Below are positions 1 to 64,000 of a DNA stretch of 64,000 bases, in pieces (the first letter of the stretch is position 1; the number at the start of each line of letters is the position of its first letter). Under the pieces are notes generated by a model. The model did not search any database. It was not told the DNA's origin and was given only the letters and a program-made list of their open reading frames with translations. The position numbers and the translations under genes are program-made. This DNA is from Candidatus Binatia bacterium (GTDB taxonomy: Bacteria > Desulfobacterota > Binatia > UBA9968 > CAXXLF01), in contig CAXXLF010000002.1 in NCBI GenBank assembly GCA_963664015.2, positions 224,001-288,000 of the forward strand. The letters run 5' to 3'.

Positions 1-1849
1 ATTGCTCCACGGAGTTTTGTTGCTGGTGGCACTCCTCCAGTGGCGATCACTCCCGACAGCAATTGGAAACCCCTTTCCCCCGCCACCCCGACCTGGGATA
101 TCCTTCTGGTCCTTGGTGCTACCGTTGGCCTCCCGTACTTTACACTCGCCTCAACCGCGCCATTGATGCAGGCCTGGTTTAGCCAGCATCACCCTGGAGT
201 TTCACCCTACCGGCTCTACGCCCTCTCCAATACCGCCTCATTGCTGGCACTACTGAGCTATCCCTTCGTGTTCGAGCCGATATTTTCCAGGAGCGTACAG
301 TCCACGTTGTGGGCCATCGGGTTCGGCGTCTTTGTCATCGCCTCCATGATCGGCGTCTGGGCTACCTGGAAGCGCGGGTCGATCCCGTCCCTCGCACAAG
401 ACAGCACGAACCTGACCCAACAGGAACTCCCCCATCCAACCACAGGAATCCGTGCCCTTTGGCTAGCGCTTCCGGCCTGTGCGGTAGGGCTGCTTCTGGC
501 GGTTACCAACCAGATCACTATGGACCTGGTTATTGTCCCCTTTCTCTGGGTATTGCTTTTATGTCTGTACCTCTTGACCTTTATATTAAGCTTCGAGGGC
601 GAGCGCTGGGACTCCCGCCCGGTCTTTTTGTGAACATCTTTACCAGCGCTGATCGGAGCACTGGTCATGCTGACCGTCAGGGAAGATGCAGACGTCATCT
701 TGCAGATTGTGGCTTTCTCCGGGATACTTTTCGTCTGCTGCATGATATGCCACAGAGAACTCAGCCGTCTCAAGCCGCATCCAAGGTGTCTGACGGGCTA
801 CTACCTTATGATCTCTCTAGGTGGCGCCCTGGGTGGTGTGTTCGTTACCCTTATCGCGCCGGTGATCTTCCTCAATTATCTGGAGCTCCACGTCGGCCTG
901 CTGGGTACCGGGGCCCTTTCCTTCTTGGCCCTTTATAAGGATAACGGCTCCTGGTTCCATCAGAAACGGGTGTCCTGGGGTGTCATCCCGTTGATCACCG
1001 TTTATGTTATCGTTGCGGCGCTGTTTATCGCAACGCCAGGGCAACACATCCGTCCGCCATCGCCCGAGCACGGAATTTCTACGGTGTCCTCACGGTGCAG
1101 CAGCACTTCCGAGGCTCCCCTAATGAGCAACTCCATCTCCGCCACGGACGAATTCTCCACGGGACACAGTTTATGGCCCCTGGCAGGGGCGTGTGGCAAG
1201 CGGCTATTACGCTGAAAACAGTGGGGCGGGCCTGGTTTTTCGATACTTTCCACGAAAGCGCGAACGTCGAATCGGCGTCGTAGGCCTGGGGGCGGGTTAC
1301 CTTTCCCTCTATCACCGTGAGGGAGATACGATGAGGATTTACGAGATTAACCCGGAAATCCGGCGTTTAGCCGAATCGCACTCTACCTATCTGAAGGATT
1401 CCCCAGCCGAAATTGTGATTGTCATGGGGGATGGTCGTTTGGCGATGGAGCCTGACCTGCCTCAGGAGTTCGATATCCTAGTCCTGGACGCCTTTACTGG
1501 AGATTCGATTCCTGTGCATCTGCTAACCATTGAAGCTTTCCAGACGTACCTTCGCCACCTCACGACCGATGGCGTCATCGCTATCCTGATCGACACAATC
1601 CACCTGGATTTCGAGCCCGTGATCAGGCGGCTTGCGGCCCATTTCGGATTGGAGTCCATTAGAGTCGACTCTCCACCAGAGACCGACAATGAGGCGGGAA
1701 CCAGCTGGATGCTGCTATCCCGGGCTGGGGAGTTTTTCAGCTTGCCGCCTGGAGCCGGGGCTGCCACTCCCGATCACGTAAAATACGACGACCTCCAGTT
1801 GTGGACCGGTGACTACGTAAGCCTTTTTCCCTTACTCCAGTTCCGATGA
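1..1849 (+). pseudogene. Membrane-fused spermidine synthase-like SAM-dependent methyltransferase, frameshifted, 5' end outside window
   Basis: Three consecutive ORFs (40-633, 667-1215, 1193-1849) read as one protein. Multi-TM segments (GLPYFTLASTAPLMQAW, YRLYALSN, YYLMISLGGALGG) are followed by a SAM fold (VVGLGAG, YEINP, GDGR, FDILVLDAFTGDSIPVHLLT). Confidence 0.8.
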
Positions 1850-1944
1850 TCGCGGCTCCGGGACACACGTCTATTCATTCGCCTTAAACCTAACTGAAAA
1901 TTGAGCCCATGCTTTAAATACAGGGGAAGGGTGTAGCCTGATCA

Positions 1945-2172
1945 TTAGCGGCGCTTGAGGATCTTGTCGAGATCCTTTCTCTCCTGTTCCCGAATCTCTT
2001 CTTGAGATGGTTTTGTGACTTGGCGTGAGATGGGTAGTATCCGTTCCGGTTGGATAAATTCTCTGATATGGCTCCAATTGATCCAGAGGATAACGCCAAT
2101 GGAAAAAGCAGCTATGATCAGCAAGAGCCGCGGGGGCAGTTTATGTTTTGGCTTGGCCCTTTTTCTCTTCAT
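1945..2172 (-). CDS. Small single-TM hypothetical protein (75 aa)
   Basis: Basic N-terminus, one hydrophobic helix and a charged tail. Starts 22 bp after glpX on the same strand. No strong RBS. Confidence 0.5.
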   Translation of the reverse strand: MKRKRAKPKHKLPPRLLLIIAAFSIGVILWINWSHIREFIQPERILPISRQVTKPSQEEIREQERKDLDKILKRR

Positions 2173-2194
2173 GAAGGATGGAGGACGAGCTTAA

Positions 2195-3148
2195 TCAGGA
2201 CTTAGGCTTATATTCGAAGTGATGGGTGGCCTGAATAATCCGAACGGTCCGTGTCTTGGATCTCATGACCACCGATTGGCTGTGCGCCCCACCAGCAAAG
2301 AAACGGATGCCACTCAAGTATTCGCCGTTGGTCACTCCGGTTGCGGCGAACATCACCTCTCCCGCCGCCAGCTCATCGATAGCATATTTTCTTTTAATAT
2401 CATTGATCCCCATAGCTTGGGCCCGTTCGATCTCTTCCGGATTTCTGGGATTCAAGCGGCCCTGCATTTCACCGCCTATGCAGCGAAGAGCCGCCGCCGC
2501 AAGAACACCTTCCGGCGCTCCCCCGGTGCCTAGCATCAAATCGATACCGGTCTCCGGTTTCGTCGTTGCGATAGCCGCTGCAACGTCCCCATCGCTGATT
2601 AGATTGATCCTTGCGCCGGCGCGGCGCACCTCTTCGATGAGGGCCTCGTGACGGGGCCGGTAGAGAATAATCACCGTGAGATCCTCGACCTTCCGTCCCT
2701 TGATCTCGGATAATAGTTTCAGGTTTTCCGTAGGGCTTTTGTCTAGATCCAGAATCCCCTTGCCCTCGGGCCCGACCACCATCTTATCCATATAGGTATC
2801 CGGGCAGTGTAGAAAATTACCCCGCTCCGCAATTGCAATAACCGATAGGGCGCTGGGACCTCCGTTGGCACAGATGGATGTCCCCTCTAAAGGGTCCACG
2901 GCGATGTCGACCTCGGGACCCGTACCGTCCCCGACCGTCTCACCGATATAAAGCATCGGCGCCTCGTCCCTCTCCCCTTCCCCTATGACCACCGTCCCTC
3001 GCACGGACACACCATCGAAGGCCTGGCGCATGGCGTCCACCGCGGCCTGGTCGGCGGCCTTCTCATCGCCTTTGCCCAAATAGCGTGCAGAAGCGAGGGC
3101 AGCGGCCTCAGTTATACGAACAACTTCTAAGGCTAGGTTTCGATCCAT
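2195..3148 (-). CDS. glpX: Class II fructose-1,6-bisphosphatase
   Basis: RITEAAA, VVIGEGERDEAPMLYIGE, DPLEGT, DGDV and GGAPEGV motifs. Confidence 0.96.
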   Translation of the reverse strand: MDRNLALEVVRITEAAALASARYLGKGDEKAADQAAVDAMRQAFDGVSVRGTVVIGEGERDEAPMLYIGETVGDGTGPEVDIAVDPLEGTSICANGGPSALSVIAIAERGNFLHCPDTYMDKMVVGPEGKGILDLDKSPTENLKLLSEIKGRKVEDLTVIILYRPRHEALIEEVRRAGARINLISDGDVAAAIATTKPETGIDLMLGTGGAPEGVLAAAALRCIGGEMQGRLNPRNPEEIERAQAMGINDIKRKYAIDELAAGEVMFAATGVTNGEYLSGIRFFAGGAHSQSVVMRSKTRTVRIIQATHHFEYKPKS

Positions 3149-4353
3149 ACTTTGCTTCCTTCAATGAGCCCCTCGATGAGCCTGTGGGCGTCTTTGACAA
3201 CCACACCGCTCGTTTGTGCGTCCCGCTCGTTAAAACCGAATGGCCTAGGAGTCGATTCCGCGGTGGAGGAATAGAGTACAAACGGCACCGGTCCCATGGC
3301 ATGGGTCTTCAGGGCAACGGGAGTCGCGTGGTCTGGCAACAGAAGAAGCCTCCACTCATCCCAGTGCTGCATCCCCTCGATCATGGTCCCTACCACCTTT
3401 TCATCAAAGGACTCGATGGCCTTCACCTTCTCCTCAGCGTTTCCCATGTGGCCAGCCTCATCGGGGGCCTCCACGTGGATAAAGATCAAGTCTGTTTGAT
3501 TTAACGCGTCGAGCCCGTAGTCGGCCTTCCCCTTATAATTGGTGTCAAGAAAACCCGTAATTCCTGGGACCGCGATCCGTTCGAGTCCGGCGTATACACC
3601 CAGCCCGCGGACAAGATCAACGGCTGATATCACGGCTCCATTGATTCCAAACCGATCCTGCAATGACGACAGTTGTGGGGCCTTCCCCTGCCCCCACAGC
3701 CAGATGGAGGTTGCCTTTCTGTCACCCCTCTCTTCCCGTCTACGATTGACCGGGTGGCGGGCCAAAAACTTCCTGGAAGATTCCATGAGCTGACGGAGAA
3801 AGTCGGCGCCATCTCCCCGGGGCAGATGAGGTTCCGTCTCTCGGTCTGTGATGTCATGGGGTGGTGTGGTCTCCATCTCCTCTTTGCCATTGCGCCAAAC
3901 CATCAGGTGGCGATAGCTCACTCCCGGATGAAACTCCACGCCGTAGCTATCCAGGTGGCGTCCAAGATCCTCGATCACCTCTGCCGCCTCTTCACTGGAG
4001 ATATGCCCGGCGGCAAAGTCCTCCATAATGTGTCCGCTTCCCTGCTCTTTCAATGTCACCAGATTGCACCGGAAGGCCACGTCGTTGCTGCCCAGGGCCA
4101 CTCCCATACTGGCCGCTTCAAGGGGGGCGCGACCTGTGTAGTGCTTCCTTGGATCGTAACCAAGGATGCTCAGGTTTCCCACGTCGCTGCCCGGCGGCAA
4201 GCCCTCTGGAATGGTATAGGCAAGTCCGAAATCCCCGTTTGCCGCAAGCCAATCCATGTGGGGTGTCTTCGCCGCCTCAAGCGGGGTTTTATCGCCCAAA
4301 CTCTCTATGGGGAAATCGGCCATACCGTCCCCCTGGAGAATCACAAATTTCAT
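3133..4353 (-). CDS. apgM: Archaeal-type cofactor-independent phosphoglycerate mutase (ApgM family)
   Basis: GDGMAD, TPLEAAKTP, PGSDV, YTGRAPLEA, HVEAPDEAGH and PDHATP motifs. Confidence 0.92.
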   Translation of the reverse strand: MKFVILQGDGMADFPIESLGDKTPLEAAKTPHMDWLAANGDFGLAYTIPEGLPPGSDVGNLSILGYDPRKHYTGRAPLEAASMGVALGSNDVAFRCNLVTLKEQGSGHIMEDFAAGHISSEEAAEVIEDLGRHLDSYGVEFHPGVSYRHLMVWRNGKEEMETTPPHDITDRETEPHLPRGDGADFLRQLMESSRKFLARHPVNRRREERGDRKATSIWLWGQGKAPQLSSLQDRFGINGAVISAVDLVRGLGVYAGLERIAVPGITGFLDTNYKGKADYGLDALNQTDLIFIHVEAPDEAGHMGNAEEKVKAIESFDEKVVGTMIEGMQHWDEWRLLLLPDHATPVALKTHAMGPVPFVLYSSTAESTPRPFGFNERDAQTSGVVVKDAHRLIEGLIEGSKVWIET

Positions 4354-4379
4354 TCAGCCTGCCATTCTATCCTTATGAA

Positions 4380-5774
4380 TTACTGATTCCCCCAAATAGG
4401 GATCCACATGGGCTCAACCAGGATAAAGTCCTTCTTGCGAATAATTTCCAGGGCTTCTTGTAGCTGGCCTACCTTTGTCCGTTCCAGGGTAATCACAAAG
4501 GGGAGAAGGTTTCCAGTCTTCGCCCTGAGTCGGTAGCCAACTGCCAAACTTTTCAGCTCTTCTCGTGTGTGGTTCAACTGCCAGATCTCCGCGATATGAA
4601 TGCTTTTTTCACCGAAAACTCGGCAGATATCGCCGACGATTCCGCTTTGATTCTTGACAACGAACCGCACATAAAAATCACCCTGGATTTGGTCCTTGGG
4701 CAGAACCCGCAGGTCGCCGCGAGTGATCAGCGGCCCACCCGTGCCCTGAACCGTGGTGCTTATAGAGAATACGTCGCCGAGCACCGCGATGGCCGTAGGA
4801 CCTCCGCCGGCTCCAGGGCCAATAAACCCATAGTTCCAGTCCTGTTCATCGCCGTTGTCCATTCCTTGGCGGCTTCGCTTTCCATTGAAGCATACCGCGT
4901 TGGTAACGCCATCGACGGTAGCTAAAAAATGATTTTTCGGCACGAGAACCGGGGCAACAAAAGCCTGTACGGCACTACCGTTTTCCCGTGCCACCGCAAG
5001 GTGTTTGATCGTTCCCGAGCCTTTGCTCTGGGCATACTGGAAGTCGATGGGATGGATCGCCTCTATTCCTTTGCGAAGGATCATGCCCGACTCAAGCTGC
5101 AAGCCGAAGGTTACGGCCCCCAGGAGAATCAACTTGGCCTCCGAGTCTTTCCCGCTGATATCGGCCTCCGGGTTGGTCTCCGCATACCCAAGCTCCTGCG
5201 CCTCACGCAGCGCTTCCCCGTATGATTTGCCGCTAGACCTCATGGCCGACAGAATGTAATTGCATGTCCCGTTGACGATCCCGTAAACGGATTGAGGCTC
5301 CTCGGCCGACAGGCTCTGCTGCAGGGAACGGATAATGGGGATTCCCCCTCCCACGCAGGCTTCGAATCCGATGGCCTGTCCATGTCGCCTGGCGGCGGCC
5401 CATATCTCAGCACTGAATTTAGCCAGGACCGCCTTATCTGAAGTGACAACGGACTTTCCGCCCTCCATCGCACGAATCAGGTAGCCTTTAAAAACTGACA
5501 GGTCCTTTTCCTGTTGCGCTCCCAGGACTTCTACCACGATGTCGACGTCCGGGTGATCGATTACCTCGTTAGCCTTCGTGGTAAATAGGGACGGATACTT
5601 GCGGAACCATTTTTTTCCCTTGGGATGACGGGTATAGATCTTTACGATCTCAACCGTCACTTCCGTCTTGGCTTCGAGCCGACCCTCGAAGACGAAGGTT
5701 TGCACCGCCTCTCCGACGGTCCCAGAACCCAACAAGCCGATCCTGATTGATTTTCTTTTTCTCGAGGGACTCAT
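4380..5774 (-). CDS. hom: Homoserine dehydrogenase with C-terminal ACT domain
   Basis: [49 protein letters not shown] and GPGAG motifs. C-terminal ACT-like [11 protein letters not shown]. Confidence 0.93.
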
Positions 5775-6964
5775 GGTGTACGGGATTTTTCCGTATATTT
5801 ACTCAGAGCCCGGCGTATGGTCCGAACCGCCTGACGCGTTCGGTGTTCGTTTTCGATGAGGGCGAAGCGAACAAAGTCGTCCCCGTATTCCCCGAATCCC
5901 ACTCCTGGAGAGACCGCCACCTTGGCTTCTTCCAACAGGTACTTGGAAAAATCCACGGATCCCATGTGGCTGCAGGGTTGAGGAATTCGTGCCCAGACAA
6001 ACATGGTCGCCTTGGGCTTGGGAATCTCCCAGCCCACCCGTGCGAGTCCATCCACCAGGGCATCCCGCCGTTTGCGATAGGTCTCCCGGACCTCCTCCAC
6101 ACAATCTTGCGGGCCGTTCAGCGCATGAATCGCTGCGATCTGGACAGGCTGAAAAATGCCGTAGTCAAAGTAGCTCTTGATCCGCGCCAAGGCATTGATC
6201 ATCTCCTGGTTTCCCACGCCAAAACCCACACGCCAGCCCGGCATGTTATAGCTCTTTGACAATGAGTAGAATTCCACGCCCACGTCCTTGGCGCCCGGGA
6301 CCTGAAGTAAACTGGGCGGTTGATACCCATCGAATGTCAGGTCCGCATAGGCCAGATCATGGATCACTAGAAGCCCGTGTTCCTTGGCAAACTTGACGAT
6401 GCGCTCGAAAAAGTCGAGATCTACCACCTCTGTGGTCGGGTTGTGAGGAAAATTTAAAATGAGCAGCTTTGGTTTGGGCCACGTCTGCTTGATCGCTTCT
6501 TGCAAATGGAAGAAGAAGCTCTCACTGGAGTGCAGTGGAATACTGCGAAGATCCCCGCCAGCAATGATGACCGAATACTGATGAATGGGATAGGTCGGAC
6601 TCGGGCAAAAGACCACGTCGCCCGGGTCCAGAATGGCCAGAACGAGATGCCCCAGACCTTCCTTCGAACCAAGGGTGACAATGGCCTCCGTGTCCGGATC
6701 CAGGCTGACCTGAAAGCGATTTTTGTACCAATCGGTGATTGCCAATCGTAACTTATAGATTCCCCTGGAGACCGAGTAACGATGGTTGGGTGATTTCTTG
6801 GCCGCCTCAATCAGTTTATCGACGATATGGGGCGGACTCGGTTGGTCCGGATTACCCATCCCGAAATCAACGATATCCTCCCCGCGACGTCGCGCCTCAT
6901 ACTTCAAATCATTGATTATGTTAAAGACGTAGGGGGGGAGTCTGTTTATTCTGTTGAACTCCAC
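5771..6964 (-). CDS. alaC: PLP-dependent class I/II aminotransferase (AlaC / LL-DAP aminotransferase family)
   Basis: [32 protein letters not shown] and [14 protein letters not shown] motifs. 4-bp ATGA overlap with hom. Confidence 0.85.
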
Positions 6965-6980
6965 ACTCTTTACCTCAGAA

Positions 6981-7085
6981 CAATAGTTTTCAGCATTCAG
7001 CTTTCTAGCAATAGTCCATTAGTTGCTATGAGCAGTCATATTAATACAAAAGGATTTCTCTTCTTCCTGCTGAAAACTGATTGCT
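6981..7085. repeat. Intergenic imperfect inverted repeat with short heptamer-like units
   Basis: agttttcagca (~6985-6995) is complementary to tgctgaaaact (7068-7078). Units such as cagcatt/cagcttt. Confidence 0.4.
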
Positions 7086-7192
7086 ACGTGTCGTAAGCTA
7101 CCTATTTTATAAGCTATACTCTCCTTCGGTGCAAACCAGGCGTGTCCAACCTCATTCGAAGATTGGATTCAGCAACGGTCGAACACTCCTAA

Positions 7193-9394
7193 CTAACCCA
7201 TGCGACCGAGTTCGAGTTTATCTCCCCAACGATGTTTCAGCACCTCTCTTAAACCCCTGGATGCTTGACTTCGCAAAGAGGGATCGCGGGAAAGCCAATC
7301 CAGGGCTTCCCGTCGTGCTGCCATGAGGAGCTTGGCGTCTCGTGCAATATCGGCTAGCCGAAAGTCCGGTAGACCCGATTGCCGGGTACCCAGAACCTCG
7401 CCGGGTCCTCTAAGCTGCAGATCGATTTCCGAAATCTTGAATCCGTCCTGTAGTTTTTCTATGGCACGAAGTCTTTTCGCGGCTTCGGGACTCTGCCCCC
7501 CGTATTGCACGAGCAGGCACTGGGAGGGATCCTTGCCCCTTCCAACTCGACCCCGCAATTGATGCAATTGAGACAAACCGAATCGCTCGGCATGCTCCAC
7601 GACCATCACCGTAGCCTTAGGAACATCGATGCCGACTTCAATGACCGTGGTCGCCACCAGGATTTGAAGTTTACCTTCCTTGAAACGCCGCATGACCTCG
7701 TCCCGCTCCTCCGCTGCCATCCTTCCGTGTACCAACCCAACCTGGAACTCCTTGAACACGACCCGTGAAAACTCCTCGGCCATTCCAGTAGCGTCCTTTA
7801 ACGGAAGGCGCTCGGAACTCTCTACCAATGGATAAACAATATAGGCCTGGCGTCCCTGGCGGACTTCCGAGCGCACAATCTGGTAAACGGAAGATCGTTC
7901 CCCCTCTCGAAATAGCCTGGTTCGGATCGGGGTCCGGCCCGGAGGCATCTCGTCAAGGGCCGACACTTCGATATCTCCGTAAAGAACCATCGCGAGGCTT
8001 CTGGGAATGGGCGTGGCCGTCATGAGCAGGATATCGGGGGGAGGAAGCGATGGGGTCGTGGTCCTTCTCCAACTTGAGAGCCGTTTAAGGGCGACCCGTT
8101 GGGCCACACCAAAACGGTGCTGCTCATCGATGATTCCCAGCCCCATTCGGGGAATAGACACTCCCTCTTGGATCAGCGCATGGGTCCCAACGACAAAGGA
8201 TATCTCACCACGAGAGATGCGGTCGAGGGTTTCCCTTTTTTGCTGGGCCGGCAAAGAACCGACGAGTAGGACGCACGTAACTTTCAACTTATCGGCAAAA
8301 CCTTTGAGATTGTGGAAGTGCTGGGCGGCTAGAAGCTCTGTTGGAGCCATGAGGGCTGCCTGAAAACCGTTTTCAATGGCCCTTAGTGCGGCAAACCAGG
8401 CGACGATGGTCTTACCCGATCCGACGTCTCCCTGCACCAACCGGAGCATGGGGTGCGGGGCCTCCATGTCGCTACCGATCTCCTTCAAGACCCGTTGCTG
8501 TGCCCCAGTCAAGCGGAAAGGAGTCAAGGCAAGCATCGTCCTGATCAATGGGCCCGTTGATCTTGAAAAGGAGAGTCCTTTTTCTGCCGTTCGTCGCTTT
8601 CTCTGCAACTCCATTCCCAACTGCAGGTAAAAAAACTCGTCAAAGATAATGGAACGATGGGCCTGTGAACGGAAGTCGTTTAAGGCCAATAAGTCGGAGC
8701 CCGTATCGGGGTGGTGGATCTCGGTGAGGGCCTGTTTCAAATCCGTTATGCGTTGACGGGTGGTAATCTCTTTGGGTAAATAACTCGGAAGAAAATCGCA
8801 ATAGGCACTTAACGCCTGGGGAACCCATTGTCGGAGCATTCCCATGGGGATCCCGCCCGGTCGCAAGTAGACTGGAAGAATCCGCTCCCTCGCGTCCTGA
8901 TCCCCCAACTCGACGGCCTCGAATTCGGGATGGGCGATTCTTAACTCCTTCCCTTTGCCACGGTCGACCTTCCCGTGCACCATGAAGTCCTGGCCGAGCT
9001 TCAGGCGGTTTACAATGTAGGGCTTGGGATAGAACCATATGAGCCCGAGTTCTCCAGTACCGTCATCCAACCGTGCCGTAAGGATCTGGCGCCTTCCCTT
9101 CTGAACCGTTTTTTTTTCCAGATCCACCAGGGTGCCGATAAAAGACTCCTCGTGCCCCATGACGGCGTCGCGAATCTTTTTAGTTTTACGGCGGTCTTCA
9201 TAGCGAAAGGGAAGATGATAGAGAAGGTCCTCTACAGTGCCGAGGCCCAAGCCTTCCAGGACTAAAGCTCGGGTCGGTCCGACGCCTTTTATAAATCGAA
9301 TGGAGGTCTGCAGTGAATGCCAGCACTCACGGGGATGATAGGAACAGCCCAGGTAAGGATGTTGCTCGCGGGGGGTAGTATCCAACGAACTCAT
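7193..9394 (-). CDS. recG: ATP-dependent DNA helicase RecG
   Basis: IKGVGP, PFRYEDR, wedge/OB domain, [26 protein letters not shown] and QLRGRVGRG motifs. Confidence 0.97.
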
Positions 9395-12300
9395 GCAAGC
9401 TTATTTCGAACCCTATTGTGGGCCATACCCAGGTAGTCCTGCAGCGCTTGAACTTCCAGCCCATGGGATCGCAGTAGACTGATTCCTTCAATCGCCGCAC
9501 CCGCACCCGACATGGTTGTGAAATAGGGCACCATAAAGTCCAAGGCACTCCGACGAATATAATAGGAATCCGCTTGGGAGTGCGTATCGGTGGGGGTATT
9601 GATGACCATCGCCACTTCGCCGCGCTGTATGGCATCGGCGATATGGGGACTTCCCTCCTGAATCTTATTAACCACATCGGAAGGTATTTTCTGCTGGTGA
9701 AAACTCGCCGCCGTACCCTTGCTAGCGATGAGTTGAAACCCCATGTCGTAGAGCTTCCTGGCAATGGCGGTCGCCTTCTCCTTGTGCTCGTCGCGGACGC
9801 TGATAAACACCTTTCCTTCCAGAGGCAAGCGCATGCCGCTGCCCAGTTGGGCTTTCGCAAAGGCCCGTCCAAATGATGTATCGATCCCCATAACTTCACC
9901 GGTTGACTTCATTTCGGGCCCGAGAAGGGTATCCACGCCGGGAAATTTATTGAAGGGGAAAACCGCCTCTTTAACGGAAATGTGTGCTGGAAAGACCTCC
10001 TCGGTCACACCCAGTTCCCTCAGGCTTTTTCCACCTATAATTCTTGCAGCCAACTTGGCCAACGGCAGACCGACGGCTTTGCTGACGAAGGGAACCGTAC
10101 GAGAAGCCCGGGGATTAACCTCCAAGATAAGGACCTCGCGATCTTTGACCGCAAATTGGACGTTCATCAGTCCCTTCACCTTGAGGGCCCGGGCGAGAGC
10201 CCGGGTCTGGCGTCGGATCTCCTCTTGGATCAAACCATCAATCGAGTAGGGGGGCAGAGCGCAGGCACTATCACCCGAGTGAATTCCGGCTCTCTCTATA
10301 TGTTCCATGATCCCGCCGATGATGACTCGCTCCCCGTCACAGAGGGCATCGACGTCCACTTCCACAGCGTCATCGAGAAACTTGTCGATCAGGACCGGAT
10401 GCTCCGGTGACGCCGCCACCGCGTTTAACACGTAAAGCCTCAGATCATCCTGGTCGTAAACGATATCCATGGCCCGACCCCCGAGGACATAGGAGGGGCG
10501 CACCAGGACTGGGTATCCAATCTGGTTAGCAATCTCCAAAGCCTGCTCATACGAACGGGCGGTTCCGCTCACCGGTTGTTTCAGACCGAGGCGGTTGAGG
10601 AGATCTCTAAATCTGTCCCGATTCTCAGCGAGGTCGATACTGTCTGGCGACGTCCCGATCAACTGTACTCCGGCCTTTTCCAGGGCGAGGGCCAATCTCA
10701 GCGGCGTTTGACCGCCGAACTGGACGATGACGCCGTCGGGTCGTTCCACGTCCGTAATATTCAGGACGTCTTCAAGTGTCAGCGGTTCGAAGTAGAGCTT
10801 GTCTGAAGTGTCGTAGTCGGTGCTAACGGTTTCGGGATTGCAGTTCACCATGATAGTTTCGTAACCGTCTTCCTTTAGTGCAAAGGCAGCGTGTACGCAG
10901 CAGTAGTCGAATTCGATGCCCTGGCCAATCCGATTCGGCCCCCCTCCCAAGATCATAATTTTCTTACGACTGGTTCGATTGGACTCGTCCTCTCCTTCAT
11001 AGCTGGAGTACAGGTAAGGGGTATAGGCGGCAAATTCAGCGGCGCAGGTATCGACTGTCTTGAACCCGGCGCGGATCCCCTTCTCTATCCTAACGGCACG
11101 GACCTCATCCTCGTGCCGGCCCATGAGGAAAGCCATCCGGCGGTCGGAAAAACCCATCTCCTTGGCACGGAGAAGCAATTTGTAGGTGACGGCCCCCCAC
11201 TCTTTCCCGGCACGGCGAAGCTCCTCTTCCATGGTTACAATCTGCCGGATGTGCTCCAGAAACCAGGGATCGATCTTGGCTAGTTCATGGACCTCTTCCA
11301 CAGACATTCCCATTCGGAAGGCATCGGCCAGAAACCACAACCGCTGGGCATTTGGGGTGGTCAATTTTTCGCGTATCAGGGCCTGGTTGTGTTGATCCTT
11401 ACCGGGTTCGCGGTTTACCTTCTCCTCGAAACCATAATTTCCTATCTCCAAGGAACGGATAGCCTTGTGTAGGGATTCCTTGAAAGTGCGCCCGATGGCC
11501 ATAGCCTCACCCACGGATTTCATCTGCGTGGTGAGGATATCCCTGGCCTGGGGAAACTTCTCAAAGGTAAAACGCGGTATTTTTACCACGACGTAATCAA
11601 TGGTCGGTTCAAAGCATGCGGGCGTTTCCCGCGTGATATCATTTGGGATTTCGTCCAGGGTGTAACCCACTGCTAGCTTGGCCGCTATTTTGGCAATAGG
11701 GAACCCAGTTGCCTTGCTGGCGAGGGCCGAACTGCGGGACACTCGCGGGTTCATCTCAATGACAACCAAACGTCCGTCTCCCGGATGCACGGCAAACTGG
11801 ACATTGGAGCCTCCCGTATCCACGCCGATCTCACGGATGATTTTTAATGTTGCGTCACGCATCAACTGGTACTCTTTATCCGTAAGGGTTTGAGCCGGGG
11901 CTACAGTGATAGAGTCCCCCGTATGGACTCCCATGGGATCAAAGTTTTCGATGGTGCATACGATGACGACGTTGTCCTTGTGGTCTCGCATCACCTCCAG
12001 TTCGAACTCTTTCCAACCCAAAACCGATTCTTCGACGAGAAGCTCGTGGACGGGAGAAAGCTTCAAGCCCGAGGAAACTAGCTCGCTGAAATCCTCCGGT
12101 CCGTAGGCAATGCTTCCACCGCTCCCCCCCAGGGTACGTGAGGGGCGGAGAATCACCGGGAATCCGAGCTCCCGTTGAATTGCCTCCGCTTCCTTAACGC
12201 TGTGCGCGCATCCGCTTAGCGGTACATTCAGACCTGCTTTTTGAATGGCATTTTTAAACAGGGCCCGGTCTTCCGCCTTCTTGATGGATTCCAACTTGGC

Positions 12301-12651
12301 CCCGATCATCTCGACGCCATATCGCTCCAGGATCCCATTGTCGGCCAGATCGATAGCGAGGTTTAGAGCCGTTTGCCCTCCGATGGTCGGCAGCAGGGCG
12401 TCAGGGCGTTCCTTACTTATGATCTTCTCGGCCATGTCCAGGGTGATGGGCTCAATGTAGGTTCGATCGGCAAAGTCCGGGTCGGTCATGATTGTTGCAG
12501 GATTGGAGTTGATCAGGATTACACGGTACCCCTCTTCTTTGAGTGCTTTGAGGGCCTGGGTACCGGAATAATCAAATTCGCAGGCCTGTCCGATGACAAT
12601 CGGCCCGGATCCTATAACAAGGATAGTTTTTATATCTGTTCGCTTGGGCAT
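9391..12651 (-). CDS. carB: Carbamoyl-phosphate synthase large subunit
   Basis: MPKRTDI start, [17 protein letters not shown], two ATP-grasp halves and a C-terminal MGS domain. 1086 aa. Confidence 0.99.
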
Positions 12652-12751
12652 AAGGGCTAAAAACCCCTAGGATCCTCACCTCTAAGGATAGTACGTAAAA
12701 TATCAATTAACACTTTCATTGCAATGTCATAAGTTACTATAACCAAAAGGG

Positions 12752-13876
12752 TTACTGTTCTAAAGGTTTCCCTTTCATTAACTCCAGGAACCTACGAAAG
12801 AGATAGCTTGCGTCATGGGGACCAGGAGAGGACTCAGGGTGATACTGGACTGAAAATATGGGTAGATCCTTGTGAGCCAATCCCTCCACCGTGCAGTCAT
12901 TTAAGTTGACATGGGTAACCATGGCTGTCCCTTCCAACGAATGGGCATCCAAAGCAAATCCGTGGTTCTGTACGGTAATCTCTACTTTCCGGGTTGTAAG
13001 ATCCATGACCGGTTGATTGCCGCCATGATGGCCGAATTTGAGCTTAAAGGTCGTGCCCCCTAGGGCCAGGCCGAGTATCTGGTGGCCCAAACAAATACCG
13101 AAAATGGGTTTCTTGCCGATGAGCTTACCCACAATCTCTCTTGCATAGGGTACCGCATCGGGATCACCGGGACCGTTGGAGAGGAAGATGCCGTCGGGAT
13201 TCCACCCAAGGACTTCCTCCGCCGGTGTCGATGCCGGGACCACATTGACCCGACACCCCGACTCGACAAGATTCCTGAGAATCGTGCTTTTGATTCCGTA
13301 GTCATAGGCAACCACAAAGAAATCCGAACGTTGTGCGTAGGGGTACCCCTTGCCTAACTCCCAGGTCCCATTTTCCCAGACGTAGGGCGACTGACAGGTC
13401 ACTTCCCGAACCAGATCCCTTCCCACGAGGCCGGGAGAGGCCTTGGCCATAGCAACGAGTTCTTCCGAACTGCGATCGAGTGTCGAGATGATCCCCTCCT
13501 GGGCACCATGATCTCGAATATGTCGGACCAGTGAGCGAGTATCGATTTCTTCAATGCCCACAATCCCGTGCTCACCCATATACTCATGCAACGGTCGGGC
13601 GGATCTCCAGCTACTGGGGATAGGGCAGTACTCCTTAACGATAAATCCGCCCATAAAGGGTTTCCGAGACTCGACGTCTTCTAAATTGACACCCACATTA
13701 CCGATCTCCGGACAGGTCATGGCCACCATCTGTCCCTGGTAGGAAGGGTCCGTGAGTATCTCCTGGTAGCCGGTCATGCTCGTATTGAAGACGACCTCAC
13801 CTCGTGCCTCCCCCTCACCGCCAAAAGACCGCCCCGTATAGGTCCGCCCATCAGCCAATGCCAGCATCGCCTTCAT
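12752..13876 (-). CDS. carA: Carbamoyl-phosphate synthase small subunit
   Basis: [28 protein letters not shown] and QYHPE motifs. Confidence 0.99.
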
Positions 13877-15831
13877 CTGACAACGTTATCCTTACCGGGC
13901 TTCGTTGGATTGATGAGCGAATAGATAACCACTTTGTCCCGTTCCCCCTTTTCGACCTCCCGGAGTTTAACTCGAACCCTTTCCCGTTGCGAACTGGGAA
14001 TATTCTTGCCGATGTAGTTAGGCTTGACCGGAACCTCTCGATGGCCCCGATCAATCAAGACGGCCAGACGTACCGATTCTGGGCGGCCGGATTTGAAAAC
14101 TATACTGAGCGCTCTCTTCACGGTTCTGCCCGTATGGATCACGTCATCGACAAGCACGACGGAGCGACCCTGGAGGTTAATTGGCGCACCGTCGGAATCC
14201 ATTATGGAAGGCCCCGATGGTTCCTCGCCCGTGGCACTATAGACCTCAACCTCCCCCATTTCGATATTTCGCCCCTCACGCTCCTCCATCCGTGCGGCAA
14301 CCCGCTTGGCAATGTATACTCCCTTGGTGCGTATGCCGAGCACAAGTAGACGGTTCAAGTCCTTTGTCTCGCTCTGGATTTCCTCGGTCATTTTATCGAT
14401 AGCTGCCTGGATTTCACTTTCGTCCATAACGCTACGTTGAGGTCCGCTCTTATAGGGTTCATACCCCAGCTCTTCGGCCTGTTTGATGGAGTCGAATACG
14501 GAAAGCTCGCCGAGCCCGATCCAACTACGCGCGGTTTCCTCGAGCATGAGGTCGTAGGAACAATACCGTTTGGATTTGGAATGGCCGATGAGACGAATCT
14601 TGAGTTGATGATCACAATAGAGGCAGCGAAGGAACAGACCGCTTACCGGACTCGTAAAGAGGATCTCGAATCCAGCCTGCGTGGAGCCGGGCTCGTTGTG
14701 AGTCACACAATTGGCGTTGGTACATCGAGGGCCCGATGGTTCCGGGCTCTGGTAAAGAGCAAGCTTAACTGCCGGCCTCTTTGACTTCCCTGCGCCGAAC
14801 CGGTCCAGTAGGAATTTGATTAGCGCCATGCGAACCGGAACCCCATAGGCGGCTTGCTTGAAATAAATCCCCCGCGGGTCCTTATCGACCTCCGGGGCAA
14901 GCTCGTCCACCCGTGGCAATGGATGCATCACCAGCGTTTCCTTGAAGCCCTTGGCCTTGAGGAACCTCTCGTCAATTCTGGGGTAGTCGGATTGGCCTTC
15001 CGTTGTCTCCTGGGACCCCCGCTCCTTCTGTTGCCTCGTGACGTAGAAGGCATCCAACTTGCGCCCCGTTGCCATCTGGTTCAAACGGTTATGGATCTCC
15101 GTGTTGGCTTGGGTAAATAACGCTAGTTGATGGGGTTGACTGGGAGAAAGGTACACGGCATCTGTCGAGGTGACTACGGTTTTGAGATCGTCCGATATGA
15201 CAGGGATTGGACTATAGTGAAATTGGGTGTCCAGCCTTTCAATCACGTACTGAGGGATCTCCATCCCCGGGGCTGCCAGAATGATGACATGGGCGCCGAA
15301 TCGGGCCAGCGCGTAAACCAGCGAATGAATGGTTCGCCCGTGCTTCATATCTCCGCAGATGACCACTGTCAGACCGTTAAGTTTCCCCTTTTCTTTTCTA
15401 AGGGTATAGAGATCGCAGAGGGTTTGAGTGGGATGCTCATGGCTCCCGTCGCCGGCATTGATTATCGGGACATCGGCATGTTCCGCCATGGCTTTCACGG
15501 CGCCATCCCAATAATGCCGGATCACAAGGAGATCCGCATAACTGGACACTACCTTGGCCGTATCCGCTATGCTTTCTCCTTTAGTCGCTGACGAAGACTT
15601 CATATCGGGACAGCTGATAACGGCGCCGCCCAAGCGGTGCATGGCTGACTCGAAGGAAAGTCGAGTCCGGGTGCTGGGTTCATAGAAAAGCGTGGCCATG
15701 ATCTTTCCCATCTCCATGGTGTGTGCCACCCGCCCGGAATCGGTCGGGTTCATCTCGTCAGCCAGGGAAAAAATTTCTTCAATTTCCTGGTTGGAAAGAT
15801 CGGCAATGGTTATGAGATCCCGTCGGTCCAT
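13873..15831 (-). CDS. pyrB: Aspartate carbamoyltransferase multidomain fusion: PyrB + PyrI Zn domain + Ada-metal-binding-like module + PyrR-like PRT domain
   Basis: aa 1-345: [40 protein letters not shown]. aa ~370-407: CTNANC...CLYC. aa ~414-462: IGHSKSKRY...[16 protein letters not shown]. aa ~468-640: [27 protein letters not shown]. Confidence 0.93.
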
Positions 15832-15840
15832 TGAACTCCT

Positions 15841-16413
15841 CTAAGATTGACTCGGTGGCCGCACCTTCCGGGGCTGGTCCCCTCCCACGACAACCCGGTC
15901 GATTCCGTCCGCTTCGCGAAACAACACATTGACCCGTTGGCCCTCCGAAACGCGGACATTCTTCCCTACGATGTCTGCCTTAATGGGCAACTCCCTGTCC
16001 CCACGGTCAACCAGAACCGCGACGAGAATTTTTATCGGATTTCCCATTTGAGTGATCAGATCGAGCGCTACCCGGGTGGTCCGCCCCGTGTAGATCACAT
16101 CGTCTACTAGAAAAACGACCCGGTCATCTAGGGAAAACGGAAACGAAATAGGGGATTGGAGCCCCGTACCCACGTCTCTTGCCAGGTCGTCCCGGAATGA
16201 CGTCACATCCATACTTTCCACGGCAATTACGCTAGAATTTAAGGCTTCTATCCGTTGCGCGATCCGCTTCACCAGATAGCCGCCTCGGGTTTCGATACCC
16301 ACGACGGCGAAGTTCTGCCCTTTCTCAATCTGCTCGAGGATCTCATGGGCCATGCGGGTGATCGCCCGCTCCATATCCTCACCCTCTAAAAGGATCTCTT
16401 CTTGGTTTTCCAT
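15841..16413 (-). CDS. pyrR: Pyrimidine operon attenuation regulator / UPRTase PyrR
   Basis: RAITRMAHEILE, VGIETRG, FRDDL, VDDVIYTGRT, DRGDRELPI and VGKN motifs. Start placed at ATG 16413 because the longer ORF start falls in the terminator U-tract. Confidence 0.93.
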   Translation of the reverse strand: MENQEEILLEGEDMERAITRMAHEILEQIEKGQNFAVVGIETRGGYLVKRIAQRIEALNSSVIAVESMDVTSFRDDLARDVGTGLQSPISFPFSLDDRVVFLVDDVIYTGRTTRVALDLITQMGNPIKILVAVLVDRGDRELPIKADIVGKNVRVSEGQRVNVLFREADGIDRVVVGGDQPRKVRPPSQS

Positions 16414-16426
16414 AAATATACTAGGC

Positions 16427-16460
16427 AAAAAAAGACCCCAACGGGATTACCGCCAGGGTC
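16427..16460 (-). terminator. Intrinsic terminator (attenuator) in the pyr leader
   Basis: Minus strand reads GACCCTGGCGG-TAATC-CCGTTGGGGTC followed by a T-run, just upstream of pyrR. Confidence 0.85.
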
Positions 16461-16515
16461 ATTTTGAAGACAAGGTGAATGAATATTATAGAATTTATAC
16501 TTATGAATCATCGTA

Positions 16516-16550
16516 TCCCTTCCCAACCTCACTGGATTGGTTTTAAAGGA
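16516..16550 (-). promoter_or_regulatory. PyrR-binding RNA element (anti-antiterminator stem-loop)
   Basis: Minus strand reads TCCTTTAAAACCAATCCAGTGAGGTTGGGAAGGGA. It has the CUUUAA motif and the ARUCCNGNGAGGYU-type loop of PyrR sites, closed by a TCCTT/AGGGA stem. Confidence 0.9.
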
Positions 16551-16558
16551 CCATCATT

Positions 16559-16587
16559 TGTATATTCCCTACCCGGTTGGATGTCAA
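16559..16587 (-). promoter_or_regulatory. Sigma70-like promoter of the pyr operon
   Basis: TTGACA-N17-TATACA on the minus strand immediately upstream of the PyrR element. Confidence 0.65.
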
Positions 16588-16699
16588 GGTCCGCATTTCA
16601 AGACCTTGACCGCCAACCGGGGCTATAGTAAAAGGCCCCTTTGGACCGAAGGCCTCATGTTTAAAGACTAATCGAACTATCCCAATTGGAGGTACCATT

Positions 16700-17794
16700 A
16701 TGAACTTAATGAAAGGATTGGGAGCAATCCTGAGCATTGCCTTTTTGACGGTTACGCTTGGTTTTACTCCAACCATCACAGAAGCTGCTTCATTACGTGA
16801 TCAAATGATCGCCAAGGCCAAGTAAGGAAGGCCAGTTCGTCGTGGCTGGCAACAACGCCCACAACTTCCGCGACGAGTTCAAAGGGTTTAAGAGGAAATA
16901 CCCGTTTATCACCGTTAAAGCCTTAACGGCCGACACCGGCGACACCATTAACCGGAGCTCCGCCGAAGCAAAGGCAGATAAGCTTAGCCTTGATTTGCCC
17001 GCTATCAGCAGCGACGGCTTGGAATTACTCGCCAAGGCTATCTTCGTAGACAAGATGGAGTTTCCGCGCCTGAAGGACTTTGCAGAGGGGACCAAACCGC
17101 GTAGTGGAATCTATGTGCAAGCTTTTTTTAACTCAAGGGTACAAGGCCTCTACAATACAAAGATAATCAAACCAAGTGAAGCACCCAAGTCCTGGGAAGA
17201 CATGGTGGATCCCAAATGGACCGGGAAGACCATGCTTTCTCGCTCTTCCGAGGACCTTCCTGCACAGCTGACCTATCTTTGGGCCAAGGGTGGGAAGCTG
17301 AACTGGGAGCGTGCCTTCGACCTGTTCAGAAAGTTGTAGTCCCATAATCCTGTTATTGGACGCGGGTACAGCGGCGGTGCGCAGAGGGTTGCCGCAGGCG
17401 AGGTGCCATCTTCTGGTTTTGCCCTGCTACTCTTCCTGCACTGTTAAACCTGGAAAAAGGGGCTCCTGTAAGCCTCATCGCGTTGACCAAGTACTTCGGC
17501 GGCCTGCGATCTTGGAGCGTATTTAAGGATGCTCCCCATCCGGTTTCGGCCTGGCTGTTGATGGCATACATCACTTCCCCCCAGGGGCAATTTGAATTTA
17601 CCGACAAGGTGGCCGGCTTTATCCCGCTGAACCGGAAGGCCAAAACGGGCGCGTTGGCGCAATGGATGGTTGATCGTGGCGGCAAGGTCGAGAATATGGA
17701 CTTGATAGATCTGAGTAACTTGAAGGAGATTTATTCTGACGAGATCCAGAAAAAACAGGAGGGGTTCTTCTTCAAGCTTTTGGGCCTCAGGTAA
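16700..17794 (+). pseudogene. ABC substrate-binding protein (Fe3+/thiamine-type family), disrupted
   Basis: GGAGG RBS, ATG at 16700 and a signal peptide. +1 frameshift at AKAK/KEG (~16823), TAG at 17337 and further shifts. Motifs PKSWEDMVDPKWTG and APHPVSAWL. Confidence 0.8.
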
Positions 17795-17869
17795 CGACTT
17801 TTTTACCCCTGTCATTCGGAAGTGGGGTGGGCCGTGTAAGCTAAAAACTTGCTGAAGGCCAATTGGAGA

Positions 17870-19629
17870 ATGGAAGCTACTGTTAATATACAGGCCTTCC
17901 GCGCCATGCGGTGGCTCGGTCTCGATGGCAAGCGCCTTGTTTTCTGGAGCTTGACCCTAATCTTAGGTGTCTTCGTCTTGGTTCCCCTGAGCCTTTTGGT
18001 CTTGAACAGCCTGGGCATGTAGGTATAGGGGAACTGGGTTTTGGCCTGAGCAATTTCAACCTCGGCAACTACATCGAAGCCTACTCCAATCCGTCGACCT
18101 TCAAAATGCTCCTGAACTCGTTCCTGTTTGCTTTTGGATCGATAGGGGTCCCGTCTTCTTCGGGGGGACTTTGGCATTTTTGTCCGAGCGTACTAATTTT
18201 CGCTGGCGTGCGCTCATCCCCTTATTGGTCATGGTCCCCCTCATCATGCCTTCCGTGGTGAAGGGAACCGCCTGGATTTTTCTTCTCTCGCCCAGGATCG
18301 GCTTGCTCAACATGGCCGGGATGTCCCTGGGCTTCGAGTCACCCTTGTTCAGCGCCTACTCCCTACCCGCCATGATCTGGGTGGAAGGGATCAGCATGAG
18401 CACCCTCGCCTTTCTTTTGGTTGGGGCCACTCTACGGCAGATGGATCCGTCCTTGGAAGAGGCTGGCTTCGGAAGTGGAGCGTCGTCAGGGACGGTGTTG
18501 ACTCGGGTGACCCTCCCCCTGATGGCACCCGGGCTTGCAGGCGTAGCGACTCTGCTGTTTATCCGAGGGCTCGAGACCTTTGAAGGGCCTATGTTATTGA
18601 GGTTCAGCAATGGTATATTTGTGTTCAGCACCAACATTTACTACTCCCTGCGTACCTCCCTCCCTCCCAACTATGGGCTGGGGTTTGCCTACAGCATGAC
18701 GTTGGTGGTGATGACTCTGGGGGCGCTTATCATTTACCAAAGCAGTTCAAGCGTTCCGAGCAGTACACGGTCGTTACGGGAAAAGGGTACCGCCCTCGGA
18801 CCATCGGCCTGGGCTCATGGCGCTATCAGGCCTGGGGCTTTGTGGGATTTTACCTGATATTCGCTATCTTGTTACCGCTCTTTATTTTGATCTGGGGATC
18901 CTTGCTGCCTTATTATAAACCGCCTTCTGCAGTGGGCCTATCTCTAGTGAGTTTGGAAAACTACAGGGAACTCTTCGAATCTGAAAGCCTAGTGCCTGTG
19001 ATCATGAACACAATCATCTTGGGTGGGGTGAGCAGCGTTACCATCATGTTTCTTTCGGTACTGTCATCGTGGTTCATTTACCGGACTGACATTCGCGGCC
19101 GCAAGGTGCTCGATTTTATAGTGTTTCTGCCCTATGCGGTCTCCAGGCTTGCCGTAGGGGTGGCCTTTATGATCGTTTCCCTCTCCTTTCCCAACCCGAT
19201 CATAATACCATCTGGATAATTGTACTGGCGTAAATCGTAAACTATCTACCCATCGGTACACGATTTACCAATGCGGCCATCGTACAGGTCCATAAGGAGT
19301 TGGAAGAGGCGGCCATGGCCAGCGGGGCCGGTTTTTTGACCAGGGTACTGCGAATTTGGATGCCTTTGTTGCCCCCCGCCTTGATCAACGGTTTTCTTTT
19401 TGTCTTTATTCTGAGTTTTAAGATTATGTCCATCGCCACTCTGCTCCAGAGCTCTGACAATATGGTGTTGGCGGTGTTTTTATGGCGTCTTTGGGACACC
19501 GGAGATTCGGGCCAGGCCGCAGCGCTAGCGGTACTGATGATCGTTGTTTTGGGCACCTTGACGTCATTAGCCCGCTATTTCACCCGTAGCACTTCCGCTT
19601 TCAAAGAGATCTCAGACGAATCGGGTTGA
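17870..19629 (+). pseudogene. FbpB-type ABC permease (two BPD_transp_1 repeats), multiply frameshifted
   Basis: Fragments 17911-18261, 18171-18857, 18842-19219 and 19300-19629. Two EAA loops (DPSLEEAG, ELEEAA). Confidence 0.85.
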
Positions 19630-19708
19630 TAGGACACCAAGTCATCCCTTTCTCTTTCTAAATTGTGATCGAATTTGGTAAGGCGAAAGATAGAGCACGG
19701 AAAGTGGA

Positions 19709-20452
19709 TCAGTAATGCTCGCCCTCTTTGAGTGTCTTGATGGAGGCACGAATCCGGGCAGGAGACTTCACTTTGTGTTTATACAGGAGGAAGGGCCAGG
19801 CACGATAGGGATTTTCCAACCTCGCTTCGACCCGACCTCTTTCCGCGTCCGCAAAGGGTTTGGGAGTCGTGAAGCTCATGAGAAAGAGCTGGTCTTCGCA
19901 GGCTCGCTCCAGTTGAATTGCCGTAATAGAGGTCCCCTCCACACCCGGTCCACCCACGACGATTCCGTGTCCCTTTAGAAACATCGCGTAGTGTTTTCCC
20001 AGGGCCTTTGCCATCAGCTCGGCCAATCCTTCATTGTTGATACCTTTGCTATTGGGGAAGATCGGCACACCATCAGCAAACATCCTCGCCTCGCGGTTAA
20101 ACGGGATCAATCCCTGTTCCTGCAGTCCCATAAGGATCGAGTAGCGGGCATGGCAATGAAGAACGCTTCCGATGTCGGGCCGGTTGCGATAAGTTGCAGT
20201 GTGGATCGGAGTTTCAGAGGGGAGCGGTCCCTTGCCGGCGATCCGTTTGCCCCCAAAGTTGACGGTGCAAATATCTTTAGGGGTAGCTAAAACCCCGGGA
20301 AACCGGGGATTGATCAAGAAGGTCTCTGTTCCCGGGATCCTAACACTCAGATGGCCCGACCCGGTTAGGATTCCCTCACCTGTCAATACCTTCAATCCTT
20401 CCACCAAACGTTCTTTTAAACTGGAGACACTGGTCTTTTTCACTGAAGCCAT
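19709..20452 (-). CDS. Class II aldolase/adducin family protein (copy 1)
   Basis: GHLSVR, PSETPIH, HCH and LKGHG metal-binding motifs. Confidence 0.9.
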   Translation of the reverse strand: MASVKKTSVSSLKERLVEGLKVLTGEGILTGSGHLSVRIPGTETFLINPRFPGVLATPKDICTVNFGGKRIAGKGPLPSETPIHTATYRNRPDIGSVLHCHARYSILMGLQEQGLIPFNREARMFADGVPIFPNSKGINNEGLAELMAKALGKHYAMFLKGHGIVVGGPGVEGTSITAIQLERACEDQLFLMSFTTPKPFADAERGRVEARLENPYRAWPFLLYKHKVKSPARIRASIKTLKEGEHY

Positions 20453-20599
20453 AGGTTTAAATCCCCATTCTAAATTGTCTTAACACAATGGGACAGCGTC
20501 TATTGAACTTCCTCTCAGGCGACGCTCCCCAAAGATCAGTTATAAGCGTAAACGTTTCGTATTCTTAGTGTCAAGTTCGGAGGTCGATAGGTCCCCGAT

Positions 20600-21409
20600 C
20601 TAATCCTGCCCGAGAACGAAGTAACGATAAACAATATCGTGGCGCGTTTCGTGGTTGTCCCATCTGAACCTGGCCGCCGCCATGGCCTTGCGTTGAAGTT
20701 CCTGTGTGGTGCAGTATTTCCTTAGAATATTTTCGCAGATGTCGCCGTGCTCGTCATTGGCGTTACCGTGAACGGTATAAAATTCCAGAGCGGACTCGGG
20801 AAGGCCGTAGAATTTCTTTAGTGCTTCTCCCTCACCCATGAGTTTCCGATCTCCGTGTTCTTCTTTAGGAGTATAACGCCGCCACATCTGGCCTTCCGTA
20901 GCGTAGGTCGAGGCCAGTCCCTCCAGCCAGCCATGGTGCTTCGCAAAACTGAAGATCGCGTCAACCGTATACCGATATGCGGGTACCACGTCGCTAAAAC
21001 TCGCTAGCTCATCCCTGGAGATCCCAAGTCCCTCGGCTACCTTGACCCACATTTCGTAGTGTGCACCCAGTTCCCCCCCAAAGAGGTCCTGGCCCTCTTC
21101 GTCGATATATTTTCTCATCAAGAGTCTCCTGGCATCGGAAATAGGACAATTGGCGATAATCTGAGCATCCTTTCGATTGATGTTGGCAAGAAAATAGTAA
21201 CGGTTCTTCACGTACTCAACCACGGCCTTTTTTGATACGCTGCCCCCTGCCAGGGCAATATTCCACGGATGGGGTTGCTTGATTCGACCTTCCTTGACGT
21301 ATCGTCTGCGTTCCAGCCATATATTGGCAATAAACTCGGCCGGTGCCAGTCCAGGGGTTCCTTCTTCAAGTTGTAGATCCGAAGACATGGTAAGCACAAC
21401 GTTTTCCAT
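20600..21409 (-). CDS. PqqC/CADD/TenA-like heme-oxygenase-like diiron protein (HDO copy 1)
   Basis: PqqC-like NRYY..KDA.I.ANCP segment plus DEEG...H, E and FYTVHGNANDEH ligand-type motifs. Confidence 0.82.
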   Translation of the reverse strand: MENVVLTMSSDLQLEEGTPGLAPAEFIANIWLERRRYVKEGRIKQPHPWNIALAGGSVSKKAVVEYVKNRYYFLANINRKDAQIIANCPISDARRLLMRKYIDEEGQDLFGGELGAHYEMWVKVAEGLGISRDELASFSDVVPAYRYTVDAIFSFAKHHGWLEGLASTYATEGQMWRRYTPKEEHGDRKLMGEGEALKKFYGLPESALEFYTVHGNANDEHGDICENILRKYCTTQELQRKAMAAARFRWDNHETRHDIVYRYFVLGQD

Positions 21410-21581
21410 CGGTTACCCTCCAGTTTCAACTGTGTGTATATTTCGCCCTTCGTTAGCGTAATGTCAAGGGACTCTAAACTCTTGACTCACTTTGTTTCGC
21501 ATGATAGCGCTACCTACAAGTATCCAAAAAGATTAAGAGAATCATTGTAATACATTACCTTATTTAAAGGAGGGATAGTCT

Positions 21582-22622
21582 ATGGCGGCAATACTTTACA
21601 TGGGCACACGTAAAGGGGTTGTGACTCTTAAGAGTGATGACGGGCGATCATGGAAGACCGAGAATCATGCCTTACAGGACTGGGAAATACCCAAGATAGC
21701 CGTGGATCCCTCTGCCCCCAATCGAATCTTTGCCGGCACGAAAGGAGATGGGGTTTGGCTCAGCGAAGACTTCGGTAATAAGTGGAGAAAACCCTGCTAT
21801 GGAAAGCGCGGACCAGGTAAGGTCAGGGGCATTACTATTGATCCCCATGATTCAAACACGATCTATGCGGGCACCGAACCCATCGACATCTTTGTAAGCC
21901 GGGACGGGGCCAAGAGTTGGACCCGGTTGGACGCTGTCTGGGATATTCCTTTTGTCGCAACGGTTCCGTACCCAGTGTCGACTGTCGAGCCCCACGTCAG
22001 AGAGGTCACCATTGACCCCAAAGACCCCAATACGATCTATGCCGCTCTTCAAGTCGGTTATATCTTAAAGAGCACCGACGGAGGAGCCAGTTGGAAACTC
22101 CTGGATAAGGAGCTGGATTGCGATGTGCACACCATTGTGATCGATCCGGACAATACCAACAATATTTTCATCGCAACCGGAGGCCATGACTCCAGGCTCG
22201 GTAAGGCCAAGGGACGGGCCCTCTACATGAGCACCGACGCTGGCGAGAAGTGGAACCCCATCGCCATGGAGTTCACCCAGGAGTATTCCGTCCCGCTTAT
22301 CATGCATCCCAAGAACCCCAAAGTCATGTTAGCCGGCCTGGCTCATGGTCAGCCGAACCAGTGGCGCCGGGACACGGGCGCAGAGTCGCTGATCGTCAGG
22401 ACCGGTGACGGTGGATCCAAATGGGAGAAGCTGGACGGTGGACTTTCTGCGGTCGCCCAGGGCTTTCCAGAGGCCATTGCCTTCGATGGCTCTAACCCGG
22501 AACACCTTTACACTGCGACAAGGGGTGGGGAGCTCTTTGGAAGTAAAGACAACGGTGTGTCATGGGCAAAGTTTGATGTTAAAACCCCATCGGTAGCTGA
22601 TTTGAAATGCGTCCACGCGTAG
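21582..22622 (+). CDS. BNR/Asp-box beta-propeller protein, no signal peptide (copy 1)
   Basis: Repeated S-x-D-x-G-x-x-W Asp-boxes and IDP-x-DP/N-x-IYA blades. Strong GGAGG RBS. Confidence 0.88.
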   Translation: MAAILYMGTRKGVVTLKSDDGRSWKTENHALQDWEIPKIAVDPSAPNRIFAGTKGDGVWLSEDFGNKWRKPCYGKRGPGKVRGITIDPHDSNTIYAGTEPIDIFVSRDGAKSWTRLDAVWDIPFVATVPYPVSTVEPHVREVTIDPKDPNTIYAALQVGYILKSTDGGASWKLLDKELDCDVHTIVIDPDNTNNIFIATGGHDSRLGKAKGRALYMSTDAGEKWNPIAMEFTQEYSVPLIMHPKNPKVMLAGLAHGQPNQWRRDTGAESLIVRTGDGGSKWEKLDGGLSAVAQGFPEAIAFDGSNPEHLYTATRGGELFGSKDNGVSWAKFDVKTPSVADLKCVHA

Positions 22623-22685
22623 ATATGACTTAGAAGCTATGCATTCCTCGAAACTACAAAATGTAAAAAGGGCTAGGAGGTTTTT

Positions 22686-23840
22686 ATGACATGGTTGTTT
22701 AAAACTTCCGCCTTCGGCTGGTCGATACGGGCCCTTATCTTCTTAATGATTTTTGGTTTTGGAGCATCCACCGCCACAGCTAATTCGCAGGGCGAGAAAC
22801 TCCTCAAAAACCTGATCGAAAAAGTGAGGAAGTAAGGTACTCTGGACACGGCTACGGTAACCCAGCTCGGGCCCGTAGTTCCGAAGCTGGTTGCAGCCTT
22901 CAATAAAACATTTGCCCTTGATCTCAACATCAATGTAGCGTTAGGCGATCAGGCCGGGAAATTCGCCAAGATGCTGATCACTCTTCGAGCCGGTGGCCGG
23001 CCCCAGTTCCACAGCCTGACCGGTGGAGCCAACGACGCGATCGTTACAGTTGACAAGGGTTATGCGATCCCGATCAAGAATTAGAAGCCCTTGCTGGCGG
23101 CCATCAACCCGCAGGTGCGTTCCGGCTAAACTAAGGCCAGTGAAGTCAGCCCCGACGTGGTTGGCGGCAAGGCCTTCATTTGGGGTACCCGAACCAAGGT
23201 TATGGTTTATAATTCGGAGCTTGCCACTGAGAAGACCATTCCTCGCCGCATTAAAGATCTGGCCGATTCCAAATTCAAGGGTAAGTTCACCGTTGCACCC
23301 TGGACGGATATCTTTGAACAGGGCGTTCTGGTTTACGAAAAAACTAAACGGCTCAAGAAGATGGACAAAATCGGCAAGAACGCGATGGGAGTCATGCGTT
23401 TTCAGCCGGCCCTCAATCGAATACTGTTGAAGGAATTTGCTTACACATACATGAACAGCGCCGCGTACTGGGGCGTCAAGGCGAAGGATCCATCGGCGCC
23501 GATCAAAGTGCATTGGTTCTCCGATTATACCCCGCTTTCCCCCATGATGTATATCGTCCCCAAGGGCTCCCGACACCCGGCGGCTGCCACACTCTGGGCC
23601 CTATGGATGACGACCAAGGAGGCCCAATCGATTTTCCAACAGACGAGTCCGCAGGAGATCCTGCTCTTCGGGCAGAGCGATATCGACAACCGGTCCCGGG
23701 CCGCTATTAAAAAAAGTGGAAGCAAGTTGGTATCGTATCTGAGTTCTCCCGAGAACGTGGCAGTGTTGAAGTGGTGGGCCACCGATGAAGGTAGAAAGTA
23801 TCGTTCCAAGATGAAGTCGTCGGTGACCCAGAGACGTTAA
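22686..23840 (+). pseudogene. ABC substrate-binding protein with three in-frame stops
   Basis: One continuous frame from ATG 22686 (signal peptide) interrupted by TAA 22833, TAG 23082 and TAA 23127. Motifs YNSEL...PRRIKDLADSKFKGK and SRHPAAATLW. Confidence 0.85.
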
Positions 23841-23877
23841 CTGACGGCGGAACGACCTTTAGTAATCAGGACCCATA

Positions 23878-25677
23878 GTGGCAGGGATTCAGACAACGAC
23901 AACAGGAACCGAAGCTACAGGCTGGTCCCTGCCATTTCAGAATTGGTATGGCCGCATCGTCGGCTCTCATACAATTCCGGTTTTCCTGTCGTGGATCTTA
24001 TTGGGGGCAATCGTATTGATGTCCCTCATCGCTCTGTAAATGAGCTTTGTCCCTTTCCTCCCCACCGAGCCCGGCTTGACCCTGGAACACTGGACGAACC
24101 TGGCTAGGCCCTATGTATTCAAGCGGGTCCTTCCTAATACCCTAATCGTCGGGACCGGAACGGTTTTGGTCTCCCTGTTCTTTGCCGGGCCGCTGGCATG
24201 GTTGATCAATCGTACGGCTCTCCCCTTTCGTAGCACCTTCATTTCCATTCTAGCCGTCGTGGTTCTGATCCCGGGTTTTGTCAAGGCAATGGGTTGGATC
24301 CTATTGATCAATCCCAAAATTGGTCTCATCAATAACACTCTTGCCGGTCTATTTGGAATGGAGTCTTTCCCCTTGAGTCTGGCCAATCCCTATGGGATGG
24401 CCTGGGTTATGGGCCTTTCTCTCACTCCTTCCATGTTTTTTCTCCTTTCTGTCTCTATGCGCTCGATGGACCAATCCCTGGAAGAGGCAGGCAGTGTATC
24501 AGGCGCCAGCAGGTGGTGGACATTTGCAAAGGTCGGGATGCCACTGGTATGGCCGGCCATTCTGGGCGGTTCCATTTATCACTTCATGACGGCACTTTCC
24601 ATGTTCGAAGTCCCGGCCATGCTGGGCACCGCCGACGGCCAGTCTCCGGTCCTGGCAACCGAGCTTTTCTATGCGGTTCGTCCCGCTACCGGTGAAGCGA
24701 GCATGATCAGCTACGGGGCGGCGGGAGTCTACGGTGTTATGATCGCTACGCCGTCTCTGGTAGCACTCTACTTTTACCACCGGGTACTGGAGAAGTCCCA
24801 TCGCTATGCCGTCATTTCCGGTAAGGGTTACAGGCCTCAGGCATATGATCTTGGAAAGTTTAAATATGCTGCCTTCGGCTTTGTTCTCATATATATTGTA
24901 CTTGTCGCCGTCCTGCCCATGCTCGTCCTTGGATGGATGTCTCTGTTCCCCTACGTCCATATGCCATCGGTTGCAGCACTGTCCAAGGCCACTTTGAAGA
25001 ATTACGATCCGGAATACTTCATGGCAATCATTGGTGGGAGCCATGTCATCTGGAACACGTTCAAACTCATGGTCACGGTACCCATCCTGGTCTTATTCTT
25101 CAGTGTGACCATTTCCTGGGTGGTCGTACGAACCCGCGTACGGTCACGCCACATTATGGACAACATCGCCATGCTTCCCCATACCATACCGGGCCTGGCC
25201 TTCGCCTTTGCACTGTTCATTACGGCACTTTTATTGGAGGTATGGGCATCATGGATAGTGCTGAACCGGACCATAACCATTATTGTGTTCGCCCATCTGA
25301 TGGAACGAATCACCTATTCGACCCGCATCACCAATGCCTCTTTTATTCAGGTGCAGCACGAGCTGTAGGAATCTGCCCATGTGTGCGGAGCAACAACCGC
25401 AACTACTATCTGGCGAATCCTTGTCCCGCTCATCAAGCCTTCTATGGTTTTTGTCGGGATTTGGACGGCCATGTCGACCTTCCGAGAGGTCAGCATTGCT
25501 CTTTGCCTGTCCGGTCGGCGCAATGAGGTGCTAGTAGTAGGGGTTTGGAACGCCTGGGATGCTGGGAATATTGGGGCGGCCTCGGCAGGCGCCGTGATAA
25601 TGGTGTTATCCGTCGGTCTAATCCTTTTGATTACTTTACCTCTTACCGGAGGGCTCCTCCGAGCGTCGGGTCGGTAG
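23878..25677 (+). pseudogene. FbpB-type ABC permease with two in-frame stops
   Basis: Single frame from GTG 23878 with TAA 24037 and TAG 25366. The TAG falls in the second EAA loop (EL*ESAHVCGA). Confidence 0.87.
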
Positions 25678-25689
25678 GCTCCAAAAGAA

Positions 25690-25890
25690 GCCTCCACGGG
25701 CTTAAGCCCGTGGTATCCATCATTTCTTTGGCGGAATCCGCCGAAACACCCTCCTTCGCTCGCCCCGTGGAGTAGGTTCTTATTCGTGGGGTCTCGTCTC
25801 GATCATGGAAAGTACTCCACGGGGCGAATTGAGCTTCGGAGGGTCCAACCGTCGCATTCATCCATGGGCTTACGCCCATGGTCTTCTGGG
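25690..25890. mobile_element. Non-autonomous palindromic miniature element (REP/REPIN- or IS200/IS605-end-like) with nested inverted repeats
   Basis: Palindrome ccacgggcttaagcccgtgg (25694-25713) and a related hairpin ccatgggcttacgcccatgg (25862-25881). Internal perfect 15-bp IR (25760-25774 / 25813-25827) inside an accctccttcgct / agcttcggagggt arm pair. Confidence 0.65.
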
Positions 25891-26360
25891 AAAGCGGATC
25901 AAATCCAAGGCATCACTCCAGCCTAAGTCCTCCTGAGAAACCCAAACATTTCAAAACCCACAGGTATCCCTAATGGGGCTTAAATCGCTCATGCCTACAC
26001 TGAATCAGGCACATTCTGTGCACAGTTATCAGGATATTTAATGCCGGGAGCGTTAGAGGTTCAATTCTGTCAATTCTGTCTGCCTCCAATCCCGCTCTGG
26101 GCCAGGATTTGCTCTGCATCAGACTGTTAAGACTCAATTCCTTAGCTAATTAACTGCCGCTTGCGGCCCTGCTGGTCTGTTCCAACATTTGTTTGTGATC
26201 CTGGATATAATCGGGACAGATTGCCAATCGGCGGTGTTTCCCAATACAAGAATCTTAACAAACTGCTAGAAAGCAATCGATATTACGGGTGATTCTGCAA
26301 AGCGGGGAATAAAGGGTTTTCGAGATAGGCCGCAAGGGCGAGAGCGGTATACCTAATAGT

Positions 26361-26771
26361 CATGCATATTAAAACAATACGAAAATTAATCATCATTATA
26401 AGCATCCTTGCTCTGTAGATGTATCGCATGCCACAAGGCTGGAAAGAATATCGACTGATGATCTATTTACTCGTGCAGATCACGTATTCACAGGGAAAGT
26501 AATTAAGATTGAGTTAATCGACAGGAAGAGCGGTATTGTTCAAAGTGAAGCTTCTCCAACCGGATCACGAAGTGGTAATAAAATACGAATGTCTATCGAA
26601 ATATATGATGTAATTAAAACAACATCCAAAACAGAAATCCCTCTTTCCCATGCCCGGGGAGAGGAGTGTTTGCCGGAATTGAGGACTGCTTGCTCCACTC
26701 GATATACAATTCAAGCGCGCGAGGCACGCCCTTTCCCTTCTATGGCTAAAACCCATTCATGTGAAGGGTGA
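26361..26771 (+). pseudogene. AT-rich secreted-protein remnant
   Basis: Signal-like MHIKTIRKLIIIISIL frameshifts into ..SHATRLERISTDDLFTRADHVFTGKVIKIE.. The region 25.9-26.65 kb is visibly AT-richer than its flanks. Confidence 0.45.
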
Positions 26772-27450
26772 GGACAAAGGCCTTTCGCATCCCGTCCTGA
26801 AGTTCCGGCGTATTGATGTATCGCCTAACGACGTCCGCTCCTAGTTCGGCGTGTTCGATATCCACATCGGCGTGCTCGATCTTGAACGCCAGGGCCCGCT
26901 CTACATCTTTTATGCCCATCTCTGCGTATTCTTTGCGTAATACGTCAATGTTATCCAAAAGTCGTTGTCTGATCTCCGGGATCCTCTTCTCCCCCTCACC
27001 CACAAGCGAACTGCCGATGGCAACCGCCCAGTGCCCGGTGCGATGCAGATTGACCCGCCAACCCCATATGATCAGCTTTTCCGGACTGCAGTCTTCCTGT
27101 TCCAGCCGTGTGATTTCTTCGTCAGTCAGGCCGAACTCCTGCGATTCCCACCGTGCCAGGATAGGGTGACTGGGCGTTTTACCACCCACTGTGGTTTGCC
27201 CACCCTCGTCGATCAGCTTACGTAGTTGCCGGCGGCGGATTTCCTTGTCCGTACAGTTTAGATACCGCTCACCCTCGAATCTGTGGTTATTATCTCCTCC
27301 ACGGTGGTATCTACGCCGGGCTTCGAGGATTTCCCCTTTGCTCTTGTAACGGGGGCACGGTCGGAGCAGCCCGCCTCCGAGGTGGTTTTTTCTATGTTGC
27401 TCCAATTCTTCAAGTAATTCGTCGCCGGTGATCAATTTCTGCTTCTCCAT
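26746..27450 (-). CDS. PqqC/CADD-like HDO protein (copy 2)
   Basis: LNCTD..IRRRQLRKLIDEGG...SH, GEGE and EHADVDIEH (H-x3-D-x2-H). Start MEKQK follows an AGGAG RBS. Confidence 0.75.
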   Translation of the reverse strand: MEKQKLITGDELLEELEQHRKNHLGGGLLRPCPRYKSKGEILEARRRYHRGGDNNHRFEGERYLNCTDKEIRRRQLRKLIDEGGQTTVGGKTPSHPILARWESQEFGLTDEEITRLEQEDCSPEKLIIWGWRVNLHRTGHWAVAIGSSLVGEGEKRIPEIRQRLLDNIDVLRKEYAEMGIKDVERALAFKIEHADVDIEHAELGADVVRRYINTPELQDGMRKAFVLTLHMNGF

Positions 27451-27496
27451 AAAACTCTCCTTCGTTTCCTGATGGGGATACAGAGAACCCTTTTCT

Positions 27497-28204
27497 CTAA
27501 TCGAACACACCTCTCTTCTCAGCCACGGTCACAAAATAGTTCCATACCTTCCAGGTCCGTTTTCCACCCAAGGCCCCCAGGGTCTGCTTGGGCGCTGTTT
27601 TGAGATCATCCGCCGAAAACGGTTTCAGGTTGCCCAGCAACATGAGCTCGTACTGGTAACGGGCGTTTTGCTCGAGCTGATAGGCGGTCTGAAAGAGCCC
27701 TTCGAGGACTTCTGAGACCACGACGGCACCGTGGCCTTTCATGAGGGCCGCTCGCCGACCGCCTAGTGTTTCCGCCAGAACCTCTCCCCGTTTCGTGCTA
27801 CCGATGTTCCACGGGTGCGGAAAGAGGGGAACTCCATCGCGGGCAAACATGACCCCATCGTTACAGACCGGGGCGAAATCAACCCCGCTCATGCTGATCA
27901 GGACCGAATAGTGGCAGTGGAGATGAGCGACTGTCCCAACGTCCTGGCGGGCCCGGTAGATGCACGTGTGGATAGGAGTCTCGCTCGGAGGCTCGTCTTC
28001 CCCCTCCAAAAGTTTGCCCTCCATGCCGACCGTAACAATGTCTTTGGTGGTCAGGGTTGCCCTACTCGAAAAACGAGATTGAATGAGCACCTGGTCCATT
28101 TCGGGAACCCGTGCGCTCACGTGGCCGTTGTGCTCCACGAGGCCAATCATGTCCATCATCCGGATACAACGGACCAATTTTTCCTTGAGCTCGTTTTTAT
28201 CCAA
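27497..28204 (-). CDS. Class II aldolase/adducin family protein (copy 2)
   Basis: GHVSARVP, PPSETPIH, HLH and MKGHG motifs. TTG start. Confidence 0.9.
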   Translation of the reverse strand: MDKNELKEKLVRCIRMMDMIGLVEHNGHVSARVPEMDQVLIQSRFSSRATLTTKDIVTVGMEGKLLEGEDEPPSETPIHTCIYRARQDVGTVAHLHCHYSVLISMSGVDFAPVCNDGVMFARDGVPLFPHPWNIGSTKRGEVLAETLGGRRAALMKGHGAVVVSEVLEGLFQTAYQLEQNARYQYELMLLGNLKPFSADDLKTAPKQTLGALGGKRTWKVWNYFVTVAEKRGVFD

Positions 28205-28252
28205 TTGATTCCTCTCGCAGGTTTTTGACCAGCCTCTTTTGGTGAGACCTCA

Positions 28253-29032
28253 TCATGGAATCTGAAGGGGAACCCGTTCCGAGGTTACCGCCCTCTGTAC
28301 GGCCACCAGCAATTGGTCCTCGATGTCCAGCCTCTTGCGAAACGCCCGTGCCACCGTCAACTGCCTCTCCTGGGTGCAGCACCAGTAGGAAAGGGCCTTT
28401 TCTTCCCATGGTAGGTGGGATTCTACATCCTCCTGGTAGGCTCGAAAGAACTCCAGATGTTTTTGCGAGACGCCATAGTGTTTCTGGAGTGCCGCCCCCA
28501 CCTTGCCTAAGGTGTCACGTCCATGCAGGTCTCCCGCATAGATGCTCGCGATCCCGTCCAACCAGGTCCATTCCCACCACCGAGAAAGCATGCACAACGT
28601 CGTAATCGCATAGTGGCTTCGGGTAAGGGACTTCCAGGAAAGGATCTCCTCCCGTGTTAGTCCGAGGCCTTCCCCCAGTCGTAGCCAGAGCTCCTCATAG
28701 GCAGGGGTGGTCAAGCCGGTCAAGTCGTTGACAACGTCTTTCCCTTCCAGGTCGACCATTTTTCTTAGGATTTGGGTTCTTGCCTCTTCATCATTGGTCT
28801 TGATATAGATCGCCCCGGTGCTGTAGACCATGGCATAATCCCAATAGGTGTACATGTCCTTGAGCCAGATTTTCACATGCTCCTTTTCCATCATGCCTTC
28901 GAATATGCCCTGATAGAATGGCGGTGGTTGGGGATATTTTCGCGATCTTTCGTCCTTAAGAAAGCGAATAAACGCTTCTCCCGTAAGAGGTGGTTCTTTC
29001 AAATCTTCAGGCCCATAGGGTAACTCAGACAT
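28253..29032 (-). CDS. PqqC/CADD-like HDO-fold protein with degenerate metal ligands (copy 3)
   Basis: Aligns by eye with copy 1 (ILRKMVDLEG, LWLRLGEGLGLTREEI, WLDGIA, YGVSQKHLEFF). Likely start MSELPY after a GGGGG RBS. Confidence 0.75.
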   Translation of the reverse strand: MSELPYGPEDLKEPPLTGEAFIRFLKDERSRKYPQPPPFYQGIFEGMMEKEHVKIWLKDMYTYWDYAMVYSTGAIYIKTNDEEARTQILRKMVDLEGKDVVNDLTGLTTPAYEELWLRLGEGLGLTREEILSWKSLTRSHYAITTLCMLSRWWEWTWLDGIASIYAGDLHGRDTLGKVGAALQKHYGVSQKHLEFFRAYQEDVESHLPWEEKALSYWCCTQERQLTVARAFRKRLDIEDQLLVAVQRAVTSERVPLQIP

Positions 29033-29223
29033 AAATCCCCCTTCGATAGTACGAGCTCTTGAGTTGGCAATGGGGAGAACTAAGGGAAAAACAAAATCAT
29101 CATTACGCTTCATGCACCTGATCAATTGTCCACCCAAATCTTAGGACTCATATCGTTTCGAGAAAGCTACGTCAAGCACTCAAACTCCTGAAATGACGAA
29201 GGCTTATCAGGCCCCGGGGAGAG

Positions 29224-29252
29224 TTGACAGAAAAGCCCCTATCGGGTAGTGT
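29224..29252 (+). promoter_or_regulatory. Sigma70-like promoter
   Basis: TTGACA-N17-TAGTGT upstream of the amidohydrolase at 29345. Confidence 0.5.
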
Positions 29253-29344
29253 CGGTTCAATTATGAAAATCCTAGCCCATAGGGAATGGGGAGCCGGTAA
29301 CACTACGTATAAGTAAGCCGTCGTCAAAAATTTAGGAGGGCATT

Positions 29345-30481
29345 ATGGAATTATGGCAGTATCCAGTAATCGATTGTGATGGGCATCTCGTTGAATCCAT
29401 TCCCGAGTTGACCGAATTCATGTCCCCCCATATGCGAAAATCGGTCCTGGAAGCGGGTCGCCAAAGGGAGGGTGCTTTCCCATCCCTGGACGGCTTTCAC
29501 GGCCCAAGGATTCGCGGTGCCGAACAACCCCCCAGTGGGGACGAACGTCCCTACGTTACCGCCAGCACCCATCGGAAGGGATCGGCGGAGGATTTCACGG
29601 CCTTCTTAGAAAAGGCCGACGTCAATGAGGCTATCATCTTTACCAGTGAGGGGCTATCCGCCGGATTCATTCAGAACGCCGATTACGCCGTAGCCATCTG
29701 CCGGGCCTACAATGACTATGTCTACGAACGTTATGCACGTGTCAGTGACCGCTTGCACCCCATGGCGCTGATCCCCTTTCAGGATCCGGGGCAGGCCAAG
29801 CTGGAGCTCCGTCGGGCCGTAAAGGAACTTGGTTTTCCGGGGGCGATGGTTCCCTCTTCCGGCCTCTCCTTACATATCGGCCACGAGTACTACCTTCCCA
29901 TCTACGAAGAAGCTGCCAATTTGGACTGTGTCCTTGGGGTCCACGGGGGTTCGGTCATGGGCATCGGTATGGATACCTTTACGGCCAGACGCTCCATATC
30001 CGGAACCCACCATTCCCTCGCATTACTCCTCGGCCTTACCGCCATCATTGGCCACGGAATTATGGAGCGTTTCCCCACCCTGCGTGTGGGGTTTTTCGAA
30101 GGCGGTTGCGCTTGGTTAGTCCTCTTGCTGGACCGAATGGAACGGCATGAGAGGGTTACGGGGAGAATCGATGTGGGAACGTTGACAGAATGCCTGGAAA
30201 GCGGCCGAATTCTCGTCGGCTGCGAGGGCAACGATGGCAGCCTGGTACATTTAATTGAAAGGGTAGGACCAGGTGTATTCAGTTGGGCGTCCGACTACCC
30301 CCACGAAGTCGATCTGGAGGCCGCAAAACAGATGATTCAAGACACGGTCGACGACGATCGGCTATCCGCCACTGACAAGGCCGGGCTGCTCGGGGGCAAC
30401 GCCCAACGATTCTTCAAGTTGCCTGTAAGGGAGAACCACCAAGTCAAATCCACTCAGGCGGGCCATGTCCAACACGCCTGA
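29345..30481 (+). CDS. Amidohydrolase_2 family protein
   Basis: IDCDGH, RAYND, GVHG, FEGGCAW and WASDYPH motifs. Confidence 0.9.
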   Translation: MELWQYPVIDCDGHLVESIPELTEFMSPHMRKSVLEAGRQREGAFPSLDGFHGPRIRGAEQPPSGDERPYVTASTHRKGSAEDFTAFLEKADVNEAIIFTSEGLSAGFIQNADYAVAICRAYNDYVYERYARVSDRLHPMALIPFQDPGQAKLELRRAVKELGFPGAMVPSSGLSLHIGHEYYLPIYEEAANLDCVLGVHGGSVMGIGMDTFTARRSISGTHHSLALLLGLTAIIGHGIMERFPTLRVGFFEGGCAWLVLLLDRMERHERVTGRIDVGTLTECLESGRILVGCEGNDGSLVHLIERVGPGVFSWASDYPHEVDLEAAKQMIQDTVDDDRLSATDKAGLLGGNAQRFFKLPVRENHQVKSTQAGHVQHA

Positions 30482-30496
30482 TTCATAATTGACCGC

Positions 30497-30530
30497 GAGA
30501 GGGACGGATTCACTCTCCTCCGTCCCTCTC
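30497..30530 (+). terminator. Stem-loop downstream of amidohydrolase (possible terminator or stabiliser)
   Basis: gagagggacgga / tccgtccctctc 12-bp perfect stem. No clear U-tract. Confidence 0.45.
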
Positions 30531-30631
30531 CACTCAAGGCTTTCTCACTTTCGTTTATCCCCAACACCGAGAGCGCCCCATCGGCCCATCACAATTGACT
30601 TATTAACAACCGGTTTAAGGAAAAGTACGGA

Positions 30632-31690
30632 ATGAAGGCGGTTCGATTTAATGAATATGGTGGACCTGAAGTCCTGCGCTTGGAGAAAGTCCCTGTGCCG
30701 GACCCAACCGACGGGGAAGTTCTGCTGCGGGTCCATGCAACCAGCGTACGTAGAACCGACCTGGAAATGCATTCGGGGACCGGCAGTTATTTTCGAGCCC
30801 CCGTCCCCTTTCAACTGGGCCGCGAATCCAGCGGGGTCGTTGCCGGTGTAGGACATGGCGTGACGGATTGGAAGGAGGGCGATGAGGCCATCACCCAGAA
30901 TATCACTCCGTGTGGGATCTGCGATAATTGCCGCCGGGACCTGCCCGAAGCCTGCCGAAAACCCCGCTATCAGGGGGTATCGGCCTGGGGAGGCTATGCG
31001 GATTACATTACGCTGCCTGCAACGAGTCTGATTCGTAAGCCTAAGGACCTGGGGCACGATCAGGCGGCGGCGTTTCAAGGCGGTACGTTGACTGCCTGGC
31101 ACAGCCTGATTACACGTGCACAGTTACAGGCAGGTGAAACGGTTCTGATTCGTTCGGCCAGTGGCGCTGTCGCCAGTGGGGGTGTCCAGGTCGCACGCCA
31201 CGCAGGCGCCCATATCATCGCTACGACCAGCGGACCGAAAAAGGCGCAGCTCGTCCAAGCCCTCGGAGCAGACGAGGTCATCGACTACACCCGAGAGGAT
31301 GTTCTGCAAAAGGTCCGAGAAATAACCAACGGTCGCGGTGTCGATATCTTTTTCGAAACTGTTGGTGGCGAGGCTTTTCAAGACCTGGCCAAATGCCTTA
31401 TGTGTGGTGGAAGAATCGTTGTACCAGGCAATGCGGCGGCATCTGAACTTCGCTTCCATCTCGGCCCACTGATCCAAACCCAAGGCACGATCCTCTTTTC
31501 AAAGGGGAGTCGTCCGGATGAAGCCCTGAAAGTCTTGGGCTTGATGGCCGCAAACCGAATAAAAGTCGCTATAAGCCACATCTTCCAACTGGAACGGGCA
31601 GCCGATGCCCACCGCATTCTTCAAAGGCGAGAGCAATTTGGACGGGTTCTGCTGGACGTTGCCGGGGCCGGATACCGGCCGAACATCTGA
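30632..31690 (+). CDS. Medium-chain dehydrogenase/reductase (Zn-ADH / quinone oxidoreductase family)
   Basis: MKAV..YGGPEVL start, structural Zn cluster CGICDNC-x7-C and LGADEVIDY. Confidence 0.9.
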   Translation: MKAVRFNEYGGPEVLRLEKVPVPDPTDGEVLLRVHATSVRRTDLEMHSGTGSYFRAPVPFQLGRESSGVVAGVGHGVTDWKEGDEAITQNITPCGICDNCRRDLPEACRKPRYQGVSAWGGYADYITLPATSLIRKPKDLGHDQAAAFQGGTLTAWHSLITRAQLQAGETVLIRSASGAVASGGVQVARHAGAHIIATTSGPKKAQLVQALGADEVIDYTREDVLQKVREITNGRGVDIFFETVGGEAFQDLAKCLMCGGRIVVPGNAAASELRFHLGPLIQTQGTILFSKGSRPDEALKVLGLMAANRIKVAISHIFQLERAADAHRILQRREQFGRVLLDVAGAGYRPNI

Positions 31691-31726
31691 TTTTGCCTCA
31701 CGCTACCAATACGGCCGAGAACTCGG

Positions 31727-32480
31727 TCAGGCGCCGATCTTCTGAAGGGCGAAGTATAGGTATACGAATTCGAGCGAATGAGGCTCAGCATCGATTCCAC
31801 TAGATCCTCATTGGTGCAACATCGTTTGAGGGAAGTGTAACGGGCGCCTCGGGACATCAGCCCCTCATAGTTTTCACCCAACATCTTTTTCATCCAATCC
31901 CCTTCGAGCCAACCGGGGCGACTGCGTTCACGCGCACCTCGAGTCCCAGTGCATTGGGCAGGGTCTTCATCAAATTGCCCAGGGCAGCCGTTGCTTGCTG
32001 CATATGGAAGAGCCTGCCCAATGAACTGGGACGCAGCCCTGCGATGCTGGAGGTATTAACGATGCAGCCGTCGGGAGACTCCCGTAACATGGGCACTGCG
32101 GCGCGAGCCACAAGGAACACCCCCAGGACGTTGACCGCGAATACGCGATTCCAGGCCTCGACTGTTACTTCCTCCATGTTCTTTGGCTCAACGGCAATGG
32201 TTCTACCGGCGTTGTTGATCAGAACGTCCAGGCGGCCGAATTACTGGGGGGTGGCTTCGATCATCTCGCGCACGGCATAGTCGATACTCATATCGCAGCG
32301 ATGGAGCAAGGCGCGGGCCCCCAGGGATTCGGCCGACCGAACGGTTTCCATGGCTGCTGCCTCGTTGCGGCTAAAATTTATGAATACCTCTTAGCCGCTT
32401 TTAGCAAGGGCCGGGGCCGTGCTGCGACCGATCCCCGTAGAGCCACCGGTAATCCAAGCCACTAGTTTTTCACTTTTCAT
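31727..32480 (-). pseudogene. Short-chain dehydrogenase/reductase, disrupted
   Basis: ITGGSTGIG from ATG 32480, LDVLINNAG, IVNTSSIAG and VRVNAVAP spread over several frames with stops. Confidence 0.8.
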
Positions 32481-32545
32481 CGCGGTGCTCCAAAAGGCTC
32501 AAACGTTCGGTGCAATTCCCTGCCCCAGTCCCAAACTAGCATAGC

Positions 32546-33286
32546 TTACCGACGCTTCTTCTTAGCTCGAACAAGAGCCCGTTTGCTCGGCGCGGGTCGT
32601 TTTTGATTTCCATCGTAATACATGTGGGTGTACCAGAGGGCCAGTCCACCTTCCCCCGGAGGCGGGTTTTTGTGAAAATCGATGAACCGATCCTCCAATA
32701 CCTCGGGGGTGCCCAATGTTGCCGCCCAGATCTGCTGTTGGGCAGCTTGCTCGAGGTTCAGGGTATTTTGTACGGCCTGACCCACATTGGATCCGATGGT
32801 TACAGCCCCATGCCCTTTCAAAAGAATTGCCGGGAACCTTCCCATAGTTTTAGCCATTCCCCCTCCCAGCTCTTCCGTATTAATCATATCCCCTGCGAAG
32901 ATCGGAACACCGTGCTCGAACTGCGCCGATTGGTGGGTGATGGCAAAAACCGTCTTACCCGCCATACTCAGGGCCGTCGCGACGCGCGGATGGGTGTGAA
33001 TACAGCTCTGTACGTCGGGTCGATTCCTAAACACATGCGTGTATATCGGCACCTCCCAAGGCCTCGCCCGGCCGCCTTCAAGGATATTACCGTCGTAATC
33101 AAAGATCATAACTGCCTCGGGATCCGCCGGCGGTGGCGGCACGCGTACATGCTTGAGCATGAAACCCTTCCGTTTATCGCTCTCCGGCAAGCGTACGGCG
33201 ATATGCCCCCATGGGTCTCCCAGGTCTTTAAACAACAGACGGGTCCCAAACCGTAATTGCTCTCGCAGTTCGTCAAATTCCTTCAT
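32546..33286 (-). CDS. Class II aldolase/adducin family protein (copy 3)
   Basis: GHIAVR, WEVPIY, HTH and LKGHG motifs. Confidence 0.88.
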   Translation of the reverse strand: MKEFDELREQLRFGTRLLFKDLGDPWGHIAVRLPESDKRKGFMLKHVRVPPPPADPEAVMIFDYDGNILEGGRARPWEVPIYTHVFRNRPDVQSCIHTHPRVATALSMAGKTVFAITHQSAQFEHGVPIFAGDMINTEELGGGMAKTMGRFPAILLKGHGAVTIGSNVGQAVQNTLNLEQAAQQQIWAATLGTPEVLEDRFIDFHKNPPPGEGGLALWYTHMYYDGNQKRPAPSKRALVRAKKKRR

Positions 33287-33568
33287 GGGGCTGACTCCTT
33301 CTTTTAAAATTTGCGATCATCATGCTACTTTTCGGTTTCCGGGGAACTATATCCACCGGTATCCTGGCTTGTCAATGTACAAAAGCTATCGCCATTATGC
33401 CTGCTTCGCACCCGGCACCCCCCAGGATGCAGTGAGTTGAAAGTCATCAGAACTCCAGTGTATAGCGGGATGGAGGTACCATCATTGGGTTGCGAAAATA
33501 TTTGAGCCGGTCCAAAATGCATCGGTTCTGCGAGGATAATCGATGTCAAATAGCCGGATTCAATTCCC

Positions 33569-33597
33569 TTGACGCAATCAATAGCTTTTACTACGAT
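33569..33597 (+). promoter_or_regulatory. Sigma70-like promoter
   Basis: TTGACG-N17-TACGAT about 40 bp upstream of the GlcG-like gene. Confidence 0.5.
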
Positions 33598-33637
33598 CCC
33601 ACTCGACCGGTTTTACCTGACCAGAAGGAGGCAAGAT

Positions 33638-34051
33638 ATGCTTACATATGAAATGGCCAAACAAATGGTCAACGCGGCTGTAACCTCAGCCCGCTCCCAA
33701 AATCTCGCTATGACAGTCGTCGTGGTCGATAACTCGGGCATACCCCTTGCTATGGCTAGAATGGACGGGGCCAATTTTCTGGGGCCGGAAGTCAGCCGGG
33801 GCAAGGCCTTTGCCTCCGCAGCATTCAAAGTACCCAGTGCCGACCTGGCTAAACGTGCAGCGGACAATCCGACATTCTTTACCAGCCTGGTCACCCTTTC
33901 CGGGGGTAAGTTCGTCGCAGCCCAGGGCGCCTTGCCCATCAAGATCAATGGTCAGGTCGTGGGAGCCATTGCCGCCAGCGGGAATAAACCTCCCGTAGAT
34001 GAAGATGTGGCGAGAGCGGGTCTTGTCGCAGTCAAAGGAATTGATCCCTAA
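33638..34051 (+). CDS. GlcG/HbpS (DUF336) heme-binding family protein
   Basis: VVVVDNSG, ARMDGA, GKAFAS, GALPI and VGAIAASG..DE motifs. Start MLTYE follows AGGAGG. Confidence 0.88.
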   Translation: MLTYEMAKQMVNAAVTSARSQNLAMTVVVVDNSGIPLAMARMDGANFLGPEVSRGKAFASAAFKVPSADLAKRAADNPTFFTSLVTLSGGKFVAAQGALPIKINGQVVGAIAASGNKPPVDEDVARAGLVAVKGIDP

Positions 34052-34104
34052 CTAGGGGCATAGGGGCAACATGAAAATCAATTCATTTTTCTAAGGAGGA
34101 AATT

Positions 34105-35127
34105 ATGGCATCAACAGTTTATTTCGGTAGCGACAAGGGGGTGCTTGCCGTACAAGGCGAGAATGGTAAGTCGTGGAAGGTTCATTCCCATGGTCTTAAG
34201 GATTGGGCCGTCATCAAGGCCGTTTCTGTCCCAGGGGTTCCTCAGCGTGCCTATGCGGGGACGAGGGGCGACGGTGTCTGGTTGACGGATGACTATGGAG
34301 TCACCTGGAAAAAGCCCTGCTATGGTAAACCCGGACCTGGAAAGGTCAGATGCCTGACCCTCGACCCCCACGATTCCAATGTGATTTATGCGGGGACCGA
34401 ACCCATTGACGTCTTCCTCAGTCGGGATAGCGCCAAGAGTTGGACCCGGACGGATTCCCTACGGGACATCCCCTTTGTCCAATCCGCAGGCTATCCGGTT
34501 CCCACGGTCGAGCCTCATGTAAGGGACATTGCCGTGGACCCAAAGGATTCGAAGACCTTGTATGTCGCGCTCCAGATCGGCCATATCTTCAAGACCACCG
34601 ATGGAGGGCAAAGCTGGAAGCATCTGGACAACGGACTAGATTCGGATGTTCACACAATTGTTATCGACCCGACGAATACGGCTAACCTTTTTTGTGCCAC
34701 CGGCGGCCACGATTTCAGACAAGGCAAGTCCAAGGGTAGAGCCCTGTATCAAAGCACCGATGCCGGTGAAAGCTGGAGCCCCATGTGCAGCGAGTTTACC
34801 CAGGAGTATTCCTTACCCCTGGTGATGCACCCAACGAACTCAAAGATCCTCTACAGCGCGATGGCCAATGGCCAGCCCCGTCAATGGGAGCGACCCACCG
34901 GTGCAGAATCATTGATTGCTAGAACCAAAGACGGCGGTAAAACCTGGGAGAAATTTGACGGTAATGGCTCCGAAATGAGTAAACACTTTGCTTCCGAGAT
35001 TGTGATTGACGGGGAGGACCCCAATCACCTGTACGCAGAGCTCACCAGCGGGGAACTATACCAAAGTGAGGACGGCGGAGACCGATGGGAGAAACTAGAC
35101 GTCAAGCTTCCTGGGGTAACGTTATGA
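34105..35127 (+). CDS. BNR/Asp-box beta-propeller protein, no signal peptide (copy 2)
   Basis: Close paralogue of 21582-22622 (KPCYGK.GPGKVR, YAGTEPID, EPHVR, DVH, TGGHD, EFTQEYS). Confidence 0.88.
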   Translation: MASTVYFGSDKGVLAVQGENGKSWKVHSHGLKDWAVIKAVSVPGVPQRAYAGTRGDGVWLTDDYGVTWKKPCYGKPGPGKVRCLTLDPHDSNVIYAGTEPIDVFLSRDSAKSWTRTDSLRDIPFVQSAGYPVPTVEPHVRDIAVDPKDSKTLYVALQIGHIFKTTDGGQSWKHLDNGLDSDVHTIVIDPTNTANLFCATGGHDFRQGKSKGRALYQSTDAGESWSPMCSEFTQEYSLPLVMHPTNSKILYSAMANGQPRQWERPTGAESLIARTKDGGKTWEKFDGNGSEMSKHFASEIVIDGEDPNHLYAELTSGELYQSEDGGDRWEKLDVKLPGVTL

Positions 35128-35151
35128 TAGATCGAGCTCACGTTTGTTGAG

Positions 35152-35900
35152 CTATGAGGGAGATGAAAGCCCCCTGGTTTTAAGGCTCTCTTTAGCGAAG
35201 CTAAGATCCCACATTAAAAGGGGATTAAAATCCCCCAATTCGGGAGAACTGCCCAATCTCATCCTATGGGTATTGGCAATGGCCTGTGCGCTTGGAATCG
35301 GATAGTCGGGTAGTTCCTCTTTGAGGATCTCGTAAACCCGAATCAAACGAGCTTTGTCATCGATTTTCATCAGTGTCATAGGTTCTTTGCCCATAATCTC
35401 CAAGGTTCGACGTTCGTCGTTTTTGAAAAGATGGGAAGCGTCAAATGCGGCATCGACAAGGCATTGAACGTTCTGCCTCCTACGCTGTGTGAGATCTTCC
35501 GTCACCGTCAGAGTGACGTTGCCCAGGACTCCATAGGGCTCGATCGGAATGTGTTTTAACCCGGCTTGTAACGGTTCATCGGCGTAGAGATTGGTGACAA
35601 AGCAGCCGTGGCACTCCCCCTGAAGCACTTTCTTCCAGTTCCCCCACCTGCCCACTTCCGCCTCGGGAACGATTACCCGTTCTACTTCTTTTGCCAGGCC
35701 TATATCCTTCAACCAAAGGCCGGGAATGAGCTCCGAGGGTCCTACCTTTCGAATTGCAAATTTCTTATCTCGTGTGTTGTCTTACCGGCTTGTTGTCCTA
35801 ACGATCTAGTGTACCCGGGAATTACTAGCTCTTAGCCGAAGATAGTCTCTTTGGTCAGATCTGGTCTCTAAAATTCGCGGCTCGATGCACATCCCGGCTA
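35152..35900 (-). pseudogene. NitT/TauT-type binding-protein-fold gene, 5' part disrupted
   Basis: C-terminus (PIPSAQAIAN...FNPLLMWDLSF) matches the intact paralogue at 52627-53562. The upstream part is broken. Confidence 0.65.
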
Positions 35901-35941
35901 GTTGGACGATCGAAGGCAGGACGATAATCGATCTCTCCTGC

Positions 35942-37270
35942 TTACCTCCCGGGTGCAGATTGGTTGATGCCAGGGATAATTTTTCTGAGTTCTTTCGTCC
36001 CTTCAACCCAATCCGTATGCTTGGGAAATACCGCGGCCGCGCCCCGGACTCGATAGATTGAAGGCTCCTGGGATCCCGGTGCCGGTATTCCTTCTGTCAA
36101 CGAGACCTTGGCCGAATCGATGAGGCGGTGACGTACCCGTATAATCGCTGCATCCGTTGTGCCGAGATGCTCCTTGGTCCGGTCGTATATGGGACCCATC
36201 CCTTCCTGTACGGCGGCGTCCTGGGCCCAGAACTCGGGAATACCGGAAAAGAACTTGGTTTGCTGAAGGGAGCGGTCAAAAAAATAATCGTTTTCAGCGC
36301 GACCCTTCGGCCGCCATGCCCCGCCGGGTTCCGTGCTAGGAGGGAGGAAATGTTCATCACCGACAAAGCCCGCTCCAGCACCGTTGCGCATCCGGGAGAT
36401 CTCCATTTCTGTAAGGGGACGCAAGGGATGAAAGTTGGCAGAGAACAAGATGGTTGTCTCGTCATCCACTGGGATCCATGCGCGGCTCTGCCGCGTAGGA
36501 TTTTCCCCGTAGGGCCCGGTCATGGTGTGAAAGGGAAAGAGGAATTGGGTGATGCGGCAGTAAACTGAGTCTTTACCCACTTCACGGCTTGCACCGATCA
36601 GGACTCCGTATTCCGTATCCGTGGCCTGAAAACGCGGATGGGTATCCAATTTCCTCCATAGATCCACGCCTTTTCCATCTCCAACCCCCTGCTTGAGCTG
36701 GGTATTCGAGGCGTGAAGGAAAGAATTATGGCTCTGATCAATGTCTCCTTCCAAGGCCTGCGCGAAATTGCAGTTCTGAACACGTTTGGCCAAGTAGCGT
36801 TGATCTTCAAGCACCATATTCCATTCCAGGTCCGGCAACGATGGCACTGGATCGACTCGACCCATGTACGTCCAGATGACTCCTCCACGTTCGCGGCATG
36901 GATAGGCAATATGCTGGATCTTGTCCCTAAAGTTACTCTCCGGTGGCTCATTGGGCATGTCCATGCACTTACCGTCGACATCAAATTTCCACCCGTGATA
37001 AATACAACGCAACCCACCTTCTTCATTCCGTCCGTAGTAAAGGGGGGCCCCACGGTGGGGGCAATGAGCCCCTAGCATTCCGATCTTCCCGTTGCTGTCA
37101 CGGAAAGCTACCAGATTCTCGCCCAGAAGCCTTACTCTCAGTGTAGCGCCATCGCCCTTGGGTAATTCGGAAGAGAGCAGTCCGGGGATCCAGTATTGGC
37201 GCATTAATTCTCCCATAAGAGTTCCCGGACCGACCCTGCAGAGCTGCTCGTTCTCTTCCTGTGTAAGCAT
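35942..37270 (-). CDS. Rieske non-heme iron oxygenase alpha subunit (phthalate 4,5-dioxygenase/LigXa-like)
   Basis: VGPGT.MG..MRQYW, CPH...CIYH Rieske motif, DQSH..FLH and QDAAVQE. Confidence 0.92.
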   Translation of the reverse strand: MLTQEENEQLCRVGPGTLMGELMRQYWIPGLLSSELPKGDGATLRVRLLGENLVAFRDSNGKIGMLGAHCPHRGAPLYYGRNEEGGLRCIYHGWKFDVDGKCMDMPNEPPESNFRDKIQHIAYPCRERGGVIWTYMGRVDPVPSLPDLEWNMVLEDQRYLAKRVQNCNFAQALEGDIDQSHNSFLHASNTQLKQGVGDGKGVDLWRKLDTHPRFQATDTEYGVLIGASREVGKDSVYCRITQFLFPFHTMTGPYGENPTRQSRAWIPVDDETTILFSANFHPLRPLTEMEISRMRNGAGAGFVGDEHFLPPSTEPGGAWRPKGRAENDYFFDRSLQQTKFFSGIPEFWAQDAAVQEGMGPIYDRTKEHLGTTDAAIIRVRHRLIDSAKVSLTEGIPAPGSQEPSIYRVRGAAAVFPKHTDWVEGTKELRKIIPGINQSAPGR

Positions 37271-37295
37271 TTTCTAATTCCTCCAGATTGACTAC

Positions 37296-37790
37296 TTACC
37301 AGTACGCAAATCCCATCGCACAGCCCACCCCGGTAGTGGTCCGGTAGAGGGGTGCGTAATCAACCATGGTAGCAGGGCGATCGGCAGCTGCGGCCGTAAC
37401 GATCCAGTTCCTAATCTCTGAAGTCCCCTCGATTAACACACTAGAGCGCGAGGATTTCTGGTGCACCATCTCATTTTTCCCCCAGGCCTTCATAAAACCG
37501 TCATGCAACGTCTCGTCAATTTTCGTGTGCCTGAGGCCGCCCGAACCAATAACCACCACCCGAGTTCGATCGGGAAACTTTCCAATCGCGCTAGACAACG
37601 CTCGACCGAACTCGACGCATCTCCTTGCTGAAGGTGCCGGTGAATAGTAAGTGTTGACCATAATCGGGACCACAGGGTAACGGGCATGGGGTGTCAGAAA
37701 CTTGAGCACCCGCGCAAAGGCATGTCTCATTCCGCCTTCATAACGAGTTTGTCTGGAATCGGCAGGATCAAATCCCATTTCTATAATTCG
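37296..37790 (-). pseudogene. LigB-type extradiol dioxygenase, C-terminal fragment
   Basis: GMRHAF, VVPIMVN, GSGGLRH and GTSEIRNWI motifs. The N-terminal half is absent. Confidence 0.75.
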
Positions 37791-38234
37791 ATTCAAGCTG
37801 TAGTACTTGCAGCGGCGCTGATTAATGCCTGGAGTTGGCCTTTACGTGCATCCATTATCATTCTCGTTCTGGGAAGTATCGGTCTGATTCTGGTCGTGGC
37901 TCAATTCGTTCTTGACTACGGAAGGGCGGATGGAGACGTATCAAGTAAACTAGACTATGAGATACCCTCTTTCGACGATACCGACTCGAAGACAATCCAC
38001 AGGGGGGACATGGAGATCTGAGCCTGGCTCTTGGGTCTTCTGATTGTGACAAACTTGATCGGAATGCCTATCGCGCTACCCCTATTTGTTTTTGCCTATG
38101 CAAAATTTTATGGGGCCAAATGGCTCATCTCATTAACGCTGGCTTCCCTTATCGCGGGTTTTGAATATGCCTTCTATGAACGGATTATACACGTTTACTG
38201 GCCTGAACCGCTTATACTGGAGCTTTTCCGCTAA
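37790..38234 (+). pseudogene. Tripartite tricarboxylate transporter TctB-like C-terminal fragment
   Basis: Hydrophobic helices ending FYERIIHVYWPEPL. In-frame TGA at 38019. No 5' end. Confidence 0.6.
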
Positions 38235-38284
38235 GTTGTGACATGAGCGTCTACGACGATTCACCGTTCTCTATCGAATTTTTC

Positions 38285-40018
38285 CTAACTTGCCTGTATT
38301 CCCACTTTGAGACCAAAAGACCTGGCTACGATAGCCAACCCAAGGGTTAGTATGATAATTAAGCTGATCGTTATACTCGCCTGCTCATAGTATCCGTATC
38401 CAATCTGCTCCAGGGTTAACAAAGATAGAGTCCATGTATGGGAGGTGGCTAGCAGAATAATACTCGACGTGTGTTGAGCAGCGAACATAAATTTTAGCAC
38501 CCCTATCAAGACCATGGTCTGGGCCATTAAAGGGATGACGATCTTGAAATAGGTCTTCCAAAAACCCGCTCCCGACATACGGGACGCCTCCTCCAGTTCC
38601 TTGCCCAGTTGAATGAAGTTTGATTTCAAAACCTGGGTTGAGATAGTAATGCCACCCAGGACCGTGGCCAGCGTTAAAAGGAAAAGGGAACCGTAAAAAG
38701 GACGAAAAAAAGGCGTCCCAAGAAACATCCACAGGAGCCCGAGCCCCGCTAGGATTCCAGGAATCGCCGACGGGATCCAACAGATAGAATCCAGCAACCC
38801 GCGTCCGGGGAGCTGTGTGCGCACAATCACATACGCGACCAGAGAAAAGACCAATGGGCCGATAATGGCCGCCATGCCCGCGACAATAAGAGTATTCTTG
38901 AATGCGAGCAAGAGGCCCGAATCGTTCAGCGCCAGATACCAGTACTCCAAGGTCCAGACCTGGGGTAAATCAAAAAACCCGAAATGAACCATAAAGCTAC
39001 TTCCGATCACGCTCAGGGTCGGGATAATGACCAGCAGACAAACTACGAAAAATACAAATATCGTTCCGGGAATCCTCCACCCTTCAAGATCAACCAGTTT
39101 TGCCTTGAACTGCCCGGTTACCGTTGTAAATTGGCGTCGATTAATCAACCAGCGCTGCAGTGGAATAAATATCGCCAGAAAAATCAGGGTTATACTTCCA
39201 AGGGCCGCCGCCTGGTTCAATAGGGGAGGATCTTGCTTGGCCATATCGACGATTTTTGTCGAGTAAACGTAGAAACCCCAGGGTGCCCCCAGCAAGAGCT
39301 CGGTTTCAAAGGTACTGAACATTCGGATCAGGCTCAACAAAAACACCACCACCAATGCCGGCGTCATTACGGGCATGGTAATACGCAGCATGGTTGTCCA
39401 GGTATTACCACCCATCATCCGGCTCGCTTCCTCCAATGTTGAATCCATTCTCCGAAATGCCGGGGTAAGGAGCATAACCTTTATAGAGATACCATTGGCC
39501 ATGAGATGAGCCCAAATTATTCCCCAGAAGGAGTAAATGTTAAAGGTAACATCCTTTAAAAACGGTATTCCATGAATCCATCTGTTAATTAGTCCGGAAC
39601 TAGGGTCCAGAAGCATGATCCAGCCGAAGGTAGTGGCCAGGCTGGGCAGAAGAAAAGAGACCCAGAACATGAACTCAAACCCTTTTGCAAAGCGCATATC
39701 GGTACGGGCAATCAGCCATGAAATGAGTATGGCAACGGGAAATGCAATGGACTGATATATCACCGCGACCTTGATGGTATTCCAGAGGGACACCCACAGC
39801 TCGGGGTCTCCAAATGCCGCTCGCCACGGCGCGAAGCTGTAGACCGGATCGTCGGCAATGGAAGCCACATTGAAGCTATTGATGAGAATCAGGATTAGAG
39901 GATAAAGTATGTAAAATCCGAGAGTCCCCAAAAGGACTATCATTAAAAACAGCCCGCGGTTAATCTGAAGATCAAAAGGCAGTGCTATCCTTGATGTACC
40001 AGCAGCCGGCTCATTCAT
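38285..40018 (-). CDS. FbpB-type ABC permease (intact)
   Basis: 577 aa with two EAA loops (DSTLEEASRMMG, KELEEASRMSGA). Confidence 0.92.
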   Translation of the reverse strand: MNEPAAGTSRIALPFDLQINRGLFLMIVLLGTLGFYILYPLILILINSFNVASIADDPVYSFAPWRAAFGDPELWVSLWNTIKVAVIYQSIAFPVAILISWLIARTDMRFAKGFEFMFWVSFLLPSLATTFGWIMLLDPSSGLINRWIHGIPFLKDVTFNIYSFWGIIWAHLMANGISIKVMLLTPAFRRMDSTLEEASRMMGGNTWTTMLRITMPVMTPALVVVFLLSLIRMFSTFETELLLGAPWGFYVYSTKIVDMAKQDPPLLNQAAALGSITLIFLAIFIPLQRWLINRRQFTTVTGQFKAKLVDLEGWRIPGTIFVFFVVCLLVIIPTLSVIGSSFMVHFGFFDLPQVWTLEYWYLALNDSGLLLAFKNTLIVAGMAAIIGPLVFSLVAYVIVRTQLPGRGLLDSICWIPSAIPGILAGLGLLWMFLGTPFFRPFYGSLFLLTLATVLGGITISTQVLKSNFIQLGKELEEASRMSGAGFWKTYFKIVIPLMAQTMVLIGVLKFMFAAQHTSSIILLATSHTWTLSLLTLEQIGYGYYEQASITISLIIILTLGLAIVARSFGLKVGIQAS

Positions 40019-40075
40019 GGTTGGTTTTTTCCGTGATTCACACCTTGCCTGGCCTAGAGAGACTATAGAGGGAGA

Positions 40076-41023
40076 CTATAAATAGATAACCTTGGGCTCC
40101 TCGGGTTCGGGAAAGCTCCGTTCCTCCTCGAGAACCGCTTGGGATAGGTCGATTCCGGTCATCTTCTCGTATACGGTCCCGATGGCATCGGGGCTCGGCG
40201 TACGGGCCAACCCCTGCGCCCGCCCCGCCTCTTGAACCTGATGGGCGTGTGAGGTGAAGGGTAGTGGAAGCTGCAAGTCTGCGGCGACTTTCAATGCCTG
40301 GCGAAGGTCCTTGTAGCTATTGCTCAATGCACCTCCATAGTTTTTCTTCCTCTTGAAGAACTGCGCAATCCGAGAGGCCGACTCATTAGAACCCGTACCA
40401 CGCTGCACTTCAAGAAACAGCCTGGGCTCGATCCCCTGGGCGGCAAGCCAGGTTAGGATCTCGGTTACGATTATGGAGTTGGCCGTAGCCATCATGATGA
40501 CCCCAATTTTTAGGGATTTTGGCATCCACGGCTCGGGAAGACAGAGGACCTTCTGGGCTAGATCCTTCAAGATAGACTCGCATCCAGCAATGGTTTCTCG
40601 ATTTCCGCCGATGACAATGGACAGAAGACCTTTGGGAATAGTGACCGCCGGTGCCCCATCCGCATGAAGGGTTCCCCCTAGGAATTCGCCCCCCCGTTCT
40701 TTGACCTTTTTCTGCAAGTCCCGCGCGCAATCGGGGTCGGTCCCGCTCAAGTCGATCAAGAGGGATCCGGGACGGATTCCTGCAAGGATGCCCTGTTCCC
40801 CTTCAACGGCCGCCATCACCTCGACGGACGACGGGAGGGCCGTGATCGTTACATCTGTCGTGGCCTCCCGTGCCGAAGCCACCGGTGTTGCTCCGAGTTT
40901 CCCCATGGCGGCCATAGCTTGGGGATTAAGATCGTAAACATCAAGCTGATGGCCCTTATCAAGGAGTCTTCGGCCCAAGGGTCCGCCAGCGTTTCCCAAT
41001 CCAATTAAACCAATCCGACTCAT
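40076..41023 (-). CDS. 3-hydroxyisobutyrate/6-phosphogluconate dehydrogenase-like NAD(P)-dependent oxidoreductase
   Basis: IGLIGLGNAG, LIDLSG, and KDL..A in the C-terminal helical domain. Confidence 0.85.
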   Translation of the reverse strand: MSRIGLIGLGNAGGPLGRRLLDKGHQLDVYDLNPQAMAAMGKLGATPVASAREATTDVTITALPSSVEVMAAVEGEQGILAGIRPGSLLIDLSGTDPDCARDLQKKVKERGGEFLGGTLHADGAPAVTIPKGLLSIVIGGNRETIAGCESILKDLAQKVLCLPEPWMPKSLKIGVIMMATANSIIVTEILTWLAAQGIEPRLFLEVQRGTGSNESASRIAQFFKRKKNYGGALSNSYKDLRQALKVAADLQLPLPFTSHAHQVQEAGRAQGLARTPSPDAIGTVYEKMTGIDLSQAVLEEERSFPEPEEPKVIYL

Positions 41024-41042
41024 TATTTTTCTCTTCTTTCTG

Positions 41043-42170
41043 TTATTGTCTTTTTCTCTTTATTGCTGCAGTAACAATTTCACGAACTTCCGCAAGCTGC
41101 TTACGGTCATAAACCTTTGCTTGATTGATGTAGAAATAGGGTTTGCCTTCTTTGGGCACTATCTCTTGCGGTAGATAATCCTTGGGAATATCTCGGCGCA
41201 GGGAAGCAATGGGATGTCCCTTCAACTTCTGCCAGGTGGTCTGTCCTTCTTTGGACAGAAGCCAATTAACAAAGACTGTGCTTGCATTGGGGTGAGGCGC
41301 ATTGTTGAGAACCCCCATGCAACAGTAACCACCCTCCATGATCTCTCCTTCCTTAAGAGCATGAGGGAGTATGCTGATGGGAAGGCCTTTATTCTTTGCT
41401 CGATAAATGGAACCACTGGTCCCGCCTATATATATGGGGAACTTCCCCAGGCCCACCCAGTTGACCCCCTGGCGGAGGTTTCTCGTAAAGGTGATATCCA
41501 TTTCATTGTAAAAACGAGACAGGAACTTAGGACCTAGAGATGGGGTGTGGTAGATAAAAAGGATTACAGTAGTCAGCGCCGGGTCGGAGGAATGGTATTG
41601 AAGGATTTTTCCCTTCCACTTGGGGTTCATAAGATCCTTTACCGACTTGATCTCATCGGGATTCACCATGTTCGTGTTGATGGCGATCGCCGGAGACACA
41701 TACGCGGTGGCACTCAATACGTACTTTTCTTCCTGGTCGATGAAATGGTGTTTTCCGCCCCACCATTTGGAGGGATCGGATACCTCCGGGAGGATCAATA
41801 AGGGACCCATTGGCTCAAACTCTTTCCGGAAGTGACTCACAAATGCGGTCTTCCCCCCCATCACGATATCAGCAAGAAATTTATTGGCGCGACGTTCGGA
41901 AAGGATGCGGATGGCGTGGCCGACTCCACCACCGGGTGTGAAATTTATTTTGATCCCTGGAAATCGTTTCTCAAATGTCGCGTTCAGTTTCCGGTAGCGG
42001 GGATTATACCCGCCAAACAGGTTAACTGTTCCTTCTTTTATTCCAGCTGCAACTGTCTTCTTCCAGTCATCTTCCCAACCTGCAGAGGCTACCCCAGACA
42101 CTGACAGGGTTACTAGAAATGCTGCAACCAGGCTACCCGTATAGAATTTACCTTTAGGACTGAAATTCAT
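41043..42170 (-). CDS. ABC substrate-binding protein (intact)
   Basis: Signal peptide, W..TVAAGIKEG, DLMNPKWKGK and APHPNA..FVNWLLSKEGQ. Confidence 0.9.
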   Translation of the reverse strand: MNFSPKGKFYTGSLVAAFLVTLSVSGVASAGWEDDWKKTVAAGIKEGTVNLFGGYNPRYRKLNATFEKRFPGIKINFTPGGGVGHAIRILSERRANKFLADIVMGGKTAFVSHFRKEFEPMGPLLILPEVSDPSKWWGGKHHFIDQEEKYVLSATAYVSPAIAINTNMVNPDEIKSVKDLMNPKWKGKILQYHSSDPALTTVILFIYHTPSLGPKFLSRFYNEMDITFTRNLRQGVNWVGLGKFPIYIGGTSGSIYRAKNKGLPISILPHALKEGEIMEGGYCCMGVLNNAPHPNASTVFVNWLLSKEGQTTWQKLKGHPIASLRRDIPKDYLPQEIVPKEGKPYFYINQAKVYDRKQLAEVREIVTAAIKRKRQ

Positions 42171-42436
42171 ATGACACCTCCTATTTGGTTAGAATCGAAG
42201 CCTTCCGCGGCCAATTAATCCATACTTGATCGCGTACCGCGCTCTTCTCCCCCCCTTTTGAATACGGACCCCAAGATTCATTAAATTCGCTTATTATTTT
42301 TAAGGATACAGAATCTTCCGGATGCGAACTCAACCGGGGTGAGCATATTTACTTTCGATGATTCCGTCAAGCCTCAAAACGATCGGAAATTCCGTAAGAA
42401 TAAAAAGCTTTTTATGTAGAAAAAGGCAGGAAGAAA

Positions 42437-43616
42437 TCAAATCTGGCGTATACCGCCGCTAAGGGTCCAGATCCGTCGTGGAAATTTAGACGTCGGGTCA
42501 AGAATTTCATCCAGAGCAGTATCGATAGTTTGGGATCCATCTCGATAAACACCAATGGGATCAATATCTTGCTGGACTTTTTTAATCTCTCGTATCAACA
42601 TGTCACGAAACATAATGATCCCCTTATCCGAGGTTGCCAAACGTTCTTGTGTTCGGTCAGCGATGGGCCCAGCGGTCTCCCAGGTCATGGTGTCTTGGGC
42701 CAACGGCTTGTGCATTGTGTAGCGGGTACGTGGATAAACCCCATTGGGGGGATCCTTGAATGGCTCCATATAGGTTACCAGCACGTCCTCCCTATCACTA
42801 ATCGCGTTGCCATTTTCCAACGGCTCGAAGATTACATGAACATGCCAGGTATGAGTGTCATCAATGGGAACACGAAATTGGGTAGTGTTAGCTTGTCTCA
42901 AATTATTAGGGAAGATCAACGGATGATTATCCTGACGTCCGTCCTTAAAGCACCGTTTTTTCATTATACCGTAAGGTACTTCCTCAAACTCAACCGAATC
43001 CACCTCATCGATATAGCCCCTTGTCCTACTGGGTGCTTTACGGGTCCAGGTGGTATCCAAATGGAGGATCTGTAAATGTGCAGGGTCAACCGAATTCTCC
43101 ATGGACTGGAGCCAATTACAGTCAATAACGTTGTACACCACCACGCCTCTCCGACCGTCGGTTCTTTCCCAGATATCCAGCGGAGGTATCATGGGAGCGG
43201 GTTGCGGTCCCAAATAAGCCCAATAGAATCCAACATATTTACGGACCGGATAGGCTTTTTGTTTAACGGTGAGATGAAATTTACTATCGGCTGGTTCCGC
43301 AGGTGTTTCCAAACACCTACCTTGGGAATCGAAAAGCCACCCATGATAGGCGCACGCAAGCCCTCGCTCTTCCACCCGGCCATAGGAAAGTGAGGCCCCA
43401 CGGTGGGGACAGCGGTCTTCCAGGAGACCTACGTTTCCCGAGCGATCGAGGAAAAGGACCAGATTCTCACCGAGGATTCGCACAAACTTGGTTGGATTTT
43501 CAGGCGTCAACTCGGCCCCAACAGCAACGGGCTGCCAATACCTGCGTAACAACTCTCCCGCGGGTGTCCCGGGACCCACCCGGGTTCAACATTTCGTTCT
43601 CTTCTCTTGTTATCAT
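42437..43616 (-). pseudogene. Rieske oxygenase alpha subunit, +1 frameshift near the start
   Basis: ATG 43616 (MITREENEML) is out of frame by one base with VGPGTPAGELLRRYW. The rest is intact (CPH/CAYH, DPAH..LH). A GTG restart at 43579 is possible. Confidence 0.75.
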
Positions 43617-43764
43617 CGACTCATCGCAGCCTAGCTCACCGTCATGGGCAAACCCTACTTACTTAGGATTCGCAATAAATTCACTGACCTCTTGATTGTC
43701 GAGAGGGTCGTATTTCGTGGAGGAGCCGGTATTTTTACGTCCACCGACTTCCCTTAACCGACGC

Positions 43765-44925
43765 TCAGCAATTCCGCCCCCATCCTTTTCCGTGGGTATC
43801 TTTAGACATACGTTCTTTTTTAGGGTCACGGAACACATTCATCGGATCCTCTCCCAGCTCAACCTTCTGCAGGTTTTCCTCCAGTTGCTTTCTGTAGAGG
43901 ATGATCCCCTTGTCCGAGGTGCCCAGCCTTTCCTTGGTTCGATCCGCATTGGGTCCTTGCGTATACCACATGACCATGTCTTGCCCGCTATTATTGTCCA
44001 CTAGCGACCATTGAGCACGGCCGCGGGGACCGGCCGTGACCACCGGCACGTCGTAGACTTTTGTTCTGCTCTTCTCCTCTGTCTGAACCCCTTCGGATAA
44101 TGGCTTCGATTTATACCAAACGTGAAGCGTATTTTCGTCGTCTACGGGAACCCTAAATTGATAACCTACATTGGCGAGTATGTTGGGAAAAATGACTGGA
44201 TGCCCGATCCGATATTCCACGTCGTTTTCCGAACCACCGGTCCATACCCGGCGTTTGACCATCCCATATTCAAAGATATCGAAGTCCAATTTTACATGAT
44301 GCTTGACCGGGTGCTTCAACTCTGGTTTCCCGAGTCGCTCCAATACATAGTTGTCAAAATATCTGTGCAGCCACTCCACGTGGACAGGGTCAAGAGAGTT
44401 TTCCATGATTTGCAGCCAGTTACAGGGAATGACTGCAAACCCAACCGTCTGAATCGCGTTTTTCTTCACTAACTCATCCCAACGCGGCAGCAGAGGCACC
44501 GGCTCTGGGCCCAGATAAGCGAAAATCATTCCACCCAATTCCTGGACAGGATATGCAGGAATGGTGACTTTGTCTTTGAACTTACTGTCCGCACCTTCCA
44601 TATCTTTCCGCAGGTTGTTCCAGGCACTTCCCTTGCGCGTTATACAACCAACCGTGGTACGCGCACCGAAGGCCTTCCCTTCTCTGGTATCCCGTACATC
44701 ATCGATGCTCGGCGGTGTGGACAGGATTCACCGATGAGTCCCCAAACGTCCTCCCCTATCCCGATACAACACAAGGGATTCGCCAAGGATCTTTACTGCC
44801 TTAACGGGTTCCTCTTCGAGCTCAGGGCTTCCAGCAATGGGATACCAATAACGCCTCAGGAGTTTCCCCATGGGTGCATTCGGGCCTACTCGGGTTAGTC
44901 TTTCGTTTTCCGCTGCGGTAAGCAT
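43765..44925 (-). pseudogene. Rieske oxygenase alpha subunit, frameshifted across the Rieske domain
   Basis: MLTAAENERLTRVGP (44925), CPHRR and CAYHG lie in different frames. The C-terminal part has DPVH..LH. Confidence 0.85.
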
Positions 44926-45029
44926 GACGGGATCCTCCTACTGGAAATCTTGGCGATTAACCAAGATCTGGATAATCGGCAATCGTTCAAAGTGCCCGAT
45001 TATATTGGTTTAACAAAGAAAATCAAACC

Positions 45030-45481
45030 CCGGCGGTGGTGCCAATATACTAACACCCCATCCAATTCGTGCCACCACGGGGCTGGGAATTAATTGATAT
45101 CGACATCCTCTCCCAAATGCACCTCTTCCTGGCAGGGCCCGCCTTCAACCAACTGGAGAGGCACCGGATTGGCTTTTCCGGCCTGGATCGTTTCATAGAT
45201 CTTCTGCTCATCAACATCCTTGCCAAAGGCGACTGCCAGTTGTTCAGTCGTAGACAGGATATTGGATAGGAATCGCATCCCCGGGTAACCTTTACTGTTC
45301 TCAAACATAAGGCCCGGTCCCCGGAGCTTCAGCCCGCGCACACAGATCGCCCCTAATTCGTGTTTTAGGTCCACCTCTGCTTTGACGTGTTTGAGAAGCC
45401 CAGAATATTCCAGAAGCTTCAAGTAGACCCTCAGATCTCATAGGCGACACGCTGTTTTTCAAGATCCATTGCTTTGGACAT
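45030..45481 (-). pseudogene. UbiD-family decarboxylase N-terminal remnant
   Basis: DLRVYLKLLE..GLLKHVKAEVD..HELGAI..GPGLMFEN.KGY..SNIL, then truncated. Confidence 0.75.
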
Positions 45482-45532
45482 ATTTTCCTCCCCGAACTAT
45501 TGATCCTGTAATCACCTCCTCATATTGACAGC

Positions 45533-46560
45533 TTATCGCACCCTTCCGAAAAGATTGTCGGGAATTTCAGTACCCAATCCTTTACGTTTCGCTGCCTCCA
45601 AAACTATTTTACCTGCCGCGGCGAACTGGATACCCATTCCCGTATTGTTCTTATAGTAAACAATCTGCCGGTCCGTGGTCCGTCCAGGGACCTTCCCTGC
45701 AATCAGGTCTTTGAGCTCCACCACTCGCCCCCAAGGAATCTTCCCGTTATTAATTAACGTCAAAAGCTCCCCTTGTTTGTTGTCTAGCAGGGTGGCCTTA
45801 TCGCTGATTGCGATTAACTCGCTTTTTAAAAAGGTCGCCTGGTCGACTTCGTCACTTCTGCTAACATGGTCAGTGTTTCGTATACTTACAACCGTTTGGC
45901 CTTCCTTGATTAGATTTCCCATTGAATACCGGATAGTCAGAACTGGTAAAGCATCCTATGATATCTACATCCGTGACGCAGGAGGCGCTGCTATCGACCG
46001 GCATGACGGGCGTTCCCAGGCGCGTTTCCATTTCCCTAGCAAACTTAATTCGATGTTCCACATTAGGACTGTAAACCTTGACGCGGGTGATCTTTCTGAC
46101 CAAACACATGGCTTCGAGATTCGAGCTGGCTTGTCCTACCACTCCCCTAGAATACCGATAGAGCTCGCATCCTCCCGTGCCAGTCTCTTGATGGCGATAC
46201 CGGTCGTAGCACCGACTCTCAGATCCGAGATAATGCCATCCATTAGCATCCCCAGCAGTTTTCCGGTTTCCAGATCAAAGAGTACAATAAATCCCCACCC
46301 TCCGACGGCGCTTACGGCACGGATTTCACTAGGATTTTTTTTCCGGCGTGGCCAAGAATTCAGCCGCACAGCAGAAACCCCGTAACTAGGAACGGCGCCT
46401 GCTATAACATTGGTCATGTGGAACCGGGTGTCATCCAGCGCAACCTGATACCGTTGGCGTGGATGGATTGCGGCTGCTCCCTGACCGAATTCGAGGTAGG
46501 CCTGTTCCATGGCCTGGACGTATTCCTTCATGGGAACGAGCCCCTGAGATCTCTGGGTCA
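45533..46560 (-). pseudogene. Ornithine cyclodeaminase/mu-crystallin family, frameshifted
   Basis: LFDLETG, LRVGATTG, LAREDAS, VKVYSP and NNTGMGIQFAA across three frames. Confidence 0.85.
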
Positions 46561-46567
46561 GTCAGAA

Positions 46568-47782
46568 CTAAGGGCATCGTTCCAACCCCGCGACGTATTC
46601 CTTCCAGTCTGTGGAACTCGGAATCACCTCTCCCCGGGTGATCAGCTGGGATATCCGGTTAGCCTTCGGATCGCGAAACACATGGGGTGCTTCCCGTCCT
46701 TCCTGGACGTCCTTGATCGCGTTTAATAGAAGCTTGCGAGCGGCAAGGATGGCCTTATCGGAAGAGATCAAGTGCTCCTTTGTCCGATCCTCGATTTGTC
46801 CCGCCCCCTCAACCACACAAAGGTCATGGGCCTGGAAGACCATCCCGATTCCCGTGTAGCTCTTGTCAACCATGGACTCTCTATCCTGGAGGTAACGATT
46901 GGCCTTATTTCGAATCGATTTGTAATCCGGTGTCATCTCGCTCCGCCCACGCCGGGCCACCTCTTTATCGAGCGGCTTCGTGCGATCGAACGTAAAGGTG
47001 TATTTCCAATGGTGCGTGTCATCGATGGGGACATGCCAGTTGACACTATAGCCGTCTCGCGAAATCCCTCCGGGAAAGGTACTCAGATTGGGATAGACAA
47101 AGTTGGAGACCCTTAAATAGGTTTGATCGGTTCCTGCATTACGGAGCGTGCAGATCCTGACTCCAAAGTCGACCACCTCAACCTCGACCTTGGGTACAAG
47201 ATCCCGCTCGGTCAGATCACCGGCGTTAATCCTTCGATGCAAGAACGAGAGATGTACCGAATCGATATTCCCCTCATTGCCCTGGAGGTAGTTGCTATCG
47301 TTGAGTAGCTTTATGGAAAAGACATGGCTACCGGGTACGGTCAAAAACTCATAGTTGGGAAGCAAAGGGGGCTCACCGGGCCCCAAATAGGCAAAGATTA
47401 CGCCGGCCCTTTCAACGCACGGGTAAGCGGGGTGGCGAATGGAAGCTTTATGTTCTCCCCCTCCAGGCTCTCCCGGTTGATCAAGACAATTGCCATGTAT
47501 GTCATAAAGCCATCCGTGGTAAATACACCTCAACCCGCCGTCCTCGACCCGGCCATAACTCAAGTCTGCCCCCCGGTGGGAGCAGTGGATTCCCAGCAAA
47601 CCGGGGCGGCCCTGGTCGTCTCGGAAAACCACCAGCTCCTCTCCCAGCAGGCGAACAGGCACGGGTGCCCCACCGGCAGGTAACTCTTCCGAAAGGGCTG
47701 CCGGTTGCCAATATCTCCGAATCAGATCCCCACAGGGGGTACCCGCATCCGTGTGGGTTAATACATCGGCTTCATGTTCCAT
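46568..47782 (-). CDS. Rieske oxygenase alpha subunit
   Basis: CSH...CIYH, EGNIDSVHLSFLH and AHD motifs. Confidence 0.92.
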   Translation of the reverse strand: MEHEADVLTHTDAGTPCGDLIRRYWQPAALSEELPAGGAPVPVRLLGEELVVFRDDQGRPGLLGIHCSHRGADLSYGRVEDGGLRCIYHGWLYDIHGNCLDQPGEPGGGEHKASIRHPAYPCVERAGVIFAYLGPGEPPLLPNYEFLTVPGSHVFSIKLLNDSNYLQGNEGNIDSVHLSFLHRRINAGDLTERDLVPKVEVEVVDFGVRICTLRNAGTDQTYLRVSNFVYPNLSTFPGGISRDGYSVNWHVPIDDTHHWKYTFTFDRTKPLDKEVARRGRSEMTPDYKSIRNKANRYLQDRESMVDKSYTGIGMVFQAHDLCVVEGAGQIEDRTKEHLISSDKAILAARKLLLNAIKDVQEGREAPHVFRDPKANRISQLITRGEVIPSSTDWKEYVAGLERCP

Positions 47783-47854
47783 AGCATTACCCTCAGATCA
47801 CTATTTTTCTTTGCGCCAACACTTCATTGAATAGTTTGATCATGGATCCCATCT

Positions 47855-48061
47855 CTATCCACTCAGGACGACTATCGACCTCCAGATACTCAACCTCTTA
47901 AATCCGTCGAGTCTCCAGCGGCAACCGTCCTTTCCCCAATTATCCTTCCACCCGGCAAAGGCGGGTTCCAGAAAGTCGGAAAGGCTAAGTAAGAATGATA
48001 AAAATTGCGAACCCCAAGAACAGTGGATGGATTGCACCCAAAAAACTTAAAGAAGAATCAT
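47855..48061 (-). pseudogene. SBP signal-peptide/N-terminal remnant
   Basis: Hydrophobic leader then PAFAGWKDNW, like AGWEDDWKK of the SBP at 42170. Confidence 0.45.
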
Positions 48062-48092
48062 GGTTCCTTTTCCCTGTGGATGAGGTCTTCAT

Positions 48093-49162
48093 TTACAGTC
48101 CGTACAGGGCCTGAGGATTGAACGTCAGAACCTTTTCCTTGACACGTAGTGGAAGGTCCTCGCGCTTCATAATGGCTTCCGCCAATTGATCTTCATGGGA
48201 CGCGTCCGAATGAGGATAGTCGGACGCCACGACTAGAGCGTCCTCCCCGATCCATTTGATGAGGTAATCGATATCCTCATCGGCTTCGCAGGCGATATAG
48301 GCTCTCCCCTCACGAAAATAGTCCGCCGGATCTTTACCTTTGATTCGCCTTCGCCTTATCTGGTGCAATACATAGGGAATCCACTGGGAACCTGCCTCTA
48401 AGAAAGCAAATCTTAATCCCGGCACGGCTTCCATCACGCCTGAGGTAAGAACGCTAAAAAACCCATAAGTACCGGTAAGACAGCACTGTTAAAGCTGTCC
48501 TGGGCATAGAAGGCATCGGTAATTGCCGGACATCCCCAACCAAAGTGAATGCAGATGGGCAGACTCAAGGCCGCTGCCTCCTGGTAGAAAGGAATTAGCT
48601 GCTCATCACCCAGGCTTCTATCCCAAGCCACCCCAAGGAGCATTACAGAAACGGCACCTAGCTCCTTGGCCCTACGCAGCTCTTTCCTGGATTCCTCAAT
48701 GTCCCGGATTGGTACCAGTGCGGCAAATCGCAACCGTCCACCGGAACTGGAACAGGCCTGGGCAAGAAAACTGTTATACGCCCGGATCAACGCCGCTTCT
48801 AATTTTAAATCCTCAGCTGTCGTTGCCAGGAACATGGTGGGATAGATCACCTGCTTGTCTATTCCCGCCGTATCGAGATCCTTCAGCCTGGCCTCGACGT
48901 CGGTGAGTTCCTGGGCGGGTATAGAAGCAGCTTTACGCTTGGCCTGCTCCATGATCGTAGGGGTGGCAAAGCGGAATCCGCCCTTGCCGACAAATTTAGG
49001 GAAGCTCCTACCGTCTAGCAGCCAAATTGCATTGTTCGGACCATAAACCGTGTCCTGACCGAATCCCAAAGGTAGGGGTCTGCGCGGAAAATACTCCTTC
49101 TCAAGGAGATCGAACATTGCAGTCGATTCTTCTATATGGCCATCGGCATCGATCACATTCAT
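48093..49162 (-). pseudogene. Amidohydrolase_2, frameshifted near 48440
   Basis: IDADGH...CIH in 48434-49162. FLEAG..W and ASDYPH in 48093-48437. Confidence 0.85.
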
Positions 49163-49201
49163 TCCTAATTCCTCCTAATATTCGTCTCCAATTGGTCCCG
49201 C

Positions 49202-49960
49202 TCAGCCTATAAACACTCTGCCGCCGTCAACATTAATCACTTGCCCCGTAATCATATCGCTGTCGTCTGATGCCAGGAAGGCAATGACGCCTTCAAGGTC
49301 TTTGGGGAGTAGCTGCCTCTGAATGTACCTGCCACTTTGACTATTCACCGGAAGTTGCCTCGGCGCCTCCCCCCTCGCCTCCGATGCCTCGACACCTGCC
49401 GGGGTCACCACATTGACATTGATGTTATGAGGACCAAGATCCACAGCCAGAGCTCTTGTGAAACCAATGACCCCGGCCTTGGAAGCCGCATAATCCTGCC
49501 TGAGGGCTGTTCCGTGCAGGGCGACTCCCGAACTGATGTTGATCACCTTTCCTTTGCCGGTTTGGATGATATAGGGAGCAAAGGCCTTGCTGGCCAGAAA
49601 TGTCCCTGTTAGGTTAACATTGATAATCCGGTTCCATTCGGAGAGCGTCAAATCCTGTAGAGGTATTCGCTGGACGTTTCTGACGATCCCCGCATTGTTT
49701 ACCAGAATGTCGATCCGTTTAAAGGTGTCAAAAGTCAATTTGGCACCCTTCACCGTCTCGTCTTCCGAAGTCACATCCATTTTTATGGCAATTGCCTTTC
49801 TCCCTTTCTCGCGAACCAAGTCCGCCGTCTTCTCCACTCCCTCCTTGTTTATGTCGGCAACACAGACATCTGCCCCTTCCGATGCTAAACGCAACGCGTA
49901 TATCTTTCCCAAACCGGTCGCTGCACCGGTAACTACAGCAACCCTACCTTGCAATCCCAT
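49202..49960 (-). CDS. Short-chain dehydrogenase/reductase
   Basis: VTGAATGLG, NNAG, YAASK and TGQVINVDGG motifs. Start MGLQG follows GGGAGG. Confidence 0.92.
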   Translation of the reverse strand: MGLQGRVAVVTGAATGLGKIYALRLASEGADVCVADINKEGVEKTADLVREKGRKAIAIKMDVTSEDETVKGAKLTFDTFKRIDILVNNAGIVRNVQRIPLQDLTLSEWNRIINVNLTGTFLASKAFAPYIIQTGKGKVINISSGVALHGTALRQDYAASKAGVIGFTRALAVDLGPHNINVNVVTPAGVEASEARGEAPRQLPVNSQSGRYIQRQLLPKDLEGVIAFLASDDSDMITGQVINVDGGRVFIG

Positions 49961-49977
49961 GGTAAGAATCCTCCCTT

Positions 49978-50310
49978 TTAAGGAGCCATTCGGCGTTGAG
50001 CCGACTCCTTTTCCCCGCATATCACCGCTTCCGTACCCTGTTTCCAGAGACAATCGACCTGATTTAAACCCGCACCTTTAAGAAAGTCAAATAACTGTTC
50101 TACGGTTGAGGCTCCGTGGTTCGTGCCAAAAATACGTCCCCGATTCCGCCTACCACTCTGCTCTCTAGTGAAATCCTCTTCCTTCCACCCTAGTTCCACC
50201 AACTCCCGTTGCCCCATCGCTTTGTATCGAGTGGATAAAAATTCTGTAGGTGGTTTTGCCCGGTCACCTACCATCAGAACACCTCCCGCTTCCCGCCGTT
50301 TGTCGCTGGC
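49978..50310 (-). pseudogene. Class I SAM methyltransferase C-terminal remnant
   Basis: STVEQLFDFLKGAGLNQVDCLWKQGTEAVICGEK resembles a CmoA-like MTase C-terminus. The N-terminus is missing. Confidence 0.5.
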
Positions 50311-50318
50311 CGGAAGCT

Positions 50319-51437
50319 CTACTTATCTTCCTTGTACTCCCACTGGTAGTCTAGATCCCGGTAGGCCTCGTCCACCATGATGGACTTCAATCCTCGCTTG
50401 CCGAGTTCTTCTTCAAACTTCTGTCTAATCCAGGGTTCCTCGCTTGGGTATTCGATCTGGTCGGCTTCCCGATTTTCGATCCTCTCCCCTGTTCCTCGAA
50501 TTACCCGGGGCGCATGCCAGGCCAGATACCTCGCCGGTTCCGCCCCGACGTTGAAATGCTGGTGGAACCACCTGTTCGGCGGGACAAAGACGCTTGCCTC
50601 ATGCCACGGAATCACGACCTTTTCCCCTCCCTCCGGCCACATGACCGAATAGCCTTCCCCTGCAGGGATCACGATCACCACGCCGGGTCCATGTCTGTGG
50701 GCCTTCTTGTAACTCTTCGAAGGAAACACCGACATGTGGCTGTACATGGGAGACTTGGGAAAACGGATCCAGACCGCATGACCACCGGCCCCCCTTCCCC
50801 GCATAGGTTGAAGCTTGTCCCAGGAACGCATATCGGGAAAAAAGTTGCCGTACCAAACGTTCATCTCTTGGCCCGGCGGCGAACCAGGGCGGCTCACGAC
50901 CCGCGCTTGAGCGTAATAGTCACTTCCGTTGTTACCGTAAAGGGTGTCCGTATCCACAAATGGATTGTTCATGAAAAAGTCCGGATTCCCCAAAATCCCC
51001 ATGGCTACCGGGAGGTAGGAGTAGTGCAGTAACCTTGCCGGTTGATTCCCCTGGGCATTGCCCAATTGATAATAATACCCCCCTGGGATCATGAACATAC
51101 TGCCTTTCTGCCACTCAAAAGTCTTCTTGGGTTTCCCCTCGGCCCAGATATGGGTAAGTCCCCTCCCCTCGACCACGTAAATCACCTCGTCGAGCGCCAT
51201 CCGATACGGTTCAATCGTCTTTGCCGGAGGGACTTCGGTAACATAGGCCTGCGCCACTCCTTCCTGTCCGGTCAATTGAAGAAAGGCCCCGTTGCAACCA
51301 CGGGCGTCCCAGGAACCGAGCTCCAGGGTCCTCAAATCCTCAATGTAGTACCCTCCATGAATCGGGATATTCTGCTTCTCCATCCAATGATCGTAAGGTG
51401 TCGTACCACTCCAAAAGTCCAATACGTTATCTGCCAT
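50319..51437 (-). CDS. Bicupin protein
   Basis: First cupin DEVIYVVEGRG (His-less). Second cupin KAHRHGPG...WFHQHFN. Confidence 0.87.
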   Translation of the reverse strand: MADNVLDFWSGTTPYDHWMEKQNIPIHGGYYIEDLRTLELGSWDARGCNGAFLQLTGQEGVAQAYVTEVPPAKTIEPYRMALDEVIYVVEGRGLTHIWAEGKPKKTFEWQKGSMFMIPGGYYYQLGNAQGNQPARLLHYSYLPVAMGILGNPDFFMNNPFVDTDTLYGNNGSDYYAQARVVSRPGSPPGQEMNVWYGNFFPDMRSWDKLQPMRGRGAGGHAVWIRFPKSPMYSHMSVFPSKSYKKAHRHGPGVVIVIPAGEGYSVMWPEGGEKVVIPWHEASVFVPPNRWFHQHFNVGAEPARYLAWHAPRVIRGTGERIENREADQIEYPSEEPWIRQKFEEELGKRGLKSIMVDEAYRDLDYQWEYKEDK

Positions 51438-51520
51438 TTGTGAAATCCTCCTTGGTAAACACTAATGTATTCTTGAGCTAGCCTCAGTTTGTAGCGATGC
51501 CGCCCAAGCCGAAATACGAG

Positions 51521-52608
51521 TCAATCCATTCTTCCGTAAAGTCTCATAGGATTATCTATCAGTAACTTCTCCAACAATCCGTTCGACAAGTCCCCCCTAC
51601 CACGAAACACCTTTTCGACGTATTCGTGTCTCGATGAATCCCCATGGGGGATATCGCTGGCGGCAACCAACCAGTCTTCTCCGAGTTTATCGACAAGATA
51701 AGGCAGGTCCTCATCGGGTTCGCAGGAAGCAAAGAGCCGGCCCTCGTCAAAGAGTTTCCGGAGATGCCCTTTACCACCACGGGCTAAAGTAGACAACGCC
51801 GGGACCATCCATTCGGAGCCCACCTCCAAAAACACGCACCGAAGACCTTGGAAGTCCGCCATAAGACCGAATTCGAGAATGCTGTAAAAACCATACTGGC
51901 ATGTTAGCGAGCTGACCAGTTTAGAGGAACGGGGGGGAGGTGTGACGGCTCGCCAGGCAACCTGGGAATCCCCTCGAACATACCGTTTATGGTCGGACTA
52001 CCACGACCGATGTGGACGGTGATGGCCAGATCCTGCCGCTCGGCCTCCTCGAATATAGGACGAAAGGAGGGATGGCTGAGCGGCTTGTCCCATTCCAGCC
52101 CACGGGCAAAGACGCCTACGACGCCACCCAGTTCCGCCACTCGTCGAATCTCCTCCACCGCCTTGTCCGGTCGCCGGAAGGGGATAACCGCCGCATACCA
52201 AAGCCGACCCGATGACGCGATGCATTGCCGGGACAGAAACTCGTTGTAACTGCGCGCCAAGGCCAATTCGAGCTCCGGATCTTCCGCGAGACACGCCATC
52301 CAGATGGTGGGATAAATGACCTGTTTTTTGATGCCGAAGCGGTCGAGATCAGCCAGCCGGGCCTGGACATCCGTAATCTCCTGAGAAGCAACCACCATGC
52401 CCTTGGACTCGGCGCGCTTGGCAGTCGTTGGCGTTGCTCCCACATGGCGTATTTTCTGGTCGATTACCCAAAAGGCATTGTTCCATTCGAAAGAGGTATC
52501 CGTTGGAACCGTGACCGGGATCGGGCGCCTGGAGTCAAATTCCGGATCAAGGTATTGCCATGTCTGGAGGGACTCCATCACATGGGCGTCGGCATCGATG
52601 ACTACCAT
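51521..52608 (-). pseudogene. Amidohydrolase_2, frameshifted at a G-run near 51930
   Basis: IDADAH...TVH in 51904-52608. FLEVG..W and ASDIPH in 51521-51862. Confidence 0.85.
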
Positions 52609-52626
52609 TGAGGCCTCCAGCCTAGC

Positions 52627-53562
52627 CTATTGATAAAGGCGATCGATGTAACCGCTGTCATCGATTTCGCGCAAGTAGTGCAGATCCCACAGAGCGAGGG
52701 GATTAAAACTCGCCACCTCCGGTTTGATTTTTACGGCCAACGCGAAGACGTTTTGAATCGCTTCCATCGTAGGGTAAGGCTTCGGCTCAAGCCTGTCCGC
52801 CTGGGCATGATAAAACACATCCATCTCCTCGTCGGTCTGAAGCTTGAGCTGCTTGCGGCAGGTCTTGTCGATGATTTCCATGGTAGCGTCCTTTTGGGTC
52901 CGGAAAAAATGGATGCCATCAACCAACGCGTGAAGCAGAGCTCTTACTTCCTCTTCGTGGCTGTTGACATAAGTCGTCGTCGTGGTGAGTGTCACTCCTT
53001 CGATCATGGCCATGGTGGGGACTTCGATCACGTTGGCCCCGATGGACTTGGCACGTAGCTGCTCAACCGCCCTTACAAATGTCGCATCGTACTCACCGGC
53101 CATGACCTTTTGCACACGCTCACCACCATTCAGATCCGCCCCCACCAGCTCGACGTCCTTACCCTCTTCCAGCCCGTTGAGGTGGAGATATAGCCATACG
53201 TTCAACCCCGTATGACTGGTAAAGTCATCCATCACGACCCGTTTGCCTTTCAGGTCGGCCAGCCCTTTGATCCCGGGGGTCCCAACCATGAAGTGCTCTC
53301 CCCAAAAGTTACCCGGCTCTGCAAGGTGGACAAAGGGCTCACCGTTGAGGAACCGTCGTGAGTACAGATTGTGGTGGTTGCCCGAAATGATATCCAGATC
53401 CCCCGCTCTCAGGCCCTCCATGGCGCGAGTTCGCATTCCCACCATAGATCCCAAGTCGATCTCCAGACCATGTTTTTCCAAGAACCCTTTCTCTTCCATC
53501 ACCTTCCATAGGGGCACGTGGCTCGGTGCCCGGTAAAAAATTCGAACCTTTTTATTGGCCAT
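52627..53562 (-). CDS. NitT/TauT/THI5-like binding-protein-fold protein without signal peptide
   Basis: EKGFLEKHGLEI, GIKGLADLKGKR and GL..GKDVELV motifs. The N-terminus MANKKVRIFY has no hydrophobic leader. Confidence 0.8.
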   Translation of the reverse strand: MANKKVRIFYRAPSHVPLWKVMEEKGFLEKHGLEIDLGSMVGMRTRAMEGLRAGDLDIISGNHHNLYSRRFLNGEPFVHLAEPGNFWGEHFMVGTPGIKGLADLKGKRVVMDDFTSHTGLNVWLYLHLNGLEEGKDVELVGADLNGGERVQKVMAGEYDATFVRAVEQLRAKSIGANVIEVPTMAMIEGVTLTTTTTYVNSHEEEVRALLHALVDGIHFFRTQKDATMEIIDKTCRKQLKLQTDEEMDVFYHAQADRLEPKPYPTMEAIQNVFALAVKIKPEVASFNPLALWDLHYLREIDDSGYIDRLYQ

Positions 53563-53713
53563 ATTGTTTCCTCTCTAGACTTGATAGTGCCCGGTAAAGT
53601 ACACCAATTAGGTGGCCATCATCAAGGGCTAAGAATCAACCCGTGGCATTGAGGTTATCCGCCGATTTATGGAAAGAACCTTTGGGAATCGAGAGAGGAA
53701 TGAGTGGTCATCA

Positions 53714-53785
53714 CCAAAGAAGGGCCGACCCTAACTCCTCACCGCGAACTTATTCGGTTTGAGGAGATGGGCGGCCCTTCTTTGG
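53714..53785. terminator. Long imperfect hairpin downstream of Rieske gene
   Basis: ccaaagaagggccg / cggcccttctttgg outer arms plus a ctcctca / tgaggag inner stem. Confidence 0.55.
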
Positions 53786-53804
53786 CTTCTTATCTTACTT
53801 CAAA

Positions 53805-54977
53805 TTATATTGAAACTTCGGTGAGGCGGTATTCGGGCCTTCCCTCGGGACCGCGCAGGGATTCCATGAGCTTGGTATCGATCATCTCATCCGAGTCCCT
53901 GACAATACCTTTGGGGTCTTGCCCCTCTTCCACTTTCTTGATGTTTTCCAATATCATATTTCTCAGCATCACGACCCCATTATCCGATGTGGCCAGTCGC
54001 TCGTTGGTCCGATCGGCGATGGGCCCCTGGGTCTCCCATGCCATGTGATCCTGGGCCTGGACCTCCTTACTGATATCGAACCGGGTAAACGGGTGGAGGG
54101 TATCGGGCGGGTCCTTATAGGGTTTTATGTAGGTCGCCGGTGGGTCCCCGTCCTGCTCCACCATGCTTCCGTCCTGGGTCGCAAAGAAACGAACGAAGAA
54201 AATCTTCGTGTGGGTATCATCCATCGGCACTCTGATCTGAGTACAGTTGGACTGACGAAGAATATTGGGAAAGATCACCGGGTGCTCGTCAAGCTTCCCA
54301 TTCTTGTAGGTTCGTCTCTTAATAATCCCATAGGGGACCTCATACCATTCAAACTTCTCTACATCATCGGTAAAACCCCTCGTCGTGCTCACTGGAGTCC
54401 TATCCCGATTAGCCGTATTCTGGTGCAAGATCTGCAGATGGGCCGGGTCAACGGAATTCTCCATCGCCTGGACCCAGTTACAGTCGAGCCGAGGCTGAAT
54501 TAAAATTTTTCGCGTACCGTTTTTACGCACCCAAACATCATATTGAGGTATTCGGGGAGCCGGCTGGGGTCCCAGATAGGCCCAGTAAAGCCCGATAAAC
54601 CGTTCCACAGGATAGGCTTTCATCTTTACCGAATGCCTGAACTGGCTCTCGGAGGGTTCTGGTGGTGTTTCAAGGCAGGTCCCCTGTACGTCATAGAGCC
54701 ATCCGTGGTAGGCGCAAGCAATACCCCTCTCTTCGACTCTGCCGTACACGAGGGAAGCGCCTCGATGGGCACAGCGGTCTTCGATGAGACCGACCCGCCC
54801 GCTCTTGTCTTTGAAGAGCACCAGATCTTCGCCTAGAATTTTGATAAACTGGGTGGGGTTCTCCTCTGTCAACTCGGCAGCGACCGCGATGGGAAACCAG
54901 TAGCGACGCAAAAAGTTGCCGCCCGGTGTGCCGGCACCAACCCTTGTTAACCTCTCGTTTTCTTCTTTGGTCAGCAT
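53805..54977 (-). CDS. Rieske oxygenase alpha subunit
   Basis: CAH...CAYH, ENSVDPAHLQILH and AQDHMAWETQG motifs. Confidence 0.93.
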   Translation of the reverse strand: MLTKEENERLTRVGAGTPGGNFLRRYWFPIAVAAELTEENPTQFIKILGEDLVLFKDKSGRVGLIEDRCAHRGASLVYGRVEERGIACAYHGWLYDVQGTCLETPPEPSESQFRHSVKMKAYPVERFIGLYWAYLGPQPAPRIPQYDVWVRKNGTRKILIQPRLDCNWVQAMENSVDPAHLQILHQNTANRDRTPVSTTRGFTDDVEKFEWYEVPYGIIKRRTYKNGKLDEHPVIFPNILRQSNCTQIRVPMDDTHTKIFFVRFFATQDGSMVEQDGDPPATYIKPYKDPPDTLHPFTRFDISKEVQAQDHMAWETQGPIADRTNERLATSDNGVVMLRNMILENIKKVEEGQDPKGIVRDSDEMIDTKLMESLRGPEGRPEYRLTEVSI

Positions 54978-55145
54978 AGGATTCGCCTCCCCTATTTTAA
55001 GTACTGTGACCTTCGTTCCCGGAGCCCCTCAGTCGGAACTGAACTTGACCGAGAATTGAATTGTCACAGGTTTCCAACAGCTTACACCTTTATTTACGAC
55101 TGTCAACGGCAAAGCCGCCGGTCTTGGTTGGCCACGCCCTACCGA

Positions 55146-55748
55146 CTAGACCGCGGCTCGCTGGGTACAACGGGGATGGTGTTTAGCTATTCCACAGACG
55201 GCCCCAGACCTGGCCACGGCAGCTTCAAAATCCGGGTGAATTTGTGGATCCTCATCCTCATATTCGATCTGATCACCGCCTTCCTTAAGGCTATTATAGG
55301 TCGCTCCCTCTCTTTGATACACACCGGAAAACCGATAACGCCAGCTACCCCATCGGAGGGCCAGGTACCGTGCGAGCTTGGCCCCGTAATTAAAATGCTG
55401 GTAATGGGCGTTGAGCGGCATCCCGAAGAGGCTACCGGGCCCCCACTCGAAGGTGTGCTTCTTACCGTCCTTCTGCCAAACCGAGGTCGCTCCGTGCCCT
55501 TTGGCGACATAGACTATCTCTTCGTAGAGGTGCTTTTTTGGTTTGAGCTTGCCGCCCGCCGGTTCCTTCCAGGTTGATGAAGGTAGCCAGGCCGCCCTTT
55601 AGATCCCAAGGCGCGACCTCCACAGTCTTGATGTCCTTTAAAAAAAACCGTTTATGATCGGGATCCGCTGCGCCTGCTGCCATTCCTGGTAGGTATCGAT
55701 ACGCGACAGCTTGGTATCGTCAATTTTTTCAATCTCGTTCTCCGCCAT
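55146..55748 (-). pseudogene. Bicupin with internal deletions and frameshifts
   Basis: MAENE start, IDTYQEW, APWDLKGG..TFINL, EEIVYV.KGHG, YHQHFN and GGDQIEYEDEDP fragments, related to 50319-51437. Confidence 0.75.
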
Positions 55749-55807
55749 TGTGCGCTTTCCTCCTTTACCTGAATTCAATTTCTAAGCCCTTAATACCAGT
55801 TGAGAGT

Positions 55808-56980
55808 TCACCTTCGGATATCTCTAATGGGCCGCGCAAAACTCCTCTGGTCGTAGTTGGTAATAGGAATCTCTTTGCCCGTTTCCTTTTCGGTCTGCAT
55901 AACCTTAAATTCGATGATCTTGTTTACTGCCGGGTCCCGAATCACCCCCATGGGGTCTTTGCCTTTTTTAACGGCCTCCAGTTGAAGACGAAGCATCTGC
56001 CGAAACATAACGATTCCCTGGTCGCTGGAAGCAAGGTGCTCCTCGCTCCGATTCGCAATAGGCCCCTGAGTCTCCCAGACCATGCCGTCCTGGCTGGCAA
56101 AAGTCTTCATATGATGGCGGTATCGCGTGTAACCATAGTCATCGTAGGCCTCTTTGATCGGCCCGATGAAGTGATAAGGCACGTCCACTTGCCCACTGGG
56201 TTTACCGTCGTAAGTCGGGCTGTAAATGACATAGATGATCTGCGTATGGGTATCATCCATAGGGACCCGGTAGTGAATGACGTTCCCCGTCCCCCTCAAT
56301 ATATTTGGAAAGACGATGGGGTGCACCTCCGTGCGCTTATGGCCGTGGTGATACTTGTAGATTCCGTAATCAAAGATCTCGAACTCCATCCGCTCATCGC
56401 GCATGGCCGGGGCCCCACCGGTAAAGCCGTGAAGCCAGTAGAGATGCGCCGGATCGACGGCGTTTTCCATGGGCTGAAGCCAATTGCAGTCGAGGACAGG
56501 ATGGATTTCAATCCGCCGGACCCAGTCTTCCCGCACGAGGATATCGTAGTTTGGTAGGAGTGGTGCCGGGGATGGTCCCAAATAACCGAAGAGCAATCCC
56601 CCTAACACCTGGACTGGATAGGCCGGTTGGCGTATGGAATCCTTGGTATCGCGATCGGTTGGCTCGGCGGGTTGCTCCAGGCATTTTCCGTCGACGTCGT
56701 ACTTCCATCCATGATAGGGGCAACGAATCCCCTCCTCATCCACCATCCCGTAGCATAGAGACGCGCCTCTGTGGGCGCATGCCTCCCGAATCAACCCGTA
56801 GCGTCCCTTGCCGTCCCTGAAGACCACCAGATCCTCGCCGAGGAGCTTGACCGGCCGTTTGATCTTTTCATCAACTTCAGCCTTGGGAGCGATGGGCATC
56901 CAGTAGCAGCGCAGCAATTCCCCCATGGGAGTCCCGGGTCCCACACGGCACAAAAGATCGTTGGTTTCCTGGTCTAACAT
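55808..56980 (-). CDS. Rieske oxygenase alpha subunit
   Basis: CAH...CPYH, ENAVDPAHLYWLH and SQDGMVWETQG motifs. Confidence 0.93.
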   Translation of the reverse strand: MLDQETNDLLCRVGPGTPMGELLRCYWMPIAPKAEVDEKIKRPVKLLGEDLVVFRDGKGRYGLIREACAHRGASLCYGMVDEEGIRCPYHGWKYDVDGKCLEQPAEPTDRDTKDSIRQPAYPVQVLGGLLFGYLGPSPAPLLPNYDILVREDWVRRIEIHPVLDCNWLQPMENAVDPAHLYWLHGFTGGAPAMRDERMEFEIFDYGIYKYHHGHKRTEVHPIVFPNILRGTGNVIHYRVPMDDTHTQIIYVIYSPTYDGKPSGQVDVPYHFIGPIKEAYDDYGYTRYRHHMKTFASQDGMVWETQGPIANRSEEHLASSDQGIVMFRQMLRLQLEAVKKGKDPMGVIRDPAVNKIIEFKVMQTEKETGKEIPITNYDQRSFARPIRDIRR

Positions 56981-57038
56981 ATAGGATAAATCCTAATGAC
57001 CCGATTAAGCTAAATTGTCCTTGTAGGAGCCAGGCCAT

Positions 57039-58184
57039 TCAATCTCGAATGTCCTGGAGAAACCAATCCACCGGTACGTCCCGGCCAAGGCCGGCCTTTG
57101 TTGCAAGGTCAAAAACGACCGAACTGACGGTTACAAACTGAAGCCCCTTGACCGTGTCTTCGCCCTTGACCTTGATCCCGCTGGATGAACTCACCTCCTG
57201 ATCGTTCTCCCGGCCGTTCTTCTGACCGGTAATGAGGTCGACAAGAGAAATCATCTTCCCGTGAAAGTCCTTTTTCTGGGTACTGCGGCTTTGCTTCGGT
57301 CCCCTGGCCTTCACGTAGCCTTCTGAATCTCCCGCAAGGTATGTAGGGAACCCTTGTGAGTCATCTACGGCGACCCCTCCCACGATTTGGCTCATCGGCC
57401 CCCCAATCATGCAAACGTCGATCTTGGAATAGACATCGGAGGCAAACTCACTTGCTACTTGGGTCAGATGCATTCCCGGTTCCAATAACCGGGCATGAAT
57501 CGTAGGTTCTTGTGAATTCGTGCACGTGGACAAAATATCAACACCCTTGGCAGCCTCTTCAGGACTCGCACATGGAATCGCTTCCAACCCCAGTTCTTGC
57601 TCGACCTCGTTTGCATAAACTGTCCGATGTTCTTTGTTGGGACTGTAGACCTTGACCTTTTTGATGTTTCTAACCTCGGTAAACGCTCTCAAATGGCTTT
57701 TTGCCATCCCCCCTGACCCAATCATCCCCACCACGGACGCGTCTTTTTTCGCCAGATACTTGGCCCCCAGGCCAAAGAGGGCCCCTACGCGAAAGTGCTG
57801 CAGGTATCCGTCATTGATAATGGCAAGTGGCTCACCGTTTTCCGTATTGAACAGAAAGATCAAGCCGCAGAAGAGACCCGGCCGGAGGCAGTACTTGTTT
57901 TCTACCCGCGTACCGTAGCGAGTCGGCCAGCTCACCACATCGGATTTCATCCTTATGGCAAAACGCTGGAGCCTCTTACTGGAACCTTCCATTGTGCCCC
58001 AGCGATGAAAACTCTCGTTGGAACTGGTCTCCGTCAGGACATCTACCCGTGGTCGCCCGACCAGATCCCCCTGTGCGAGCTCCCTGTGCCCCTCTTCGAT
58101 GGCCTTCAAGGTGTCCGCCATGTTGAGGACCTGTTCGACCTCCTTGTTGTTTATAAAAATCATCGTGTCTCCTTCACCCACCAT
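57039..58184 (-). CDS. Ornithine cyclodeaminase/mu-crystallin family protein
   Basis: LFNTENGEPLA, RVGA, GSGGMA, VKVYSP and GLQF motifs. The start may be 58163 (MIFINN). Confidence 0.9.
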   Translation of the reverse strand: MVGEGDTMIFINNKEVEQVLNMADTLKAIEEGHRELAQGDLVGRPRVDVLTETSSNESFHRWGTMEGSSKRLQRFAIRMKSDVVSWPTRYGTRVENKYCLRPGLFCGLIFLFNTENGEPLAIINDGYLQHFRVGALFGLGAKYLAKKDASVVGMIGSGGMAKSHLRAFTEVRNIKKVKVYSPNKEHRTVYANEVEQELGLEAIPCASPEEAAKGVDILSTCTNSQEPTIHARLLEPGMHLTQVASEFASDVYSKIDVCMIGGPMSQIVGGVAVDDSQGFPTYLAGDSEGYVKARGPKQSRSTQKKDFHGKMISLVDLITGQKNGRENDQEVSSSSGIKVKGEDTVKGLQFVTVSSVVFDLATKAGLGRDVPVDWFLQDIRD

Positions 58185-58219
58185 TCCATTGCTTCGCGGT
58201 TGAACCCCACTGAAGGTCC

Positions 58220-59197
58220 CTATTCAGTTAGCTGGCAGTAGTGACCGGTCTTTAGAAATTCGATGTATTCCTTTAACCCACGGCGGACACTGTATTGTGG
58301 AATGTAGCCAAACTGCTCTTGGGCCAACGGATCTGGCTTCACCGCCCCGCCTTTTTCAGTCCCTCGAGGTGCCTCGATCCTGGCACCTGGAATAAGCTCC
58401 CTCAGCAGATCCGCTACCTCGCCCTGGGTCAGTTGTTCCTTGGGCCGTATTTGAAATACGTAATCCTTGAGTTTGTTTGCCAGAGTCGCCATCATGGCAC
58501 CGGAGCCCGCATCCCGCGCGTAGAGGCACCCCACAGGGGCGGTGGAGACGGGCCCTTCCCTCCCTGGAACAGTACCGGATAGCGAGGCCAACTTCACCGG
58601 CTCATTGCGCAGAGGCTTTTCAACCACATCTTTAAGACTTTGCCCCATCACACCGGCAAAACCATATCCGGGTCCAAAGACCTGAGCAAAACGCAAGATC
58701 ACAATGTCCAGATTATAGAGTTTACGGTAATCGTTGCAGAAGAGCTCGCAGGCCACTTTGGCGCTCGTGTACGGGTCAGCGTCGAGGTCCAGGACTCCCG
58801 TTGCAGCAGATTTACCATAGGAAGACGCCGTCCGAGGAGTCTTTCCCGTACTGAGGTAAACCAATCGTTTAACTCCCGACAGGCGAGCCGCCTCCAGCAC
58901 GTTCATGGTTCCCATGACGATGGTTTGAACTCCTGCGTAGGGTCGTTCATAAACCCCCGGAGTAAGCATGCTTGCCAGGTGAAGGATACGATCCACCCCA
59001 TATTTGTTGATGGCACCCATGAGCTCCGAAGCGTTGAGGACATCACCCTTAACGAAGGTAACCTTCTCAGAAATATCCTGTAATAGCTCAGCTTTGATTG
59101 CGATATCGTAAGCGATCACCCTTTCACCGCATTCCACGGCGTGACGGACGGCAAATGATCCCGCCAGCCCGCAACCTCCGGTCACCAAAACAGTCAT
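58220..59197 (-). CDS. NAD-dependent epimerase/dehydratase (extended SDR)
   Basis: VLVTGGCGLAG, HLAS, YTSAK and VFGPG motifs. Confidence 0.9.
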   Translation of the reverse strand: MTVLVTGGCGLAGSFAVRHAVECGERVIAYDIAIKAELLQDISEKVTFVKGDVLNASELMGAINKYGVDRILHLASMLTPGVYERPYAGVQTIVMGTMNVLEAARLSGVKRLVYLSTGKTPRTASSYGKSAATGVLDLDADPYTSAKVACELFCNDYRKLYNLDIVILRFAQVFGPGYGFAGVMGQSLKDVVEKPLRNEPVKLASLSGTVPGREGPVSTAPVGCLYARDAGSGAMMATLANKLKDYVFQIRPKEQLTQGEVADLLRELIPGARIEAPRGTEKGGAVKPDPLAQEQFGYIPQYSVRRGLKEYIEFLKTGHYCQLTE

Positions 59198-59295
59198 AAT
59201 TTCTCCTGCATACCCTTTCGCTTGGTAGAATCTTTCTGTTCATTCTCTCAACGGAGAGAGGTCAAGCTCCTTAGAATCGGAACAAACGCTGCGGA

Positions 59296-59529
59296 TTATC
59301 GGAAAAAATGTAAGGTTGCACCCTTTTCCTGAGCCCGATTCATGACCGTGGGCGTTCCCCCGACCAGGCGCATCTTGAATTCGACTACCCAGGTGCCATT
59401 GTGACTGCCAAAAACCGTATCCTCGGGAAAGACCACGGGAAAGGGCCACCACCTGTGCCAGTCCGCGTCCAGGTGTTTCCATGTCTCGACACCCTCTTCT
59501 ACATGTGCGTCGGCATCGATGACTACCAT
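59296..59529 (-). pseudogene. Amidohydrolase_2 N-terminal fragment (tandem paralogue remnant)
   Basis: MVVIDADAHVEEGVETW..FPVVFPEDT..GTPT closely parallels the start of 59629-60705, then truncates. Confidence 0.8.
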
Positions 59530-59628
59530 GGAGTACTCCTTTCGTGCCTCTCACACCGCGGCGAGAAGTCGTGGCGTAAAAATGGAAGATGGGAAAGAGG
59601 GAGAATTTTCAAACAGGATCCTTCCGTA

Positions 59629-60705
59629 TCAGAAATGGTACAACCGCTGGGGATTGTCCGAGAGAATCTTATCCACCGTACGCTGACCGAGATCACCCCG
59701 TCGGAGCAAATCTTCGGCCAAACGATCTTGGCGATTGGGATCGGCATGGGGATAATCCGTCGCCGTGATCAAGAAATCATCCCCCAACTTACTGATGATA
59801 AAAGGCAGCTCATCGTCGAGCCCGCACGAGACAAACACCCGTCCACCTAGCCACCCGTCAACCTTGGCTCCGTTCCGCTCCCGCAGTCCTTTCACCAAAC
59901 GAACCGTCCAATCGGCACCGGCCTCCAGGAATCCGACGCGCAATCTCGGAAACTCTTCCAGGAGTCCCGAACCCAGAATTTGCTGGAATGCGTGGAGAAC
60001 ATACGGGCCGCTGATCAGTCCTGCCCCCAACGGATGTGGGAACGCGCCCCCAATGGGCCGCGGGATACCTTCGTACATACGACTGATGGTTGGGCTCGAT
60101 CCGTTGCCAACGTGGACCGCAATAGGCAGATCTTGACGCTCCGCTTCCCCGTAGATGGGGCGTAGCGATGGGTGGCTGAGCGGCATATCCCATTCCAGGC
60201 CGCGAGCGAAAATCCCCGTCACGCATCCCTGCTCTTTCGCCCACTGAATCTCTCGCACTGCCAGGTCCGGTCGACGCCAGGGGACCACTGCAACATACCA
60301 CAACCGACCTGCTGAATGTTTGCACTGGGTAGCCATGAATTGGTTGTAGCTGTGGGCTAGCGCCGCCTCCAGCTCAACGTTTTCTGCCAGACACCCCAGC
60401 CACAATGAAGGAAACACCACCTGCCGGTCAATCGCCAGCTCGTCCATGCATGCAAGCCGTTGGCTCACGTCCGTCATCTCTTGTACCGGGATCGACACCC
60501 CTTTCTCACGCGATAGTTTCATACAAGTGGGGGTGCCAGCGAAATGGCGAAGCTTATAATCGATCACCCAGCCGGCATTCCGATCCCCGAAACACGTGTC
60601 CTCCGGAAACACCACCGGAATGGGCCGAAAAGGGTAAAATTCAGGCTCGAGGTAACTCCAGGTTTCAACGCTCTCTTCTACATGGGCATCTGAGTCTATG
60701 ACCAT
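59629..60705 (-). CDS. Amidohydrolase_2 family protein
   Basis: IDSDAH, AVH, FLEAGADW and ATDYPH motifs. Confidence 0.9.
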   Translation of the reverse strand: MVIDSDAHVEESVETWSYLEPEFYPFRPIPVVFPEDTCFGDRNAGWVIDYKLRHFAGTPTCMKLSREKGVSIPVQEMTDVSQRLACMDELAIDRQVVFPSLWLGCLAENVELEAALAHSYNQFMATQCKHSAGRLWYVAVVPWRRPDLAVREIQWAKEQGCVTGIFARGLEWDMPLSHPSLRPIYGEAERQDLPIAVHVGNGSSPTISRMYEGIPRPIGGAFPHPLGAGLISGPYVLHAFQQILGSGLLEEFPRLRVGFLEAGADWTVRLVKGLRERNGAKVDGWLGGRVFVSCGLDDELPFIISKLGDDFLITATDYPHADPNRQDRLAEDLLRRGDLGQRTVDKILSDNPQRLYHF

Positions 60706-60852
60706 AAGACGTTTGCCTTCTCACTCATTCGATGTGTAATCGGTGTGACGGAATGGAGGCAGATGTTAGCTGTCCTCATAAGTAAATTATTCCTTTCAGT
60801 CAACAATCCGACAATGGATTCGGTTTTGGAGTCTGTTTACGATAGGCTGCCG

Positions 60853-62283
60853 TTATGACCTGCTTCCCGACTCGCCCACAGTCGGCTTGATGTTGTGATT
60901 CACACGAAATAAATTCGTGGGATCATATTTGTTTTTGACCGCCACGAGGCGCCCATATTTCGCCTCTCCGTACACTCGGGGAACCTCGCTCTCATCCTCG
61001 CTCTGATGCCGGTTCAGATATCCGCCGCCTGCTGAGAATGGCTGCAGCGCTGACCAAGTTGTGCGGGCCCACTCGATATGTTGATCCGACTCCTCAGGAT
61101 TCTTCCAGTGGGGGAGGATGTAGCAATCATATGCGGCCTGGCGGTAACGGAAGGCGGTTTCATCTTCCGCGACACGGCTGATCGCGCCGCCCATGAGCAC
61201 GAAATGTAGATGAGACCACGGCGATGTCATAGCGGCTGCCCGGTCGACCATCACCTCGATGGCATCGTCGCTGAGTTCTTTCAAATAGACCGATTTTTCG
61301 TAGCTGAGACTCGCCTGCATCAAAGGATCCACTGAACCCTGGAGCACCAGATACGGGGCTGGCCCGACCGTGTCGCAAGCTGGCGAGCCAAAAGTCCTGA
61401 GCGGCTTCAGGACTCTTTCGCCCTCGTCTGTTGGACCGGTGAAGCAGACCACGGCAGCCATGATAATCTTCCCATGAACAGATGGCGGCAGGTAGGAACC
61501 GGGCTGTGGGGTCACAAAAAAGATGCTTAGACCAAGTCCATCCGGGACCGTTTTGACGTACTCGCGGAGGAACTTGAGGTAGGCTTTGGCTTGATCCAGG
61601 AAATAGCCGACCCAACCCCTCAGCACCCGGGTTACGGGGTGAAGCTGGTACTCGAAGGAAGTCACAATTCCAAAATTTCCGCCACCACCCCGAAGGCCCC
61701 AAAACAGATCCTCGTTCTGCTGAGGGCTAGCAGTGAGAAACTTTCCGTCCGCGGTGATAACGTCCGCCGACAAAAGATTGTCGCAGGTGAGACCGTATTT
61801 GCGGCTTATATGCCCAATGCCGCCCCCGGTAGTCAGTCCGCCGATACCTGTGTCGGAGACATTTCCCCCAGGAGTGGCTAGGCCGAACGCCGCAGCCTCA
61901 CGGTCAAATTCCCGCCAGAAGAGTCCTCCCTGAGCATGAGCCGTTCGCTTGATGGGGTCGACCCGCATCCCCTTCATCGGTCTCAGATCAATGACAAGAC
62001 CACCATCGCAGACCCCAAAACCGGCGGGATGGTGCCCCCCGCACCGCACCGCGACAAGCAGATTGCGCGTCCGGGCAAAGTTTACGGCGTTTATCACATC
62101 CGCGACGCCAGCACAGCGAGCTATGAGCGCAGGCCGCTTATCGATCATCCCATTCCACACCCGCCGCGCGCTATCGTACTCGGGATGGCCAGGATCGATT
62201 ACTTCACCCAGTTGATTGGCTTTGAATTCTTGGACGGCCGCTTCCTCAATGGCCGGACCCGTTGGAGAGCTTTGATCTGCCAT
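60853..62283 (-). CDS. FAD-linked oxidase (VAO/berberine-bridge family, 6-hydroxy-D-nicotine oxidase-like)
   Basis: VWNGMIDKRPA, RCGGH (covalent-FAD His), DLFWGLRGGGGNFG and a C-terminal BBE motif KYDPTNLF. Confidence 0.93.
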   Translation of the reverse strand: MADQSSPTGPAIEEAAVQEFKANQLGEVIDPGHPEYDSARRVWNGMIDKRPALIARCAGVADVINAVNFARTRNLLVAVRCGGHHPAGFGVCDGGLVIDLRPMKGMRVDPIKRTAHAQGGLFWREFDREAAAFGLATPGGNVSDTGIGGLTTGGGIGHISRKYGLTCDNLLSADVITADGKFLTASPQQNEDLFWGLRGGGGNFGIVTSFEYQLHPVTRVLRGWVGYFLDQAKAYLKFLREYVKTVPDGLGLSIFFVTPQPGSYLPPSVHGKIIMAAVVCFTGPTDEGERVLKPLRTFGSPACDTVGPAPYLVLQGSVDPLMQASLSYEKSVYLKELSDDAIEVMVDRAAAMTSPWSHLHFVLMGGAISRVAEDETAFRYRQAAYDCYILPHWKNPEESDQHIEWARTTWSALQPFSAGGGYLNRHQSEDESEVPRVYGEAKYGRLVAVKNKYDPTNLFRVNHNIKPTVGESGSRS

Positions 62284-62424
62284 AACTTGCCTTTCTATGA
62301 GTCCACGAGAAGCGGGTCATCAATCATGTTTTCAGGTACCACACGACCTCGCTTGGCACGACTGTTTAGTCCAAAGTTTCAAATCATAGCGTCGTGAGGA
62401 CGCTGTCATTAAACAACCTGTAAA

Positions 62425-63090
62425 CTACCGGTTCTTCGCCCGCCTGATATCGGCCATGATCTTCCTGCTTAACTTTGAGATCGGGGCCATGTCGGTAAAC
62501 TTGGGACGAGAAACATCCAAATATTTCCTTCCGTCAACAAACATATTAGCCGGGGGCAGCATATCCTTTGGAATATCAATCCGCCGAGAATTCGGGGCGA
62601 GCTGGCCATAGAGATCCTTAAGGGCTTGAAGCAGTATCTGAGCCTTACGCCTAAGGTACCAGTTGACGAAAACCCGAGCCGCTTTGGGGCGGGGCGCACC
62701 TTGATATAGCTCACCGAAGCTCCACCTGTGCTCAAGCCCTGGCCTTCTTTCCAATCGGCCGTATCGAAGATATCCACCGGCAGACCCTGGGATTTGGCCC
62801 GTTCCACCTGCCGGCAGCCCACGAGATGGCATACTGTCCCTCAGCCAACGAGTCGGTAATCTGGCGACGGTTTCCAAACGTGACATCCATAGTGCCAAAG
62901 AGTTTTGTTAAGTACTCGGGACCAAGCTCCGGGTTGTGATAGAGAAACTGCAAGACGGCCCCGAATCCTGTACCTGCCGGAGATTGGGAGGTGAGCTTTC
63001 CCTTCCATTTGGGATCCGTCAGGTCCCAATGGGATTTAAATTTCAGGGAGTCCACCAGATTGGCGTTGTATGAAAAGCTCCTCCCGCCAA
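62425..63090 (-). pseudogene. ABC SBP C-terminal remnant, frameshifted
   Basis: YNANLV, WDLTDPKWKGK, APRPKAARVFVNW and SRRIDIPKD over several frames. Paralogous to 41043-42170. Confidence 0.75.
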
Positions 63091-63602
63091 CGAATGATAG
63101 GAAGTTACTTTTGAGACTCAGCAGCCAAGAACTCGCAATTGCCCCGAAATGACTCGGTCTCGGCTCCCGCCTGAGAGCCTCCGGCCGCTATCGGAACAAG
63201 CGACATGGCCACGAACCCTTTATGAGCGGAGGATATCCGATAACGAGCTATTATGTCAACTCGACCTAGCAGACCTTATTTACCTCGCAGAACGCATTTC
63301 AAGAGCTATTTAAATGCGTCTCAGAGCTATTTTGACCCGTTCCAAAGTTTAAGAGTGGGGTAAGGCCGTCAAAGGCCCTAGCCATATTGCCAAAGGTGGA
63401 CATTTTCACCAATTAATTGCCAGAAATACCATATGTACGAAATCCTAGAAAAAAGAAACCCTTCAAAGACCAAACGTTTGCAGCCTGGTACTTTTTTTGC
63501 TGCTGCCTTATAGGTTATTCAGAGCCATAATAGGCCGACATGAAGTGGAGATATGCCGATCCGCATATTACTTGTTAACCGCACACAAACAGGAGGTTCA
63601 AA

Positions 63603-64000
63603 ATGAAGCAGGGAACAGTCACGCTCCTCCAGGAGTTATGAAAAACAGTCGCCCCAATTTCATCGCAGGCAGCAGAACTCTTTTACCAAACTCTGTTTAA
63701 AGCAGACCCCAGCCTCAAGCCTTTATTTAAAGGCAATATGGCCGAACAAGGCAAGAAGCTCATGCAAATGATCGGGGTTGCTGTAGATAGACTGAACGAT
63801 TTAGAAACACTTGTTCCCGTCCTTCAAGACCTGGCACGGCGCCATGTTGATTATGGCGTTCAGGAGTCGCACTACCAAACAGTTGGCGCCGCACTTCTCA
63901 AGACGCTTGAGCAAGGCTTGGGCGAAGATTTAGCACCCTGTGTCAAAGACGCATGGACAAGCGTATACGGTGTCATGGGAGACGTCATGTTTGCTGGAGC
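63603..64000 (+). pseudogene. Single-domain (flavohemoglobin-type) globin with in-frame TGA; runs off window
   Basis: AGGAGG RBS and ATG 63603: MKQGTVTLLQEL*KTVAP..AELFY..LF..DPSLKPLF...LARRHVDYGV..HYQTVGAALL..AW. The TGA at 63639 is at the usual A-helix Trp/Phe position. Not in the ORF track. Confidence 0.85.

Follow-up and report, generated by a model that had tools for sequence, protein, structure and literature searches.

How is aspartate carbamoyltransferase (ATCase), the textbook case of allosteric feedback, controlled when the part of its regulatory chain that senses nucleotides is missing? In the E. coli type of the enzyme, the N-terminal domain of PyrI binds the allosteric NTPs and its zinc domain docks on the catalytic trimer. 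The window analysed here, a stretch of 64,000 nucleotides, carries a gene in which an ATCase catalytic chain runs into the zinc half of PyrI and then into a PyrR-type phosphoribosyltransferase (PRT) domain. The reading favoured here, with a probability of about 0.58, is that this gene encodes the organism's only ATCase as a single chain with its own regulatory apparatus, namely a built-in nucleotide or PRPP sensor that would be anchored by the zinc domain and would divide the labour of control with a free PyrR. It is probably an undescribed way of controlling ATCase, and literature searches found no paper on an ATCase-PyrR fusion architecture. The gene and its parts are as follows:

13873..15831, minus strand: whole fusion gene (PyrB, linker, PyrI zinc domain, connector, PyrR-like PRT domain), 652 aa
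14797..15831, minus strand: ATCase catalytic chain, carbamoyl-phosphate and aspartate domains, aa 1-345, TIGR00670 301.2 bits
15061..15228, minus strand: family-specific insertion of ~39 residues in the aspartate domain, aa ~202-257, carrying a nearly invariant motif of 17 residues
14749..14796, minus strand: variable basic linker, aa 346-361, mean pairwise identity 0.29 vs. 0.64-0.78 in the modules
14584..14748, minus strand: PyrI-type zinc domain, aa 362-416, with C370, C375, C403 and C406, identified by a PyrI_C match and a profile match
14434..14583, minus strand: conserved connector resembling a Cys-depleted Ada module, aa 417-466, with a near-invariant stretch of 24 residues
13912..14433, minus strand: PyrR-type phosphoribosyltransferase domain, aa 467-640, NF003549 159.5 bits, with a PRPP loop of 13 residues

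The uninterrupted 652-aa frame described in the original prediction was found in the ORF list of the window with exactly those coordinates, strand and length. It starts with ATG, and its TGA stop overlaps the ATG of carA (ATGA at 13873-13876). A Pfam scan matched all four of the domains expected in the protein: OTCace_N (aa 4-145, 175.2 bits), OTCace (80.2 bits in two stretches, the best at 251-340), PyrI_C (PF02748, aa 369-412, 26.9 bits for a cut-off of 23.4) and Pribosyltran (aa 473-615, 88.4 bits). The four-module anatomy that had been proposed holds, its weakest part being the Ada-like module, with profile-profile similarity only and no HMM match. Among 114 full-length homologues, the modules are under purifying selection, with a mean pairwise identity of 0.78 for the catalytic part, 0.64 for the zinc domain, 0.73 for the connector and 0.70 for the PRT domain, whereas the linker and the C-terminal tail drift (0.29 and 0.26, respectively). 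A genome-wide search showed that the fusion gene is the only ATCase of the genome; the second gene with OTCace_N is argF, which scores 435.7 bits against the ornithine carbamoyltransferase model NF001986.

An assembly error behind the fusion is unlikely. Logan contigs of two runs from two studies (X1 and X2) span the entire ORF with 0 differences and show no stop codon between the domains, which the original prediction would have taken as a refutation. The contig of run X4 has a single 1-base deletion at 15768 (depth 5), which lies near codon 22 and not between domains, and the pieces of run X5 covering the ORF differ by substitutions only. At the database level, hundreds of homologues of ~650 aa were found, with a length of 620-680 aa in 111 of the 120 best ones; the architecture recurs in 35 species loci, and most of the 173 matching genomes have a connector-bearing open frame of ~640-900 aa. 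The view that separate pyrB, pyrI-like and pyrR genes were joined by a frameshift or a misassembly can point to short open frames, which are due to frameshifts within the PyrB part in some genomes from long reads (G986 and G815) and to a contig end in G174. Against the independent identical contigs, the recurrence of the architecture and the fact that all 40 shorter database matches resemble fragments or internal-Met calls, its probability is negligible, and it is refuted to the extent that sequences allow.

A natural split form, with the zinc domain, connector and PRT domain as a stand-alone chain, was likewise sought. The representatives of 313-327 aa (P0121 and P0125) start within a domain or at the internal Met located in the last PyrB helix, as do the 40 matches of 168-538 aa, most of which lie on contigs of 1-3 kb, and the short frames of G174, G986 and G815 have the causes given above. 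Among the short database matches and the short genome frames, no such stand-alone chain was shown.

As for the catalytic part, the original prediction of a complete chain of the enteric/archaeal type is borne out by the nearest solved chains, those of P. abyssi (1ml4, 266 bits), M. jannaschii (2rgw, 259 bits) and E. coli (~215 bits), vs. 135 bits for B. subtilis 2at2; overall, the best-matching structures come from the ATCases of archaea, plants, humans and E. coli. Two NCBIfam models are passed, asp_carb_tr TIGR00670 (cut-off 236.95) and NF002032 (295.6 bits, cut-off 263). Residues STRTR 53-57, K84, R105, H133, Q136, R166, R266, Q268 and L305-R307 are identical in all 114 homologues; the motifs STRTR, HPTQ, TRxQKER and HPLPR are taken here to be the carbamoyl-phosphate and aspartate site motifs of ATCase. 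The alignment to P. abyssi 1ml4 splits at the insertion (4-201 with 6-203, then 258-342 with 221-305). A strict pattern for the motif of this insertion matches 117 of 125 full-length homologues, and the motif also occurs in 18/18 loci of the more diverged families f7, f116 and f9 and in the three proteins without a PRT domain that are described below. The ~39-aa catalytic-domain insertion common to the family is new here.

The zinc domain was assigned from PyrI_C and from a family profile of the region, which matches residues 108-150 of the 153 of the E. coli regulatory chain (E 5e-4) and also the regulatory chains of Moritella, M. jannaschii and Sulfolobus. Its cysteines C370, C375, C403 and C406 (CTNANC...CLYC) are kept in 114/114 full-length homologues. 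It was anticipated that only this half of PyrI had been retained, and indeed the PyrI allosteric domain PF01948 was not found in the genome (best score 12.1 bits, E 0.59) nor in any of 101 genomes of the order, the control search being positive in seven reference genomes. To our knowledge, docking the regulatory chain on PyrB is the sole role of the PyrI zinc domain, and its retention despite the absence of the allosteric domain was counted in favour of a regulatory apparatus.

Compared with class B ATCases (PyrB6-PyrI6 of E. coli and archaea), the window protein thus has the same type of catalytic chain (215-266 bits) and a homologous four-cysteine zinc domain, but it is one polypeptide without PF01948, has the connector and the PyrR-type domain after the zinc domain, and bears the ~39-aa insertion in its catalytic chain. 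The joining of catalytic and regulatory parts in one chain is shared with the PyrBI fusion of Thermotoga maritima (Chen et al. 1998, cited in PMC4581275). The Thermotoga fusion, however, carries the whole of PyrI, both allosteric and zinc domains. A fusion of the Thermotoga type was rejected for the window protein, which lacks the allosteric domain and scores 91.1 bits against NF009916, for a cut-off of 800.

Between the zinc and PRT domains, the connector resembles, at the profile level only, a Cys-depleted Ada zinc module. Aligned by hhalign to true Ada domains, it scored 26.3 (P 4.2e-5, probability 69.7%) over 42 columns in the register YC...FxxxxxAExxGxxPx; none of 200 column shuffles reached this score (maximum 17.0), and the reversed profile gave 7.3. 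An earlier run with a wider alignment gave P 0.0059. The differences from the Ada N-terminal zinc-binding domain (PF02805) are substantial: there is no HMM-level match and no methyl-acceptor context, and three of the four zinc cysteines are gone, only the first being kept (C424, in 113/114 homologues). The equivalent of C424 is itself missing in the sequences shown for f116, f9 and the proteins without a PRT domain. The Pfam Ada_Zn_binding model found nothing in the fusion even at E 10. In the fusion-bearing genomes searched, namely G000, the other four of its family, and G291, PF02805 stayed without any match at E ≤ 0.001, and a PDB profile search retrieved no Ada chain at E ≤ 10. Searches of the ESM Atlas with aa 407-468 and aa 346-652 gave no usable match.

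The fusion is confined to 5 of the 20 sampled families of the class, and a natural protein made of PyrB, the zinc domain and the connector, without the PRT domain, exists; both the family restriction and this relative are new here. Since such a protein exists, the zinc domain and connector form a unit that stands alone, the PRT domain looks like an addition, and at least one lineage can do without the sensor. The original prediction had held that the allosteric domain was replaced by a PyrR-derived one. That description is too simple: the PyrR-type domain lies on the C-terminal side of the zinc domain, while the PyrI allosteric domain is N-terminal to it, and the relative without a PRT domain also speaks against a simple replacement. 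Because the PRT domain is not at the position of the PyrI allosteric domain, the path of coupling would be without precedent.

Two matches speak for the PyrR-type fold expected for the C-terminal domain. The PyrR model NF003549 matches aa 465-636 above its cut-off (138), and the domain aligns end to end with the solved structure of Bacillus PyrR (1a3c, residues 6-178 of 181, 139.4 bits). The four other PyrR models remain below their cut-offs (159.1 vs. 218, 144.3 vs. 230, 118.4 vs. 268 and 93 vs. 140). The PRPP-loop residues D562, D563, G568 and T570 are present in 114/114 homologues, and the Asp-Asp...Gly-x-Thr core is also kept in all 18 loci of the diverged families f7, f116 and f9. In these same 18/18 loci, the arginine of the Gly-Arg-Thr triplet is replaced by Trp, and in 12 of the 114 closer homologues by Met; from these substitutions, the ligand site is not uniform across the fusion family.

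The Trp substitution is one of the points that favour a purely structural role, in which the zinc domain, connector and PyrR-like domain would build up or stabilise a larger assembly of catalytic trimers, with no ligand being sensed. The relative without a PRT domain also fits such a role, as it implies a function of the zinc domain and connector independent of a sensor, and the RDD motif of the flexible loop is gone from the fused copy. According to a 2015 review of transcarbamylases (PMC4581275), prokaryotic ATCases occur in three quaternary types, i.e. with dihydroorotase (active or inactive), with PyrI (separate or fused) or as bare trimers. The inactive dihydroorotase partner of class A would offer a parallel. 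In that class (Pseudomonas, Aquifex), the catalytic trimer has likewise recruited a protein of the same pathway in a non-catalytic or accessory capacity (PMC4581275), but it is a dihydroorotase on a separate chain, with another type of catalytic chain and no zinc domain. An assembly role alone is nevertheless rather unlikely: the invariance of the Asp-Asp...Gly-x-Thr core in the 114 homologues and the 18 diverged loci would be needless for a pure scaffold, and the PRT domain is as conserved as the zinc domain (0.70 vs. 0.64).

The genomic context provides a second PyrR with which the fused domain can be compared. A canonical pyrR with its RNA target lies directly upstream of the fusion, and the neighbouring features are:

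15841..16428, minus strand: free-standing canonical pyrR, NF003549 178.4 bits, with the R..AHE helix signature and the RDD loop
16426..16553, minus strand: PyrR-binding leader RNA with terminator hairpin, RF00515 51.9 bits (gathering score 54), E 5e-5
12752..13876, minus strand: carA, Pfam GATase and CPSase_sm_chain, operon member downstream of the fusion
9391..12651, minus strand: carB, from its ORF, operon member downstream of the fusion

Of 35 related loci, 34 repeat the order fusion-carA-carB. A free pyrR lies ahead of the fusion in 18/18 loci of f7, f116 and f9 and in 34/35 species loci of the closer group, where the one exception has no upstream DNA; an RF00515 match lies upstream of free pyrR in 8/8 related loci tested.

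The fused domain is a diverged PyrR paralogue, 33% identical to the free PyrR of the window. The R..AHE helix signature and the RDD loop, both conserved in the free PyrRs of the same genomes, are absent from the fused copies, in which the helix columns vary or are acidic, with D/E in 111/114 at the one corresponding to Arg27. The N-terminal-helix columns lost from the fused domain are presumably RNA-binding residues of PyrR, which Savacool and Switzer (2002) reportedly identified. The columns aligned to R141, R146 and K152 are retained in the fused domain. Overall charge, considered as a sign of lost RNA binding, was rejected, the fused domain being the more basic copy (median pI 8.87 vs. 6.39 for free PyrR). 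In comparison with Bacillus PyrR (1a3c, 1non), the domain offers a full-length fold-level sequence match, the PRPP loop and a score above one NCBIfam PyrR cut-off, but it is part of an enzyme chain, has neither the helix residues nor the RDD loop of the free copies, and occurs in a genome that also encodes a separate bona fide PyrR with an RNA site upstream.

Two observations were counted against a domain that only senses. The first is that no upp (PF14681) was found in the genome, which is 97% complete, so that a catalytic uracil phosphoribosyltransferase (UPRTase) role is possible. In this case, the PyrR-like domain would add salvage synthesis of UMP to the enzyme, with no regulatory role; PyrR proteins are UPRTases (review PMC7430163), and the PRPP loop is intact. 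Such a bifunctional enzyme is improbable, as the adjoining free PyrR could provide the activity, the RDD loop of the free copies is missing from the fused one, and the retention of a zinc docking domain and a connector between two enzymes would be left unexplained.

The second observation is the basic character of the fused domain and its R141, R146 and K152 columns, which make RNA binding possible. The fused domain might then bind the pyr leader RNA or form mixed dimers with free PyrR, the enzyme titrating, or reporting to, the attenuation system. The genes of the two paralogues are always neighbours, and PyrR acts as a UMP-bound dimer whose RNA binding is antagonised by GMP (PMC7430163). Considering that the fused copy does not conserve the N-terminal-helix residues of free PyrR and that the identity between the two copies is only 33%, this cross-talk is quite improbable. 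More ambitious still would be a holoenzyme of a fourth prokaryotic ATCase type. Held in place by the PyrI zinc domain and the Ada-like connector, its PyrR-derived domain would confer allostery by uridine vs. guanosine nucleotides (or by PRPP) and would in addition form mixed dimers with free PyrR. This is a long shot; if true, the amount of enzyme and its ligand state would feed directly into the attenuation of its own operon.

Under the favoured reading of a built-in sensor, the zinc domain would dock on the catalytic trimer in the manner of class B, and the intact PRPP loop of the PyrR-like domain would bind a phosphoribosyl ligand, likely one of those known for PyrR: UMP/UTP against GMP/GTP, or PRPP. 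Ligand occupancy, probably together with a dimerisation of the PyrR type, would be passed on through the connector and the zinc domain to alter ATCase activity. Two paralogues would in this manner read the same nucleotide pool, the free PyrR acting on operon transcription by attenuation and the fused copy on the enzyme. If so, the fusion is a natural experiment: the regulatory chain retains its half for docking, and its half for sensing has been swapped for a domain of another regulator of the same pathway. It would also be a case of one ligand-binding fold exerting control at both RNA and enzyme levels from the same operon. The fusion also offers a test of the modularity of allosteric coupling through the zinc domain, for which the relative without a PRT domain and the shared catalytic-domain insertion provide ready-made comparison constructs.

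In the tree of PyrR domains, in which four rows were mis-extracted (free_L027, free_L029, free_L036 and fus_L041), free PyrRs and fused domains of these genomes fall into separate clades, with SH-aLRT values of 100 and 86, respectively, on an unresolved backbone. Finally, the free pyrR frame of the window has a TTG start at 16428, with a likelier ATG at 16413, and the terminator hairpin of its leader lies at 16434-16460, with 11 pairs and a T7 run.

In the genome of the window, the fusion is a real, conserved gene that joins a PyrB catalytic chain and linker to the Zn domain of PyrI, a connector (aa 417-466) and a PyrR-like PRT domain. As the second carbamoyltransferase gene of the genome is argF, it is therefore the sole ATCase found. 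The gene and its surroundings are as follows:

9391..12651, (-): carB, downstream of the fusion
12752..13876, (-): carA, downstream of the fusion
13873..15831, (-): fusion ORF, ATG start, 652 aa
15061-15228, (-): insertion in the catalytic chain (aa ~202-257), ~39 extra residues compared with P. abyssi ATCase
15841..16428, (-): upstream ORF (pyrR), 195 aa
16426-16553, (-): predicted PyrR-binding leader directly before pyrR (RF00515, 51.9 bits, gathering score 54, E 5e-5)
16434-16460, (-): terminator hairpin of the leader, 11 pairs followed by T7

As originally noted, the fusion is a single uninterrupted ORF (ORF listing), and its reading frame is no assembly accident. Logan contigs of sequencing runs X1 (12,115 bases) and X2 (14,981 bases; a possible source of the window DNA), from two studies, have 0 differences across the ORF, and pieces from the seawater metagenome run X5 differ by substitutions alone. 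One base is missing from a contig of run X4 at 15768 (depth 5), near codon 22 and outside the domain junctions; X1 and X2 lack this deletion, which probably arose as an error in assembling X4. At the downstream end, the carA ATG overlaps the fusion TGA (ATGA, 13873-13876). Beyond carB, positions 2195-9394 (-) hold ordinary housekeeping genes (Pfam), namely a recG-like helicase, a class I/II aminotransferase, homoserine dehydrogenase, a cofactor-independent phosphoglycerate mutase and a glpX-type FBPase.

The proposed catalytic, Zn and PyrR-fold modules were all matched above cut-offs in Pfam and NCBIfam scans. The catalytic chain is complete (TIGR00670, 301.2 bits vs. a cut-off of 236.95), PyrI_C covers aa 369-412 (26.9 vs. 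23.4) and a PyrR-type domain spans aa 465-636 (NF003549, 159.5 vs. 138). Concerning the catalytic chain, the nearest solved structures are those of P. abyssi (1ml4, 266 bits) and M. jannaschii (2rgw, 259), with plant PYRB at 228, human CAD at 218 and E. coli at about 215, vs. only 135 bits for B. subtilis (2at2); since the P. abyssi, M. jannaschii and E. coli chains are so much closer than that of B. subtilis, the chain is of the type usually paired with PyrI, as the assignment to the enteric/archaeal type had implied. In a PDB profile search, the Zn-region family profile matches ATCase regulatory chains only and reaches E. coli residues 108-150 of 153 (E 5e-4); the connector therefore starts where the E. 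coli regulatory chain stops. Whereas in the class B enzyme of E. coli this chain ends at the Zn domain, the fusion continues into the connector and the PyrR-type domain. The PyrI allosteric domain has been lost, being found neither in the window's genome nor in any of 101 genomes of its order, which agrees with the claim that the Zn domain alone was retained. The PRT domain aligns to Bacillus PyrR residues 6-178 of 181 and shares 33% identity with the free PyrR of the same operon. Full-text literature searches found no paper describing this architecture, and the available text of a 2015 transcarbamylase review (PMC4581275), which sets out three prokaryotic quaternary types, makes no mention of PyrR or phosphoribosyl. 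In databases, homologues are named aspartate carbamoyltransferase, and fragments pyrimidine operon attenuation protein.

As for its distribution, the fusion gene was found in 35 GTDB species loci, mostly titled Candidatus Binatia or "Deltaproteobacteria" MAGs, one of which belongs to the GTDB family of the window's genome. The Zn-connector module occurs in 9 of 401 genomes sampled from the phylum and in 173 of 401 from the class (165/393 when eight genomes flagged unpublished, G931, G983, G941, G679, G805, G936, G964 and G800, are excluded). Positives are confined to families f1 (3/3), f2 (56/64), f7 (93/94), f116 (19/19) and f9 (1/1), with 0/219 in the remaining 15 families of the class sample; the module is therefore a trait of particular families, not of the whole phylum. 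No PyrI was found in five genomes of negative families, each of which has one PyrR above cut-off. In four (G076, G110, G143 and G038), pyrR adjoins a short pyrB, 40-44% identical to that of the fusion; the fifth, G623 (f113), yielded no pyrB. G623 and G657, complete single-contig genomes of f113, within the window's own order, have one OTCace_N gene each, and G721 has two; that of G623 has ornithine-type motifs and an argD-like neighbour, and a PF02729 search of G623 (L085) found no ATCase.

Of 4824 candidates searched with aa 345-652, 529 proteins reached E ≤ 1e-3. Among the best 120 of these, 111 are 620-680 aa long and all have the CxxxxC...CxxC pattern. Over 114 full-length homologues, mean pairwise identity is 0.78 for the catalytic chain, 0.64 for Zn, 0.73 for the connector and 0.70 for PRT, with the linker and the tail reaching just 0.29 and 0.26. 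All 114 agree in the catalytic residues, in the four Zn cysteines and in PRPP-loop residues D562, D563, G568 and T570.

This conservation is consistent with a mechanism in which the Zn domain would dock on the catalytic chain in the manner of class B enzymes, the PRT domain would bind a phosphoribosyl ligand, and ligand state or dimerisation would be relayed to the ATCase active sites. The isolated PyrI zinc domain reportedly binds catalytic trimers and alters their kinetics, which would make cis-docking a plausible lever. E. coli ATCase is subject to CTP/ATP antagonism. The antagonism of uridine and guanosine nucleotides on PyrR, as given in the available text of PMC7430163, would parallel it. 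A main rival is a ligand-blind scaffold, set against the invariant loop residues; the loop arginine is Met in 12 of the 114 homologues, and the diverged families f7, f116 and f9 have VDDV[IF]N[ST]GWT at the loop in all 18 loci (L063-L080), Trp taking the place of the PyrR arginine, a caveat on the predicted ligand site. Another is added UPRTase activity: a search for upp (PF14681) across the window's whole genome (97% complete) was negative, leaving the two PyrR-type proteins as the sole UPRTase candidates observed.

The third main rival to ligand relay by the PRT domain is cross-talk, either with the leader RNA or with the free PyrR. A canonical PyrR and its RNA site lie beside the fusion, which would fit a division of labour between the free and the fused copy. 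Of 35 loci, 34 have a free pyrR ahead of the fusion (L036 is without upstream DNA), and 34 have carA after it (the L041 sequence stops too soon). The order pyrR, fusion, pyrC, carA holds in the 18 diverged loci (carA visible in 16; two contigs end first), where pyrC thus lies between fusion and carA; neither the window nor the 35 closer loci have it in the operon. RF00515 also matches upstream of free pyrR in 8/8 related loci tested (44-56 bits, two above the gathering score). The leader contains a AAUCCAGUGAGGUU loop, the published binding-site consensus being ARUCCAGAGAGGYU (PMC7430163, available text). For pyrR, ATG 16413 is a likelier start than TTG 16428, which falls within the leader's T-run. 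The R..AHE helix signature and RDD loop are conserved in free PyrRs, and the same columns are variable or acidic in fused domains; some of these residues reportedly bind RNA (Savacool and Switzer 2002). The median pI is 8.87 for fused domains vs. 6.39 for free PyrRs (34 and 29 sequences), so that the fused domain is overall more basic, the reverse of the shift expected if RNA binding had simply been lost. According to PMC7430163, RNA binding involves a basic concave surface.

The C-terminal half of the connector is the best-conserved stretch of the C-terminal region. All diverged loci but L080 (f9), which reads FASVKQAEESGYKPY, matched F[DE][ST]VKQAEExGY[EK]PY (17 of 18). The connector had been called an Ada-like module, and this stands in part. 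It has no Pfam match; Ada_Zn_binding (E ≤ 0.001) matches nothing in six fusion-bearing genomes (the window's, four others of its family and G291), and the PDB search with the fusion family profile returned no Ada chain. While a true Ada domain has four cysteines, the connector keeps the first only (C424, 113/114). Six true Ada domains of related genomes, compared with it profile to profile, gave P 0.0059, and a connector-only alignment (120 unique sequences) scored 26.3 (P 4.2e-5, probability 69.7%, 42 columns), with none of 200 column shuffles above 17.0 and the reversed profile at 7.3. "Ada-like" is therefore a defensible lead at fold level, not family membership.

PRT-less forms also occur. 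In G006 (84% complete, same phylum, another class), a 452-aa PyrB-Zn-connector protein (L081:2573-3979, (-)) stops just past the connector motif, with pyrC as the next gene; neither the upstream DNA nor the rest of that genome yielded a pyrR. Two further database proteins (459 and 461 aa) are of the same form and have PF02729, PF00185 and PF02748 without PF00156, the three PRT-less proteins being P0286-P0288; as the search was word-based, others may have been missed. The catalytic-chain insertion, between positions aligned to P. abyssi residues 203 and 221, contains a nearly invariant PHQLALFT stretch. A strict pattern detects it in 117 of the full-length proteins (125 in all); of the other eight, six have a variant, and P0118 and P0148 show none. 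The stretch is common to the 18 diverged loci and the three PRT-less proteins. This co-occurrence of insertion and Zn-connector unit suggests that the two may be in contact, making the insertion a candidate docking site for the connector.
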